Shown here piece by piece: positions 1-57,720 of a stretch of DNA of 57,720 nt. The notes below the pieces were generated by a model. That model saw only the letters and a list, made by a program, of their open reading frames with translations. It made no database searches and was not told the origin of the DNA. This stretch comes from Acidimicrobiales bacterium (lineage in GTDB: Bacteria > Actinomycetota > Acidimicrobiia > Acidimicrobiales > SZUA-35): NCBI GenBank assembly GCA_020628065.1, contig JAHDFR010000001.1, forward strand, positions 1 to 57,720. The letters are read 5' to 3'. Within the stretch, counting starts at the first letter, position 1. Every line of letters begins with the position of its first letter. The translations under genes and the position numbers were made by a program.

Positions 1-11
1 TGAGACCCACG

Positions 12-500
12 ATGTTGGTCGCCGCCCTGAACGAGACGTTCCGCTCTGCCACCGACGGCCACGCCCAAGAGATCCACGCCGGTGAACGACGACAGCGGGT
101 TTTGGTTCTCGACAACGATCGGGTGCACCGCAAGATCGCCGAAGCGTTGCTTGGAAAACTGGGGCTCAATGCGGATGTAGCCGATCTTGATGCCGAAGCA
201 CTTGGCGGCATCGATCTACTATCGTATGATTTCGTCCTATTCGACGATGACGGCCCCGGGGTTGACAACATTGCCCTCGACCAACTGCGGAGCCTCTCCT
301 ACGGTGCCACTACCCAAACCAGGATCGTGGCCATGAGTTCGGAAAACTCACAACCGGACAGACGTAGATGCAGTGACCTCCCAATCGACGCTTGGATAAC
401 CCGGCCGGTGAACATCGAGACACTGCGAGCGACCATTGTGTCGCTGCCCGGAACCACGCCGGTGTCGCTGGCCGCCGAGGGATCCAATATCGCTCCCTAG
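12..500 (+). CDS. Response-regulator receiver (REC) domain protein, probably the C-terminal part of a larger ORF cut by the window edge
   Basis: The frame is open from nt 3 with no upstream stop in the window, so the ATG at 12 may be internal. VLVLDNDRVHRKIAEALL ... YDFVLFDDDGPGVD ... RIVAMSS ... AWITRPVNIETL follows the CheY-like receiver pattern. The usually invariant Lys before Pro appears to be Arg (TRP). Confidence 0.6.
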   Translation: MLVAALNETFRSATDGHAQEIHAGERRQRVLVLDNDRVHRKIAEALLGKLGLNADVADLDAEALGGIDLLSYDFVLFDDDGPGVDNIALDQLRSLSYGATTQTRIVAMSSENSQPDRRRCSDLPIDAWITRPVNIETLRATIVSLPGTTPVSLAAEGSNIAP

Positions 501-540
501 CCAACAGGCCTCTCAGGCTGTGCTGTGGCACAGTGGTGAC

Positions 541-963
541 GTGACAGAACAACCCGACGGGCACACGGTGGCCGCGATGTTTGCCGAAGACCGAGCCTCC
601 AAACATTTGGGAATGACGATCGATCGTTCCGGAGACGGCCACGCCGTCGTTTCAATGACGGTTACCGACGACATGGTCAACGGACTAGGAATCGGTCACG
701 GAGGCCTCGTATTTGCACTGGCCGACTCTGCCATGGCATTCGCCACCAACGACACCGGCACCCCGGCAGTCGCCGTTCAAGCCGAAATCGACTGGCTACG
801 ACCGGCGCACCTTGGAGCCCGTCTAACAGCGACAGCCCATCGGGTCCATGAGCACGGCCGTAACGCCATCACCGACGTGACGGTAGCCGACGAGCACGGC
901 GAGACCATCGCCGTCTTCCGAGGCCGAACCCGATTGCTAAAGGGACAACCGCCGAAGGCCTAG
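541..963 (+). CDS. PaaI/4HBT-type hotdog-fold thioesterase
   Basis: HGGLVFALADSAMAFA motif and ~140-aa size are typical of PaaI-family thioesterases. The ORF-track start (436, TTG) overlaps the upstream gene by 65 nt. GTG 541 or ATG 577 are more plausible starts. Confidence 0.8.
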   Translation: MTEQPDGHTVAAMFAEDRASKHLGMTIDRSGDGHAVVSMTVTDDMVNGLGIGHGGLVFALADSAMAFATNDTGTPAVAVQAEIDWLRPAHLGARLTATAHRVHEHGRNAITDVTVADEHGETIAVFRGRTRLLKGQPPKA

Positions 964-1002
964 CCCGGAGATACTCCGAGGCTCCTACCAGCGAAGCCCG
1001 GA

Positions 1003-1947
1003 TCAGTAACCGGCGTCGACGTCGACCTGACCTTCGAGTTCCGTCTCGGCGGCGAACAGGGCGACGTTACGCTCGATATGGGAGGCCAGCAAGGGTATGC
1101 CCATCTCCGGTGTGTTGCCGACGTGAGGCGTGATCATGACCCTTGGATGGGACCACAACCGGTGCCCGTCCGGCAAGGGCTCGGGCTCCGTCACGTCCAG
1201 ACACGCTCCGCCGATGCTCCCAGCATCAAGGGCCGCCAACAACGCCTCATTGTCGACATGACCGCCTCGGGCCACGTTGACCAGCCAACCATGATCAGCC
1301 ATGGCGGCGAACTCGGCCTCACTCATGATCGATTCCGTCTCGGGGGTCAAGGCCAACGCCAGAACGACCAGGTCGGCACCGGCCAAGGCGTCGATTCGGT
1401 CCTCGAAGGCAACGGTTCGGTCGGCACCGGCCATTGGCGTCGGCCGACGACGAACCACCGTGGTCGTGCAGTTAAATCCTTCAAGCAGCTTCAGTAGCTC
1501 CTCGGCGATGCCACCGGCACCAAAGATCGTCACCCGCCCATCGATCAGATTGTGCCCTTCCGGAGCCGACCAGGAGGCGACTCGGGCGTAGGTGGACAAG
1601 CCTCGCAAACCGGCCAGCCCGAGCATCAGGGCGTGTTCGGCCACCGGTCGGGCGTACACCCCTCGGGCACAGGTCCACACCCGGCCATGATCCAGATAGC
1701 CGACATAGGGCTCGATTCCGGCGAACGGCAGCGCCACCCATCGCAGCCCGTCGTGACCTCTCAAGCTGTCCGGCAGCTGATGCGGCACCGCGGGGTCGGC
1801 CCAAATAAGGGCCTCCGCCTCATTCAGCGGAGCCACCCGGCCACCGCCGTTGACCACCGCCTGCTCCAGCGACTCGAAGCGACCGGACTTCGGCTCTACC
1901 GCGATCGCCGGCCCCATCCCCACCCTGGTACCGTCGCCTAGACTCAC
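1003..1947 (-). CDS. D-isomer-specific 2-hydroxyacid dehydrogenase family protein
   Basis: GRVTIFGAGGIAEELL (NAD Rossmann GxGxxG) and C-terminal HPRVMITPHVGN with the catalytic His. The GTG start overlaps the stop of the upstream gene (GTGA at 1944-1947). Confidence 0.85.
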   Translation of the reverse strand: MSLGDGTRVGMGPAIAVEPKSGRFESLEQAVVNGGGRVAPLNEAEALIWADPAVPHQLPDSLRGHDGLRWVALPFAGIEPYVGYLDHGRVWTCARGVYARPVAEHALMLGLAGLRGLSTYARVASWSAPEGHNLIDGRVTIFGAGGIAEELLKLLEGFNCTTTVVRRRPTPMAGADRTVAFEDRIDALAGADLVVLALALTPETESIMSEAEFAAMADHGWLVNVARGGHVDNEALLAALDAGSIGGACLDVTEPEPLPDGHRLWSHPRVMITPHVGNTPEMGIPLLASHIERNVALFAAETELEGQVDVDAGY

Positions 1948-3110
1948 AACTGGTCCAAGGCCTGCTTGAGATCAGCCATCAAGTCGGCGCTGTCTTCAAT
2001 TCCAACCGAAAGGCGAACCAGATCATCCGGCACCTCGAGCGGCGATCCGGCGGCCGAAAGGTGGGTCATCGCCCCCGGATGCTCGATGAGCGATTCGACC
2101 GCCCCCAGCGACTCGGCCAGGGTGAACAACTCGGTGCCCTCAGAGACCCTCATGGCGGCATCGCGGGTACCGGTTTGAAAGCTCACCATCCCGCCGAAGT
2201 CACGCATTTGCTTGCGGGCAGCCCCATGTCCAGGGTGGGTGGCCACTCCCGGCCACAACACAGACGTGACCTTCGGGTGACTCGACAAGAGCTCGACCAG
2301 CTTGGCCGCGTTCGTACAGTGACGGTCCATCCGCACACCAAGCGTCTTCACCCCCCTCAACGTCAAGTAACAGTCCCACGGTCCGGGCACGGCACCCACG
2401 GCGTTCTGTATGAAGGTGAGGTGGTCGTGAACGTCGGACTCATTGGTGGCGACGAAGCCACCCACCACATCAGAATGACCACCGATGTACTTCGTGGTGG
2501 AATGAACCACGATGTCAGCGCCATGAGCCAACGGCTGCTGCAGATAGGGAGTGGCAAATGTGTTGTCGACAACCAGTCTGGCTTCCGGGTGCTGGGCAAC
2601 CACCGATGCCACGGCGGCGATGTCAATAACGGTCAGCAACGGATTGGTCGGGGTTTCGGCCCACACCATCTTGGTGTTGTTCGGCCAATCACGTCCCAGC
2701 GATGCCGGATCCGTCAGATCATGAGCGGACCAGGTGATCCCTGCCCGCCCGAACACTTTCGAGATCAGGCGGAAGGTGCCGCCGTACGCGTCGTTGCCCA
2801 TAACGATGTGATCGCCCGGCTCAAGCAAACGCAAAATTGCGTCTTCGGCCGCTAGACCGGACGCGAACGAGACACCGAACGCAGCGTCCTCCAAAGCCGC
2901 CAGTGCGGTCTGCAGCGCGGTTCGAGTGGGGTTTCCGGTTCGGGCGTATTCGTAGCCCGAGTGCTTGCCCACCGCTTCCTGAGCGAATGTCGAGGTCTGG
3001 AACACCGGTACCGTAACCGCGCCCGTTGTCGGCTCAGGATCCTGTCCGGCGTGGATGGCCCGGGTATCAAATCCCCAGCCTCGTGATCGATCATTCCCTA
3101 CTTCAGCCAT
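1944..3110 (-). CDS. Cystathionine gamma-lyase / gamma-synthase (Cys/Met-metabolism PLP enzyme)
   Basis: 388 aa. HSTTKYIGGHSDVVGG is the PLP-lysine motif of the gamma family; N-terminal FDTRAIHAGQ. It lies 10 nt downstream of cbs, the reverse-transsulfuration arrangement, so gamma-lyase is favoured (inference). Confidence 0.9.
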   Translation of the reverse strand: MAEVGNDRSRGWGFDTRAIHAGQDPEPTTGAVTVPVFQTSTFAQEAVGKHSGYEYARTGNPTRTALQTALAALEDAAFGVSFASGLAAEDAILRLLEPGDHIVMGNDAYGGTFRLISKVFGRAGITWSAHDLTDPASLGRDWPNNTKMVWAETPTNPLLTVIDIAAVASVVAQHPEARLVVDNTFATPYLQQPLAHGADIVVHSTTKYIGGHSDVVGGFVATNESDVHDHLTFIQNAVGAVPGPWDCYLTLRGVKTLGVRMDRHCTNAAKLVELLSSHPKVTSVLWPGVATHPGHGAARKQMRDFGGMVSFQTGTRDAAMRVSEGTELFTLAESLGAVESLIEHPGAMTHLSAAGSPLEVPDDLVRLSVGIEDSADLMADLKQALDQL

Positions 3111-3120
3111 CTCTCAAATC

Positions 3121-4488
3121 TCAAATCTCTTCAGTCGACAAGAACGCCAAGAGGTCGGCTCGTGCAATCACCGTGGTCGGTCGACCTCCGTCCAACACCA
3201 ACAACGCCGGAGCACTGTCCAGCAACTGCACCGCCAGTTCAACGCTCTGCCCAATTCCGATCGTGGGCATCTTCGGGCTCATCACCGACTCAACCGAGCG
3301 ATCCATCACCGTGCCATCACCGAACGCCGACTCCATGATTCGAAGCTCGTCGATGGAGCCACTCACCTCGGCCGCCGCCAGCGGCATTTCGCCTTTGGCC
3401 ACCGGAAGCTGGGAAACATCATGTTTGTGCATGAGCCCCACAGCATCTCGCACCGAGTCTTCCGGCTGGACGTACACCAGGCTTGGTCGCTCCTCACCTT
3501 TGGCCGACACCACATCGCCCACAGTGGGACCATCGGAGGTCAAGAAACCGAAGCCTGCCATCCACTGATCATTGAACACCCGGCTCAGGTAACCCCGCCC
3601 GGAGTCCGGGATGAGGACGACCACCAAATCATCGACCGTCAACTCACCGGCCAGGCGAAGCGATGCCGCCACCGCCGTCCCTCCTGATCCGCCGATAAGA
3701 AGTCCTTCGTCCTGACTGACGGCCCGGGCCGTCATGAACGAGTCCCGGTCGGAAACGGCTATGACCCGGTCAACCAGGTCAGGGTCGTAGGTCTCGGGCC
3801 AAAAGTCCTCACCTACGCCTTCCACCAGATACGGGCGCCCCGAGCCACCCGAGTACACCGAACCTTCCGGATCGGCGGCCACAATTTGCACATCCGGGTT
3901 CTGTTCTTTCAGGAAGCGTCCAACACCACCCAGTGTTCCACCTGTCCCGGCACCGGCCACAAAGTGGGTTATGCGACCCTCGGTCTGACGCCAGATCTCA
4001 GGCCCCGTCGTCTGATAGTGGGCAAGGGGGTTGACCGGGTTCGCGTACTGATTTGGCCGGAACGCCCCGGGGGTCTCCTTAACCAAACGTTCAGCCGTCG
4101 AATAGTAAGACGCCGGGTCGTCGGGAGGAACCGCCACCGGGCAAACGACAACCTCGGCACCATAGGCTTTCAGCAGATCGATCTTCTCGGGAGCAACCTT
4201 GTCGGTCAGAACAAAAACGCAGTTGTAGCCGCGTTGGGCGGCAACAATGGCCAAGCCGACACCGGTATTGCCCGAGGTCGGCTCGATGATGGTGCCACCC
4301 GGCTTCAACAAGCCCGAGCGTTCCGCCTCGTTGATCATGGTGAGCGCCGGACGGTCCTTCGCGCTACCACCAGGGTTCGTCATCTCGACCTTGGCCGCCA
4401 CAGGACAGTCAAGATTCTTGGTTACCTGACGCAGATAGACCATTGGTGAGTTACCAATGAGATCGATGACCGAATCGGCGATGTCCAT
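3121..4488 (-). CDS. cbs: Cystathionine beta-synthase (PLP domain plus tandem CBS pair)
   Basis: Fold-type II PLP domain (GGSAKDRPAL, TSGNTGVGLA, AGTGGT loop) followed by a ~130-aa C-terminal CBS-pair-like region. 455 aa. Confidence 0.9.
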   Translation of the reverse strand: MDIADSVIDLIGNSPMVYLRQVTKNLDCPVAAKVEMTNPGGSAKDRPALTMINEAERSGLLKPGGTIIEPTSGNTGVGLAIVAAQRGYNCVFVLTDKVAPEKIDLLKAYGAEVVVCPVAVPPDDPASYYSTAERLVKETPGAFRPNQYANPVNPLAHYQTTGPEIWRQTEGRITHFVAGAGTGGTLGGVGRFLKEQNPDVQIVAADPEGSVYSGGSGRPYLVEGVGEDFWPETYDPDLVDRVIAVSDRDSFMTARAVSQDEGLLIGGSGGTAVAASLRLAGELTVDDLVVVLIPDSGRGYLSRVFNDQWMAGFGFLTSDGPTVGDVVSAKGEERPSLVYVQPEDSVRDAVGLMHKHDVSQLPVAKGEMPLAAAEVSGSIDELRIMESAFGDGTVMDRSVESVMSPKMPTIGIGQSVELAVQLLDSAPALLVLDGGRPTTVIARADLLAFLSTEEI

Positions 4489-4629
4489 GATGTCTCCGAG
4501 CTGAAACGGGAACAGTCCCGACCGATCAGGCCGAAACGTCAGAGCATCAGCAATAAAGCCAGCCTGCGCAGACGGACCGGAGCCATGTCGGCCGACGAGC
4601 GCCTAACCTGAATCGCTCGCGCTGCCAGC

Positions 4630-7206
4630 CTACAGCGCGGTGTCGCCGACGGTGGGCTTGTCCGACGCCTCGGTCAGATCCAGCACTTGAGCCGCCGAAC
4701 GAGGCTCGGTGACGTCAACAAACTCGAGCGGGAAGGTCCCGGTTTCCACCAGTTCAGCAATCACAAATCGACCATCAGCATCAGCAGCGAGCCAAACCAC
4801 CATTGACTTTCGCTCCGGCCGTCGCACACCGACCACATTGCCGCCCTCGGCGATCAACGTTCGCTGCGGATGATCGACCGTCAAGGAAATGGACGGGCAA
4901 CGACCGTCACGAACCAGGTCGACCCGCCGTACGACGGGGCCGTCACCTGCCACCTTCAAACCCGCCTGGCGCATTCGAGCCTGCCGCAACCGGACCTCAT
5001 CGAAGATCGGGGTGCCCAGCAGGGCAACCTCCTCTTCCTTGTGAGCATCCGGATCACCTTGAATACGGAAGTCGGCGTCCATCAACTCCGTGGCGACGTC
5101 GGTCCAGCGAGACCTGACATTGCGTTCTCCCAGCGAAGCCGACACTGTCATTGACGGCCGATCGGGGTGAAGGGCGGACCTGAAAGGACGGAGTAGGCGA
5201 TGGAACACAGCACCTTGTCCCAGCAGAGCGGGCCCGAGAATCACCATGCCGAACAACGCGGTCACCGAGGTCACCAACGCCATGCCCGTACCGAACCGAC
5301 CCGTACCGGGACCCGAATCGAAGAACGCCGCCATGGCGGCAAGAACGGTTCCCAAAATCAGAATGGCCGTGGCCACCACGACCCCGTCACCGGGAAGCAG
5401 ATCAAGAGCCCGAGGCTCAGCGGACTCAGAGGACGCATCGACCTCTGGCCGTTTGACGGCGACTTCCGGAGACTGGGCGAAACCTAGAATCCAGAGAAGA
5501 ACAACGGTCATTGACAACACCAACACCGTCAAAAGCTCACCAGCGGAGACCGTACCGGCAACAATTCGGTAGAGACCGACGGCCGCCGAGCCAAGGAGCA
5601 GAGAAAGGACAGCTGCCGTCACTGCATACGTGCGATCCGATGACCGGGCATAACCTGCCAGGCCGGCCAGGAGAGCGAAGAGGACGGCGACGACCAGAAT
5701 GAGTCGACCCGACCCACGAGTGGTGAGGTCAGCCAGAGCGGGGCTCGACACTGACAGTCCGTCGAACGACCGAACATCATCGAGAAGAACGGCACCGGCC
5801 TCACTGGCCAAGGGCACAGCGGGAACGATTACCGCCGACCGGTCGAGATCCGATGGAGGGCCGGAAGCCCGCCGAAGAACACTCGGAGTCAACAGGCCCA
5901 CACCGTCGACCGCCGGCTGCACGTCGGCGCCAATATGCCTCTGGCCGACGGTGTCCACCCAGGCGACCGACGTCAACGGAACAACAGTGGCGGCCACGTC
6001 ATCGATTGACGCCGAGACGGATTCATCAAGCGTCACCACCAAACCCTCCGTCGGATTGCCCGCCCCCAGGTCGAACAACGAGTCGGCGGCACCGGAGTCG
6101 TCGCCGACATCAAGCGAAGCCAGCTGCAGCCCCGGTTGGCCGAAGGCAAACACCGACAACAGGGTGAGCAGGGCGGCCGAAGCAAGAACGACGGTGGGGG
6201 TCATCGGTATGGTCCGTAGCCCGTCCAACGACGTCCGAGCCGGAGCCGTCAGATCACGAGCACCGTTGGTGAGGCCGCTCAGCTCCCCAACCGTCAGTCC
6301 CGTCGACATCAGAGCGGAGCAAAGAACAAGTGCCAGGAGAACCCCGGCCGCCACCGACCAAACAGGATGGGTGATGAGACCGAAGACGGCCAGAACTACG
6401 CCCAACGACACCAGAGCACCGGCAGCCAACGCAACGTCACTACAACAGGATGTGACCGATCGCTGAATCATCTCGGCTCCATCGTCCCCGGACGGCGACT
6501 GGAACCAGGCGTAAAGCCGCCAACAGACCACGCAGCCGGTGACCAAGGCCGCCAGCGAAGCCACCATGGCGGTTGACGCCAACGTCCCGTCATAGGACCC
6601 GACCAGCTGACCGGCAACCGCCGGAGCCAAGACGGTGGAGCCGGCCAAGGCAACCATGGTGAGGGCGCCCACCAACCAGTGGATCTGAACGGCCAAAGCC
6701 ACACCAACCGCCACGGCCAAGACGGCAAGCAACGTAACCACCGGCGAATAGGACGACCAAAGTTCATTCTCCTCCGCCAGCCGACCGGAAACATCAACGT
6801 CGTCGGCCGACACCCCGGCGGCACCAGACACGCTGGACTGGATGTCGTCGACAATGCCGGCCAACGAGCGCCGCTCCACCGCGGCGTCGTCCAGTCCGAG
6901 GTGGAACGCCGTCAAATCCCCGGCAAGCCAATCAACTGAAGTCGTATTGACCCCAGGAATCCGCCCCAGGTCGTCACGAGCAACCGCGAGCCACTCATCA
7001 TCAACCGAGCTGGCGACGTCGACTACCGCCACAAGATCGGGAATGACATCGCCGGCTGAATCGGCCAGATTCGGGTTCGGGTCGACCGAACCGAACAACA
7101 ATGCCCCCCACCCGAGCAAGGTGGCAACAATTGCCGCCAGAAGCGCCAACTTTCCAGCGGACTGATTGGTAAACCAACCGCTAAGCGATCCCCTCCAAGA
7201 AGACAT
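4630..7206 (-). CDS. Large polytopic membrane protein, RND/MMPL-like topology with a soluble C-terminal domain
   Basis: 858 aa. Layout is one TM + ~110-aa loop + ~5 TM, then one TM + ~150-aa loop + ~5 TM, then a ~190-aa soluble tail. This 1+5/1+5 pattern resembles RND/MMPL transporters. I could not see diagnostic MMPL motifs, so the family call is tentative. Confidence 0.55.
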   Translation of the reverse strand: MSSWRGSLSGWFTNQSAGKLALLAAIVATLLGWGALLFGSVDPNPNLADSAGDVIPDLVAVVDVASSVDDEWLAVARDDLGRIPGVNTTSVDWLAGDLTAFHLGLDDAAVERRSLAGIVDDIQSSVSGAAGVSADDVDVSGRLAEENELWSSYSPVVTLLAVLAVAVGVALAVQIHWLVGALTMVALAGSTVLAPAVAGQLVGSYDGTLASTAMVASLAALVTGCVVCWRLYAWFQSPSGDDGAEMIQRSVTSCCSDVALAAGALVSLGVVLAVFGLITHPVWSVAAGVLLALVLCSALMSTGLTVGELSGLTNGARDLTAPARTSLDGLRTIPMTPTVVLASAALLTLLSVFAFGQPGLQLASLDVGDDSGAADSLFDLGAGNPTEGLVVTLDESVSASIDDVAATVVPLTSVAWVDTVGQRHIGADVQPAVDGVGLLTPSVLRRASGPPSDLDRSAVIVPAVPLASEAGAVLLDDVRSFDGLSVSSPALADLTTRGSGRLILVVAVLFALLAGLAGYARSSDRTYAVTAAVLSLLLGSAAVGLYRIVAGTVSAGELLTVLVLSMTVVLLWILGFAQSPEVAVKRPEVDASSESAEPRALDLLPGDGVVVATAILILGTVLAAMAAFFDSGPGTGRFGTGMALVTSVTALFGMVILGPALLGQGAVFHRLLRPFRSALHPDRPSMTVSASLGERNVRSRWTDVATELMDADFRIQGDPDAHKEEEVALLGTPIFDEVRLRQARMRQAGLKVAGDGPVVRRVDLVRDGRCPSISLTVDHPQRTLIAEGGNVVGVRRPERKSMVVWLAADADGRFVIAELVETGTFPLEFVDVTEPRSAAQVLDLTEASDKPTVGDTAL

Positions 7207-7329
7207 CTTGACTTAGGGTAGCGGTCGACATCAGGGGGTTCACGCCGCCCCGGTTAGGTTGCAGTAAACGTCTTGACCACGGTGCGACAATCGGTGAGAT
7301 TCTCCACCAACGTCAGCGCCACGTGGGCC

Positions 7330-7782
7330 TTACGGCCTATCCCCCGGGTGTGACTCATCAACCTTCTCCGGCTGGTGGTAGTCCCCGTGCTCGTCCGTGA
7401 AAAGGGCCACCGTTGTCCGAAGCCCGGTCGGCTGATCAAGCGTTCCGGCGCAGATGGACAACAGTTCCGGTCGAGTCGAGGTTCTCCAAAAGAGACTGGA
7501 CCCGCATTGGGAGCAGAATCCGTACTCCACCTCCGGGGCCGAACGGAACCACCGCAAAGATGCATCACTGATGAACTGCACCGTGGTCGGGTCAGCCGCA
7601 GTTGCCGCCATATGGTGACCGGTGAATCGACGGCATGGCCCGCAATGACAGTTGCTGACCATCCGCAACTCGCCGACGACCGCAAAGGACACTTCTCCGC
7701 ACAGGCACCGGCCGGACACCGGCCGACCGACGATCGACGAGTCAACATTCTCAGTCACCGCACGGACCGTACCACAACCCAA
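7330..7782 (-). CDS. GFA (glutathione-dependent formaldehyde-activating / CENP-V-like) family zinc protein
   Basis: Cysteine pattern CLCGEVSF ... CHCGPCRRFTGH ... FCSQCGSSLFW is typical of the GFA fold. Confidence 0.8.
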   Translation of the reverse strand: MGCGTVRAVTENVDSSIVGRPVSGRCLCGEVSFAVVGELRMVSNCHCGPCRRFTGHHMAATAADPTTVQFISDASLRWFRSAPEVEYGFCSQCGSSLFWRTSTRPELLSICAGTLDQPTGLRTTVALFTDEHGDYHQPEKVDESHPGDRP

Positions 7783-7835
7783 ACGACCGGATGCCCCGTT
7801 TCAGGTTGGGCTTCGGCGGGCCGTAGTGTGTTGCC

Positions 7836-9317
7836 GTGAGCAATCTTGCAGCGAACACGCCGGTCATTGTCGGTGTAGGCCAAGTCCTCCAACGGCCAGA
7901 TGATCCCCGCACCTCGAAAGAGCCGACAAAACTCATGGTCGACGCGGTGCGACAAGCCGAAGCGGACTCAGGAGCGACCGGAGTCGCCCGGGCGGCCGAA
8001 CTGGTCGTCGTAGTCGCCGGAGCTTGGAACTATCCGGACCCCGGCCGGCTGATAGCTGATGACGTTTCGGCCTCCGGAGCCAAGACCGCCCTCACCACAA
8101 TGGGAGGACAGGCGCCGATGGCTGCTCTGGGCTACCTGGCCGAGCAGATCCAGAGCGGCCAACTCGGGTGCGCCGTACTGACCGGCGGGGAGACCATTTG
8201 GAGTCGCCGTCGTCTGCGTCGGCAGGGCATCAAGATGACCGTCACCGAGCAGACGGACAGCGTGCCCGATGTGGAATTGGGTCAGCCACTGACGATGACA
8301 ACGCCGTTCGAAGAGCAACGAAACATCAGCCAGCCGATCGTGGCCTACCCGTTGTTCGAATCGGCCATCCGCCACAAGAACGGGGAGACGATCAAACAGC
8401 ACCGCAAACGCCTCGGCCTGCTCTGGGCCGGCTTCAACGCCGTTGCCGTGGATAACGCCTATGCGTGGTCTCGCCGGCCGATGGACGCCGACGAGATCCA
8501 ACAAGAGACCGAGCAGAATCGGATGATCGGCTTTCCCTACACCAAGGCCATGAACTCCAACTGGGACCTTGACCAGGCCAGCGCCATCATCGTTACGTCG
8601 GCTGAGAAGGCCGAGGCGCTGGGAGCGCCACGAGACAACTGGATATTTCCCCACGCAACGGCCGAGGCAAACGACACCGCCTCGCTGTCCAATAGGCGAG
8701 ACTTTCACTCCTCGCCGGCCATCGCAGCAGCGGGCAAGCAACTCTGGGAGACAACTGAACAAGATGTCGCCGATCTGTCCGACATCGACCTGTACTCCTG
8801 CTTTCCCTCCGCCGTCCAAATAGCCGCCGGCGAGCTCGGCTTGGATCTCACCCGTCCGCTAACCGTCACCGGAGGTTTGACTTTTGCCGGCGGCCCGCTG
8901 AACAACTACGTGGGCCACTCAATGGCCGCCATGGCAACCACGCTCAGAAGCCGTGCGTCCGGCTCGGTTGGACTGGTGACGGCCAACGGCGGATTCATCA
9001 CCAAACACGCCCTCGGCCTGATGGGTAACACACCGGCCGACCGGCCGTTCCGACGACTGAACGCCCAAAGTCAAGCCGACGCCATCGACATCGTCCACTG
9101 CGACGACGGCTACGCCGGGCCGGTCAGCATCGAGGCGTACACCGTCATGCACGAAAAGGACGGCAGTCGACAGGGCCGATGCGCCCTACGAACCCCGGCC
9201 GGCAACCGAACCTGGGGGCTGATTGATCGGGACAGATCAATTGACGAGCTGCTAGCTGCTGAGGCAATAGGCCGAAGCGGAAACTTGGATGAAACCGGTC
9301 TCCTGAACCTGACTTGA
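7836..9317 (+). CDS. Thiolase-like protein (acetyl-CoA acetyltransferase-like) with a C-terminal OB-fold-like extension
   Basis: PVIVGVGQV, YSCFPSAVQ and GGLTFAGGPLNNY blocks resemble SCP-x-type thiolases. The extra ~100 C-terminal aa look like a DUF35/OB-type module. GTG start. Confidence 0.8.
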   Translation: MSNLAANTPVIVGVGQVLQRPDDPRTSKEPTKLMVDAVRQAEADSGATGVARAAELVVVVAGAWNYPDPGRLIADDVSASGAKTALTTMGGQAPMAALGYLAEQIQSGQLGCAVLTGGETIWSRRRLRRQGIKMTVTEQTDSVPDVELGQPLTMTTPFEEQRNISQPIVAYPLFESAIRHKNGETIKQHRKRLGLLWAGFNAVAVDNAYAWSRRPMDADEIQQETEQNRMIGFPYTKAMNSNWDLDQASAIIVTSAEKAEALGAPRDNWIFPHATAEANDTASLSNRRDFHSSPAIAAAGKQLWETTEQDVADLSDIDLYSCFPSAVQIAAGELGLDLTRPLTVTGGLTFAGGPLNNYVGHSMAAMATTLRSRASGSVGLVTANGGFITKHALGLMGNTPADRPFRRLNAQSQADAIDIVHCDDGYAGPVSIEAYTVMHEKDGSRQGRCALRTPAGNRTWGLIDRDRSIDELLAAEAIGRSGNLDETGLLNLT

Positions 9318-9376
9318 TCGACCAAACGAAACAACGGGCCGATATGGCGGTTGGATCGTAGAAACAGTGAGACACC

Positions 9377-9406
9377 GCACACGCCGGCCACGTGGCCCGC
9401 GTGTGC
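9377..9406 (+). terminator. 30-nt GC-rich near-perfect palindrome (terminator-like hairpin or operator) between the thiolase-like gene and otsA
   Basis: gcacacgccggccac|gtggcccgcgtgtgc has 14 of 15 positions complementary. It lies 60 nt after the upstream stop and 17 nt before the otsA GTG. There is no U-tract. Confidence 0.35.
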
Positions 9407-9422
9407 CCAGTAGCCTGTAACC

Positions 9423-10814
9423 GTGACTGTCGCCCCTCAGCTCATTGTGGTTGCCAACCGTCTACCGGTCCGGCGGGTTGAGCGAGAGGACGGCACCAGT
9501 GAGTGGATCACCAGTCCTGGCGGCCTCGTCTCCGCACTGTCACCGGCACTGGCCCAGTCCGACAACCCATCCTGGGTTGGCTGGACTGGTGATTCCAACC
9601 ACCTGGTGGACGAGCCATTTACCGTCGACGGCATCCACTTGCTGCCGGTTCCCGTGAGCCCGACCGAGTTGGATGCCCACTACAACGGCATGTCCAACGG
9701 GACCATGTGGCCGCTCTACCACGACAAGGTCGGACCGGTTGAATTTCACCGAACCTGGTATGAGGGCTACCGGACCGTCAACAGACGATTCGCCGAGACG
9801 GTGGCCGAGTCGGCCGAAGAGGGCGCAACCGTTTGGGTGCAGGACTACCAACTGCAATTGGTTCCCGGCTATCTACGAGAGCTCCGCCCCGACCTACTGA
9901 TCGGCTTTTTCCTACACATCCCGTTCCCTCCGGCCGAGTTGTACAACCAACTCCCCTGGCGCGAAGCGCTGGTGGCCGGCATGCTTGGAAGCGATCTCGT
10001 TGGATTTCAAACGCCTCGCGGCGCGGCCAATTTCCGAAGAGTGGCGTCATTCCTGGGCAAGGCAACAGTGGACGGCGACGACCTCATGGTCGGCGACCGC
10101 AGAGTCCGTCTTGGCTCCTACCCAATCGGTATCGACTTCCGACGCTACGAAGCCGCCGGCATGGACCACGCCACCTCGGAACGAAGTCGAGATCTACGAG
10201 CCCAACTCGGCAATCCGAGAACGGTCATCCTCGGTGTTGATCGCCTCGACTACACCAAAGGAATCGACGTCCGCCTTCGAGCCTTCAAGGAGCTGCTGGC
10301 CGACGGAGTTCTGCATCCCTCCCAGGTCACCATGGTCCAAGTGGCCGACCCATCCCGAGACGCCGTTGACGCCTACATAGATCTACGGGCCCGAGTCGAA
10401 CGTCTGGTTGGAGAGATCAACGGAGACTACGGACGAGTCGGGGTCCCGGTCGTCCACTACATCCATCAGACACAAAACTTTGATGCTTTGCTGGCGCTGT
10501 ATAGAACCGCCGACATCATGTTGGTAACTCCATTCGCCGACGGCATGAACCTGGTGGCCAAAGAATACGTCGCCACCAGATACGACGAGTCCGGGGCTCT
10601 CGTACTTTCGGAGTTCGCCGGGGCCGCCCACCAGCTGACCGAGGCGTTGACTGTCAACCCATACGATGTCGACGGGCTCAAGTCGGCTATCGCCGAGGCG
10701 GTCAGAATGACACCGGAAGAGCAGCGTCAACGCATGCGCGACATGCGAAAAGAGGTTGAGGCCACCGACGTCCGCACCTGGGCCGCCAACTTCCTGGACG
10801 GTTTGCGAAGCTGA
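9423..10814 (+). CDS. otsA: Alpha,alpha-trehalose-phosphate synthase (GT20)
   Basis: VVANRLPV N-terminus, LGVDRLDYTKGI, VTPFADGMNLVAKEY. 463 aa, GTG start. Confidence 0.92.
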   Translation: MTVAPQLIVVANRLPVRRVEREDGTSEWITSPGGLVSALSPALAQSDNPSWVGWTGDSNHLVDEPFTVDGIHLLPVPVSPTELDAHYNGMSNGTMWPLYHDKVGPVEFHRTWYEGYRTVNRRFAETVAESAEEGATVWVQDYQLQLVPGYLRELRPDLLIGFFLHIPFPPAELYNQLPWREALVAGMLGSDLVGFQTPRGAANFRRVASFLGKATVDGDDLMVGDRRVRLGSYPIGIDFRRYEAAGMDHATSERSRDLRAQLGNPRTVILGVDRLDYTKGIDVRLRAFKELLADGVLHPSQVTMVQVADPSRDAVDAYIDLRARVERLVGEINGDYGRVGVPVVHYIHQTQNFDALLALYRTADIMLVTPFADGMNLVAKEYVATRYDESGALVLSEFAGAAHQLTEALTVNPYDVDGLKSAIAEAVRMTPEEQRQRMRDMRKEVEATDVRTWAANFLDGLRS

Positions 10815-10824
10815 AGTTAACTCT

Positions 10825-11883
10825 TTACGTCAACGTCGGGTTGAACAACACCTTCGGGCGGTTGGCAGTGGGGCTTGAGCGTATGCCTAACGGCTGCGAC
10901 AGCTCCAAAAACGCCTCTGACAGATCGGAGAAACCGACCGTGTGACTGACCAGCTCGTCCACCCGGTAGCGCTCGTCAGCCATCAGATCGAGAGCCCGGT
11001 GCACATCAGCCACCGAGTACCCGAGGGAACCGATGACCGTCAGTTCCCGTCGCAGCGTCTGGTCAGCCGACATCATCGCCTCGGCCGCAGTGAATCCCAC
11101 CAGGACCACAGTCGCTCCGTAACGGGCCGCCGACAGGCCGGTTTCGAGTGCAGCCGACCCTCCGGCGCAATCAAAGACCAGATCGGCCCCAAGCCCATGT
11201 CCTTGGACGGCCAGCCAACGCACAAGATCCTCGCCGGGGGCAAAGGCGGCATCAGCGCCAAGTGAACAGGCCAGTTCGCGACGGGACTCCTCGGTATCAA
11301 CCGCCACCACGCGACTTGCACCGGCAAGCCGAGCCAGCTCTGCCACCAACAGCCCGATGGTGCCGGTGCCTACAACCAGCACGACGTCTCCCAGCGAAGG
11401 CTGCGCCCGTCGGACGGCGTGAGCGGCTACGGCGGCAGGTTCGGCAAGGGCTCCCATCGGACCGTCTACACCTTCTGGAAGTCGATGGACCCGCCGGCTG
11501 TCGACCCGGATCCGCTCGGCGAAGGCGCCGTGGCCAGCCGACCGCTCATCCGTGCCCACAATCATCGACAACACCATCTGACAGATGGAGCCCATTCCGC
11601 TTCTACAAGGCTGGCATCGACCGCAAGGCGCCGGGACCCCACCGACCACTCGCTCTCCCTCAAATCGATCGGACGAGCCTTCACCCACCTGAGCAACCCG
11701 ACCGACCCACTCATGACCGAACCAGGCCGGTGCCGGAAGGTCGCCGGTCTGCCAGGCGACAACATCCGATCCGCTGATTCCGCAGCGCTCGATCTCCACC
11801 AGTACCGAACCGGGCAGCAGCTCGGGCTCCGGCACATCGGCAATCTCGATCTGACGCTGCCCGGTAAGTAGCGCTGCTCGCAC
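10825..11883 (-). CDS. Zinc-dependent alcohol / threonine dehydrogenase-like (MDR family) oxidoreductase
   Basis: GHEWVGRV and CGRCQPCRSG (catalytic and structural Zn sites) and VVGTGTIGLL (NAD fold). The ORF-track N-terminus (to 12102) overlaps aroA. GTG at 11883, 2 nt after the aroA stop, gives a normal 352-aa protein starting VRAALLTG. Confidence 0.85.
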   Translation of the reverse strand: MRAALLTGQRQIEIADVPEPELLPGSVLVEIERCGISGSDVVAWQTGDLPAPAWFGHEWVGRVAQVGEGSSDRFEGERVVGGVPAPCGRCQPCRSGMGSICQMVLSMIVGTDERSAGHGAFAERIRVDSRRVHRLPEGVDGPMGALAEPAAVAAHAVRRAQPSLGDVVLVVGTGTIGLLVAELARLAGASRVVAVDTEESRRELACSLGADAAFAPGEDLVRWLAVQGHGLGADLVFDCAGGSAALETGLSAARYGATVVLVGFTAAEAMMSADQTLRRELTVIGSLGYSVADVHRALDLMADERYRVDELVSHTVGFSDLSEAFLELSQPLGIRSSPTANRPKVLFNPTLT

Positions 11884-11885
11884 TG

Positions 11886-13247
11886 TCAGACAGCTTCCTG
11901 CGATGCTCGTAGCGTGTCGAGCACGTCGAAGAAGTGAGGGAAAGTTTTGGCCACGCACCCTGGGTTGGCTATGACAATGCCTTCGTGTTCGAGGCCCAGA
12001 AGGGCGAAGCTCATCGCCATTCGATGGTCGTCGTAGGTTTCGACCGTGCCAGGCTGCGGCGATCCCGGCCGAATCATGAGGCCGTCTTCGGTTTGGCGAC
12101 AATCGATACCCAACCGTTGGAGCTCGGCGGCGGTTGCGGCCAACCGGTCAGTTTCCTTGTGGCGGATGAAACCAACACCAGCGATTGTCGTCGGCGAGTC
12201 CGCCTGCGATGCCACAACGGCAAGCGTCTGCACCGTGTCGGAGATGTCCGACATGTCGACTTCCACTCCGTTGAGCGGCCCGCTTCGCTCGACCTCGGTG
12301 TAGTCCGATGCCACCTCCACCCGACATCCCATCCGTTCCAGAACCTCAACGAACTTCAGGTCGCCCTGAACCGTGGATCGCCCCAGACCGTCGACCCGTA
12401 CCCGGCCTCCCTTGATGGCGGCGGCCCCGAAAAAGTAGGAGGCGGCAGAAGCGTCAGGTTCGATACGAAGCTCCGATGCCCGATAGCCCGTCGATGGAAC
12501 CCGAAAGCTTCGGAAGTCTCCATCGTGTTCGACCGTGGCTCCAAAATCCGCCATGGTGGTCATGGTCAGCTCGACGTATGGTTTGGACACCAACGGCCCG
12601 GTCACAAGAATCTCGGTTGGCCCGGCGGCCAGCGGCGCCGCCAGCAGCAGCCCGGACAGGAACTGGCTGGAGACATCACCCGATACGGACATCGTCTCGC
12701 CGGGCATCGTTCGGCCGGACACCTTGAGCGGAAGCTGCTCCCCTTCGATGGATGCTCCGACAGAGCGCAGAGCCTCAAGCTGAGGGCCGAATGGTCTGGC
12801 CCGAAGCTGAGGGTCGCCATCGAGAACAAAGTCACCATCAAGGCCGGCAAGAACGGCCAGCAGAAACCGGCCGGTGGTCCCAGACTGTCGAACGTTAACG
12901 ATGATGGACCCGCCGGATGCATCAACAGTTCCACTCAAACCGCCGACGGCCACCGTCGGCCCAAAGCGACCGTCGAAGCGTTCCAGCTCGGCGCCAAGTT
13001 CGGCAACCGCCGACATCATGGCCTTGGTGTCGTCGGCCAGTAATACACCGTGCAACGTGGAGCGGCCATCGGCCAGCGCGGCGCACATCAGCGCTCGATT
13101 GGTGTGGGACTTGGATCCCGGCACGGCGACCGTTGCGTCCACCGGTCCGGAGAGGGGTAAAATCAACAGATTGGCGTCCGGAGGGCTCGTTCTCACCGGT
13201 TCAACGGTAGTCACATCCAACTCTGCCGATGCGGCAATTCGCCTCAA
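11886..13247 (-). CDS. aroA: 3-phosphoshikimate 1-carboxyvinyltransferase (EPSP synthase)
   Basis: VPGSKSHTNRALMCAALADG and DHRMAMSFALLGL. 453 aa. Confidence 0.93.
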   Translation of the reverse strand: MRRIAASAELDVTTVEPVRTSPPDANLLILPLSGPVDATVAVPGSKSHTNRALMCAALADGRSTLHGVLLADDTKAMMSAVAELGAELERFDGRFGPTVAVGGLSGTVDASGGSIIVNVRQSGTTGRFLLAVLAGLDGDFVLDGDPQLRARPFGPQLEALRSVGASIEGEQLPLKVSGRTMPGETMSVSGDVSSQFLSGLLLAAPLAAGPTEILVTGPLVSKPYVELTMTTMADFGATVEHDGDFRSFRVPSTGYRASELRIEPDASAASYFFGAAAIKGGRVRVDGLGRSTVQGDLKFVEVLERMGCRVEVASDYTEVERSGPLNGVEVDMSDISDTVQTLAVVASQADSPTTIAGVGFIRHKETDRLAATAAELQRLGIDCRQTEDGLMIRPGSPQPGTVETYDDHRMAMSFALLGLEHEGIVIANPGCVAKTFPHFFDVLDTLRASQEAV

Positions 13248-13259
13248 TCACCTGAGATA

Positions 13260-13490
13260 TCACTCAGTTGGGGTCTCGCCGGCAATTGGGATCTCGCCGG
13301 AGTCGGCCAGCGCCTCTTCAGCCCGCTCGACGTCGCTGCTTCGAATCAGTACTGCGACGTCGTCACCTTGGCCAGGGCCAAGCTGGTTCACCGCTTCGAC
13401 CCGCACCCCGGCGGATCGGAGGTGTCTGGCCGCCGCGGTGGCCGCCCCCATGTCAGGAAACAGCAACCGAGTGATGGAGACGGGACCCAT
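13260..13490 (-). CDS. Small DUF2007-like (PII-like fold) protein
   Basis: 76 aa. AATAAARHLRSAGVRVEAV ... VAVLIRSSDVERAEEAL resembles the small putative signal-transducing DUF2007 family. The assignment is by eye and weak. The stop is 12 nt upstream of aroA. Confidence 0.45.
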   Translation of the reverse strand: MGPVSITRLLFPDMGAATAAARHLRSAGVRVEAVNQLGPGQGDDVAVLIRSSDVERAEEALADSGEIPIAGETPTE

Positions 13491-13511
13491 GTTGGATGTG
13501 CCCCGAGAAGG

Positions 13512-14066
13512 TCAGGCCGCCCCGCTGGGGGCGTCAGCCGGCGGCGTCGTTGGTACCTCTTCGGTGATGTTGACCAAGTTGTTGAGCGGGTCCCGTGCCT
13601 CAAGCGAGAGCCGAATCTCGGTCAGGGCCTCCCGGTAACGCTTCAGCTTGGCGTCGCTTTCGGCGATCTGAACGTTGGCGTCAGCGAGTTGCCGCTGCAG
13701 TGACTCGATTTCCGCCAACGACTCGGCGTGGGCTGCAGAGGTTTGCTCGATGTCGGCGATGTCTGCGTCCCAACTCGGCTCATCACCGAAGTGGCTGTTG
13801 TATCCGCCGATACCGACCGACTCGCTCGGAGCGCCGACGGTAGCGGGCTCGATACGTCCACTTTGGAGCTGATGGATCTCGTGGCGCAGCCTCCGGTTTG
13901 TCTCCCGGTCGTCGGCTGCCTCACGTCGGGCCTCGTCAAGCTCCCGATCCTTGCGAGCCATGTCGTCGGCCAGGCCTTTTCGGACATTGCGGACGACCAC
14001 AAGCATGAGCACGGAGAAAACGATGGCCCCGATGGCGAATCCAGTGAGAAGCGCTGACAACGTCAC
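13512..14066 (-). CDS. Membrane-anchored coiled-coil protein, unknown function
   Basis: 184 aa. N-terminal TM (LLTGFAIGAIVFSVLMLVVV) followed by charged heptad-like segments (RKDRELDEARREAADDRETNRRLRHEIHQLQ; ESLAEIESLQRQLADANVQIAESDAKLKRYREAL). Confidence 0.6.
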   Translation of the reverse strand: MTLSALLTGFAIGAIVFSVLMLVVVRNVRKGLADDMARKDRELDEARREAADDRETNRRLRHEIHQLQSGRIEPATVGAPSESVGIGGYNSHFGDEPSWDADIADIEQTSAAHAESLAEIESLQRQLADANVQIAESDAKLKRYREALTEIRLSLEARDPLNNLVNITEEVPTTPPADAPSGAA

Positions 14067-14303
14067 GACAGATCACCTATGTGACTCGTCGCGAAAGTTG
14101 CGCCTTTCATCTGTATTGTCCCTTCCATTTTTTGTTTACTCCGCCGCCCGGATGGGATTAAAGCCCGTCTTGCTTGTTGGAGGTCATTGTACTGCCTGTT
14201 CGTGGCGGCAACCCAGCCGAATAGCACCATGGGGTGTGGGTACATCTACCGCGCTCCCTATCAATCCGCTATGGATTTCAGGAAATCGACCCATAAGCAT
14301 CGC

Positions 14304-15494
14304 CTAGCGAATGGCGTTCCCAGACTCCGGATCAAAGAAGTGCATGCGCGGCGTGTCGACGGCAAACTCGATGCTGTCACCGATACGAGCCCGCGAGCGA
14401 GGGTTGACTCGGGCCACATAAATGTAGTTGCCGGTCTCATCCTGGGCGGTGGCCACCGCGTCCTCGCCTTCAAACTCCTCGTCCATAATCTCGAACGGTT
14501 CGACCGGTAGAGGAAAATGGACAATGACTTCGGAACCGAGGGACTCAACCAACGTGGTGGTGGAACGCAGGCGACGATTATCAGGAGACGATGGCGCCAA
14601 CGAGGCATCCTCGATATCTTCGGGTCGGATACCAATCACGACCTCGCGACCTTCGAACTCAGCCAAACCGGGCCGCTGATCAACAGCGTCAGCCGGCAGA
14701 TTAAGGCTCTGCTCGCCGAGGCGAACAGTCACGTCGTTATCACCGTCGCGCTCAAGTCGAGCCTTGAACAGGTTCATCGACGGCGAGCCGATGAATCCGG
14801 CTACAAACACGTTGTCGGGTGAGTCGTACAGGTTCTGCGGCGTATCAACCTGCTGCAGAAATCCCCGCTTCAGTACAGCCACTCGATCACCCATGGTCAT
14901 AGCTTCGACCTGGTCGTGAGTCACGTAGAGGGTGGTCACACCCAAGTCACGCTGCAGTCCGGCGATTTCCGCCCGCATCTGCACACGAAGCTTGGCGTCA
15001 AGGTTGGAAAGCGGCTCGTCCATAAGGAAAGCCTTCGGCTGACGCACGATGGCTCGTCCCATCGCTACTCGCTGACGCTGACCACCGGACAATTGCCCTG
15101 GCTTCTTTTCCAGTTGCTCGGTCAGATCAAGGGTGTGCGCCGCCTTCTTTACCCGATCGGCGATCTCGGCCTTGGGCACCTTGGCCAGCTTCAGAGCGAA
15201 GCCGATATTGTCAGCCACCGACATGTGGGGGTACAGCGCATAGTTCTGGAAAACCATGGCGATGTCGCGGTCCTTGGGGTGAACATCGTTAACCACACGA
15301 TCTTCGATCTTGAGGTTTCCGCTGCTGATGTCCTCCAACCCGGCGACCATGCGCAGGGCCGTCGACTTGCCGCACCCGGATGGACCGACCAGAACGAGGA
15401 ACTCGCCGTCCTGGATATCGATCGATAGCTCATGAATGGCTTGAAAACCATTCGGGTAGATCTTGTTGACGGATTCAAGGACGACGCCAGCCAT
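14304..15494 (-). CDS. msiK: Sugar ABC transporter ATP-binding protein (MalK/UgpC/MsiK type), without adjacent permease genes
   Basis: Walker A GPSGCGKST, signature LSGGQRQRVAMGRA, Walker B FLMDEPLSNLD, and a C-terminal MalK-type regulatory domain. No permease or binding-protein genes lie nearby, as for actinobacterial MsiK. Confidence 0.88.
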   Translation of the reverse strand: MAGVVLESVNKIYPNGFQAIHELSIDIQDGEFLVLVGPSGCGKSTALRMVAGLEDISSGNLKIEDRVVNDVHPKDRDIAMVFQNYALYPHMSVADNIGFALKLAKVPKAEIADRVKKAAHTLDLTEQLEKKPGQLSGGQRQRVAMGRAIVRQPKAFLMDEPLSNLDAKLRVQMRAEIAGLQRDLGVTTLYVTHDQVEAMTMGDRVAVLKRGFLQQVDTPQNLYDSPDNVFVAGFIGSPSMNLFKARLERDGDNDVTVRLGEQSLNLPADAVDQRPGLAEFEGREVVIGIRPEDIEDASLAPSSPDNRRLRSTTTLVESLGSEVIVHFPLPVEPFEIMDEEFEGEDAVATAQDETGNYIYVARVNPRSRARIGDSIEFAVDTPRMHFFDPESGNAIR

Positions 15495-15643
15495 TCGTAG
15501 ACTGCCCCCTCTTTACACGATGGATACGAAGCGGCCCCACCGCTGACTACGCCGGAGCCCGATGGCATCACAATGTAGCACGAGCACCATGAACTACGGT
15601 AGAACCGTGCGGCCGAAGCAGGCCGTCCCGGCCGATTCCGGCC

Positions 15644-15679
15644 GGGCGGACGGGCGGACGGGCGGACGGGCGGACGGGC
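15644..15679 (+). repeat. Tandem 8-nt repeat (GGGCGGAC) x4.5; canonical G-quadruplex motif
   Basis: GGG tracts at 15644, 15652, 15660, 15668 and 15676, each separated by CGGAC (G3N5 repeated). It lies in the divergent region between msiK and the zinc-ribbon ORF. Confidence 0.9.
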
Positions 15680-15690
15680 TCCGACACCTC

Positions 15691-15722
15691 TAGAACAATC
15701 CAAACGTAGAACAATCCAAACG
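15691..15722 (+). repeat. Perfect tandem duplication of a 16-bp AT-rich unit (TAGAACAATCCAAACG x2)
   Basis: Unit 1 is 15691-15706 and unit 2 is 15707-15722. They are identical and end 1 nt before the GTG at 15724. Confidence 0.95.
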
Positions 15723-15723
15723 A

Positions 15724-16023
15724 GTGCCAATGGACGACGAAGTCGACAACACTGACCGCCAGACTGGGAACCCCGACGCTTCGGGATCCGAAATTCAGGC
15801 TGCGGAGATGCACTCGCAAACCTCCCAGGACATGCCTCAATGCCCGCGATGCGGCGGTGCGCTGTTCGATCATTCGGAGCCGGCGAGGTTCTACGGGCCT
15901 TGCGCCGACTGCCGCCGGCAGCTTCGCGACGCTTTACGTGGCGAGGGTGGAGAAGCCGTCGTCGCCGAATACGAACCCAAGATGAACGTCACTCCCAACG
16001 CCGTCGCATTAAAAGACGACTGA
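15724..16023 (+). CDS. Small zinc-ribbon protein, unknown function
   Basis: 99 aa. CPRC-x16-CADC four-Cys ribbon after an acidic, probably disordered N-terminus. The start is GTG 15724 or ATG 15730. The stop is 13 nt before the next ORF. Confidence 0.55.
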   Translation: MPMDDEVDNTDRQTGNPDASGSEIQAAEMHSQTSQDMPQCPRCGGALFDHSEPARFYGPCADCRRQLRDALRGEGGEAVVAEYEPKMNVTPNAVALKDD

Positions 16024-16036
16024 CGCCAGTGCACCA

Positions 16037-16696
16037 ATGAGCGATATTGGGACTTTGAACGAGCGGTCACTGCATCGCTCGCTCAAGGAGCATCTGGCTC
16101 AGCGGGGGGACCGATTTGAGGTTCCGGTTGGGAACTTCGTCGTCGACATCCTGCGAGGCGCCGAGATAGTCGAGATTCAGACCAGCTCGTTCGGGGCCAT
16201 GGCCCGCAAACTGGACGTGCTCCTCGATGGACACTCGGTCCGAATTGTCCATCCCATCGCCATCGAGACGTACCTCCTGCGCGACGACCGCAAGCCTCGC
16301 CGGTCACCCAAGAAGGGAAACCTCTACTCCGTGCTCGACGAGCTGGTAAGTCTCCCGACAATGATCGACCACCCGAACCTAACCGTCGACGCTGTCCTCG
16401 TCTCGGTTGACAAAGTCCAGCGCTTCGACGACCGGGCAAGGCGAGGACGAGGGGGCTGGGTGACGGTGGACCGAAGATTGCGCGAGATCCACTCCTGGCA
16501 CCGCTTCACCTCCGGCGACGATTTGGTGGCGATGCTGCCCGACGATCTACCCCCGCTGTTCACAACCGCCGACATCGCGCCGACGGTCGGCTCACGCGCT
16601 GCGGCCCAACGGCTGTGTTATTGCCTGCGACAGCTCGGATCAATCGAGATGGTGGATAGAACCCGTAGCGGCATGGTGTACCGGCACGCGGTCTAA
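16037..16696 (+). CDS. PD-(D/E)XK nuclease-fold-like conserved hypothetical protein
   Basis: 219 aa. N-terminal ERSLHRSLKEHL ... FVVDILRGAEIVEIQTSSF has the spacing of a restriction-endonuclease-like core (E ... D ... ExQ/K). The C-terminal AAAQRLCYCLRQLGSIEMVDRTRSGMVYR looks like a winged helix. The family call is by eye. Confidence 0.55.
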   Translation: MSDIGTLNERSLHRSLKEHLAQRGDRFEVPVGNFVVDILRGAEIVEIQTSSFGAMARKLDVLLDGHSVRIVHPIAIETYLLRDDRKPRRSPKKGNLYSVLDELVSLPTMIDHPNLTVDAVLVSVDKVQRFDDRARRGRGGWVTVDRRLREIHSWHRFTSGDDLVAMLPDDLPPLFTTADIAPTVGSRAAAQRLCYCLRQLGSIEMVDRTRSGMVYRHAV

Positions 16697-17156
16697 CGCC
16701 ACGTAGTTCGCTACCAGCGGTTTGGTCCACGGCAGGCCTGCTGGACAAACATGCCCAGCGGTGACGGGAAGGCCTGCTCATTCGCCCCCTGGGTCGCAGA
16801 ACTACCATTTGTCCGGTGAGGCGCGATCTCCGCTTCCGCTCCCCGCACCGACAGCCGATCTTCCCGCTCCAGGCCCACCTCTCCCCCGACCCCGATGACC
16901 GCAGCTAGAACGAAAGACACCCATCACGTTGTTTAACAACCCGACGGCAAATGTCTTCCTGCACCATCCTTCGTGGGTTTTTATCTTGAATGGTCGACGC
17001 GGGGCCGATCCACGGCTACCTTGGTGCGCAGTGGGCGACAGGGGGCATAAGACATCCTGTGGCTGTGGAGAAAATCGATGACGACCGCTGCAAGCTGTCT
17101 ATGAAGCTGGTAGTTTCGGGCTGCGAGGTACGGGCGCAGCACCGGCGGAGGTAACT

Positions 17157-19565
17157 GTGAACACAAACGATGAAACGGCGGCGAGCGCACAAACCCTCTC
17201 GTCGAGCGGATTTGAGCATCTGCAGCTGTCCGACGGTTCTTCATCGGTAAAGGTGACGATCGGCTCCATGGATAGGTGGGATCGCTCACATCTTCGGCGT
17301 CTTCGACAGTCGGCCGACCTTCCAGGCCTCGTTCCCGTTATTGACAGCGACCTCTCCAGTGACGACAAGCCATTCGCCGTCACACCCGTGGTCGACCACA
17401 CAAGTCTCGCCGACCGCATTCCGCCCGAAGCAGCACAGTGGCCCGATTGCGCCGCCATTGTCGAGGCATCAGCCCGAGCGCTTCACGAGGCCCATCTCCG
17501 CGGCCTCTTCCACGGAAGCCTCTCCCCCGACCAGATTTTCGTCATCAACGAGGACATCGCCGTCGAAGGCGTAGGACTCGGCCTTGGCGGTGCCGTACAG
17601 GCCGACTATCAGCACTGGGCGGCCCCCGAGGTACTCGACGGTGCCGACGCCACCGAGCGCTCCGACGTGTACTCGTTGGGCAAAATCCTCGAAGCCGCCC
17701 TGGGCAACAACATTGAGGACGTACCGCGCTCGGTTCGCCGCCTCATCATGTGGTCAAGCTCCGATACCCCTGAGGCACGGCCGCCTTCCGCCCTTGAATT
17801 CGCAAGCATTTTGGCCGAAGCACTAGGTGATGAACGGCGCATCTACTCGCCGGCCTTCATTCCCACGGCTGACGTGAACGCCCTGGCGGCAACGGCATCA
17901 GCCGAAGTGGCTGCCTACGAAGTCTCCGACAGCAACGGCGGAGCCGCCACTGCTGGTCTTGCCGCAGCCGGCGTAGCCGCCACCGGCGCGGTCGTCGCCG
18001 ACACGTTCTTTGACGACGAGCCTGAAATCGACGATCCGGCCGCAGGCCTCGAAGTTGTCGACGACGCCGAGGTCGAAGTAGACGAGATCGCAGCCGACAC
18101 CTCCGATGTGGCCGAGGCGGAAGCCGAAGTAGACATCGCCGAAGAGGTCGAACTCGACGACGCTGATATGGACACGGTCGAAGACGAAGCCACCGTCGAT
18201 ATCGAGAACGAGGCCGTAATCACCGACGAGATTCCGGAAACCGAGGTGAGCAACGAGGCCGCCACGACCACCGAAATTGAAGGCGAGCAAACCGCTGTCG
18301 TCGAAGAAGAATCGGCAGGGTTCGACTCTCGCGACTACACGACTGCCGCCGCCACCACGACCGGAGACACCTACGAGGTCCCGGCCGCCCAGACGGTCGA
18401 GATCGTAAGCCCTCAGGAGCCCACCGGACGCTCCAACCGGGCGGGAATTCTGGTGGGAGTCATCGGAGCGCTCGTACTGGCGTTGATCGCCTGGCAGCTG
18501 TTCAACGGCGACCCCGCCGACGACGCCGAAGTAGCCACCAATCCAGCCGCTGAAGAGGCGGCCGAGGCAACCGAAGACGCAGAACCATCTGTTTCATCCG
18601 ACGACAGCACACCGGAGTCTCCGACAACCGTTGAGGAAGAGCCGGTCGTAGAAGAAGAGGCTGCGGTCGAGGAAGAAGCGGCCGAGGAATCCACAACAGA
18701 GGAAGCTGCGGCGGAAGAAGAAACCGCTGAAGAGCCGGTAGCCGAAGAAGAGACGGCCGAAGAAGCCGAGGCGCCGGCACCGGCTGCAGAAGCCACCACA
18801 CCCCTCCTAGACGGCCCAATCCCGGCCGGCGAAGCCGGCATCCAGATTGTGCACGGCATCCCTGGTGCCACCGTCGACGTGTACGTAGACGGTCAGGCCC
18901 TGGCCCCTGGGTTCGAGCCCGGCACCATCGCCGGACCGGTCGATCTGGCTCCCGGCGACTATCAGGTTGATATCTACGCCGCATCCGACGCTGCTACAGC
19001 CGCCAGTGCCGATCGAGACGATGCTCCGCTTCTCTCGCAATCAGTAACCGTCGGCGACAGTGCGGCATCGTTGTACGCCCACCTGGGCGAGCAGGGCGCT
19101 CCCGCCCTCAGCGCCTTCGCTGAAGACTTCTCCACTCTGGCTCCCGGTCAGGGTCGGGCCATCGCCCGCCATCTCGCCGCTGCACCGGAGGTAACCCTCC
19201 TGGTGGATGGTGAGCCGGTAGGCACCCTGGCCAACGGCGACACCTTCGGCGCCGATCTTGCCGCCGGGTCGCACGACTTCGTCGTACAGGCCGGCGACGC
19301 CGAGGTCCTGGCAGCCACGCTCGACATTGCCGACGGCGAAGTTGTGGTGGTCTCCGTGTCCGGTTCGGCTGCTGACGGAACACTGGCTCCGATCGTTCAG
19401 CGTTACAGCGGTCTCAGCTCCGCTCCGACCCAGGTCCCGACCGGTGACAGCAACCTGCTCGGCATGGACGAAGACATGACCAACCTCTACATCGTCGGCC
19501 TAGTAGCGCTCACGATGGCTCTCGGAGGCCTGGCGCTGATGACCCGGCGCCGTCGGGTTCTGTGA
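17157..19565 (+). CDS. Bitopic membrane protein: degenerate Ser/Thr-kinase-like (pseudokinase) domain, acidic linkers, one TM, extracellular DUF4397 module, sorting-signal-like C-terminus
   Basis: Kinase C-lobe landmarks are retained (WAAPEV, SDVYSLGKIL). The catalytic loop reads HLRGLFHGSLSPDQIF (HRD to FHG, Lys to Ser, Asn to Gln). The DFG position reads VEGVG and there is no GxGxxG loop. The TM is AGILVGVIGALVLALIAWQLF. DUF4397-like repeats are IQIVHGIPGATVDVYVDGQ and VTLLVDGEPVG. The tail is QVPTGDS + 13 aa + a hydrophobic 19-mer + TRRRRVL. GTG start. Confidence 0.8.
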   Translation: MNTNDETAASAQTLSSSGFEHLQLSDGSSSVKVTIGSMDRWDRSHLRRLRQSADLPGLVPVIDSDLSSDDKPFAVTPVVDHTSLADRIPPEAAQWPDCAAIVEASARALHEAHLRGLFHGSLSPDQIFVINEDIAVEGVGLGLGGAVQADYQHWAAPEVLDGADATERSDVYSLGKILEAALGNNIEDVPRSVRRLIMWSSSDTPEARPPSALEFASILAEALGDERRIYSPAFIPTADVNALAATASAEVAAYEVSDSNGGAATAGLAAAGVAATGAVVADTFFDDEPEIDDPAAGLEVVDDAEVEVDEIAADTSDVAEAEAEVDIAEEVELDDADMDTVEDEATVDIENEAVITDEIPETEVSNEAATTTEIEGEQTAVVEEESAGFDSRDYTTAAATTTGDTYEVPAAQTVEIVSPQEPTGRSNRAGILVGVIGALVLALIAWQLFNGDPADDAEVATNPAAEEAAEATEDAEPSVSSDDSTPESPTTVEEEPVVEEEAAVEEEAAEESTTEEAAAEEETAEEPVAEEETAEEAEAPAPAAEATTPLLDGPIPAGEAGIQIVHGIPGATVDVYVDGQALAPGFEPGTIAGPVDLAPGDYQVDIYAASDAATAASADRDDAPLLSQSVTVGDSAASLYAHLGEQGAPALSAFAEDFSTLAPGQGRAIARHLAAAPEVTLLVDGEPVGTLANGDTFGADLAAGSHDFVVQAGDAEVLAATLDIADGEVVVVSVSGSAADGTLAPIVQRYSGLSSAPTQVPTGDSNLLGMDEDMTNLYIVGLVALTMALGGLALMTRRRRVL

Positions 19566-20233
19566 ACTCCAGGGTTCGCTCAGGAATCCTAGTTCTCGCT
19601 ATCTCTCTTTGTCTGATGGGTGCCGCCACTTCAAGTGGCGGCACCATCGGTGCTTCTCTCACCGACACAATCTCTTCACGGGCGTTGCCGGACAACCTGG
19701 TGAACCTGGTCGACGATTTGGCTACCCCTCAAGTTCCGCTTCGCAGCGGCAATCTGGCCGATCAGCCCGAACCCGAGACCGGGCCATCACCTGTATCGGT
19801 ACGCATTGGCGACATTGCATTGGAAGCCCCGGTGATCCCCGTAGGTGTCGACAGCCAAAACCAGTTCGCCGTGCCGGCGGCGGAGCAAGTCGGCTGGTAT
19901 CGATTTGGCCCCCGCCCAGGAGCCGAAGGCTCAGCCGTGCTGGCGGCCCACGTCGACTACGGCGGCAAGCCAGGAGCCTTCTTCAACCTGGCTGATCTCC
20001 GAGTCGGTGATCCCATCGAGGTCGAGCTAAGCGACGGTTCGGTGCTCCGCTACCGGGTAACGGGCAACACCGAGTACGACAAGACCGATCTGCCGTTTGA
20101 CGAAGTCTTCCGCAAAGAAGGCTCCGAAGTTCTTCAGTTGATCACCTGCGGCGGCACGTTCGACCCGAACGCACGCTCATACGAGGCCAACGTGGTGGTA
20201 ACCGCTCTTCCGGAAGCTCTAGTCGAGTTCTAA
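19562..20233 (+). CDS. Sortase family transpeptidase (class F-like)
   Basis: N-terminal signal anchor, LAAHVDY (catalytic His) and LQLITCGGTFD (catalytic Cys). 223 aa. The GTG start overlaps the stop of the upstream ORF (GTGA at 19562-19565). Confidence 0.85.
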   Translation: MNSRVRSGILVLAISLCLMGAATSSGGTIGASLTDTISSRALPDNLVNLVDDLATPQVPLRSGNLADQPEPETGPSPVSVRIGDIALEAPVIPVGVDSQNQFAVPAAEQVGWYRFGPRPGAEGSAVLAAHVDYGGKPGAFFNLADLRVGDPIEVELSDGSVLRYRVTGNTEYDKTDLPFDEVFRKEGSEVLQLITCGGTFDPNARSYEANVVVTALPEALVEF

Positions 20234-20269
20234 CAACGCACCCAGGGTAGGGTTCGGGCAACGCTCGGC

Positions 20270-21034
20270 TTAGTCGAGAGCTTGCATCAATGTCCGGGCG
20301 CTGGCCGAGAAACCCATGTGCTGGTATCGGGCAATTAGCTCCTCTTGCAGAGCGACATCATCGGGGATGGCTCGCAGTCCTTGCTCGAGTGCCTGAATTG
20401 CTCTTTCAGGAGCAGCTGAGCCGATCTGGTCGGTGTAGGCCAAAATCAGCTGGCCGATCTGGCGCTCAATGTGGGCCCGTCGGATCAAGCAGTGCTCCAG
20501 CCATGTCCAATACACCCGACCGGCACGGGCCGACCGGCTGAGAGGCTGGCCCTCCATCTGGGAGACGACAACAGCCGCCTCCTCCAACCACCCACTGTCA
20601 TCACGTCGTGCGGACCGACACAACGCATCAAGTCGGCCGAAGTCACTGGTGTAGTCAGACAGTCGATAGTAGCCGTCGCTGCTTGGCGGCAGCCGACGAC
20701 GCCCGACAACCCTCCGGGTCTCGGAAACGAGATTGAACAACCGATTCGGCGACATAACCCGACCCTGCCAGAGAGCCAAAGCGATGTCATCGCCGGAGAC
20801 CGGGCCACATAGAGCGATAAAGGCCAACAGCGATTGCTGTTGATGGGTAAGCGATCCCCCGTCAGTCTCGACGGCGGGCGGCCCGATGAGTCTCAAGCGC
20901 AATCGGCCGCCCTCACCACCGGCGCCACCAGCCGATTCATCAGCTGACAAACAGCTCATGTCAGCAGTCGGCACGCGCCGCTGAGACTCACCCTGCTGGG
21001 CACAATCAACAAACATGGAAAACCCGCCTTCCAA
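20270..21034 (-). CDS. SARP/AfsR-like transcriptional regulator (winged helix plus BTAD)
   Basis: LRLRLIGPPAVETDGG ... LLAFIALCGPVSGDDIALALW ... NRLFNLVSETRRVVG matches an OmpR/SARP winged helix. A helical BTAD-like region follows, ending LQEELIARYQHMGFSASARTLMQAL. The start is uncertain; there are several Met in the first 30 aa. Confidence 0.7.
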   Translation of the reverse strand: MEGGFSMFVDCAQQGESQRRVPTADMSCLSADESAGGAGGEGGRLRLRLIGPPAVETDGGSLTHQQQSLLAFIALCGPVSGDDIALALWQGRVMSPNRLFNLVSETRRVVGRRRLPPSSDGYYRLSDYTSDFGRLDALCRSARRDDSGWLEEAAVVVSQMEGQPLSRSARAGRVYWTWLEHCLIRRAHIERQIGQLILAYTDQIGSAAPERAIQALEQGLRAIPDDVALQEELIARYQHMGFSASARTLMQALD

Positions 21035-21074
21035 GACTGGACGCTAACACCCAGCCAACACACCGAGCTCCAAC

Positions 21075-21293
21075 TTAGTGGCTGTCAGGTCCCTCTTCAA
21101 CCGGAGGCTCATCTTCGCCTCTGCTCGTCGAAGACTCCTGAAGCTGAACACGAAGTGAACCAAGTTCCAGGTACAGCCGCTCTAGATGCCGGATACCGAC
21201 ATCTAGCGACGCCAGATCAGGGTCTGGGGAAGGTTCGGCTCGGCGGGATGGCACGACTTCGACGGACTCGACTGGCTTGGCGGCGACCGACAT
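21075..21293 (-). CDS. Possible small acidic/coiled-coil protein upstream of the SARP-like gene
   Basis: 72-aa ORF 40 nt upstream of and co-oriented with the regulator, containing HLERLYLELGSLRVQLQE. I recognise no family. It may be non-coding. Confidence 0.3.
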   Translation of the reverse strand: MSVAAKPVESVEVVPSRRAEPSPDPDLASLDVGIRHLERLYLELGSLRVQLQESSTSRGEDEPPVEEGPDSH

Positions 21294-21296
21294 GTC

Positions 21297-21324
21297 TTGA
21301 CACTACTACACGACCATCGATATT
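21297..21324 (+). promoter_or_regulatory. Candidate sigma70-type promoter upstream of pepN (TTGACA-16 nt-GATATT)
   Basis: Exact TTGACA at 21297-21302, a 16-nt spacer, and GATATT (4 of 6 matches to TATAAT) at 21319-21324. It sits in a locally AT-rich 277-nt gap about 250 nt upstream of the pepN GTG. Confidence 0.3.
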
Positions 21325-21570
21325 TAACTCAAATGAGTCACTCGGCCCAGCGAGCCATTCATCTAAAGCGATAGATAACAATCAGCTCATTGCACTAAAT
21401 AGATTGGACAGATGACTAGCTTCTGAGTCCAGCGTCTACAACCTGCTGACTTCTTCTCGCTTCGCACCCGATGCACTACTCCAGCGTGCCGTATCCGGCA
21501 TACCAAACGTCATGCGCACAACCCCATCGACCTGCGGTCACCGCCTGTTGGCGCCGCTACGATCAGAGTC

Positions 21571-24156
21571 GTGCCCGAGACCAACAAACACCGCCTTCCC
21601 ACCGCTGTGCTTCCGGAAGCCTATGAGCTGACCTTCGAGCCGAACTTCAACGACAAGACGTTCAGCGGCCGGGTCACCGTGCGAGCCGAGGTGAAGGAGG
21701 AGACCGAGGTCATAACCCTCAACGGGGAGGGACTTCAGATCCCGGAGGCCGCAGTCATCGTCGGCCAGGATCGGCACGACTGCGCAGTGACAATCGACGC
21801 CGAAAACGAACGCATCGAGCTACACCTTGAACAAGCGCTGCAACCCGGCCCAATTTCGGTTCAACTCTCGTTCAGCGGCTCATTCAATGAGAACCTGGTC
21901 GGCCCCTACCTCAGCACATTCGTCGACAGCGATGGCGACACCAAATCACTGGCCACAACCCAGTTTCAAGCCACGCACGCCAGAAAGTGCTTTCCCTGTT
22001 GGGACGAACCCGACCTCAAAGCCACGTTCGAAATCGAGCTGGTCATACCCGACGGTATGGATGCGGTGTCCAACGGACCTGAAACCGGCCGATCGGGGCA
22101 CGACGGCAAGCAACACGTGACCTTCGCTCCGACAATGTCGATGAGCACCTACCTGGTGGCCTTTGTCATCGGACCAATTGAGAAGTCCGACCCGGTTGAC
22201 GTCGACGGAGTACCTCTCCGTATTGTGCATATTCCGGGAAAGGGCGACCTGACCGATTTCGCCCTCGACGCCGGGGCGTTCGCCCTCCGCTATTTCAAAG
22301 ACTATTTCGGTCTCCCCTACCCCGGCCAGAAGCTTGATCTCATAGCCATCCCCGACTTCGCCTTTGGAGCCATGGAGAACCTGGGTTGTGTGACCTTCCG
22401 AGAAACTCTGCTGCTGGTCGATCCTGACCGGGCCACCCAGCCCGAGCTCCAACGAGCGGCGGATGTCATAAACCATGAGTTGGCCCACATGTGGTTCGGC
22501 GATCTGGTGACCATGAAGTGGTGGAACGGCCTCTGGCTCAACGAGGCCTTCGCCACCTTCATGGAGATGCGATGTACCGACGCCTACCGACCCGAGTGGG
22601 ACCGGTGGACCGACTTCGGCCTGTCCCGTTCAGCGGCCTTTGCCACCGACTCTCTGGCTTCCACCCGTCCTATTGAGTACGAAGTTGACAGCCCGGTTGA
22701 AGCCGAGGGCATGTTTGACATCCTCACCTATGAAAAGGGAGCGGCTGTCGTACGCATGTTGGAGCAGTACCTCGGGGAAGAGCGCTTCCGGTCCGGTATT
22801 CGCCGATACATGAACGAGCACCAATTCGGCAATGCCGACACCCCGGACCTCTGGGATGCCATCGAGGCCGAAACCGGTGAACCGGTAGCCCAGATCATGC
22901 AAAGCTGGATCTATCAGGGCGGGTACCCCCAACTTCACGTAGGGTCTGGGCCTGAAGGCACCACAATTACCCAACGTCCGATGCAGCTCGACGGCGCCGA
23001 CCCGGTAGCCGATCAACAATGGCTTGTCCCGGTTGAGTACCGCTGGATTGACACCGACCCGTTCAGCGAAACAGTTGCCGACGCCGATGCCGAAGCGTCG
23101 CAATCCGAGCGAATTCTGCTTTCCGGGGAACCAACCCGAGTGGACTCAGGCAACGGGCCCAAGAGCATTCTTGTCAATGCCAACAGCAGCGGCTTCTACC
23201 GCGTGAGCTACTCCGACGAACTCCAGGACAGCTTGACCGACGTCGCCACCGAGCACCTGACTGCGGTCGAACGGTACTCGTTGATCGACGACGCATGGGC
23301 AGCAGTACTGGCCGGTCAGACCTCGGCCGTCTCCTTCCTCACGCTACTTGAGGCCATGACCGGAGAGTCCAACCGGTCGGTGTGGCAACGCATCATCGCC
23401 GGGTTCACCTCACTTCGCCGGCTGGTGGACGGTGAAGCCCGGGAGCGACTGGAAGAGATCGCCCATGATGCTCTGGCCCCAAATCTGGCCGGACTAGGAC
23501 TGGAGAGTCGCTCCGACGACTCCGATCAGGAACGCCAGCTTCGTGCCGACCTTCTCCGAGCGCTGGGCACTCTGGCCAACGACGCTGACATTCAGGATGT
23601 GGCCAAGCAGCTGTCGGCGGAGGGACTGCGTAATCCCGAACTGGTCGACACTTCGCTACTGGCCGCCGCGACCGATGTCGTCGCCGCCCACGGAGATGAG
23701 GCTGACTTCGACGACTTCCTCGCTGCTTCCAAGGCCGCAACAACACCCCAAGCCGAACTCCGCTACCTCGGAGCGCTCATGGACTTTCCGTCGGTCGAGC
23801 TGCAGGCCCGGGCATGGACCCTGATTACCGACGGCACCGTCCGTCCTCAGAACGGACCCCTCCTGCTCCGACGAGGCCTCATCAACGAGCAGTGCGGTCG
23901 ACAGACCTGGGCGTTCATCGCCGACAACTGGGATGACCTCAACGACCTGTTCGCGTCGAGTCTGGTGGTTCGGATGGTGGAGGGCATCAGCGTTCATGAT
24001 CTACCGGCCGACCAGCGCGCCGTTTCGGACTTCTTCTCTACCCATCAGGTGCCCAGCGGCGAACAGACTCTTCGACAGATTCTCGAGCGACAGCGAGTCA
24101 ATGTCTCCCTTCGGTCCCGCCAGGCCGACCTGCTGAGCCGATTTCTTACCGGCTGA
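21571..24156 (+). CDS. pepN: Aminopeptidase N (M1 family)
   Basis: GAMENLGCVTF exopeptidase motif and HELAHMWFGDLVTMKWWNGLWLNEAF (HEXXH-18-E). 861 aa, GTG start. Confidence 0.93.
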   Translation: MPETNKHRLPTAVLPEAYELTFEPNFNDKTFSGRVTVRAEVKEETEVITLNGEGLQIPEAAVIVGQDRHDCAVTIDAENERIELHLEQALQPGPISVQLSFSGSFNENLVGPYLSTFVDSDGDTKSLATTQFQATHARKCFPCWDEPDLKATFEIELVIPDGMDAVSNGPETGRSGHDGKQHVTFAPTMSMSTYLVAFVIGPIEKSDPVDVDGVPLRIVHIPGKGDLTDFALDAGAFALRYFKDYFGLPYPGQKLDLIAIPDFAFGAMENLGCVTFRETLLLVDPDRATQPELQRAADVINHELAHMWFGDLVTMKWWNGLWLNEAFATFMEMRCTDAYRPEWDRWTDFGLSRSAAFATDSLASTRPIEYEVDSPVEAEGMFDILTYEKGAAVVRMLEQYLGEERFRSGIRRYMNEHQFGNADTPDLWDAIEAETGEPVAQIMQSWIYQGGYPQLHVGSGPEGTTITQRPMQLDGADPVADQQWLVPVEYRWIDTDPFSETVADADAEASQSERILLSGEPTRVDSGNGPKSILVNANSSGFYRVSYSDELQDSLTDVATEHLTAVERYSLIDDAWAAVLAGQTSAVSFLTLLEAMTGESNRSVWQRIIAGFTSLRRLVDGEARERLEEIAHDALAPNLAGLGLESRSDDSDQERQLRADLLRALGTLANDADIQDVAKQLSAEGLRNPELVDTSLLAAATDVVAAHGDEADFDDFLAASKAATTPQAELRYLGALMDFPSVELQARAWTLITDGTVRPQNGPLLLRRGLINEQCGRQTWAFIADNWDDLNDLFASSLVVRMVEGISVHDLPADQRAVSDFFSTHQVPSGEQTLRQILERQRVNVSLRSRQADLLSRFLTG

Positions 24157-24163
24157 CCGCCTC

Positions 24164-25306
24164 GTGTTAACCGCTGCATCCTCGGTTGGTGTCTTCGCCG
24201 TCGGTCCGAACTGGGCCCAGATAACCTGGGGCGACTTATCTCCAGGTGTGGTGACGTTTGCAGTCGGCGGCAAGTCAACATCGATAGAGCATGCTGGCGG
24301 TCCAGGGTCATATGTCGTTGAAGATCTCCCCGCAGGCTCGTCGGCGGAGATCACAGTTACAACTGCCGTCGGCAAGACAATATTGTTGCCGGTCCACACC
24401 CTTACCGAACCGTGGGGTCGGCCCCTGACGAAGTTCGCCACCATCAGTGACCTCCACCTCGGGGCGCTCCGGTGGGGTTTCTTCAAGACGATGACCGAAC
24501 CGGAAGGACGGTTCGACGATCCCTACCCGGTTCGATGCGCCCGGGCGGCCATCAGCGAAGCGGCCCGCTGGGGAGCCGAGCTGTTGGTGATCAAGGGCGA
24601 TGCTGCTCAACACGAAGATCCCGATTGCTTTGACATGTTGGGGCGGCTCGTTGACGAGTTCCCCGACATGCCCATGATGCTGATTCCAGGCAACCACGAT
24701 GTTGACGACGGGGCTGTCGGCCTCCCCGATGGCCTCGGGGAACGCCGATTGGCTTTCGCCACCGGGGTCGAGCACCTTGACGTCGATGGCGCCCGGATCA
24801 TCGTGGCCAACACAACAAAGCCTCGCTACGGCAGCGGTACCGTGGCCGAAGTCAAGGACGATCTCATCCAAGCAGCGGCTGAGGCCAACTCGCCGGTCTT
24901 TGTCGGACTACATCATCAACTGCAAACCACCCGGACCCCCCGCTACTACCCCAAGGGTATTCCAGCCCCGGAGTCCACCGACTTCCTCGATGAGCTGGGA
25001 CGTGTCCAACCTGGTGCAGTCGTCAGTTCCGGCCACACTCACCGCAACCGCGTCCGCTACCACGGCGACGTCCTTGTCACCGAGGTGGCGTCGACCAAAG
25101 ACTGGCCCGGAGTGTGGGGCGCCTACGCCGTCTACGAGGGTGGTATTTGTCAATCGGTGAGGCGCACCGGCGAGCCGTCGGTCATGGAATGGACCGAGTA
25201 CAGTCGCCGGGCGGTTGCCGGGCTGTGGTCCAGGTGGTCGCCGGGCAGGTTGGAGGACCGGTGTCTAAGCCACGTTTGGGCTGGGGACACGCACCTCGTC
25301 GGCTAA
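24164..25306 (+). CDS. Calcineurin-like metallophosphoesterase with an N-terminal beta-rich (FN3-like) extension
   Basis: ISDLHLG, GDAAQHED, IPGNHD, GLHHQ and SSGHTHRN motifs. The GTG start lies a few nt after the pepN stop. Confidence 0.85.
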   Translation: MLTAASSVGVFAVGPNWAQITWGDLSPGVVTFAVGGKSTSIEHAGGPGSYVVEDLPAGSSAEITVTTAVGKTILLPVHTLTEPWGRPLTKFATISDLHLGALRWGFFKTMTEPEGRFDDPYPVRCARAAISEAARWGAELLVIKGDAAQHEDPDCFDMLGRLVDEFPDMPMMLIPGNHDVDDGAVGLPDGLGERRLAFATGVEHLDVDGARIIVANTTKPRYGSGTVAEVKDDLIQAAAEANSPVFVGLHHQLQTTRTPRYYPKGIPAPESTDFLDELGRVQPGAVVSSGHTHRNRVRYHGDVLVTEVASTKDWPGVWGAYAVYEGGICQSVRRTGEPSVMEWTEYSRRAVAGLWSRWSPGRLEDRCLSHVWAGDTHLVG

Positions 25307-27052
25307 CACTTCTTCACACGAAACCACGCCGGTCAAGCCATCGACGTTGATCATCATCCCGGTGGTGATTCGATGGCTGGCACCGGCGGCACCGACCACC
25401 ATTGGGGTACCCAATTCCCGGGCCACAACAACGGCGTGGGTAAACGGGCCTCCGATGTCGGTAATCACCGCCCCGGCAGCTACGAACAGGGCTGTGGCCA
25501 CCAGTGAAGGTTGGTCCAATACGATGATCTCTCCCGGGCGAACCTCAGCCAGGTCGGCGTCGGTCTCAATGACACGGGCTTTACCCGATGCCATCCCCGG
25601 GCTACCGGGTGAACCCAAGATGATGTCACCGGGTTCAAGATCTGCGCTCATCGGGGTGCCGTACCCCTGCCGCAGGCCGATAGCGGCCCGATTGTCGTTT
25701 CCGGTGTCGTCAATCACGTTCGGGAGTTCCCGAGATCGGACGACATCGTATTCAGCCTGGCGGAGCGCGGTGAGATGCCTGGTGTCGGCCAGGCCACCGT
25801 CGGCGTAGTATTCGGCCTCTTCAGCTGTCAACATCCAGATCTCGTCGGCCGAGCCAAAATCACCTCGTCGCTCGCCACGAACACCGAGTTCACCAATAAG
25901 GCGGCGCATACGATGAACGACCCTCATCAGGTGGTCTCTGCAGGTTTCCCGCCCCCGCAGGAAGACCGCCGAGGAGGCGACAGCCGAACGGAAGACAGGC
26001 CGACGCTCCTCCGGCAGAGCCTCGGCGATCTCGGCCACCAAACGCTGACGATCGGCCTCGAGGTGACGCCGACGAAGTTGCGGTGCCAGCGAGTCGTCGC
26101 AGTGGTACATGCATCGGATCAGCGCCAAGACGATGTCATGGGCCTCGTCCCAGGTTGGCGAGGCAAGATCCCATTCGTTGGGACCACGATGTCCGACCTC
26201 GGCCACCAAGGCATTGACACCGGCTATTAGCGCCTTGGCCTCGGTCTGGTTTGAAAGCCTCAGGGTCTTGTCCAAGCGGTCCAGCCCCTGGTCGAACAAT
26301 GACCGAAGGCCTGGTGAGGATCGAACCAGGCGAGACAGTTCCCAGAGCGCCAGGGTGGGCGACACGGGTTCCACTCGACCGATTCCGCTGAGCAATCGCA
26401 AGGCGTGGGCCGGTTGGCCTACCGAATTGCAGAACTCGTTGATGAGCGTTGGTCCTACCGTTGTGGCCAGGAGCTGGTTCAGCTGCTGATCGAACAGCGA
26501 CCGGGCCAACGGCTGGAGGGCGATGGCGGCGTTCATCAACTCTGTGTCCGACATCGATGCCAAATCGAGCGGCACATCAAGTGTCTCGTCCACGGTCTCG
26601 CCAAGGTTTTCGAGTTCGACCTGGTTTCGGCTTTCCAGAACCCAGCGGTACCACTGATCCAGCATGGCGGCGGTCACCGGGTCGGGGTCATGCCATTCCT
26701 CGTGACGATGAACCGGCACCGGTCCAAGTTCGCCGCCGAGCAGACGATCAATATGCCCTTCGTGCAGCTGTGGCGAGCGGTGGGCCAGTACCTTCAGAGT
26801 CGACGCGTTGACGTAGGCGTGACCGCCCCGGCCTCTGATGGTCTCAGGGGCATCAACGCTGATTTCGGTCTCGTCGAATCCGAAACGGTGGATCAGTGCA
26901 TCGCGCCATCCCAGAGTGGCGCACGGCTCCCACAACACTGTCCACCCCAGGGGACTGGCGACTTCGGGCAACATCTCCCCGACGACGAATCGACTCCAAA
27001 TGGGAAGGTGGGCAGTTCCGGGTTGTTCGCTTAGCCAGCTCGGCTCAGGCAT
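25265..27052 (-). CDS. PEP-utilizing enzyme mobile (swivel phosphohistidine) domain protein, PEP-synthase / rifampicin-phosphotransferase-like, lacking an ATP-grasp domain
   Basis: The C-terminus VITDIGGPFTHAVVVARELGTPMVVGA is the swivel His motif. The upstream ~450 aa resemble the helical central region of this superfamily. The ORF is open to 27181; ATG 27052 (MPEPSWL) is chosen as the likelier start, but this is uncertain. The 3' end overlaps the convergent phosphoesterase gene by 42 nt. Confidence 0.75.
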   Translation of the reverse strand: MPEPSWLSEQPGTAHLPIWSRFVVGEMLPEVASPLGWTVLWEPCATLGWRDALIHRFGFDETEISVDAPETIRGRGGHAYVNASTLKVLAHRSPQLHEGHIDRLLGGELGPVPVHRHEEWHDPDPVTAAMLDQWYRWVLESRNQVELENLGETVDETLDVPLDLASMSDTELMNAAIALQPLARSLFDQQLNQLLATTVGPTLINEFCNSVGQPAHALRLLSGIGRVEPVSPTLALWELSRLVRSSPGLRSLFDQGLDRLDKTLRLSNQTEAKALIAGVNALVAEVGHRGPNEWDLASPTWDEAHDIVLALIRCMYHCDDSLAPQLRRRHLEADRQRLVAEIAEALPEERRPVFRSAVASSAVFLRGRETCRDHLMRVVHRMRRLIGELGVRGERRGDFGSADEIWMLTAEEAEYYADGGLADTRHLTALRQAEYDVVRSRELPNVIDDTGNDNRAAIGLRQGYGTPMSADLEPGDIILGSPGSPGMASGKARVIETDADLAEVRPGEIIVLDQPSLVATALFVAAGAVITDIGGPFTHAVVVARELGTPMVVGAAGASHRITTGMMINVDGLTGVVSCEEVLADEVRVPSPNVA

Positions 27053-27228
27053 CGTGCATCGGTCCGAAAAACAAGAGAGGGCGCAAGCAGCCCGACCGAC
27101 CTGAATGGCAGGCCAAATAAGCTGCTGCGCCCCCAAGAGTAGCGCACATTGGCCATCGGCGTACAGCCCCGAACGGGCCATCTGCAGCGGTCAATTGTGC
27201 ACCGGTGGTGCGAAGGTTATGAGTGGCC

Positions 27229-27555
27229 CTAGAGGCTCTTCACCAGCTCGTGATAACTGGCGGCCTTCTCCGCTCGGAGGGTCGAGCGCCGCTTCCAACC
27301 CTTGGTCTTCCAGACCTTGAACCGTTTTCGTTTGACCATTGGCAGCGGTCTCTCGGTCGGGTTGGTCTTTTGCGATGTATGAACCGGTCTCGGTAGTGCG
27401 AGATCCTCCGGCTCCTCCATCAAGCGCAGCTCCGTGTGGGCGGCTCGGCGCACCTTGCGGTGCTCCTCCCGGCGCTGCTGACGGCTCGGTCTATTGACGG
27501 CCGCCGCTCCTGGTTTCCGAAGACGATTGGAGCGTGTACGAGAAGACATTGACAT
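27229..27555 (-). CDS. Small, extremely Arg/Lys-rich protein of unknown function
   Basis: 108-aa ORF with GC-rich third positions, containing RTRSNRLRKPG ... RQQRREEHRKVRR ... KRKRFKVWKTKGWKRR. Its stop is 47 nt upstream of the longest form of the PEP-utilizing ORF. Confidence 0.45.
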   Translation of the reverse strand: MSMSSRTRSNRLRKPGAAAVNRPSRQQRREEHRKVRRAAHTELRLMEEPEDLALPRPVHTSQKTNPTERPLPMVKRKRFKVWKTKGWKRRSTLRAEKAASYHELVKSL

Positions 27556-27687
27556 CCTTTCTGCTCACATCCGTGTGAGCAATGGGTTCTCAGCGTCTGG
27601 CTGTACTAGATCATTGTTACTCATTTTCCGGCGACGCGCCAGAGCAGCTTGGCCCATTTACGCCGCATCATCAGCACCATGGTTCGA

Positions 27688-27770
27688 CAGTGAATCTGCC
27701 AGTGGATCTGCCAGTGGATCTGCCAGTGCATCTGCCAGTGAATCTGCCAGTGAATCTGCCAGTGAATCTG
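27688..27770. repeat. 12-bp tandem repeat, ~6.9 copies (TGNATCTGCCAG)
   Basis: Six full units at 27691-27762 plus partial units on both sides. The only variable position is base 3 of the unit (a,g,g,c,a,a,a). It lies in the divergent region between the basic-protein ORF and the M50B-like peptidase gene. The array is open in three of the six frames in the ORF track (+2, +3 and one minus frame); the other three were not examined. Confidence 0.95.
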
Positions 27771-27873
27771 ATCGGAGCGAATCGACGGGCCCACACACCC
27801 AACTGCTCGGTTTGTTGAAGCCGCTTGCTCAGTTTGTTGAGGTGCGACCAACGGCAGAACCGGCTCCCGTAGA

Positions 27874-28701
27874 GTGTTGGTTGTGCTGGTCATGTCGGCG
27901 ACAATTTCAAGCATCAAGACCGTAGTACTCCCCTGGGCCTACGCAACCGTCTTACGCCCGACACCGGCCCAGAGCGGTGTCTCGGTTCCTGAGCTCACCG
28001 ACCTTCAAGCCTCCCGGCTGGTCACCCTGTTTTGGTTGGCCGTCGGGGCGAGCATCGTTCTGCCACGTCTGCCGTTCGGCCGTACGGTTCTCTACCCGTT
28101 CGCCTTGCTGAGCACCTGGGTACACGAAATGGGCCACGGCCTGGCCGCCATTGCCGTCGGGGGAAGATTCAGGCAGCTGGAGATCTATCCCAACCTTGGA
28201 GGTCAAGCAGTCTCATCCGGCGTCTACGGAGTGGGCCGGGCTATCGTCTCGGCCGGCGGTCTGCTGGGCCCGGCCTTGGCCGGCGGCGCCATCATCGTGT
28301 CAGGATCTCGGGAGCAGACCGCCCCGTGGGTCCTCGCCGTGGTGGCGGCATCGGTTTTCTTCTCTCTGGTGGCGTTCGTGCGAAACCTCTACGGGTGGTT
28401 GGCCTTGGGCGGGGTTGCCGCCGTTCTTGTTCCGGTTGCCCTCTACGCCCCCATCGAAGCCCGCATCTTCCTCGCCCAGCTGATTGGTATTCAGTTCTGT
28501 CTGGCTTGCTGGGGAAGCCTGGACTACATGTTCACCAAGAACTTCTACCGTGACGGACGGATACTGAACTCCGACACCGAAGAAATCGCCCGAGTGCTGA
28601 TTCTCCCCTACTGGTTCTGGGGTGGGCTCATCGCGTTGATCTCCCTCGGTGTGGTTGTCGGATCGTTCTATTTGGCCTGGGTGCTTCCCACTGCCACCTA
28701 G
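27874..28701 (+). CDS. M50B-like integral-membrane metallopeptidase
   Basis: HEMGHGLAA (HExxH) lies in a TM-rich 275-aa protein. The start is uncertain (GTG 27874, GTG 27883 or ATG 27892). Confidence 0.75.
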   Translation: MLVVLVMSATISSIKTVVLPWAYATVLRPTPAQSGVSVPELTDLQASRLVTLFWLAVGASIVLPRLPFGRTVLYPFALLSTWVHEMGHGLAAIAVGGRFRQLEIYPNLGGQAVSSGVYGVGRAIVSAGGLLGPALAGGAIIVSGSREQTAPWVLAVVAASVFFSLVAFVRNLYGWLALGGVAAVLVPVALYAPIEARIFLAQLIGIQFCLACWGSLDYMFTKNFYRDGRILNSDTEEIARVLILPYWFWGGLIALISLGVVVGSFYLAWVLPTAT

Positions 28702-28746
28702 CAGCCTGAGGCGGCCAAACGACACGGTTCTGCCGGGACACCGGTG

Positions 28747-29775
28747 TTAGACCGTCGACGGCTCCTCACGACGGCCATCGGGATGAACGGCAAATCGCCC
28801 GGCCGACCGAGGGTGAACAGGATCGTCACTGATCCAGGGCCATCCTCCGAACCGAGTGGACTGGTAGTCAAGTACGGCCTTCTCCAGACCGGCGCGGTCG
28901 TTCATGACAAAAGGACCGTACTGAGCCACCGGCTCACCGATGGGCTTCCCTTGCAGGAGCATCATCGACACACCTGTCTCGCCCGCCTCCATAGCCAACC
29001 GGCCAGGCGGAATCTCCACTCCGTGAGCTGAGCTCACCGTGTGTTCGGACCCGGAATCGACATCGACCAAACTGACGGTGGAGCCGCTGTAGACGTACAG
29101 CGTTCGTTCGACAGCGGCGTCGCTTGCTGCAGGTATCGCCCACCGGGCTGCGGGCTCCATGTCAATGTGCCAAATGGCGACGCAAGCCGACTCGTTGGCC
29201 GCCCACGAGTCGGGAGGGGGCGAAGCGACATCGGATTCGTTGTATGCACCGGCAATGGTGGTGATGGCGGTTTCGTTCCCGGCCTCATCGGTCACGGTGT
29301 GAACCGGGGTGGACTCCGACCACATCATGGTGAAGTAGGGCGGCACCATTTTGTTGGCCGCCGGCAGATTCAGCCAGATCTGGAAGAGTTCGAGTGGGTT
29401 ATCGACATCTTGGTGCAGCAGCGGGAACATCTCACTGTGCACAATGCCGGCACCGGCGGTCATCCACTGGGTGTCCCCGGGCCCAAATCTTGCCGTTGCC
29501 CCCAGCGAGTCGGAGTGGTCAATGGCGCCCTCGCGCAGATGTGTAACCGTCTCGAATCCACGGTGCGGGTGTTGAGGGAATCCCGGAACGCCGGATCCGT
29601 GGTACATGTTCCAGCCGTCGATCCCGGCGAAGTCGTTGCCGATTGATCGACCCTCCAGCGACGCCACCGGCGCCATCTGATCATCTCCGCGGGGATACGC
29701 ATCCCGATGGTGAGCGACAAAGAGGAATGGATCTTTGGTCGGCCACTGATCACCAATGGCAAAGGGTTTCCACAT
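28747..29775 (-). CDS. Pirin family protein (bicupin)
   Basis: HPHRGFETVTHLREGAIDHSDSLG, the metal-binding His cluster of pirins. 342 aa. Confidence 0.9.
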   Translation of the reverse strand: MWKPFAIGDQWPTKDPFLFVAHHRDAYPRGDDQMAPVASLEGRSIGNDFAGIDGWNMYHGSGVPGFPQHPHRGFETVTHLREGAIDHSDSLGATARFGPGDTQWMTAGAGIVHSEMFPLLHQDVDNPLELFQIWLNLPAANKMVPPYFTMMWSESTPVHTVTDEAGNETAITTIAGAYNESDVASPPPDSWAANESACVAIWHIDMEPAARWAIPAASDAAVERTLYVYSGSTVSLVDVDSGSEHTVSSAHGVEIPPGRLAMEAGETGVSMMLLQGKPIGEPVAQYGPFVMNDRAGLEKAVLDYQSTRFGGWPWISDDPVHPRSAGRFAVHPDGRREEPSTV

Positions 29776-29844
29776 ACCTCAAGGATACGACCGCCATCCG
29801 GGCCGCTGTCGGTGCATCCCGAACGCCCCTATCTTCTTGTGACG

Positions 29845-30420
29845 CTAGGTACCAGCCCGTCGCTGAGAGGAGACGGCCAGGCCTGCCGCCAGCAACATGA
29901 TGCTCATACTGAGAAACGTCCATGACACCCAAACCGAGAACTGGGCGGCGCCGACGAAGGCGGCGAGAATCGCCAGCGACAGAGCTACGCTGAGCCCCAT
30001 TGCGCTGTCCTCGAAGCGTGCCATCATCACGGCGAAGAGGGCCACACTAATCAGCAGCCCGGACAAAACCCAGTCAGCGGGCTGACCGGACACCAAGAGC
30101 GCCGCCCCAACCACGGCACCGAGGAGAAGCCCAGGGTAGAGACTGCCGTCGGCGTCACTGTCACCGGCCGGTGACACCGCCTGTCTTGCCACGCGGACCA
30201 GAGAGGCAACGCTGAGAACCGCTCCGGTAGCCAAAGTAAAGACCAAGCCTGCGGCATCACCCATGAAATACCGGAGCGCAATGAACAGTCCGAACAATCC
30301 GAACAACACAAGACCGGCGCTCTGGTAGCGAGCGCGTAGCGGCGACAGACGATCCACCATCGAGGACGGCGAACCGGGCATGGACAAACTGGACGTGGAG
30401 TTGGTTTCAGGTTGAGCCAT
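29845..30420 (-). CDS. Hypothetical membrane protein (about 5 TM helices)
   Basis: 191 aa, hydrophobic throughout after a Ser/Pro-rich N-terminus. I recognise no family. Confidence 0.55.
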   Translation of the reverse strand: MAQPETNSTSSLSMPGSPSSMVDRLSPLRARYQSAGLVLFGLFGLFIALRYFMGDAAGLVFTLATGAVLSVASLVRVARQAVSPAGDSDADGSLYPGLLLGAVVGAALLVSGQPADWVLSGLLISVALFAVMMARFEDSAMGLSVALSLAILAAFVGAAQFSVWVSWTFLSMSIMLLAAGLAVSSQRRAGT

Positions 30421-30591
30421 CGCAGTGTGTGACCGCCGCTGAGCACACGACGCAGACCAAAAATCGGTGTCTGCGAGGCGGCGGTGAAACGACCATACAC
30501 CGCCTACATCCGGTGCTGGCGGACCTTCACTCTCGCCGACTGACCCAAGGAGAAATCAGTCGCCGACCACCGTCGGCATGCTCCACTACAT

Positions 30592-30667
30592 CGTCAGTCA
30601 ACCACGTCGGTCAACCACATCAGATGGACAACGTCAGTCGATCAATTGCGATCAGCGTCAGTCAATT
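30592..30667. repeat. Four dispersed copies of CGTC(A/G)GTC(A/G) within 76 bp
   Basis: Copies start at 30592, 30605, 30632 and 30656. The first two belong to an imperfect 13-nt tandem (cgtcagtcaaccac / gtcggtcaaccac). The last copy overlaps the Nudix stop codon. Confidence 0.8.
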
Positions 30668-31215
30668 AGTGCAAGAACAGCGGCCAATGCCAGCTCAACG
30701 GAGTCCGGGCAAACCGGACGCTCGGCGCACCAGTCGGCCAGATCGCCAATGGCCACCTCGTCGACCGCCACCACCTCACCGTCGTCGCAGCGAAGATCAG
30801 CCTCGCTCCGAGCCAGGTAGATCCGACCGAACAGATGGTTGCCGTCATCGGTGTACTCGCTCTCAGCCAACAGGACGAGGTTCTCGTCGACACCGGCTTC
30901 CTCGACAAGTTCGCGCCTGGCCGACTCATCCCACTGTTCCCCGGCGGCACAAACGCCGCCGAAGGCAAGGTCCCAGTAGGACGGATACACATCCTTCCAG
31001 TCAGCCCGCTGATGAACGACCACTCTGTCCGACCGGTTAACAGAGAGCTCCCCTGCCTTTGCTCCTTCAGGTAAGGACGGTCCACGAACCAAGACCACAT
31101 AAGTGGCGCGATGCGGAAGACCTTCCGCCCGCATTTGGCCCCTTGTGGCTGTTCCGACGATGTTTCCCGCTTCGTCGCAAATATCCACCAGCTCATCGCT
31201 GCCGGCACCAGTCAT
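30658..31215 (-). CDS. NUDIX hydrolase
   Basis: Nudix box GGVCAAGEQWDESARRELVEEAGV. The ATG overlaps the stop of the upstream reductase gene (ATGA at 31212-31215). Confidence 0.88.
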   Translation of the reverse strand: MTGAGSDELVDICDEAGNIVGTATRGQMRAEGLPHRATYVVLVRGPSLPEGAKAGELSVNRSDRVVVHQRADWKDVYPSYWDLAFGGVCAAGEQWDESARRELVEEAGVDENLVLLAESEYTDDGNHLFGRIYLARSEADLRCDDGEVVAVDEVAIGDLADWCAERPVCPDSVELALAAVLALID

Positions 31216-32528
31216 GATGGCGCCGGGGTCAGTCGCTCCAAAGCCTCGGCCCTGTCTGCTTGCGAAGCGATGAGTTGGCGACCCACGATCGCCTGACGCG
31301 GCCGATTCCAGGCCAGAACACCGCAGAGCGTCGACCCGTCAAAATACGTCCGGACGAAACGATCCTCCGATGGCGAGCCAACCGTGTCATGCCAATCATC
31401 GGAAATCACACCCGCCAGCTGGATCTTGCGATCAAACTGATCGCTCCAGAACCAGGGAACCGGGCGGTAAGGCTCGTCGGGATGGTGTCCTTCCAACGCC
31501 GCCATCAGGCTGCGGCCCGCATACTGGCCCATTTCAACCGCATTGTCCCACTGCTCAACCCGCATGAGCCGACCGCCGAATGCCTCATTAGGCCAGCGGG
31601 CCACGTCGCCTGCGGCCACTATGCGGTCACCGGCCCGACAGAATCGGTCGACCACCAGACCCGACATCGGTCCATCGCCCAGGTCGAGTCCTGAATCTTC
31701 GAGCCAAGCGGTTTCGGGAACGACGCCAATCCCCACGACAACCACACCAGCCGGCAGTTCCCGACCGGACGAAAGTCGAACAGAAGACACCCGGTCGGCC
31801 GTGATGTCGATCGACTCGATCGACTCCCCCATGACCAGGTTGACATCGTGGGCTTGCATGTACGACGCCAGAGCGGCTCCGATCGACTCATCCAACACCC
31901 TACTGAGAGGAGCGGGGGCCAGATCGACCACGGTGACGTCAAGTCCCATTTGACGGGCGCTGGACGCAACTTCAGCCCCGATGAAGCCTGCCCCGCAGAC
32001 AACAACCGGATCCTGTCGTTGGGCGGCCCCGACAAGCAAACCTCGCAGATGCCTTGCATCGTCGAGAGTTCGCAGCGCCACCACGCCGCGGCTTGACCAA
32101 AACGCTGCGTCTCGGTCTCTGGCGGAATCAACGGTCGACCCGGGCGCCTGGTCGACGGCATCAGCGGTGGTGACCCCGACCGAAGCCGGCAACAAGCGGG
32201 CGGATGCGCCGGTGGCCACAACCAAACCGTCGAAGCCGAGTGATGATCCGTCACTCAACATCACGGAACGGCCGGACACGTCGAGCGAAGCGGCGACGGC
32301 GTCGATCACCCAGGTGGCTTCGAGGCGATCCTCGGCGGCAACCGGCAGAGGTAGACGGGTCTCATCGCCGCCCCCCGTCAAAAACTCCTTCGACAGCGGT
32401 GGACGATCGTAGGGCTTGTGCGGCTCCCGACCAACGACCAACAGATCGCCGTCGAAGCCGGCTTTGCGTATGGCGGCGGCTGAATGGGCTCCGGCAAGCG
32501 ATGCCCCGACAACAACGATTCTGGTCAC
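31212..32528 (-). CDS. FAD-dependent ferredoxin--NAD(P)+ reductase (pyridine nucleotide-disulfide oxidoreductase family)
   Basis: IVVVGASLAGAHSAA (FAD fold), YDRPPLSKEFL and VVCGAGFIGAEVA (NAD fold). 438 aa. Confidence 0.88.
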   Translation of the reverse strand: MTRIVVVGASLAGAHSAAAIRKAGFDGDLLVVGREPHKPYDRPPLSKEFLTGGGDETRLPLPVAAEDRLEATWVIDAVAASLDVSGRSVMLSDGSSLGFDGLVVATGASARLLPASVGVTTADAVDQAPGSTVDSARDRDAAFWSSRGVVALRTLDDARHLRGLLVGAAQRQDPVVVCGAGFIGAEVASSARQMGLDVTVVDLAPAPLSRVLDESIGAALASYMQAHDVNLVMGESIESIDITADRVSSVRLSSGRELPAGVVVVGIGVVPETAWLEDSGLDLGDGPMSGLVVDRFCRAGDRIVAAGDVARWPNEAFGGRLMRVEQWDNAVEMGQYAGRSLMAALEGHHPDEPYRPVPWFWSDQFDRKIQLAGVISDDWHDTVGSPSEDRFVRTYFDGSTLCGVLAWNRPRQAIVGRQLIASQADRAEALERLTPAPS

Positions 32529-32579
32529 GGGAGACGGCGAGCGGGACAGACAAGCGGTCCCGTCGAAGCTACTCGGCTT

Positions 32580-32774
32580 CTAGGCCTCTTCGAGCGTGAT
32601 GGCCTGCTTGGGACAACGCTCGGCCGCTTCACGAACCTTCTCGTGCAGTTCGGGATCCGGATTCTCGCTGAGAACGTAGAGAAAGTCGTCATCCCGAACC
32701 TCAAAGACCTCTGGGGCAATGGCCATGCACACCGCATTGCTCTCACACAGATCAAAGTCAACAACTACCTTCAT
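32580..32774 (-). CDS. Small ferredoxin (single-cluster, probably [3Fe-4S])
   Basis: MKVVVDFDLCESNAVCMAIAPEVF ... AAERCPKQAI gives a Cx5C ... CP pattern. The Met at 32774 is chosen over the longer ORF-track start (32837). Confidence 0.85.
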   Translation of the reverse strand: MKVVVDFDLCESNAVCMAIAPEVFEVRDDDFLYVLSENPDPELHEKVREAAERCPKQAITLEEA

Positions 32775-33125
32775 GGCTGCTCCTATCTCAAAGGCGTCAC
32801 ACACGCTGTCACACCGACGCCAGGCCTCCCGCAGCACGGTTCGGCCTTACCCGACCGAATGCCGGTCGGAGCGGACGTACCGACTCTACTCGACCTGGAC
32901 CATGGCCGGTACAACTGCCCCGGTAACTAGCCCTGTATCTAAACCTGTTCTAACCCTGTAACTCCCCCTGCGGATCACTGTGCAGCTCCCCCTGCAATTG
33001 GCCGTCTTCACGAGCGAACCTGACGTGTGGCGAAAGTTTTGTGTTTTGTTCGCACAACGTCGTGGTCCGGCCGGTTGCACTACAGCAGAATTGTTAGAAG
33101 GTCACCAGCAGAAGGCCAAGATGTC

Positions 33126-34904
33126 ATGATCGAACTACGAACCGAAGAGCAGGAAACGGGCTCCGAAAGCATCACCAAAGGGTCTGAGCCGGGCACCGGT
33201 CGGGTGCGCCTGTTGGCCGCGCTGGGTGGGATTGCCGCCGGCGCCGCCGCCTTGGGTGTTGGCGAGCTTGTCGGCTCGTTTCGTGCCCCGGAGCCGGGTC
33301 CGGTCATTGCAGTGGCCAACCGTGTGATCGACCTGGCCCCCAACTGGTTCGTCGAGCTGGGCAAGTCGATCTTCGGACTGTCCGACAAGCCGGCCCTTAT
33401 CGTCGGCACGGTGCTTCTATCGGTGGTGTTCGCCGCCGTACTAGGTATGACATCGCTAAAGAGACTGAGCATGGCCATAGCCGGTCTGTGCGCTTTCGGA
33501 CTCCTTGGCGCCTCGGCCATCGCAGGTGACGCCCAGGGTTCGATGGCCGGCGCAATCATCACCGCCGGTGCCGCCACCATCGCTGGTATCGCTGTGCTGG
33601 TCATCTTGAGGCGTCGTCTCGAACCAACAAGCTTCTCCGACACTTCCAGCCTCCCGAATACCCAGCCCTCTGCCGGTACCTCCGCTTCGGACACCGCGAC
33701 CGTAGCGGCCGGCCAACCCGCCGACGCCCGAACCGACAAGAACAGCTCGGCGTTAACTGATGCCGAGACCGGTACTACTCCCCCGACGGTTCAAACAGTC
33801 ACAGAAAGCCCGACCAACCCGAGTGTCAACCGGCGATCGTTTCTTACTTGGGCCGGAGGCGTCAGCGCCACCGCAGCCGGCGCCGCGGTATTGGCAAACT
33901 CCGTCCGCTCTCGGTCTTCAGTGCAGGAGGCCCGGACCTCGGTGGCTCTTGAGCCGGAGGTCGACTCCGAGGTGCAGGGCTGGCTCGACACAGCGGCAGA
34001 AGCCGACCTCGGTGTAGGCGATCAGCTGACGCCATTGGTGGTCGAGGATGGTGAGTTCTATCTGATCGACACCGCCCTGGTAAAGCCGCAGGTCGATCCG
34101 ACCACCTGGTCACTGCGAATCGGTGGCATGGTCGACAACCCCATCGAGATTGGCTACGACGAACTGCTTGAGCGGTCAACCACCGTCGCACCGGTGACAC
34201 TGTCGTGTGTGTCCAATGAGGTCGGAGGCGGTTTGGTGGGCAACGCCGTCTGGCAAGGCGTCCCTCTGGCCGACCTCCTCAACGAAGCCGGCGTCCAAGA
34301 AGGCGCCACGCAAGTGGCCAGTCGGTCAATCGATGGATGGACCTGCGGCTTCCCAACCGAAGCTGTTTTCGATGGCCGCACGGCTCTCGTCGCCGTGTCC
34401 ATGAACGGCGAGCCGCTGCCGGTGCGCCACGGGTTCCCGGCCCGCCTGGTTGTGTCCGGCCTCTACGGTTACGTCTCGGCCACCAAGTGGATCACCGATA
34501 TCGAGCTGACCACGCTGGAAGGATTTGACGGCTACTGGATTCCCCGGGGATGGTCCAAACTGGGCCCGGTCAAGACGCAGTCGCGAATCGACACCCCCCG
34601 ACGACGGGAGACCTTGGTTGCCGGGGAGCCGACGGCGATTGCCGGCGTTGCCTGGGCCCCGGATCGGGGCGTGACCAATGTCGAAGTCAGTATCGACGAC
34701 GAGTGGGTGGAAGCCACACTCAGCGAAGAACTCGGAGCCGATGCCTGGCGGCAGTGGATGGTGCCGTGGACGCCAACGGCGGGAGATCATGTTCTTGCCG
34801 TCAGAGCCACTGACGGCGACGGCGTAACCCAAACCGCTGATCTCGCTCCACCGGCTCCCAACGGGGCAAGCGGTTGGCACACCATTTTGGTACGGGCCGA
34901 ATAA
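33126..34904 (+). CDS. Sulfite-oxidase-fold molybdopterin oxidoreductase fused to an N-terminal polytopic membrane domain
   Basis: N-terminal ~4-5 TM helices, a Ser/Thr/Pro/Ala linker, an internal twin-arginine-like motif (SVNRRSFLTWAGGVSATAAGAAVLA), then a Mo-binding domain (VTLSCVSNEVGGGLVGNAVWQGVPLADLL) and a dimerisation-like domain. ATG 33126 is chosen over the ORF-track start 33027. Confidence 0.85.
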   Translation: MIELRTEEQETGSESITKGSEPGTGRVRLLAALGGIAAGAAALGVGELVGSFRAPEPGPVIAVANRVIDLAPNWFVELGKSIFGLSDKPALIVGTVLLSVVFAAVLGMTSLKRLSMAIAGLCAFGLLGASAIAGDAQGSMAGAIITAGAATIAGIAVLVILRRRLEPTSFSDTSSLPNTQPSAGTSASDTATVAAGQPADARTDKNSSALTDAETGTTPPTVQTVTESPTNPSVNRRSFLTWAGGVSATAAGAAVLANSVRSRSSVQEARTSVALEPEVDSEVQGWLDTAAEADLGVGDQLTPLVVEDGEFYLIDTALVKPQVDPTTWSLRIGGMVDNPIEIGYDELLERSTTVAPVTLSCVSNEVGGGLVGNAVWQGVPLADLLNEAGVQEGATQVASRSIDGWTCGFPTEAVFDGRTALVAVSMNGEPLPVRHGFPARLVVSGLYGYVSATKWITDIELTTLEGFDGYWIPRGWSKLGPVKTQSRIDTPRRRETLVAGEPTAIAGVAWAPDRGVTNVEVSIDDEWVEATLSEELGADAWRQWMVPWTPTAGDHVLAVRATDGDGVTQTADLAPPAPNGASGWHTILVRAE

Positions 34905-34932
34905 CGGCTGGACCAGCAGATCCTCTCGGCCG

Positions 34933-36216
34933 CTACGGCAGATAGTTGCGAGGATTCACGGGACCACCGTCGACCCTGACCTCGAAGTGGAGGTGGTTGC
35001 CGGTCGCAGTGCCGGTGGCGCCCACAAACCCTACGACGTCACCCCGAGCCACCAACTGACCCTCGTTGCTCCCGATCCGCGACATGTGGGCGTACAGCGT
35101 CGTGATCCCACCACCGTGGTCCACGATGACAGTACTTCCGTAGCCGCCGCGGCCGCCGGCAAAGATGACGATGCCGTCATTGGCCGCGTAGATAGGTGTT
35201 CCGCTGGGTGCGCCAACATCAATACCGGCGTGCAGTCGGCGCGTACCATACACAGGATGGATCCGGTAACCGAATTCGCTGGTCACACGGGCTTCAACCG
35301 GCCACTGGAAGCCCGCCAGCGAGGCCGATGACGGATTGTTGATCGACGTGTCGACCTCGGCCTTCGACGAGCTGGTGCTGATAATTTGCTGGACGGCGGC
35401 GTCCTCACGGGCGTAGGCGGCAAGCTCGCCCGCCCACTGATCGATCCTTCGCTCGGCCTCCGCTTTAAGCTTCAGCTGAGAAGCCTGCTGCTCCTTGTAC
35501 ACATCAAGTTCAGCCTGGAGAACCAGTTGAGCCTGCTCGGCCTCGGTCTTCGCTTGGCTGGCCCGGGCGTTGGCCAACTGTCGCTCTTCCAGCAGGCCAC
35601 GCAGCTCCTCCAGCAACTCGGCCGTTGACAGGCTGGCCTGGGCCAACAGAGCATTGCGACGAATGGCCCGATTCAAGTCAGCGTCGGTGAGCAACGGTTG
35701 CGGAGCACCGATCGTTCGGCTCTTGAAACCCTCCACCGCCTTAAGCCGAAGTTCTTCCTCAATGGTGGACTGCCTACCGGCCGACGAATCAAGATCTTCA
35801 GCCGTCCGCTTCAGAATTCGATCGGCTTCGTCTATACGAGCCTGGGCCTCATCGATCTTTTCCAGCGTGCCGTTGGCGGCGCTGTTGATGTTGTTGAGTT
35901 CTTGGGCTATCTCCACATCGGCCGCCTTGGCCAAGTTCAGGTTGGCTACGGCTTCCGCCTTCGCCCGGCTGTCGACGGTGGTGATGGTCGTGGCCTGTGT
36001 GGTCGAAGTGGACTCCGATGCCGAGGTCTCCGACGAGGCGGCCGTGGTGGGAGCGGCGGTTGTGGCCGGCGCTGTTGTGCTGGTCGTACTGGAGGTGTCT
36101 TCTTGACCAGCTGCCGTCAGAGATGCCAAAACAGCCCATGCGAACACGACAAAACCGACGAACAGACGCACTGGGCTCGGTGACCGTCCGGTACCACGTA
36201 GCGAACTAACGCTCAT
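34933..36216 (-). CDS. M23 family peptidoglycan DD-metalloendopeptidase with an N-terminal coiled coil
   Basis: Signal/TM segment, Thr/Ser/Ala-rich linker, long coiled-coil region, and a C-terminal M23 domain (HAGIDVGAPSGTPIYAANDG, GNHLHFEV). Confidence 0.9.
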   Translation of the reverse strand: MSVSSLRGTGRSPSPVRLFVGFVVFAWAVLASLTAAGQEDTSSTTSTTAPATTAAPTTAASSETSASESTSTTQATTITTVDSRAKAEAVANLNLAKAADVEIAQELNNINSAANGTLEKIDEAQARIDEADRILKRTAEDLDSSAGRQSTIEEELRLKAVEGFKSRTIGAPQPLLTDADLNRAIRRNALLAQASLSTAELLEELRGLLEERQLANARASQAKTEAEQAQLVLQAELDVYKEQQASQLKLKAEAERRIDQWAGELAAYAREDAAVQQIISTSSSKAEVDTSINNPSSASLAGFQWPVEARVTSEFGYRIHPVYGTRRLHAGIDVGAPSGTPIYAANDGIVIFAGGRGGYGSTVIVDHGGGITTLYAHMSRIGSNEGQLVARGDVVGFVGATGTATGNHLHFEVRVDGGPVNPRNYLP

Positions 36217-36652
36217 GATGACTCAATGGGCTCCTCATCCGACCTGCTGAAACCTGCCGCTCAACCGGACCCTTTCCCACCGATGCCGACCGCACTGACT
36301 TTGGCATCGAGTTTCTCAAGTTGGGCAGCAGCAAATGCCTGTCCAAGCATATTGTGCCACCTGGAAAATCCGCCCACGTCAGCAGCGTTCAACCACATTC
36401 TGGAAGATCCTTAACTCAAAAGAAGCGAGCAAGCCGGCGACCCTCCCTCACCCCCTGTTCAAGCCACCCTGTAGCCACAACCGGCATCGAGGGTAGGAAC
36501 ACACCGTAGGTGGCTAAAGGGCTGGTTCACAACGAACCGGGCAGGACATCGGTTGTAGTGATGGTCTTTAGGGACTAGACACAACACATCAAACAGAATC
36601 AGACCACAAGATCGAACATGAGAGTCAGGGCAGCAGCCAGGAGGAGACTTTG

Positions 36653-37165
36653 ATGACCGAGAGCACGGCGGAACGTGAAGTGCTGGACTGGGACACCTAC
36701 GGCCGAGCCGCTCGTAGCCTCGCCCAGGAGGTCGCCGATAGTGGCTTTCGTCCCGACCTCATTTTGGCTATCGCCCGTGGCGGCCTTTTCATTGCAGGCT
36801 CTCTTGGCTATGCGTTGTCAGTCAAGAATCTCTACGTGATGAATCTTGAGTTCTACTCAGGCGTGGACAAGCGTCTTGATGTACCCGTCATGCTTCCGCC
36901 CTATCTGGACAAGATAGATCTGACCGATGCCAAGATCCTCGTCGCCGATGACGTGGCCGATACCGGCCACACCCTGAAAGTGGTGCACGAGTTCTGTCAA
37001 GAAGTAGTGGCCGAGAGCCGAACGGCAGTGCTCTACGAGAAGCCACACTCGTTGGTCAAATGTGACTTCGTCTGGCGCCGGACCGACAGCTGGATCAACT
37101 TTCCGTGGTCGACCGAGCCTCCGCTGGTTGACCCACAAGCATCATCAGTAGTGTTGGACGCTTGA
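36653..37165 (+). CDS. Purine phosphoribosyltransferase (Gpt/XGPRT-like)
   Basis: PRPP-binding motif KILVADDVADTGHTL and C-terminal WINFPWS as in Gpt-type enzymes. AGGAGGA lies 8 nt upstream of ATG 36653; the ORF-track TTG is at 36650. Confidence 0.85.
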   Translation: MTESTAEREVLDWDTYGRAARSLAQEVADSGFRPDLILAIARGGLFIAGSLGYALSVKNLYVMNLEFYSGVDKRLDVPVMLPPYLDKIDLTDAKILVADDVADTGHTLKVVHEFCQEVVAESRTAVLYEKPHSLVKCDFVWRRTDSWINFPWSTEPPLVDPQASSVVLDA

Positions 37166-37186
37166 CATCATTCAATAAATATCGAG

Positions 37187-37205
37187 AATAATCGCCTCGA
37201 TTATT
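37187..37205. promoter_or_regulatory. Perfect AT-rich palindrome AATAATCG-cct-CGATTATT
   Basis: 8-bp arms at 37187-37194 and 37198-37205. It lies 22 nt after the PRT stop, inside an AT-rich ~100-nt island and 65 nt upstream of ATG 37270. It could be an operator or a weak terminator. Confidence 0.4.
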
Positions 37206-37269
37206 TACCCAAAAACAAGATGCGTATTTGCCTTTCATTCAGACTATTCTGACTATCGGAGGCAACAAT

Positions 37270-38751
37270 ATGGTCAAACGCATCGTCTCGGGCATCTTTG
37301 CCCTCGCCGCCTTGGCGGCGCTAGGAGTAATCATCGGAGGGGCCCTCGCCAGCGGGGAACAGCTGATTGTGCGATTCCTCACCGCTGTCATCGTGGCAGC
37401 CCTGGCCTTGTACGTGATCAGCGACCTCCGCCTCAAGTCGACACCGCTGACTCCGGCCGAAGATCCGAACGATCACTATCGACAGCTGGAGAGCCAGGCG
37501 TCCTCGCCAAACATACCGAAGGTTCTCGAAACGGCAGCGACGACTACTGATGCCCCTGCCCCCCGACGTGATCTTCAACCGGCCGCCCGGACAATAGACG
37601 TCGTCCATCGGACCACACCCCCTACCCCGCCGCCCGCTCTGGCCCGAAAGCACGTCACGCCGGAACCACTTCCGGAGGAAGCTACCGCGCCGCTGCCGGC
37701 GGTAGCCCCCGAAGCTCAGGAAACCCAGGTCTTGGACTTGGACGCTGACGTTTCCGACAAGACAGAGGCTCAAGAGAGCGCCGTCTACGTGGCCGTTGGA
37801 ACTCACAACTATGAAGGTGGGCTCGAGACCCCGGCCCCCAACTGGCCAAGCCAGCCGGCTGGCGAGACCGTTGACTTGTCCGGCTCGGCACTGTCCAGCC
37901 CGGCACCGGCGGTCGAACAATCAACACCCACCTTCCCCCAGAAGGTCCCGACGGACGCAACGCAACCCCTCTCTGCTCCACCGGTTGTCGAGCCATCCGA
38001 AACATCAATTCCAACTCTGGCCCCGCTGACACCGGAGTCGATTCCAACCAAACCGATTCTCGAGACCCAGCCAGTCGTCGAGCCCATTTCCCAGTCTGCT
38101 GAGATCGACGAATCGGCCACATCAGTTATCGATCTCGCCCGCACCACCGCTTCGTACGCCGGACCGGTGCAAACGCCGGTCATCGATCTTCGGGAGCCGG
38201 TAACCGATGAGGTGCCGACAGCACCCGAGGTGTCGGTCGACGCACCGCCGCCCACCGAGGAGTCAACCGATCGATCAGTCGAAGTGATTGATCTAACACC
38301 GGCGCCCCTGGAGCTGCAGCCGTCCGACGACGTCCCGGTTCCCGGGGCAGCGGCGCAGGTGACAGCGGAACAAACCCTGGCCAGCACACCTCAGCCACAC
38401 AGCGAGCGGGTGGCCGCCGCCATCGCCGGTGGCGAGCGCAAAGTCATCGAGACACTACTCCGACAGGGGATGCTCACCACAGACGGCCCGATCACCGACC
38501 GTGACGTCCGCACCATGGTGTATGTCGCCTTCACCTCAAACGAGCTACGGAAGATCATCATGGCCGGAGGACGTATCAATACTGGTGACGGCCGACTCGG
38601 CCCGGTTGAGTTGTTCGACGAGTCGGTGTTCCGACCGGTACCAAAAACTGTCTACACCGGACGGCCGTCAGCCGGCCAACCACCGACTCCGGCGTCGGCC
38701 GGACTCATCCAGAAGTCGCTACCGGAGCGCAAAGAAGAAGCATCGGCATAG
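37270..38751 (+). CDS. Membrane-anchored Pro/Thr/Glu-rich protein with a conserved-looking C-terminal domain
   Basis: Two N-terminal TM helices, ~330 aa of Pro-rich low complexity, and a C-terminal ~110-aa ordered region (KVIETLLRQGMLTTDGPITDRDVRTMVYVAFTSNELRKIIMAGG). GGAGG lies 9 nt before ATG 37270; the ORF-track TTG is at 37228. Confidence 0.65.
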   Translation: MVKRIVSGIFALAALAALGVIIGGALASGEQLIVRFLTAVIVAALALYVISDLRLKSTPLTPAEDPNDHYRQLESQASSPNIPKVLETAATTTDAPAPRRDLQPAARTIDVVHRTTPPTPPPALARKHVTPEPLPEEATAPLPAVAPEAQETQVLDLDADVSDKTEAQESAVYVAVGTHNYEGGLETPAPNWPSQPAGETVDLSGSALSSPAPAVEQSTPTFPQKVPTDATQPLSAPPVVEPSETSIPTLAPLTPESIPTKPILETQPVVEPISQSAEIDESATSVIDLARTTASYAGPVQTPVIDLREPVTDEVPTAPEVSVDAPPPTEESTDRSVEVIDLTPAPLELQPSDDVPVPGAAAQVTAEQTLASTPQPHSERVAAAIAGGERKVIETLLRQGMLTTDGPITDRDVRTMVYVAFTSNELRKIIMAGGRINTGDGRLGPVELFDESVFRPVPKTVYTGRPSAGQPPTPASAGLIQKSLPERKEEASA

Positions 38752-38784
38752 CGCGGCCTGTAATGGCGCCGAACCCCGACTCGC

Positions 38785-39597
38785 TCAGCCGTAGAGAATC
38801 TCGGTCTTCGGTTCCACTGCGCTCTCCGGGTCGAAACGACTCGGCAGAAGGCCGAGGCGCTGATTGCCCAGCAGCAGCAGATAATACGGATTCAGGATCA
38901 GATAGCGACGCCACAGTCGCTTCGGTTCCTTGAACAAGCGATAGGCCCACTCAAGGCCGTAACGCTGAAGAGTCGATGGGGCCTGATCAAGCTCGCCGGC
39001 GTGAAAGTTGAACGCAGCGCCAACGGCCAGCACCGGCATCTTGATGTGATCTTTAAACTCGTAAGCCCAGATCTCCTGTCGAGGACACCCGAGACCAACC
39101 ATGGTGATTCCGGCACCACTGTCGACGATGTCTTCGATCAACTCCTGCTTTTCCGACGAGTCCATCGTCCGGAACTTGGACGGCCGTAATCGGGCAATCT
39201 GCAAGTCTGGGAACTGAGCGGTGAGCTTTGATGCCAAACGTTCGAGCAGTTCCTGGGTTCCGCCGAACAGGTAGACCGAGATCGCGTGCTTCTCGGCGGC
39301 AGCGCAGGTCTTCAGCATCAGATTCGGGCCGTACACCCGGTCGGTAAGGCCGGCATCGTGAAAGGCGTTGAGGGCCCACCTGACCGGCTGCCCGTCTGGT
39401 ACCACAAGCTCAAGACTATTCAGCCGATATTGGTGCTCGGCATCGGTAGCGCCCTCCATCAAGCCGTGAACGGCCGTTGCCGTCACGGCCAACGGGGTGC
39501 GAGACTTGGCTGAATCGACGATCCGGCCGACGGCCGCCTCGTAGTCGATGGCATCCACCTGGACACCCAGAATGTTCTTTTTGCCCAGATCAATCAT
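38785..39597 (-). CDS. WecB/TagA/CpsF family glycosyltransferase
   Basis: NILGVQVDAIDYEAAV, VGLGCPRQEIWAY, GVGAAFNFHAG. 270 aa. Confidence 0.88.
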   Translation of the reverse strand: MIDLGKKNILGVQVDAIDYEAAVGRIVDSAKSRTPLAVTATAVHGLMEGATDAEHQYRLNSLELVVPDGQPVRWALNAFHDAGLTDRVYGPNLMLKTCAAAEKHAISVYLFGGTQELLERLASKLTAQFPDLQIARLRPSKFRTMDSSEKQELIEDIVDSGAGITMVGLGCPRQEIWAYEFKDHIKMPVLAVGAAFNFHAGELDQAPSTLQRYGLEWAYRLFKEPKRLWRRYLILNPYYLLLLGNQRLGLLPSRFDPESAVEPKTEILYG

Positions 39598-39621
39598 GGT
39601 CCTGCCAGTCTCGTCGTTGAC

Positions 39622-40698
39622 TCAAGCGGCCTCGGCCGCCCACCGTTCCTGGTTTGCCTGGTAGATCTCGTTGAGGATGTCGGAAACGTTTCGCGTCAGC
39701 TTCCAGTCGGGATAGTGCTGCTCAAACTTGGCCAGATCGGAGACGTACCAGATGTGGTCACCAATCCGGTTTTCGTCGGTGTAGCTGTGGTTCAGCTCCC
39801 GACCGGTGATCTCCTGACACATGTCAACCGCTTCCCGCATGGAGCAGTGACTGAAGCGTCCTCCGCCGATGTTGTACACCTCTCCCGACCGAGGATTGCG
39901 GAAGAAGTGGTCAAAGGCTTGGATCAGATCGTGACTGTGGATGTTGTCTCTGACCTGCTTGCCGTTGTAGCCGAAGACCGTGTAGTGGGCGCCGGTGGCG
40001 GCGCACTTCATGAGGTAGGCCAAGAAGCCGTGCAACTGGGTGCCGCTGTGGTTCGGCCCGGTCAGGCAGCCTCCCCGGAAACAGGCCGACTTCAAGTCGA
40101 AGTATCGCCCGTATTCCTGAACAAGGACGTCGGCCGCCACTTTTGACGCTCCAAACAAGCTGTGCAGGGTGGCGTCGATCGACATGTCTTCCCTGATTCC
40201 GTCGAAGTACGTGTGATCGGAATCGATCTCCCACCGGGTTTCGGTCTCATGCAGGGGAAGACGGTTCGGCGTATCGCCGTAGACCTTGTTGGTCGACGTG
40301 AAGATGAACACCGAATCCGGGGCGTGGTTGCGGGTTGCCTCCAACAGATTCAACGTTCCGTTGGCGTTCACGGTGAAGTCCACGTGGGGAGCCGAGGCCG
40401 CCCAGTCGTGGGACGGTTGGGCTGCGGCATGGACGGTTAGGGCGATGTCCGAGCCGTACTTGGAGTAGAGGTTGTCGATCAGGTCGAGATCACGAATGTC
40501 GCCGTCGACGTGAACGTAGTTTTCGCCGAGTTCGGACTCCAGCTGCTGTTGCTGCCAGCGGGTGGACGCCTCGTCGCCGAAGAACTCTTTGCGCATATCG
40601 TTGTCGATTCCGACAACAGTCAGTCCCTGCGAGGCGAAGTGCCGACTGGCCTCCGATCCGATCAAGCCCGCCGAACCGGACACGATGGCAACACTCAT
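39622..40698 (-). CDS. NAD-dependent sugar epimerase/dehydratase (extended SDR)
   Basis: [12 protein letters not shown] (GxxGxxG) and [11 protein letters not shown] (YxxxK region). ATG 40698 (MSVAIVSG) is chosen over the ORF-track start 40722. Confidence 0.85.
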
Positions 40699-40941
40699 AG
40701 TTTGAAACGTCCTTGTTTGCAACTGTCAGGCCGACAGTTCGATCACTCCTGCGCCACACGCAGGGACCCTACGACATCAGGCTATCAAGGGCCGAAGCGG
40801 GCCCATGCGGGCAAGCACGCCGACCGAACAGCCGGGCCGAGCGACCCAAAAGATCGTCGGCGGCTGGGCAAAACCCACCGATGGGCCGCACCCGAAGCTT
40901 GGCTCCGACGAAGGGGGGACACATGCTGTAAGCGGCTTGTT

Positions 40942-41016
<75 letters not shown>

Positions 41017-41112
41017 GAACAAGACCAAGCCATCTTATCGGTTCCACCACCGCCGAACGGCCCCTTTTGTCGCCGGATCGTTGAAGATCACGTGAACCAC
41101 CCAGGCGAACGA

Positions 41113-41949
41113 CTACCGCCCGCCCACCACTCGTCCCTGCCCCCCGTCGAGGTCATCGGGCTCCTCGCCGTCGAGGGTCGACTCAATGTAGATCGGTCGG
41201 GCTTTGCTTCGCTTTCGGGAGCGAGCCCTGGCCGATGCCTGACGACGCCCGGCATCGGGCGCGGCTGAAAACGATGGCTTGACCCCAGCCTCCCCGCCCG
41301 TGTTCGGTGGTAGGTCATCGGTACCGTGTGTCTCCATCCCGCTTTCGGTCGTGTCGTGGAGGCGATCGTCCTCCGGGCTCTCTTCGGCCGCCGGTACGGT
41401 GCGCCCCGGCGACGGATCAATGCCAAGCGGCTCGAACATGAGCGGTGTCTCGTCACTGTCAACCGAGGGCGGCGGACCGTCAACCGAACCGACCTGAAGC
41501 TTGGGGATGCCGCCACGGTCGGCGAAGATGCCCGTCTCGGCATACGGCCCGGTTTGCAGGCCGACATCGGGTCCTAGGTCGGCCAGCTGTCGAGCAACCG
41601 ATTGTGGTCCACGACGAAGCTCCACCGCACCGCGAGCAGCAGCAAACAACAAAGCCACAACCAGAACCAGCACCATCAATAGAAACACCAGCACGAAGAT
41701 GCCCCTGAGAGCAACCGCCATCAGCATGGCAACCACGGCGGCAGCAGCCAGTCCAACAAGTGCTTGGCGGCGGCGCTGCCAGACATCCTGCGAGCGCCAA
41801 GCCATCAACGGTCGAGGTCGGGTCCACCACAGTTCACGGCTGCGCTCGGGAAGATAGCCCCAGCCGTTTCGATACGCGACAAGCAGAACCTTGCCGGCGA
41901 TCACGACGATGAAGGCCAGGGTGGCGAGCTGCCACCAGGCCAAGATCAC
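41113..41949 (-). CDS. Hypothetical membrane protein with a disordered C-terminal half, last gene of the Moco operon
   Basis: 278 aa. Two to three TM helices in the first 110 aa, then a Pro/Asp/Gly-rich tail with a basic patch (RRQASARARSRKRSKARP). The GTG start overlaps the moaC stop (GTGA at 41946-41949). Confidence 0.6.
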   Translation of the reverse strand: MILAWWQLATLAFIVVIAGKVLLVAYRNGWGYLPERSRELWWTRPRPLMAWRSQDVWQRRRQALVGLAAAAVVAMLMAVALRGIFVLVFLLMVLVLVVALLFAAARGAVELRRGPQSVARQLADLGPDVGLQTGPYAETGIFADRGGIPKLQVGSVDGPPPSVDSDETPLMFEPLGIDPSPGRTVPAAEESPEDDRLHDTTESGMETHGTDDLPPNTGGEAGVKPSFSAAPDAGRRQASARARSRKRSKARPIYIESTLDGEEPDDLDGGQGRVVGGR

Positions 41950-42467
41950 ATCGAACCGCTCCGGTCACCGCTGGCCGTTTCGGACGAACGTCGATACGCT
42001 CCCGAACGACCACCGGTCTTCTCCCAGAGCGTCAGTTCGCCGATGACCATGCTCCGATCAGCGGATTTGCACATGTCATAGATGGTTAAGGCGGCAATCG
42101 AGCAAGCGGTCAACGCCTCCATCTCAACGCCGGTTCGGTCGACCGTGTCCACCGAACATTCGACTTCGATGAAGTTGTCCTGGATGTCGAAATTGACGAT
42201 GACGGAACCAATCATCACCGAATGGCACAGCGGAAGGAGATCCGACGTGCGTTTCGCCGCCTGGATCCCGGCGACCCGCGCCACCGCCAACACGTCGCCC
42301 TTGGTGATGGCACCTCGAGCGACAAGCGCCGTCGTCTCCGGCTCCATATAGACCCGTCCCCGGGCGACAGCCCGCCGGTAGGTCGGGTCTTTGGGGGTTA
42401 CATCAACCATCCGGGCACGCCCGAGAGGGTCGAGATGAGTCAATTCTCGCTCAGCCACATCAGTCAA
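41946..42467 (-). CDS. moaC: Cyclic pyranopterin monophosphate synthase
   Basis: LTHLDPLGRARMVDVTPK and AAKRTSDLLPLCH. The ORF-track start (42572) overlaps moaA; TTG 42467 or GTG 42458 give a normal ~170-aa MoaC. Confidence 0.9.
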   Translation of the reverse strand: MTDVAERELTHLDPLGRARMVDVTPKDPTYRRAVARGRVYMEPETTALVARGAITKGDVLAVARVAGIQAAKRTSDLLPLCHSVMIGSVIVNFDIQDNFIEVECSVDTVDRTGVEMEALTACSIAALTIYDMCKSADRSMVIGELTLWEKTGGRSGAYRRSSETASGDRSGSM

Positions 42468-42499
42468 TTTAGTACGTTGTTGACCGGAAATGTGGTTCT

Positions 42500-43480
42500 T
42501 CAGCCGCCCAGTTGGCTCATTGACTTCGATGGCCGCAGGAAGTGAACCTGGCCGATGGCGTGTCCGGCCCATTTCCGGTCCACCTCCCCGGCAACTGCCG
42601 CCAGGATGGTGTCGTCATCAGCACCACCACGGAGCAAGCTGCGAAGGTCTACGTGATCAAGGGCGAACAGGCAGTTTCGAAGCTGACCGTCGGCGGTGAG
42701 CCGGATCCGGTCGCAACTGTCACAGAACGGTTCCGACACCGAAGCAATAATGCCGAACTCACCTGAACCGTCACGATAAATGAACCGTTCAGCCGGACTT
42801 GAACCCCGTTCGACCGGGTCGAACTCAAAATTGTCCGAGACAACAGCCAGAATCTCGTCGTAGCCAACCACGGTGTCCTCGGACCACTCCCCTTGGGCGT
42901 CGAGCGGCATGAACTCGATGAAACGAACGGTGACGCCCTTGTCCCGGCCCATCTCCAGGAACGGGATGATCTCGTCGGAATTGATGCCTCGCATGAGCAC
43001 CGCGTTGACTTTCACCGGATCAAACCCGGCGGCGACCGCAGCGTCGATTCCCTCCAGCACAGGCTCCAGTTCGTCGCGCCGGGTCAAATCGATGAAGCGC
43101 TGGCGATCGAGCGTGTCAAGGCTGATGTTGATGCGTTTCAAGCCGGCACTGCGCAGATCGTCGGCCAGCAACGGAAGGGTCGCTCCATTGGTGGTCATCG
43201 AAAGGTCGACGTCGAGTTCGGAGAGCGACGCAACCAGCTGGGAAAGGCGTGCACGAACGGTGGGCTCGCCTCCGGTCAGCCGGATCGACTTCACGCCGGC
43301 CCGCTCAACAAGAATGCGAGCGACCCGTCCAATCTCTTCGAAGCTCAAAAGGTCTGACCTGTCCAGCCAGGTCATCCCCTCCGAAGGCATGCAGTATTGA
43401 CAGCGAAAGTTACATCGATCGGTCACCGAGATCCGTAGATCGGTGTGAATCCGGCCGAATTGGTCCACGAGCCCTGCCAT
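42500..43480 (-). CDS. moaA: GTP 3',8-cyclase (radical SAM)
   Basis: VTDRCNFRCQYCMP (CxxxCxxC) and a C-terminal Cys cluster FCDSCDRIRL. ATG 43480 (MAGLVDQFGR) is chosen. The Arg-rich ORF-track extension to 43642 overlaps moeA. Confidence 0.92.
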   Translation of the reverse strand: MAGLVDQFGRIHTDLRISVTDRCNFRCQYCMPSEGMTWLDRSDLLSFEEIGRVARILVERAGVKSIRLTGGEPTVRARLSQLVASLSELDVDLSMTTNGATLPLLADDLRSAGLKRINISLDTLDRQRFIDLTRRDELEPVLEGIDAAVAAGFDPVKVNAVLMRGINSDEIIPFLEMGRDKGVTVRFIEFMPLDAQGEWSEDTVVGYDEILAVVSDNFEFDPVERGSSPAERFIYRDGSGEFGIIASVSEPFCDSCDRIRLTADGQLRNCLFALDHVDLRSLLRGGADDDTILAAVAGEVDRKWAGHAIGQVHFLRPSKSMSQLGG

Positions 43481-43506
43481 CAGTTCAGAGTATCCGCCAT
43501 CGAGAC

Positions 43507-44733
43507 CTAATCGAGCAGAATCACTTCGATGATGTCGCCGGCCTCGATTCCTTCTCCGTCGGGCACGACCGCCAGGCCGTTGGCCGTGGCCATGGCCAGC
43601 AGCTGATGGGACCCTTGACCACCGGCCGACCGCGCCGTCCAACCGTCGGCCGACTCCTGGGCCAGCACGCGCATGAAATGGGTTTTGCCGTCCTGGTGCC
43701 GTCGTAGGGATTCGGTCGATACCGCTCGCACTCGAGGTCGATCGGCGTCCAAACGGCCCATCATGCGACGCAACGCCGGACGAGCAAAGAGCTCAAAGCT
43801 CACCATGGAGGAAACCGGGTTGCCGGGAAGGCCGAAGATTGGGACGCCATCCAGCACACCAAAAACAAAGGGCTTTGCCGGCTTGATGGCCACCTGCATC
43901 CAGGAGAAGTCACCCAACCTGGTCAAGACCGCCTTGACGTAATCGAAGTCGCCCATACTGACTCCGCCGGACGTGATGATGGCGTCGCAACGGTCGACAC
44001 CACCCATGAGAGCCCGCTCAAGTGACGCCTCATCGTCACGAACCAAACCGAGATCATAGGGTTCAAGTCCGGCCTGCTCGATCAGGCTGAGGAGCATGAC
44101 ACGGTTGCTATCACGAATCTGACCGGGTTTGAGCGGCTCAGTGCCGTCGACCAACTCATCCCCGGTCGACATCACGCCAACCCGGGGGCGGCGGAATACG
44201 GTGACCCGCTGGCGACCGAGACTGGCCAGAACCCCAATGTGTCCCGGGGTCAGAAGAGTCCCGGGATGAAAGACCTCAATACCCTCGGGGATATCGTCAC
44301 CGGCCGGGCGGACGTGATTACCGACCGGCACTTCGGCCATAACGTCGACATCAAATCCGTTCGGGCGGGTTAACTCAACCATCACGACGGCATCCGAACC
44401 CGGAGGTAGCGGAGCCCCGGTCATGATCCGCATGGCCTCACCGGGCTGAAGGGTACGATCCGACACGGCGCCGGCGGCAATAGTGGCCACAACAGGTAGA
44501 GATACGGGATCGTCCTTGGTGGCCCCAACCGTGTCCGCCGCTCGAACGGCGAAGCCGTCCATCGCCGTGTTGGCAAAAGGCGGGATGGCCTCGGCCGAGA
44601 TAATGGTCTTGGCCAGGACATGACCGACAGCGTCTCGCAGGTCGACGGCGGCTTCGTCCAAAACCGACAGTTGACGGTTGACCCTGGCCTGGGCTTCCTC
44701 GAGCGCGATCATGGCCGCAATCGTACTTGCCAA
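43507..44733 (-). CDS. moeA: Molybdopterin molybdenumtransferase
   Basis: IPPFANTAMDGFAVRA, the MoCF-binding region VGVMSTGDEL and GLPGNPVSS. 408 aa. Confidence 0.92.
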   Translation of the reverse strand: MASTIAAMIALEEAQARVNRQLSVLDEAAVDLRDAVGHVLAKTIISAEAIPPFANTAMDGFAVRAADTVGATKDDPVSLPVVATIAAGAVSDRTLQPGEAMRIMTGAPLPPGSDAVVMVELTRPNGFDVDVMAEVPVGNHVRPAGDDIPEGIEVFHPGTLLTPGHIGVLASLGRQRVTVFRRPRVGVMSTGDELVDGTEPLKPGQIRDSNRVMLLSLIEQAGLEPYDLGLVRDDEASLERALMGGVDRCDAIITSGGVSMGDFDYVKAVLTRLGDFSWMQVAIKPAKPFVFGVLDGVPIFGLPGNPVSSMVSFELFARPALRRMMGRLDADRPRVRAVSTESLRRHQDGKTHFMRVLAQESADGWTARSAGGQGSHQLLAMATANGLAVVPDGEGIEAGDIIEVILLD

Positions 44734-44762
44734 CCAACCGGAACGACGTGGCCGGGCTACCG

Positions 44763-44793
44763 GTTTCGGGCATTGATCGGCAATGCCCGAAAC
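44763..44793 (-). terminator. Perfect 13-bp stem / 5-nt loop hairpin between galU and moeA
   Basis: gtttcgggcattg-atcgg-caatgcccgaaac. On the minus strand it starts 4 nt after the galU stop and ends 29 nt before the moeA ATG. There is no U-tract. Confidence 0.5.
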
Positions 44794-44797
44794 GGCA

Positions 44798-45724
44798 TCA
44801 GCAGAGATTTTCCCGCTTGGCGATGTCGCTCAAGATTTGGCGGAACTCGTGGCCGAGATCGTCTCGTTCCAGCGCCATTTCAACCACGGCCCGGAGATAG
44901 TCGATCTTCTTTCCGGTGTCGAAGCGACCTTCGCTGAAGGTGAACCCGAGCAGTTTCTCCCGGTCCAGCAGAGACACCATGGCGTCGGTGATTTGGATCT
45001 CGCCGCCAACACCTGGGTTGGTCTTGGCGATCTCTTCGAAGATGGTGGGGGTGAAAAGGTACCGACCCATTACCGCCAGGTTCGAAGGTGCGTCTTCCGG
45101 CGCAGGCTTTTCGACCAACGATGTCACTTCCACCAGGCGGTCGGCCATGGGGTTGGCGGCGGCGCATCCATAGGCTGAGATGTCGTTCTGCGGTACTTCC
45201 ATCAGGGCCACCACCGATGACTGGTGCTGGTTGTAGGCGTCGATCATTCCCTTCAGAACGCCGGCTTTGCGATGCATGATGTCGTCGCCCAGCAACACCA
45301 CAAACGGTTCATCGCCGACATGGTTTCGAGCGGTGCCGATGGCATGGCCGAGCCCCAACGCTTCGCCCTGACGGACGAAGTGCAGCTGGGCCAGATCGGC
45401 CAGCTGGCGCAGCCCCTTTGCCTCGTCGGACTTGCCTTTGGCTTCGAGCTGATCCTCCAGCTCCAGCAGACGGTCGAAGTGGTCTTCAATCGACTTCTTG
45501 TAGCGGGACGTGATGATGATGATGTCCTCGATACCGGCGTCAACCGCCTCCTCGATCACATACTGAATCACCGGCCGGTCAACCACCGGAAGCATTTCCT
45601 TGGGAACCGCCTTGGTGAAGGGAAGAAAGCGGGTGCCCAGCCCGGCGGCCGGAATGACGGCCTTTCGGACCGGCTTGGCAGCCGAGTTGGCAGCTGAGTT
45701 GGTTGTGGTGGTCGAGTTTGTCAT
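44798..45724 (-). CDS. galU: UTP--glucose-1-phosphate uridylyltransferase
   Basis: KAVIPAAGLGTRFLPFTKAVPKEMLPVVDRPVIQYVIEEA and VLLGDD. 308 aa. Confidence 0.93.
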   Translation of the reverse strand: MTNSTTTTNSAANSAAKPVRKAVIPAAGLGTRFLPFTKAVPKEMLPVVDRPVIQYVIEEAVDAGIEDIIIITSRYKKSIEDHFDRLLELEDQLEAKGKSDEAKGLRQLADLAQLHFVRQGEALGLGHAIGTARNHVGDEPFVVLLGDDIMHRKAGVLKGMIDAYNQHQSSVVALMEVPQNDISAYGCAAANPMADRLVEVTSLVEKPAPEDAPSNLAVMGRYLFTPTIFEEIAKTNPGVGGEIQITDAMVSLLDREKLLGFTFSEGRFDTGKKIDYLRAVVEMALERDDLGHEFRQILSDIAKRENLC

Positions 45725-45975
45725 TGGAGCGCAGCCTTTGCCGTTGGTCGATGATCAGTCGGTGAAAATCCGTCGCTGAAAATGCAGATTCCCATCGGTC
45801 CAAAGTTCGGGGCTGTGAGAGCGTCACGCCGACGGGAAAGATCGTCGCACGAAGCGATACCTCTTCGCCGGTAAAGTGTGATCCGCACTCTTCACCTCAC
45901 AGTTGACATTCCGCATCTTCAGGTGGTGCCGCTCCGGTCGGTCACGCCGCAGGTGCAACTAACCGGGAGCAATCC

Positions 45976-46356
45976 GTGCCAGTCTATGAATACAAGTGCA
46001 AAGTCTGCGATGAGCAATTTGAGATTGAGCAGCCGATCACCGACGACACCCTGACCACGCTCGACGGTTGCAACGTGGACGACAGCGGCCAACACCAACT
46101 GAAAAAGGTGTTTCGGGCCGTCGGCATTTCGTTCAAGGGTGACGGCTTCTACCGAAACGACTCTCGATCAGGCGGCGGTTCGTCTACCTCAACCGGATCG
46201 ACCAGTTCGTCCGACTCGGGTTCTTCGAGCTCGACGGAGTCAACTTCATCAAACTCAAGCGGCTCCGATTCAGGATCGTCGAAGAGCAGTTCTTCGGACT
46301 CGTCATCTACATCAGCATCGAAAAAGTCGTCTGACTCGTCGAAAGCAAAGAGCTAG
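45976..46356 (+). CDS. FmdB-family zinc-ribbon protein with a Ser-rich tail
   Basis: MPVYEYKCKVCDEQFEIEQPITDD ... GC ... followed by ~60 aa of Ser/Gly/Thr low complexity. GTG start. Confidence 0.8.
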   Translation: MPVYEYKCKVCDEQFEIEQPITDDTLTTLDGCNVDDSGQHQLKKVFRAVGISFKGDGFYRNDSRSGGGSSTSTGSTSSSDSGSSSSTESTSSNSSGSDSGSSKSSSSDSSSTSASKKSSDSSKAKS

Positions 46357-46383
46357 CGAAACCGGCTTCCCCAAGCGTCGGCC

Positions 46384-47736
46384 TCAGGCATTGGCGCCCG
46401 AGAGCGCCACTTCCCCAATCACCAAAGGTGGCGTGCTGGCTCCGTTGGGAAGATGAGTGACCTCTCCCCCGACCCTGGTTATGTCCAACAGCATTCGTTG
46501 CAACGTGGACGCCAGGGTGCATTCGTTGATCGGCTCAGCCAGCTGTCCGTTTCGAATCATGCGCCCGGTGGCTCCGACCGAAAAATCGCCGGAAACGGCA
46601 TTGACCCCGGAGTGCAGTCCATCGAGGCTGAAGACGTAGACTCCGTGATCGACCCCGGCAATCAGCTCCTCCATGGTGCCCTCGCCGGGGGCGACGTGCA
46701 GAGCATGCACCCCGGGCCCGGGCAAACCACGGACACCTCGCATGGCCGAGCCGGTTGACGCCTTATCGGCTTTGCGCCCATTGTAGGAATCGTAAAAGAA
46801 GCCTTGCAGCACACCGTCGGTCACCAACGGAACCGGCCTGCAGGCCAAGCCCTCGCCGTCGTGTGAATCCGAACCGAGCGATTCAAGGTCGGTGGGGTCA
46901 TCCAGGAAGGTCACGGCGTCGGCAGCGATACGTTCCCCGACCCGTTCGGCAAACGGCGACCGTTGCTTCAAAACTCGTTCGCCGCTCAGCGTGCCGGCGA
47001 TAAGCCCAATAGCGGTGGCCGTCAGATTGGGATCCAAAACCAACGAGACGGTGGACGACTGAGGCTTGACCGCGCCAATCAAATCGACCGTTCTGGAAAC
47101 AGCTCGATCAACCACGTAGTCCATGTCGAGATCCTGTGGTTGCCGGGCGCCGTCCCAACCGAATCCGGTTCGAGTACGTTCGCCGTCGTCGGCCAGCGGT
47201 TGCACCGCCACCTGCGCCGACGACGAGCGGGTCGCCGCCTCAATTCCAGCAGTGGAAGCCAGTGCGAACGCTCCGGTCCCATCGCCGTAGGTCGCAGTGC
47301 GGACCCCTCGGATGCGGTCGTCAGCCGCCACAACTCGACGTTCCAACTCAAGTGCGGTGGCGATCTTGTCTTCGCTGGACATGGCGTCGACGCCATGACG
47401 CCACAAGTCGACCTCCTGGGCCTCCACCCCGTCGGGTTCGGCAATACCGGCATGCTCATCCGGTTCGGCAAACCGGGCGTTGTCTCTGGCATCGGCCAGC
47501 ACACGTTCAACCACATCCGGGCTGAGATTCCCGGCGCTGGCGAAACCCTCGCGGCCGTCAACCAGGACCCGAATGCCGATGCCCAACGACTCGGCCGAGG
47601 TGAAGGACTCAACCTCACCTTGGTACACCTTGACCGAGGTGGAGCGACCGTGCGAGCAGGCCACCTCCATTTGCTCGTTGTCATTCGCTTGTGAGGTGAT
47701 GGAACGGGCCAGCTCCAAAAGATCGTCGGGGGTCAT
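46384..47736 (-). CDS. pmbA: TldD/PmbA family metallopeptidase, PmbA-like subunit
   Basis: Paralogous to the upstream tldD but lacks HExxxH. The ATG at 47736 overlaps the tldD stop (ATGA). The ORF-track start at 47823 lies inside tldD. Confidence 0.85.
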   Translation of the reverse strand: MTPDDLLELARSITSQANDNEQMEVACSHGRSTSVKVYQGEVESFTSAESLGIGIRVLVDGREGFASAGNLSPDVVERVLADARDNARFAEPDEHAGIAEPDGVEAQEVDLWRHGVDAMSSEDKIATALELERRVVAADDRIRGVRTATYGDGTGAFALASTAGIEAATRSSSAQVAVQPLADDGERTRTGFGWDGARQPQDLDMDYVVDRAVSRTVDLIGAVKPQSSTVSLVLDPNLTATAIGLIAGTLSGERVLKQRSPFAERVGERIAADAVTFLDDPTDLESLGSDSHDGEGLACRPVPLVTDGVLQGFFYDSYNGRKADKASTGSAMRGVRGLPGPGVHALHVAPGEGTMEELIAGVDHGVYVFSLDGLHSGVNAVSGDFSVGATGRMIRNGQLAEPINECTLASTLQRMLLDITRVGGEVTHLPNGASTPPLVIGEVALSGANA

Positions 47737-49172
47737 GAAGCCGTACCGCCGACCGTCAGCTCCTTCACCCGAAGGGTGGGTACACCGAAACCAACCGGCA
47801 CGCCCTGGCCGTCCTTGCCGCACGTGCCCGGCGAACCGAGGGCGAAGTCGTTACCGACGGCTTCGATATCCACCAGAGCCTTCGGCCCATTGCCGATCAG
47901 CTGCCCATCACGCAGAGGGGCGGTCAGCTTCCCGCCCTCAATCAGGTAGGCCTCGACCATTCCGAACACAAAATCTCCCGACGCGGTGTTCACCTGGCCT
48001 CCACCGAGCTTGGCCACGTACACCCCGTTGTCCACATCGGCGATGATGTCGTCGGGATCGCTGTCGCCCCCGGCCAGATAGGTGTTGGTCATCCGCACCA
48101 TCGGGAGGTGCCGATAGCTCTGGCGCCGACCGTTCCCGCTGCTGGGTCGGCCCTCGGCCCGGGCTCGAAGACCGTCCCACATGTAGTCGACAAGAACGCC
48201 GTCTTGGATGAGCACGTTGCTGGCCGCCGGTTGGCCCTCATCGTCGATGGCGAAGTGTCCCCACTGCTCGTTCATGGTGCCGTCATCGATGATGGAGACC
48301 AGTGGTGAGGCCACCTGCTCACCTACCCGATCGGCGAACACCGACGCTCCCTTGCGGACAAGATCGGCCTCCAGGCCGTGCCCGCACGCCTCGTGGAACA
48401 ATACGCCTCCGGAGCCGGGGCCGATCACAACCGGCAGGGTTCCGGCGGGAGCAGGTCGGGCTTCGAGTTTGAGCAGCGCCCGGTTGGCCGCTTTTCGCGC
48501 CAATTCTTCGACGTCGTAGCGATCGAAGAGTTCAAATCCGACCGAGAGGCCGATGGTTTCATAACCGGTCTGAAGACCGGTGTCGCCCGAGGCCACGCAG
48601 CTGACCGAAAACCGGGTCCGAGCCTGGTCGTCAGTGGCGTAGACCCCATCGGAGTTGGCCACAAGAATTCGGCGACGGGCGTCGCCGTAGGTGGCGCTGA
48701 CCTGTGTCACCGCTCCCCCGGTGCCGGGGCCGGTGGCCCGGGCGGCCTCGTCGGCCTGTTGAAGAAGCCGAACCTTAACCGCTTTGTCGATGTCGGCCGG
48801 GTCGATCGTCATGGTCGATTCCCGACCGGATCCGGCTCGGCCATCGGATTGGGTGTCGGAGCGGGCCGGTCCGCTGCCCGAGCCGGCGGCGTCGGCGGCC
48901 GAGCGGGCAGCGGCCAACAAGCCGCCTTCGGTCAAGTTCGATGTGTGGGCGAAACCGGTGGACTCACCGTTTACCACCCGGATTCCCACCCCACGATCGT
49001 GATCGGACGACAGTGTCTCGATACGCCCGTCGTCGAGGACGGCGGAACTCCTACGGGTGTCCTCGGCAAAGACCTCGGCAAAGCCGGCCCCCCGCCCCAG
49101 CGCCTGCTCCAGAACTCGCTCCACGAGCGGCTGTTCGAGGAGTGTCGGGCTGGATTCAGACGATTCGGACAT
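47733..49172 (-). CDS. tldD: TldD family metallopeptidase
   Basis: HEACGHGLEAD metal-binding motif. 479 aa. Confidence 0.9.
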   Translation of the reverse strand: MSESSESSPTLLEQPLVERVLEQALGRGAGFAEVFAEDTRRSSAVLDDGRIETLSSDHDRGVGIRVVNGESTGFAHTSNLTEGGLLAAARSAADAAGSGSGPARSDTQSDGRAGSGRESTMTIDPADIDKAVKVRLLQQADEAARATGPGTGGAVTQVSATYGDARRRILVANSDGVYATDDQARTRFSVSCVASGDTGLQTGYETIGLSVGFELFDRYDVEELARKAANRALLKLEARPAPAGTLPVVIGPGSGGVLFHEACGHGLEADLVRKGASVFADRVGEQVASPLVSIIDDGTMNEQWGHFAIDDEGQPAASNVLIQDGVLVDYMWDGLRARAEGRPSSGNGRRQSYRHLPMVRMTNTYLAGGDSDPDDIIADVDNGVYVAKLGGGQVNTASGDFVFGMVEAYLIEGGKLTAPLRDGQLIGNGPKALVDIEAVGNDFALGSPGTCGKDGQGVPVGFGVPTLRVKELTVGGTAS

Positions 49173-49316
49173 GAACGGATTCTAGCTGTTCGCACCTGGG
49201 CTGGGAGAACGTCGATCCCACCGAGGTCGTGATGTGGCCGAACTCACACCCTCAAGATGATCCGCCGCGGTTCACCAGGCGTAGTTCGGAACGCTACCGT
49301 AGATGGGTGGACTCAC

Positions 49317-49330
49317 GAACGTGAACGTTC
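49317..49330. promoter_or_regulatory. 14-bp palindrome GAACGT-ga-ACGTTC upstream of dxs
   Basis: Exact 6-bp arms at 49317-49322 and 49325-49330. It is nested inside a wider 7-bp inverted repeat (cggaacg at 49277, cgttccg at 49326). Confidence 0.35.
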
Positions 49331-49341
49331 CGTCTTCAATA

Positions 49342-49393
49342 CCGGTTGCCACCTAGCCGGTTGCCATAACCGGTTGCCTGATCACCGGTTGAC
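49342..49393 (+). repeat. Four direct copies of CCGGTTG(C/A)C at 13-15-bp spacing immediately upstream of dxs
   Basis: Copies at 49342-49350, 49357-49365 and 49370-49378 are all CCGGTTGCC. The copy at 49385-49393 is CCGGTTGAC. The last copy ends 15 nt before the dxs ATG, just upstream of a GGAG Shine-Dalgarno sequence. Confidence 0.9.
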
Positions 49394-49408
49394 GTCATCG
49401 GAGTAACA

Positions 49409-51292
49409 ATGAAAGAACAGACCGACCTGCTGGCAACCATCTCAAGCCCGGCCGACCTCAAGGCGCTCGACCTCGGTCAGCTGGACCGCTTGTGTCAGGA
49501 GATTCGGGAGTTCATCGTCGACAAAGTCAACCAGAGCAAGGCCGGCGGCCACCTCGGCTCAAATCTGGGGATTGTCGAACTGACCGTGGCCATGCACAGG
49601 GTGCTCAACTCACCCGAGGACGTCATCCTGTTCGACACCGGACACCAGGCATACGTACACAAGATTCTGACCGGACGCACCGGAGAGTTCGACAGCCTAC
49701 GGACCTCCGACGGTCTATCCGGGTACCCGAGCCGCGACGAGTCCGACCACGACTGGATCGAGAACAGTCACGCCTCCACCGCACTGGCCTACGCCCACGG
49801 TTTGGCCATCGCCGACCGGACGACGGACCCTGAATCGCAGCGTCGCATCGTTGCCGTCATCGGTGACGGCTCGATGACCGGCGGCATGGCCTTCGAGGGC
49901 TTGAACAATCTCGGTCACGACAATGCCAACGTGACTATCGTCCTCAACGACAACGGTCGCTCCTACGCACCGACGGTCTCGTTGTTGTCGGACAGCCTGA
50001 TCAAAATTCGCTCGAACCCGGTGTACATGAAGAGACAGCGGCTGTTCGAGGAGTTCACCTCCGACCTACCGGTGGTGGGCCGATTGTCCGAGCGAGGAAT
50101 TCGCGCTTGGAAGGCCGCCATCCGAGAGGCGTTCGAGCCTCATGCCTTCTTCGAACCACTCGGCGTTCGCTACATGGGCCCCTTCGACGGTCACGACATC
50201 GCCGAGCTCGAGACGGCACTGAGCAATGCCGGTGATTTCCCAGGTCCCGTGGTTGTCCACGTGGAAACCCGGAAAGGTCGGGGCTACGGTCCCGCCGAGA
50301 ACGACCCCATCAAGAACATGCACGACATCGGAGCGGTGAAGCCGGGAAGCTACACCGCTGCGTTCAGTGAGACGATGATCAAGCTGGGAGAACAGAACCC
50401 CAACCTGGTGGCCATTACCGCCGCCATGCCGGACTCAACCGGCCTGTTGCCGTTCGGCGAACGGTTCGGCGATCGTCTCATCGATGTCGGCATCGCCGAG
50501 CAGCACGCCGTGACAGCGGCAGCCGGTATGGCCATGGGCGGCCTCCGACCGGTGGTGGCGCTCTATTCCACGTTCCTCAGCAGGGCGTTCGACCAGATGA
50601 ACCTGGATGTCGGCCTGCATCGCCAACCGGTCATTTTCTGCCTTGATCGGGCTGGAATCACCGGTGACGACGGACCATCCCACCATGGCATCCTCGATAT
50701 GGTTCTGATGCGCAAGGTGGCGGGAATGACCATCTTTGCCCCATCCTCCTATCAGGAACTTCAGCAGATGCTGACCGATGCCATCGATATCACCACCGGC
50801 CCTGTCGGTATCCGGTGGCCAAAGACCCCGGCCCCATCGGTCGGTCCGGACGACATCGGCTACGGCCTCAACGCCCGTCAGGTTCGTTCAGCCACTGGCG
50901 GCACCAACACCCCATCGGTCTGCCTGATCGGCGTTGGCAAGATGTTGACCTCGGCCACCGACGCAGCCGACATTCTGGCCGCCGCTGGAATTGAAGCCAG
51001 CGTGTGGGACGCACGTGTGGTACAGCCGGTTGACCCGAAGCTGGCAGCCGACGCCGCCCGACACGACATCGTGGTCACCATCGAGGACGGGCTGTCGGAC
51101 GGTGGCGCCGGAACCGGCATCGTCAACGCCGTCAAAGCATGCGTGGCCGACGGTGGACTGAGCGAACCCCGCTTTCGGGTGTTGGGCATCCCGACCAGCT
51201 ACATTCCCCAGGCAAAGCCGGATCAGATCCTGGCCGGTCTCGGGCTTGACGGAGCTGGTGTGGCCGAGACCATCCGGTCACTGGTCAACTGA
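49409..51292 (+). CDS. dxs: 1-deoxy-D-xylulose-5-phosphate synthase
   Basis: GHQAYVHKILTGR, the TPP motif GDGSMTGGMAFEGLNN and IAEQHAVT. 627 aa. Confidence 0.95.
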   Translation: MKEQTDLLATISSPADLKALDLGQLDRLCQEIREFIVDKVNQSKAGGHLGSNLGIVELTVAMHRVLNSPEDVILFDTGHQAYVHKILTGRTGEFDSLRTSDGLSGYPSRDESDHDWIENSHASTALAYAHGLAIADRTTDPESQRRIVAVIGDGSMTGGMAFEGLNNLGHDNANVTIVLNDNGRSYAPTVSLLSDSLIKIRSNPVYMKRQRLFEEFTSDLPVVGRLSERGIRAWKAAIREAFEPHAFFEPLGVRYMGPFDGHDIAELETALSNAGDFPGPVVVHVETRKGRGYGPAENDPIKNMHDIGAVKPGSYTAAFSETMIKLGEQNPNLVAITAAMPDSTGLLPFGERFGDRLIDVGIAEQHAVTAAAGMAMGGLRPVVALYSTFLSRAFDQMNLDVGLHRQPVIFCLDRAGITGDDGPSHHGILDMVLMRKVAGMTIFAPSSYQELQQMLTDAIDITTGPVGIRWPKTPAPSVGPDDIGYGLNARQVRSATGGTNTPSVCLIGVGKMLTSATDAADILAAAGIEASVWDARVVQPVDPKLAADAARHDIVVTIEDGLSDGGAGTGIVNAVKACVADGGLSEPRFRVLGIPTSYIPQAKPDQILAGLGLDGAGVAETIRSLVN

Positions 51293-51368
51293 GCCGACGC
51301 CGACGGTACGCCAACCAGGTTAAAGCTTTAGCTGTCACTGCCCGCCCATTCGAGTTGACTACGATCGG

Positions 51369-53537
51369 ATGATGGTTTCCGATCAGTCCATTTGGCGCGG
51401 TCATATGTACCCCTTGGGGGCTCACTGGGACGGAAACGGCACCAACTTCGCTGTGTACTCCGAACCGGCCGATTACGTAGAGGTCTGCCTGTTCGACGCC
51501 AACGGCAAAGAGACCCGGTACCGGCTGCCGGAAGTGACGGCATTTGTCCATCATGGCTACGTGGACGGAGTCGGACCCGGCCAGCAATACGGCTACCGGG
51601 TTCACGGCCCCTGGGACCCCGGCCGTGGCTTGCTGTGCAACTCGCAGAAGCTGCTGATGGACCCGTACGCCAAAGCCATTTCCGGCGACATCGCCTGGGG
51701 CCCGGACGTCTACGGCCACCTTCAAGCCAAGCCCACCGAGATCAGCCAGGTCGACAGCGCCCCCAGCATGCCGAGATCCGTGGTCATCGATCCCACATTC
51801 GACTGGGGGGACGACACCAAACCCGGCACCCCGTTGCATGGCACCGTCATCTACGAAACCCACGTCAAAGGGCTCACCTATACCCACCCCGACGTTCCAC
51901 CCGAGATCCGGGGCACCTACGCCGCCATGGTGTCGGAGCCCATCCTGGACCACCTGATCCAACTTGGAGTCACGGCGGTTGAACTGCTACCGGTGCACCA
52001 CTTCTTGTCGGAGCACGGCACCTTCGAGCGAGGCCTGACCAACTACTGGGGATACAACACCCTCGGGTTCTTCGCCCCCCACGGCGCCTACTCATCGGTG
52101 GGCGACGGCGGTGGCCAGGTACGAGAATTCAAATCGATGGTCAAGGCGTTCCACGCCGAAGGCATCGAGGTCATTCTCGACGTGGTGTACAACCACACCG
52201 CCGAGGGCAACCATCTCGGACCCACATTGACGTTCAAAGGGTTCGACAATCCGGCCTACTACCGGCTGTCACCCGACAACCCCCGCTACTACGTGGACTT
52301 CAGCGGCACCGGCAACAGCCTGAACATGCGTCACTCCCAGACGCTGCAAATGATGATGGACAGTCTTCGCTACTGGATTCTGGACATGCGGGTCGACGGC
52401 TTCCGGTTTGACTTGGCCGCCGCCCTGGCCAGAGGCCTGCACGAAGTTGATCGACTGTCGTCGTTCTTCGACCTGATCCACCAGGATCCGGTGGTCAATC
52501 AGGTGAAGCTCATCGCCGAACCGTGGGACGTCGGGCTGGGTGGCTATCAAGTCGGCAACTTTCCGCCATTGTGGTCCGAGTGGAACGGCAAGTACCGCGA
52601 CGACATGCGGGACTATTGGCGAGGTACCGACACCACCAGAGGTAAGTTCGCCACTCGTCTCAGCGGAAGCTCGGACCTGTACGGATGGTCGGGTCGACGA
52701 CCGTCGGCCAGCATCAACTTCATCACCGCCCATGACGGCTTCACGCTCACCGATCTGGTGTCGTACAACGACAAGCACAATGAGGCCAACGGGGAGGAGA
52801 ATCGCGACGGCGACTCACACAACCGTTCCTGGAACTCCGGTGTTGAGGGCCCAACCGATTCGGCTGACGTCCTTGACGTCCGAAACACCCGGCGTCGCTC
52901 ACTCATGACCACCCTGATGCTCTCCCAGGGCGTACCGATGCTGCTGGGAGGCGACGAGATCGGCAGGACAAAAGGTGGCAACAACAACACCTACTGTCAG
53001 GACAACGAAGTCTCGTGGTACGACTGGGCCAAGGTCGACGAGAGCTTCCTGGCCTTCACCCGCAGACTGATCAGGCTTCGCCATCACCACCCGGTGCTAC
53101 GCCGCCGGCGGTGGTTTGAGGGGCGGCCAATCTGGTCAAACGACATCGAGGACATCGAATGGTTCGGGCCAAGCGGGCAACACATGACCGAGCCGAAGTG
53201 GGCCGATAGCGGCCAGTTGGCGCTTGCGGTCTTCCTCAACGGCCAAGCCATCACCTCGACTGGTACCAGAGGGCAGCGAATCGTCGACGACAGCTTCCTT
53301 GTGCTCTGCAACCCCACCCCGGCCGAGACGGCCTTTCGAGTCCCCGAGCACCTTGGAGGCGTTGAGTGGCTGGTAGAAGTCGACACCGCCTCCGACCCGG
53401 CCCGTGGCAGCAAAGTCGAGAAGTCCGACGAGTGGCTCGTTCAGCCGTGGGCGATGGTTCTGCTCCGAAGAATCGACGACGACTGGTCGGTGGCGATTGA
53501 GGGCGAATCTCAAATCGACGCCGACGGCGACCTGTAG
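51369..53537 (+). CDS. glgX: Glycogen debranching enzyme (GH13)
   Basis: YPLGAHWDGNGTNFAVYS, NYWGYNTLGFFAP, VDGFRFDLA, IAEPWD and NFITAHDGFTL. 722 aa. Confidence 0.93.
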   Translation: MMVSDQSIWRGHMYPLGAHWDGNGTNFAVYSEPADYVEVCLFDANGKETRYRLPEVTAFVHHGYVDGVGPGQQYGYRVHGPWDPGRGLLCNSQKLLMDPYAKAISGDIAWGPDVYGHLQAKPTEISQVDSAPSMPRSVVIDPTFDWGDDTKPGTPLHGTVIYETHVKGLTYTHPDVPPEIRGTYAAMVSEPILDHLIQLGVTAVELLPVHHFLSEHGTFERGLTNYWGYNTLGFFAPHGAYSSVGDGGGQVREFKSMVKAFHAEGIEVILDVVYNHTAEGNHLGPTLTFKGFDNPAYYRLSPDNPRYYVDFSGTGNSLNMRHSQTLQMMMDSLRYWILDMRVDGFRFDLAAALARGLHEVDRLSSFFDLIHQDPVVNQVKLIAEPWDVGLGGYQVGNFPPLWSEWNGKYRDDMRDYWRGTDTTRGKFATRLSGSSDLYGWSGRRPSASINFITAHDGFTLTDLVSYNDKHNEANGEENRDGDSHNRSWNSGVEGPTDSADVLDVRNTRRRSLMTTLMLSQGVPMLLGGDEIGRTKGGNNNTYCQDNEVSWYDWAKVDESFLAFTRRLIRLRHHHPVLRRRRWFEGRPIWSNDIEDIEWFGPSGQHMTEPKWADSGQLALAVFLNGQAITSTGTRGQRIVDDSFLVLCNPTPAETAFRVPEHLGGVEWLVEVDTASDPARGSKVEKSDEWLVQPWAMVLLRRIDDDWSVAIEGESQIDADGDL

Positions 53538-53695
53538 CAGCCATCGCACCGAGTCCGTCCACCGCCGAATCCGGCACTGGACGGTAAAGAGCCGACCCGA
53601 GCCGACCGACAGGAACCGTCCACGCCCCACCCCGCCGATTGAACGGGCGGGCGCGCAACTACCCCTACAAGGACGACCGGCAGGGTGAACCTACG

Positions 53696-55675
53696 ATGAC
53701 CATCACACAGACCGATGACGCAAGCACCGACGACGCCATCAGTATCACCTCGGATGTAGCGGGGACTCACCAGGCGACCGGCCCAACCCAGGACGATCTC
53801 AACCGGTTTGGAAACGGTTGCCACGACTCCGTCTACCGATTCCTTGGCGCTCATGTCGGGCCGGATGGGTGCCACTTTCGGGTCTGGGCACCGAACGCTG
53901 CAGCCGTGGACGTCATCGGCGACTTCAACGGTTGGAAAGGCGGCCTCCACCCCATGAGCCCCTCCGACGCCGGCATCTGGCACGGTTGGGCGCCCGAAGC
54001 CAGGCCCGGGGACACCTACAAGTACCGGATCACCCCGGCATTCGGCCCGCCGATCGAAAAGGCCGACCCGATGGCCTTCGCCACCGAGGAGCCACCACGA
54101 ACAGCCTCGAAGATCTGGTCCGGAGAGTATCAATGGTCCGACTCCACCTGGATGGAATCGCGCCGAGACCGCAACCGTATGGACGGGCCGATCTCCATCT
54201 ATGAGGTCCATCTCGGGTCATGGAGATATGAGCCGGGCGGCTACCGGGCTCTGGCCCATCAGCTGGCCGACCACCTCGACGCCACCGGGTTTACCCATGT
54301 CGAGCTGATGCCGGTGATGGAACATCCCTTCTACGGCTCCTGGGGCTATCAGCTACTTTCGTACTTCGCCCCCACGGCGCGCTACGGCCGCCCCGAAGAC
54401 CTCATGTATCTGATCGACGTGCTTCACAAGCGCGGCTACGGCGTCATCTTGGACTGGGTACCCAGTCACTTCCCGGTCGACAAGCACGGTCTGGCCGGGT
54501 TTGACGGAACCCACCTGTACGAGCACGCCGACCCGCGTCTGGGATTCCATCCGGACTGGACAAGCGCAATCTTCAACTACGACCGGCACGAGGTTCGCAG
54601 CTATCTACTGTCCAGCGCCCGCTACTGGGTTGAGAAGTTTCACGCCGACGGCCTGCGGGTCGACGGGGTCGCTTCGATGTTGTACCGCAACTACTCAAGG
54701 CCCGACGGTGAGTGGATCCCAAATCACTACGGAGGTCACGAAAACATCGGTGCCGCCACCCTGCTGCAGGATCTCAACCGGAGCCTGTACGCCGAATTCG
54801 ACGACATCATGGTCATGGCCGAAGAGTCAACAGCATGGCCCGGCGTCACAACACCAACCGATTTCGGTGGCCTGGGATTCGGTTACAAGTGGGACATGGG
54901 TTGGATGAACGACACGTTGCGCTACGTCGAGCGCGACTCGGTTCACCGCCGCTGGCATCACCACGATCTCACCTTCAGGATGGTCTACGCCTACGACGAG
55001 AACTACGTGCTGCCGCTGTCGCATGACGAAGTAGCCCACGGCAAAGGATCGTTGCTGTCAAAGCAGCCGGGCGACTCATGGCAGCAGTTCGCCGGGCTTC
55101 GCTTGCTACTCGGCTACCAGTACGCCCTACCAGGAAAGAAGCTGCTGTTCATGGGGGCTGAGTTTGCCGCCAGGGACGAGTGGCGCCACGACCAAGAGCT
55201 CGACTGGGGCTTGCTCCAGCACGACTCGCACGCCGGCATGATGCGTTGGGTTAAGACGTTGAACGACCTGTATCGCAGCCAACCGGCCCTCCACCGCCTC
55301 GATCGAAACCCCGAGGGCTTCCGCTGGATCGTCATGGACGACAACGACAACAGCGTTCTGGCCTTCGCCCGGTCATCCGGGTGTGACGGAGGTGACGGCA
55401 TCGATGCTGCGACATCTGCTGTCGCCGCGCCGCCTGAAGATATTGTCGTCATCTGCAACTTCACCCCGGTACCGCGCCACGACTACCGCATTGGTGTCCC
55501 TCGGACGGGACAGTGGGTCGAGCTGGCCAACAGCGACGCAACCGACTACTGGGGCAGCGGGGTTGCCGGAGGGACATGGGAGACCGACGACATTGCATCG
55601 CACGGGTATGAGCAATCGATAGCCATCACCGTCCCTCCGTTGTCAATCTGCTTTCTCTCAACGTCGCAGACCTGA
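53696..55675 (+). CDS. glgB: 1,4-alpha-glucan branching enzyme (GH13)
   Basis: WGYQLLSYFAPT, GLRVDGVASMLY, MAEESTAWPG and LPLSHDEVAHGKGS. ATG 53696 is chosen over the ORF-track start 53639. Confidence 0.92.
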   Translation: MTITQTDDASTDDAISITSDVAGTHQATGPTQDDLNRFGNGCHDSVYRFLGAHVGPDGCHFRVWAPNAAAVDVIGDFNGWKGGLHPMSPSDAGIWHGWAPEARPGDTYKYRITPAFGPPIEKADPMAFATEEPPRTASKIWSGEYQWSDSTWMESRRDRNRMDGPISIYEVHLGSWRYEPGGYRALAHQLADHLDATGFTHVELMPVMEHPFYGSWGYQLLSYFAPTARYGRPEDLMYLIDVLHKRGYGVILDWVPSHFPVDKHGLAGFDGTHLYEHADPRLGFHPDWTSAIFNYDRHEVRSYLLSSARYWVEKFHADGLRVDGVASMLYRNYSRPDGEWIPNHYGGHENIGAATLLQDLNRSLYAEFDDIMVMAEESTAWPGVTTPTDFGGLGFGYKWDMGWMNDTLRYVERDSVHRRWHHHDLTFRMVYAYDENYVLPLSHDEVAHGKGSLLSKQPGDSWQQFAGLRLLLGYQYALPGKKLLFMGAEFAARDEWRHDQELDWGLLQHDSHAGMMRWVKTLNDLYRSQPALHRLDRNPEGFRWIVMDDNDNSVLAFARSSGCDGGDGIDAATSAVAAPPEDIVVICNFTPVPRHDYRIGVPRTGQWVELANSDATDYWGSGVAGGTWETDDIASHGYEQSIAITVPPLSICFLSTSQT

Positions 55676-55706
55676 GACCCGCTCCAAGCACCATTAGCCG
55701 TTCCGG

Positions 55707-56645
55707 CTAGCCATTCAAGGGCCAGACGTCTTCATTGACCAGATGCGTCGGCCGTTCGCCGGCCGCTCCCTGGCTGATCTGTTGCCATGCCATGTCCAAC
55801 ATCCGTCGCCGACCTACGGTTGTGTTGGAAGCAATATGCGGCGTCACCACCACGTTGTGGCGATGCAACAACGTGTGGTCCGCCGGCAACGGTTCGGGCT
55901 CGGTGACATCAAGTCCGGCGGCGGCCACCCGGCCGGAGTCCAGCGCGGCGACCAGAGCGTCGTGGTCAACCAGGCCACCGCGGGCGGCATTGATGAACAG
56001 TACGCCCTCACGGCATCGGCCGAACACCGCAGAGTCGAACAGTTTCTCGGTTTCCGTCGTCAACGGAGCGTGCAGCGACAAGACATCGGACTCGGCCAGT
56101 AGCGACTCGAAGTCGACGAAACGGGTACCGTCATCGACCTGTCCGGAGACGTAGGGGTCGTGCGACAACACTTCCATACCGATACCGCCACATATCTGTG
56201 CCATATGTCGAGCGATGCGACCAAAACCCAGCAGGCCGATGGTCATTCCCTGTAGCTCAACACCAGTGGTGTGTTCGCCGTATCCACCTTGGGCCCTGCG
56301 AAGTTCTTCCTGCCGTATCGGCAGACCTTTGGCCACCGAGAACAGCAGGGCGACCGCATGCTCAGCGGTCGATGTAGTAGGCCCATCGGGGGTATTGGTG
56401 ACCAGCACCCGGCGTCTGGTGGCCTCGGCCAAGTCGACCGAATCGACGCCTATCCCGGTTCGGGCCAGCTGTCTCAGGTTCGGGGCGAGATCGAAGCGGT
56501 CGGCGTCCCATACCGCTCCGCCCACCAGAGCGAAGTCTGCTTCGGCTAGTGCCTCCGGGTCTGGCCCAACCACGACCATGGCGCCCTGAACGACCTCGTT
56601 GATGTCGGGAATGGCTCGATCGATGTGAAGTGTCGGCTTGGTCAC
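55707..56645 (-). CDS. D-2-hydroxyacid / phosphoglycerate dehydrogenase family protein
   Basis: GLLGFGRIARHMA (NAD fold), FINAARGGLVD and VVVTPHIASNT. It is a paralogue of the gene at 1003-1947. Confidence 0.85.
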   Translation of the reverse strand: MTKPTLHIDRAIPDINEVVQGAMVVVGPDPEALAEADFALVGGAVWDADRFDLAPNLRQLARTGIGVDSVDLAEATRRRVLVTNTPDGPTTSTAEHAVALLFSVAKGLPIRQEELRRAQGGYGEHTTGVELQGMTIGLLGFGRIARHMAQICGGIGMEVLSHDPYVSGQVDDGTRFVDFESLLAESDVLSLHAPLTTETEKLFDSAVFGRCREGVLFINAARGGLVDHDALVAALDSGRVAAAGLDVTEPEPLPADHTLLHRHNVVVTPHIASNTTVGRRRMLDMAWQQISQGAAGERPTHLVNEDVWPLNG

Positions 56646-56799
56646 CGGCTCGTCCTCTCTGCTCGTGATCTGAACTAGTAGACGTTGGTCCTAAGCATCA
56701 TATGGCTCGCCGGCCGTTCGGCTTCGCCCACGGCCGCCCGGCTATGGCGGAGTCCAACCGACGGTCCTGTACTCTCCATCTTGAGATGAAGCGGGCCGC

Positions 56800-57696
56800 A
56801 TGAACACACCAGGCGTCGAACCAGTCGGCCGGCCAACGCAGCGGCCGCCGCTGTCAAGATCGGTCAGGTTGGTATTGGCCATGACGCTTCTGGCCGGAGC
56901 CTGCGGCAGTAACGACCGACCCAACGCGCTGCCCGACGATGAGCTTGTCATCTCCACCACCGTCATCTCCAACGCCGAAATCCCGGGCGACACCGAGCTA
57001 AGCTCCCGACCGTCGTTACCTACTGGTGCAGCCGCTGCTCAACTACTGGAAACCTCTCCGGTTGCGCCAGGAACGCTCATACGAGTCGAGATCGAACCGT
57101 GCGTCGGTCTGGGCCGCCAGCGAGCGACCGCCATGGCGGTTGGGCCGCAGCTGGCTATAACGGCGGCGCACTCGGTGGAGGGTGCCAAGGCGGTGACGTT
57201 GCGGTACACCGACTCAGCCGGTCGGGAAACGACAGTCGGAGCGTTGCTTGAAGCAGCCGATCCCGGCAAGGACATTGCACTGATCCGACCGGCGGCGCCG
57301 CTTGAGCTCGCCTGGGAGCCGTTCTCTCTCGGGGAACCCTTGGTCGGTGATCCTGTGACGGTGGAGACCTATGCCGACGCTGACGGCCCGGTGACAAAGC
57401 CTGCCGAGGTGCTACGACTTGTCAACACCACCTTGGACGGGGAGGGTCGAAGGGCGGCGGTTGAGCTGATGGCCGACATTGATCCCGGTGACTCCGGGGC
57501 GCCGGTTCTGGCTCCAAACGGGCGAACAATCGGAATGATCTTTGCCTCGTCCAGGACCTCGGAGCGTGGCTGGGCCGTTCGCTCCAATGAACTGGCGGCC
57601 GTGCTGGACGAACATGAAGCGTCCGCTGACGCCGTGGCGGAGGGCCCAGCTGCGGACGGAACCGAATTTGCTTGCCCAGACCCCGTCCAACCGTAG
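56800..57696 (+). CDS. Secreted trypsin-like (S1 family) serine protease, probable lipoprotein
   Basis: The signal peptide ends in LLAGACGS, which is lipobox-like. The catalytic triad context is TAAHSVEG, KDIALIRP and PGDSGAPVL. 298 aa. Confidence 0.8.
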   Translation: MNTPGVEPVGRPTQRPPLSRSVRLVLAMTLLAGACGSNDRPNALPDDELVISTTVISNAEIPGDTELSSRPSLPTGAAAAQLLETSPVAPGTLIRVEIEPCVGLGRQRATAMAVGPQLAITAAHSVEGAKAVTLRYTDSAGRETTVGALLEAADPGKDIALIRPAAPLELAWEPFSLGEPLVGDPVTVETYADADGPVTKPAEVLRLVNTTLDGEGRRAAVELMADIDPGDSGAPVLAPNGRTIGMIFASSRTSERGWAVRSNELAAVLDEHEASADAVAEGPAADGTEFACPDPVQP

Positions 57697-57720
57697 CGGC
57701 CGTGGCGAGAGCCGACCGGT

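Follow-up and report, generated by a model that had tools for sequence, protein, structure and literature searches.

Sortases normally staple proteins to the cell wall, and in the 57,720-nucleotide stretch of Acidimicrobiales DNA analyzed here (the window) we identify a class F-like sortase gene, ORF B, that directly follows a gene, ORF A, for a candidate substrate combining a degenerate cytoplasmic kinase fold with a membrane helix. From their pattern of conservation, we judge the two genes to be a dedicated substrate-sortase cassette that is co-inherited and translationally coupled. By analogy with characterized sortases, we consider it reasonably probable that ORF B processes the tail of the ORF A product, which would then be held in the membrane and at the same time covalently bonded to the wall. 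Neither the cassette nor its signal nor the fusion is described in any paper of the literature searched, in line with the original prediction, whose author was aware of no characterization of this architecture.

Architecture of the ORF A product

ORF A (17157-19565, plus strand) encodes 802 residues from a GTG start, a choice supported by its MNxxDET N-terminus, which lines up with the first residues of homologous proteins. The product consists of a kinase fold, an acidic linker, one transmembrane (TM) helix, a second acidic linker, two DUF4397 beta-sandwiches and a tripartite tail (Table 1), an architecture that is constant across about 70 sequences (long forms), all of them carried by uncultured MAGs. 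The original prediction had proposed the same succession of pseudokinase, acidic tract, single TM helix, acidic tract and DUF4397 module from the DNA alone, and Pfam, AF2 and hydropathy bear it out.

Table 1. Positions of the ORF A segments and of ORF B in the window
Feature	Position	Strand	Evidence
Cytoplasmic pseudokinase domain (predicted)	17157..17891, residues 1-245	+	AF2, Foldseek, phmmer, column analysis
Cytoplasmic acidic low-complexity linker	17892..18449, residues 246-431	+	Composition, hydropathy
Internal TM helix as putative signal anchor	18450..18524, hydrophobic core residues 431-449	+	Kyte-Doolittle mean 2.53 over 19 residues
Extracytoplasmic Glu/Ala/Thr/Pro-rich acidic linker	18525..18812, residues 457-552	+	Composition
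Two tandem DUF4397 Ig-like beta-sandwiches	18813..19409, residues ~562-655 and ~665-751	+	Pfam PF14344, AF2
Sorting motif G-L-S-S-A-P-T-Q-V-P-T-G-D-S-N-L-L	19410..19460, residues 752-768	+	Logo of 61 long forms
Acidic spacer GMDEDMTN, hydrophobic helix (777-795), basic tail TRRRRVL, stop codon	19461..19565	+	Composition, hydropathy
Class F-like sortase, ORF B, 223 aa	19562-20233	+	Pfam Sortase, NCBIfam, conservation

The protein lacks a cleavable N-terminal signal peptide and has instead an internal signal anchor, a helix that is kept in all long forms. Two arginines (R425 and R428) precede this helix and thus indicate an N-in orientation, and positive residues lie before TM1 and after TM2 of the product. 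We read the protein as bitopic, with a single N-in TM anchor. On the cytoplasmic side, the linker carries a net charge of about -51 over residues 246-425, an Ala/Gly-rich patch at 263-281, and a juxtamembrane island, Y-E-V-P-A-A-Q-T413-V-E-I (window 18372-18407), that is conserved in 47 of 68 long forms and whose T413 reaches at least 90% conservation. On the outer side, the linker (net charge about -35 over residues 459-552) is hypervariable among homologues in both length and sequence.

Pfam places DUF4397 (PF14344) at residues 560-680 (E 5e-18, 66.2 bits against a gathering cutoff of 30.6), which corresponds to the first repeat. The second is visible only in the AF2 model, where the predicted two-repeat beta module is recovered at a pLDDT of 90. 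The best Foldseek matches to this ectodomain are the extracellular domains of PepT1/PepT2, the luminal domain of HGSNAT and AlgF domains. None of the ectodomain Lys residues is conserved among the compared homologues, which speaks against pilus-type polymerization.

A degenerate Hanks-type kinase fold

AF2 models the N-terminal domain as a bilobal Hanks-type kinase fold (pLDDT 89.5, pTM 0.86) whose best Foldseek matches are PknB, PknA and Stk1 (probability 1.0, TM-scores 0.56-0.69). A phmmer search against the PDB finds PknI/PknB at 5e-6, and the Pfam Pkinase (PF00069) match is weak, at 18.8 bits, below the gathering cutoff of 31.7. In an alignment to real kinases the Gly-loop is deleted, the HRD position reads H119-G120-S121, the catalytic-loop Lys and Asn are replaced by S123 and Q126, and the DFG position reads G138-V139-G140; APE (156-158), D170, DVYSLG and the subdomain XI Arg (R208) are retained. 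Loss of the Gly-loop, the HRD Asp, the catalytic-loop Lys/Asn and the DFG Asp extends to 15 of 15 family representatives, and the same degenerate motifs recur in nine distant long forms. Column analysis of the family puts an invariant His at the alphaC Glu position, and the AF2 model has no helix between alphaF (167-188) and alphaH (191-200), indicating that the G-helix is deleted. With block conservation of 0.8-0.95, this domain is the best-conserved part of the protein.

The PknB/PknA fold and the family-wide loss of catalytic residues bear out the original reading of the domain as a pseudokinase, which on these grounds appears incapable of catalyzing phosphotransfer. The kinase alignment likewise confirms the C-lobe landmarks (APE, DVYSLG) that had been listed as kept. 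Two details are amended. The statement that every catalytic element is lost holds for the Gly-loop, the HRD Asp, the Lys/Asn pair and the DFG Asp, but K32 of the window protein sits in the beta3-Lys column, and the segment FHGSLSPDQ has indeed lost HRD, but in a corrected register in which HRD corresponds to the HGS within it. K32 and the intact APE/alphaF core are the features that would speak for an atypical active Ser/Thr kinase, making the protein a PknB-like receptor kinase. We regard this reading as extremely improbable, given that the Gly-loop is deleted, that the HRD Asp, Lys/Asn and DFG Asp are replaced in every family member, and that a beta3 Lys occurs in just 2 of the 15 representatives. 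Intact catalytic residues were not found in the alignment, an outcome that favors a pseudokinase. The window contains no kinase or FHA gene.

A conserved candidate sorting signal at the C-terminus

The tail of the ORF A product runs from GLSSAPTQVPTGDSNLL through GMDEDMTN and a 19-residue hydrophobic helix to TRRRRVL. A logo of 61 long forms, reaching down to about 30% identity, shows P757 and G763 at 100%, P761 at 98% and T762 at 90% (Ser in 9%). The 16-residue consensus, G-L-x-[ST]-[AP]-P-x-x-[VI]-P-[TS]-G-[DN]-S-G-L, is followed by the TM helix and Arg cluster. The motif, for which the AF2 model shows no ordered structure, stays invariant even as the helix downstream varies: the sequence of the helix differs among homologues, with its hydrophobic character and the Arg cluster retained. 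Such conservation of the tail lies far beyond chance. The pentapeptide embedded in the longer signature is QVPTG, neither LPXTG nor LAXTG, and the product has no match to any NCBIfam cell-wall-anchor family at E<=1. The original prediction of a three-part, non-LPXTG sorting signal is thus upheld, both by the conservation of the motif and by its linkage to a downstream sortase.

A motif of the form xVPTG is a proven sortase signal in S. pyogenes pilins, with cleavage falling between its Thr and Gly (PMC3019223). On the model of LPXT|G, we predict cleavage between T762 and G763. In small forms of the DUF4397 protein, described below, Thr, Ser, Ala or even Gly can precede the invariant Gly, and processing may thus not follow LPXT|G chemistry exactly. 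Counted from the motif Gly, the most hydrophobic 15-residue segment lies a median of 18 residues away in long forms, as against 14 in small ones. The spacer between motif and helix is longer than in classical signals.

Pairing of the signal with a class F-like sortase

ORF B matches Pfam Sortase (PF04203) at 1e-20 (74.1 bits against a cutoff of 26.6) and is the sole sortase in the window. On NCBIfam class_F_sortase (NF033748) it scores 142.9 bits, which is under the 166-bit curated cutoff but about 100 bits above the next-best sortase class (<27 bits). Seven DUF4397-linked sortases score 110-134 bits on the same model. The enzyme has an N-terminal membrane anchor (residues 5-26), and its His130 (LAAHVDY) and Cys196 (LITCGG) are invariant among 36 orthologues; the class F-like assignment and both motifs agree with what had been predicted. 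Arg205 is conserved in at least 80% of orthologues and Asn210 is invariant (R-x-Y-x-x-N; Y-x-x-N-V-V); a reported trait of class F is an Asn where the catalytic Arg would be (PMC8703055). In a rough NJ tree, the pseudokinase-linked sortases fall inside the DUF4397-linked group, apart from class F enzymes with other substrates.

The predicted four-base overlap (GTGA) between the ORF A stop and the ORF B start is confirmed, and it is kept in about 30 of 33 loci. A sortase gene comes immediately after the DUF4397 gene at 35/35 genome loci, at 50/51 metagenome loci with small forms, and in all four distant long forms, two of which are in unrelated genomic contexts. The pairing also persists where flanking genes differ and in other phyla: in the cultured Thermomicrobium roseum, for example, RefSeq lists a 'DUF4397 domain-containing protein' and then a 'class F sortase'. 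Overall, a sortase gene directly follows 90 of 91 tail-bearing DUF4397 genes and none of six tail-less ones (Fisher p = 7e-9), counts that come from loci that are not phylogenetically independent. The gene pair is conserved, and no orthologue that keeps the tail without a neighboring sortase was found. Many long-form loci share a wider synteny, with genes for an ABC ATPase, UP219 and PepN nearby.

These data bear on the reading that the C-terminal helix is a plain second anchor of a two-pass protein, with the sortase serving other proteins and its adjacency reflecting inherited synteny. A hydrophobic helix with an Arg cluster does also resemble a normal stop-transfer helix, and the ABC ATPase-UP219-PepN neighborhood is common to many of the loci. 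Yet what is conserved is an unstructured 16-residue motif and not the helix, the motif and sortase co-occur in unrelated contexts and other phyla as well, and no other ORF in the window has a sorting-signal-like tail. We consider this reading decidedly improbable and favor a tail that is recognized by ORF B.

Origin of the fusion

Hundreds of small secreted DUF4397 proteins with ordinary signal peptides carry this signal at their C-terminus. Among 144 representatives (at 50% identity), 87 carry it, and most of these are about 270 aa long with a Sec-type N-terminus. Because these small forms share both the signal and the sortase pairing, the window pair represents a derived form of a widespread, uncharacterized cassette. 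In the much commoner and, as we judge from these comparisons, ancestral cassette, a signal peptide, two DUF4397 domains and the tail make up a protein of about 270 aa, and a sortase of the same kind comes next. In the Acidimicrobiales lineage, a pseudokinase, a linker and a signal-anchor helix have replaced the signal peptide. As tail and sortase together are a general cassette, one of small secreted DUF4397 proteins, what is new here is the pseudokinase/TM fusion and also the signal.

A model for the cassette

We propose that, once the protein is inserted, its C-terminal helix and Arg cluster would position the motif on the outer surface of the membrane, where Cys196 of the sortase would attack the T762-G763 bond to form a thioacyl intermediate. 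The DUF4397 module would then be moved to an amine, most probably that of a peptidoglycan precursor stem peptide. Unlike a cleavable signal peptide, the internal TM helix would be retained, leaving the mature protein membrane-held and wall-bonded at once, with the acidic spacer of about 95 residues bridging the gap between membrane and wall. We infer that this simultaneous attachment could make the protein a tether or sensor. More speculatively, the pseudokinase may act as a cytoplasmic scaffold or allosteric partner, its client being for instance an active Ser/Thr kinase or FHA protein, and in the manner of MviN would link the control of envelope growth in the cytoplasm to a fixed point in the wall.

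Two other outcomes have to be weighed against this model. In the first, the sortase processes the tail without attaching it to peptidoglycan, either using another acceptor (a secondary wall polymer, a lipid or a protein) or releasing the C-terminus by hydrolysis, so that the cassette would be a maturation or shedding system. Class F-type sortases are enigmatic enzymes; the sole characterized one uses LPXTG, and no phenotype followed when four class F sortases were deleted in Actinoplanes. The motif is unlike LPXTG and in small forms tolerates Ala, Ser or Gly before the Gly, and one carrier of the small cassette, T. roseum, belongs to a lineage with an unusual envelope. Against this stand the facts that every characterized sortase resolves its intermediate with an amine, housekeeping enzymes using lipid II or a peptidoglycan stem peptide, that the ectodomain has no conserved Lys to serve as a protein acceptor, and that the long form offers no free extracellular N-terminus. 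Attachment to something other than peptidoglycan, or release, is in our view unlikely.

In the second, signal peptidase, a rhomboid or a site-2 protease cleaves the internal TM helix once the protein is inserted, so that the pseudokinase and wall module separate and the fusion serves co-expression or regulated release. Regulated intramembrane proteolysis of bitopic signaling proteins is common, and the window does contain an M50B-like peptidase gene (27874-28701), although this lies 8 kb off and outside the conserved block, and no protease gene is linked to the pair. There is no AxA-type cleavage site after the internal helix, and the extreme conservation of the pseudokinase within an architecture that does not vary suggests that the parts work as one polypeptide. 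Separation of the two halves thus seems to us quite improbable, and we retain a model in which the intact protein spans membrane and wall.

Taken to its full extent, this model would make the ORF A product the first sortase substrate that is an integral, signaling-type membrane protein, a covalent strut running from peptidoglycan through the membrane to a pseudokinase; it would also establish GLxxAPxxVPTG[DN]SGL as a new sorting signal and its bearers as the first physiological substrate family of class F-type sortases. We put this forward tentatively, as possible but somewhat short of probable. If true, a cell could sense from within, or set, the position, tension or synthesis state of its wall, for instance through allosteric control of an active Ser/Thr kinase or through FHA recruitment by the conserved juxtamembrane Thr.

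Comparison with known systems

Among the closest known systems is the small cassette of T. roseum DSM 5159 (TRD_RS12585 / TRD_RS14000), which shares two DUF4397 domains, the sortase clade, gene order, tight spacing and a signal of the same type, GL-x-x-[AP]-P-x-x-V-x-[TSA]-G, with a TM helix and basic residues after it. Small forms of this kind begin with a cleavable signal peptide and lack any cytoplasmic part, whereas the window protein has, in place of that peptide, a 245-aa pseudokinase, a 185-aa acidic linker, a signal-anchor TM helix and a 95-aa acidic spacer. Among characterized sortases, SrtF of Cutibacterium/Propionibacterium acnes (LPXTG) and S. pyogenes Spy0129 share with the window the signal of motif, helix and basic tail and the His/Cys active site. 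The motif of the class B pilus sortase Spy0129, (E/Q/V)(V/P)PTG, has a VPTG core identical to that of the window, but the enzyme is of an unrelated class and the window protein lacks a pilin-type Lys; the window sortase falls under the curated class F cutoff. Unlike classical substrates, the window protein has a longer, 16-residue signature that is not LPXTG, has no cleavable signal peptide, and is predicted to stay embedded in the membrane.

M. tuberculosis MviN provides a precedent for the pseudokinase-TM-ectodomain layout. Like the window protein, the C-terminal module of MviN/MurJ (Rv3910), with its ActPs3 pseudokinase, and ActPs1 are actinobacterial and combine a degenerate cytoplasmic pseudokinase, TM and an extracytoplasmic beta-rich domain (PMC12599244), and MviN/ActPs pseudokinases have a role in cell-wall homeostasis (PMC12599244). 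The window protein fits the published description of ActPs1, being actinobacterial with all three catalytic residues substituted and the G-helix deleted, and is on that description a candidate member. The G-helix is missing in about 60% of ActPs1 members (PMC12599244), and the PQQ domain typical of many of them is absent from the window protein. T413, in its juxtamembrane T-V-E-I context, recalls the PknB-phosphorylated tail of MviN that recruits FhaA. The window protein differs from MviN in having no MurJ flippase domain and in an ectodomain made of DUF4397 rather than a carbohydrate-binding module or PQQ domain, and MviN in turn has no sorting signal or dedicated sortase.

In sequence and structure, the nearest relatives of the N-terminal domain are the PASTA receptor kinases PknB, Stk1 and PrkC, which are likewise bitopic, their extracellular domain being turned towards the wall. 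Proteins of the PknB type have kinase activity and use their PASTA repeats to bind muropeptides non-covalently, whereas the window kinase appears dead and its link to the wall is predicted to be covalent. Finally, EssB/YukC of type VIIb secretion is also a bacterial bitopic protein with a cytoplasmic pseudokinase fold, which in that system serves as a scaffold; it differs in belonging to Bacillota, in being part of a secretion machine, and in carrying neither a sortase signal nor DUF4397.

Results

Gene pair and chromosomal setting

ORF A, which encodes a pseudokinase-transmembrane-DUF4397 protein with a sorting-signal tail, and ORF B, the adjacent class F-like sortase gene, are co-directional and have four bases, GTGA, in common, with boundaries exactly as originally predicted. 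Pfam models detect DUF4397 in ORF A (E 5e-18) and a sortase in ORF B (E 1e-20), with a sub-threshold Pkinase match in ORF A (18.8 bits versus 31.7); NCBIfam matches to MADS6 and PLuB, far under their cutoffs, reflect generic kinase-domain similarity. The window has a G+C content of ~62%, its closest relatives are metagenome-assembled Acidimicrobiales genomes, and its genes (including those for OtsA, an EPSP-synthase-family enzyme, an ABC ATPase, PepN, Dxs and GlgB) mark it as an ordinary housekeeping chromosome, ruling out a mobile element or defence island. We found no other sortase, no other ORF with a sorting-type tail, and no kinase or FHA protein encoded in the window. No riboswitch or RNA element was detected in the 460-nt gap upstream of ORF A, a single tRNA being the sole Rfam match in the whole window, and promoter and terminator scans performed no better than on shuffled sequences.

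The position directly upstream of ORF A is held by a 219-aa ORF in ~34 of 38 genome loci (54-84% identity), and this ORF has no Pfam or NCBIfam match. Between it and the ABC ATPase gene lies a 99-aa ORF with two CxxC pairs (CPRCGG ... CADCRR), which is kept in most related loci, as is a 254-aa ORF convergent with the sortase gene (28-55% identity). The latter has only a weak TPR_14 match; visual inspection suggests that it may be a winged-helix plus BTAD (SARP-like) regulator, an intriguing possibility for a neighbour of a kinase-like protein. Two further ORFs, of 858 and 493 aa, have high third-position G+C and no Pfam match at E<=1e-5. At two metagenome-assembled loci (L020 and L034), the pseudokinase-DUF4397 frame is broken by a frameshift and the sortase gene is intact, reflecting either assembly errors or pseudogenes.

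Coordinates of the gene pair, neighbouring ORFs and related features (window positions unless a fetched locus is named)
Feature	Sequence	Coordinates	Strand	Product or residues
ORF A, pseudokinase-TM-DUF4397 protein	window	17157-19565	+	802 aa, GTG start
ORF B, class F-like sortase	window	19562-20233	+	223 aa
ORF directly upstream of ORF A	window	16037-16696	+	219 aa
ORF with two CxxC pairs	window	15724-16023	+	99 aa
ORF convergent with ORF B	window	20270-21034	-	254 aa
ORF with high third-position G+C	window	4630-7206	-	858 aa
ORF with high third-position G+C	window	7836-9317	+	493 aa
Ala/Gly-rich patch of ORF A	window	17943-17999		residues 263-281
T413 island of ORF A	window	18372-18407		residues 406-417
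Thermomicrobium roseum DSM 5159 pair	L120	3414-5088		TRD_RS12585 and TRD_RS14000
P0058, protein with LPVTG tail	L119	544-2613		
Tail-less DUF4397 gene beside sigma/anti-sigma genes	L136	416-3349		

Loss of catalytic residues in the N-terminal domain

A phmmer search of PDB sequences matched the N-terminal domain of ORF A to Mycobacterium tuberculosis PknI and PknB (~5e-6). AlphaFold2 modelled residues 1-245 confidently (pLDDT 89.5, pTM 0.86), and Foldseek returned PknB, PknA and Staphylococcus aureus Stk1 as the best structural matches of this model (probability 1.0). Aligned column by column with five bona fide kinases from the same search, the family lacks the Gly-rich loop, replaces HRD with H119-G120-S121 and DFG with G138-V139-G140, substitutes S123 and Q126 for the catalytic-loop Lys and Asn, and carries an invariant His45 at the position aligned with the alphaC Glu; the APE motif (156-158), alphaF Asp170 and subdomain XI Arg208 are kept. 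This alignment effectively excludes an active kinase, and by both sequence and model the domain is a pseudokinase. The original prediction that every catalytic element is lost holds for the Gly-loop, HRD, DFG and the catalytic-loop Lys and Asn, with one nuance at the beta3 column, where the window protein has K32; since only 2 of 15 representatives have Lys there, it is not a conserved feature. The G-helix is absent from the model, in which alphaF (167-188) leads directly to alphaH and alphaI. Within the family the pseudokinase is the best-conserved part of the protein, with block conservation of 0.8-0.95 versus 0.55-0.75 for the ectodomain and 0.07-0.4 for the linkers.

Topology and ectodomain

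Two helices emerge from the hydropathy profile: a strong internal one (residues 431-449) with R425 and R428 ahead of it, and another at residues 777-795 with RRRR behind it. By the positive-inside rule, the pseudokinase and a 185-residue acidic linker (net charge ~-51) are predicted to be cytoplasmic, while the DUF4397 module would be extracytoplasmic, as would the 95-residue Glu/Ala/Thr/Pro linker that leads to it (net charge ~-35). An Ala/Gly-rich patch in the cytoplasmic linker also reaches the hydropathy threshold (KD mean 1.67), and its character is semi-conserved. Positive charges do not flank it, and counting it as a membrane span in addition to the helix at 431-449 would invert the topology, so that the DUF4397 module and the Arg clusters would end up on the wrong side of the membrane; it is probably not a transmembrane helix, and could be membrane-associated.

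Some 20 residues ahead of the internal helix, an island that reads Y-E-V-P-A-A-Q-T413-V-E-I in ORF A and Y-x-V-P-A-A-Q-T413-V-[DE]-[LI] across the family is kept in 47 of 68 long forms (the pseudokinase-bearing relatives of ORF A), with T413 at least 90% conserved in a linker that is otherwise hypervariable. The island fits an FHA-type pT-x-x-[LI] site, and we regard this as only a lead.

AlphaFold2 modelled residues 544-802 at pLDDT 90 as two beta-sandwiches, an unstructured stretch bearing the sorting motif, and one long helix. Among solved structures, the nearest folds belong to PepT1/PepT2 (tandem Ig-like extracellular domains), to HGSNAT (luminal domain) and to the alginate-binding protein AlgF (both domains). 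The DUF4397 module has a non-enzymatic fold, and it may bind glycans. At one locus (L136), a tail-less DUF4397 gene directly follows genes for an ECF sigma factor and an RskA-type anti-sigma factor, so DUF4397 modules also occur in another envelope-signalling context.

A conserved C-terminal signal

A search of 5.8 billion protein clusters recovered 59 full-length relatives, every one of them from a metagenome of Acidimicrobiia or Actinomycetota. At the C-terminus they carry GL[SA][ST]AP-x-x-VPTG[DN]S[GN]L, followed by an acidic spacer, a hydrophobic helix of variable sequence and an Arg cluster; the segment of ORF A spanning the motif is GLSSAPTQVPTGDSNLL. Nine further long proteins at only ~30% identity have both the degenerate pseudokinase and the tail. 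The tail had been recognised from the outset as not LPXTG, correctly; its core, xVPTG, is identical to the proven (E/Q/V)(V/P)PTG motif of Streptococcus pyogenes pilins, in which sortase cuts between Thr and Gly (PMC3019223). The core is of a known variant type, set within a longer signature that is apparently new. Pilus-like polymerisation can be set aside: no Lys is conserved in the ectodomain, and the long form offers no free N-terminus outside the cell.

We ran phmmer exhaustively against 1.84 billion representatives, using the C-terminal 253 residues of ORF A as query, and obtained 1202 matches. Of the 144 top-ranking new matches, 87 combine a hydrophobic helix with a basic tail, and most of these are proteins of only 255-300 aa with a typical Sec signal peptide at the start. 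These small forms follow a looser signature, G-L-x-[ST]-[AP]-P-x-[GA]-[VI]-[PQA]-[TAS]-G-[DNT]-[SG]-G-L, with invariant Pro and Gly. Variation in the residue before this Gly lends some weight to the idea that the tail is processed without wall attachment, by transfer to another acceptor or by hydrolysis, which we nonetheless judge unlikely.

Two sets of unusual proteins also came to light. On one metagenome contig, P0058 has the same pseudokinase, transmembrane helix and linker, with the 219-aa ORF upstream in the orthologous position, and an unrelated ectodomain that ends in a canonical LPVTG signal with a helix and RRRE; its ectodomain has no detectable homologues and no sortase gene lies downstream. 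It may be an artefact, as an assembly chimera, or else an independent pseudokinase-sortase-substrate fusion, and we give this single case little weight. In four matches of the phmmer search (P0144, P0159, P0168 and P0207), a motif-bearing DUF4397 module and a C-terminal sortase domain share one ORF; both helices are retained in P0207, a read-through, and the hydrophobic helix is missing from P0144, P0159 and P0168. We also give these ORFs little weight as Rosetta-stone evidence, since they may be either genuine fusions or frameshifted gene calls or assembly artefacts.

Genetic coupling of the signal to a sortase

Of 38 genome loci, 35 extend far enough to show the next gene, which in every case encodes a sortase orthologue, and in ~30 of 33 loci the sortase can start at a codon that shares four bases with the stop. 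The pairing extends to distant long forms, where a PF04203 gene comes next in 4 of 4, and to small forms. For the latter we searched metagenomes with an alignment of nine sequences, fetched 80 loci and scanned them with a sortase HMM, counting the 51 in which the tail-bearing gene was complete and was followed by 600 nt or more; a same-strand sortase directly follows in 50. Two of the four distant long forms, P0079 (flanked by the genes for SRP54 and FtsY) and P0110, lie among genes unrelated to those of the window, which argues that the pairing is not mere local synteny. The cassette also occurs in a cultured organism: on the megaplasmid of T. roseum DSM 5159, RefSeq annotates a 'DUF4397 domain-containing protein' directly before a 'class F sortase', and the tail of the former reads GLGAPPSHVGTGGGS, then a helix, then RIERRNLR.

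As a control, we examined six tail-less DUF4397 proteins that end after the last beta-strand (four metagenomic, one from Thermus and one from a haloarchaeon), and found no sortase within 2.5-3 kb of any of their genes. Tabulating tail against sortase gives 90/1 versus 0/6 (Fisher p = 7e-9, a value that overstates the support because the loci are not phylogenetically independent). That association, 90 of 91 against none of six, together with conservation that rests in the motif and not in the helix, makes it very improbable that the tail is an ordinary second transmembrane helix. At the level of gene order, the conserved signal is strictly coupled to one sortase clade, and the sortase is by this measure the dedicated partner of the tail-bearing protein.

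Class of the partner sortase

ORF B is nearest to class F among NCBIfam sortase models, at 142.9 bits, which is under the 166-bit cutoff and more than 100 bits above any other class; all DUF4397-linked sortases score 110-143 bits on the class F model. They keep the His, the Cys and an invariant Asn (Y-x-x-N-V-V), and Asn in place of the catalytic Arg is a reported class F trait (PMC8703055). A rough neighbour-joining tree without support values places the pseudokinase-linked sortases within the DUF4397-linked group, where their nearest relatives share 45-52% identity with them, and separates them from the Rhodococcus, Streptomyces, Kitasatospora and Planococcus class F sortases. Another class F sortase of T. 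roseum, preceded by a beta-helix protein ending in LPATG, forms its own branch close to the base.

Every annotated class F sortase we examined on L121-L126 (plasmids of Rhodococcus, T. roseum, Streptomyces, Planococcus and Kitasatospora) follows a same-strand gene for a protein with a tail of motif, helix and basic residues. The motifs include HPETG, LPATG, MPDTG and GVPAG, and the proteins belong to unrelated families (ice-binding family, beta-helix repeat and hypothetical proteins). This recurrence suggests that class F-type sortases generally come as dedicated substrate-sortase pairs.

Discussion

All of our conclusions come from sequence comparison and predicted structures, which establish the domain architecture, the loss of catalytic residues, the topology signals and the conserved signal; carriers of the long form are all uncultured. 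By analogy with known sortase chemistry, we propose that the C-terminal helix and Arg cluster retain the motif on the extracytoplasmic side of the membrane, where Cys196 of ORF B would attack the T762-G763 bond. The acyl-enzyme would then be resolved by an amine, most likely that of a peptidoglycan precursor. Since the internal helix is predicted to act as a signal anchor, unlike a signal peptide that is cleaved off, the product would be bonded to the wall without leaving the membrane, and the acidic spacer would span the distance between the two. Cleavage at the internal helix, which would separate the two halves of the protein, strikes us as quite improbable. More speculatively, the pseudokinase of this membrane-held product might serve as a scaffold or allosteric partner.

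With the DUF4397 proteins, class F sortases would gain a widespread substrate family, a recognition signature and a cultured test organism, T. roseum, whose cassette offers a tractable system for the new signal. If our proposal for the Acidimicrobiales variant is true, a membrane-locked sortase substrate would link the wall covalently to a strongly conserved pseudokinase in the cytoplasm, which would be conceptually new. It would represent a new coupling of the envelope to cytoplasmic signalling, complementing PknB-type PASTA kinases, which sense muropeptides non-covalently, and the mycobacterial MviN pseudokinase/FhaA module, and would give a function to one family of bacterial pseudokinases and to a domain of unknown function. 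Acidimicrobiia are plentiful in oceans, soils and wastewater and are little studied, making a strongly conserved envelope protein a useful entry point to their biology.

Among known systems, the best precedent for a pseudokinase scaffold is M. tuberculosis MviN, in which a pseudokinase is followed by a transmembrane helix and an extracytoplasmic domain. As a family description, the N-terminal domain of ORF A clearly resembles ActPs1, an actinobacterial group described in a 2025 review of bacterial pseudokinases in which all three catalytic residues are substituted and the G-helix is missing in ~60%; that review mentions neither DUF4397 nor sortases (PMC12599244). The physiological role of class F sortases, which are among the most numerous in sequence databases, was called unknown in 2026, and a quadruple class F mutant had no phenotype (PMC13251363). 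Our literature search (DUF4397, class F sortase, pseudokinase plus sortase) brought up no account of the cassette, its signal or the fusion. Each ingredient has precedent, namely sortase-substrate pairs, non-LPXTG motifs and pseudokinase-transmembrane-ectodomain proteins, and the system is not categorically new. Three things are new: the sorting signature, recognisable over 16 residues; the first family of candidate substrates for a large class F-like sortase clade; and a predicted sortase substrate that is itself a bitopic pseudokinase protein.
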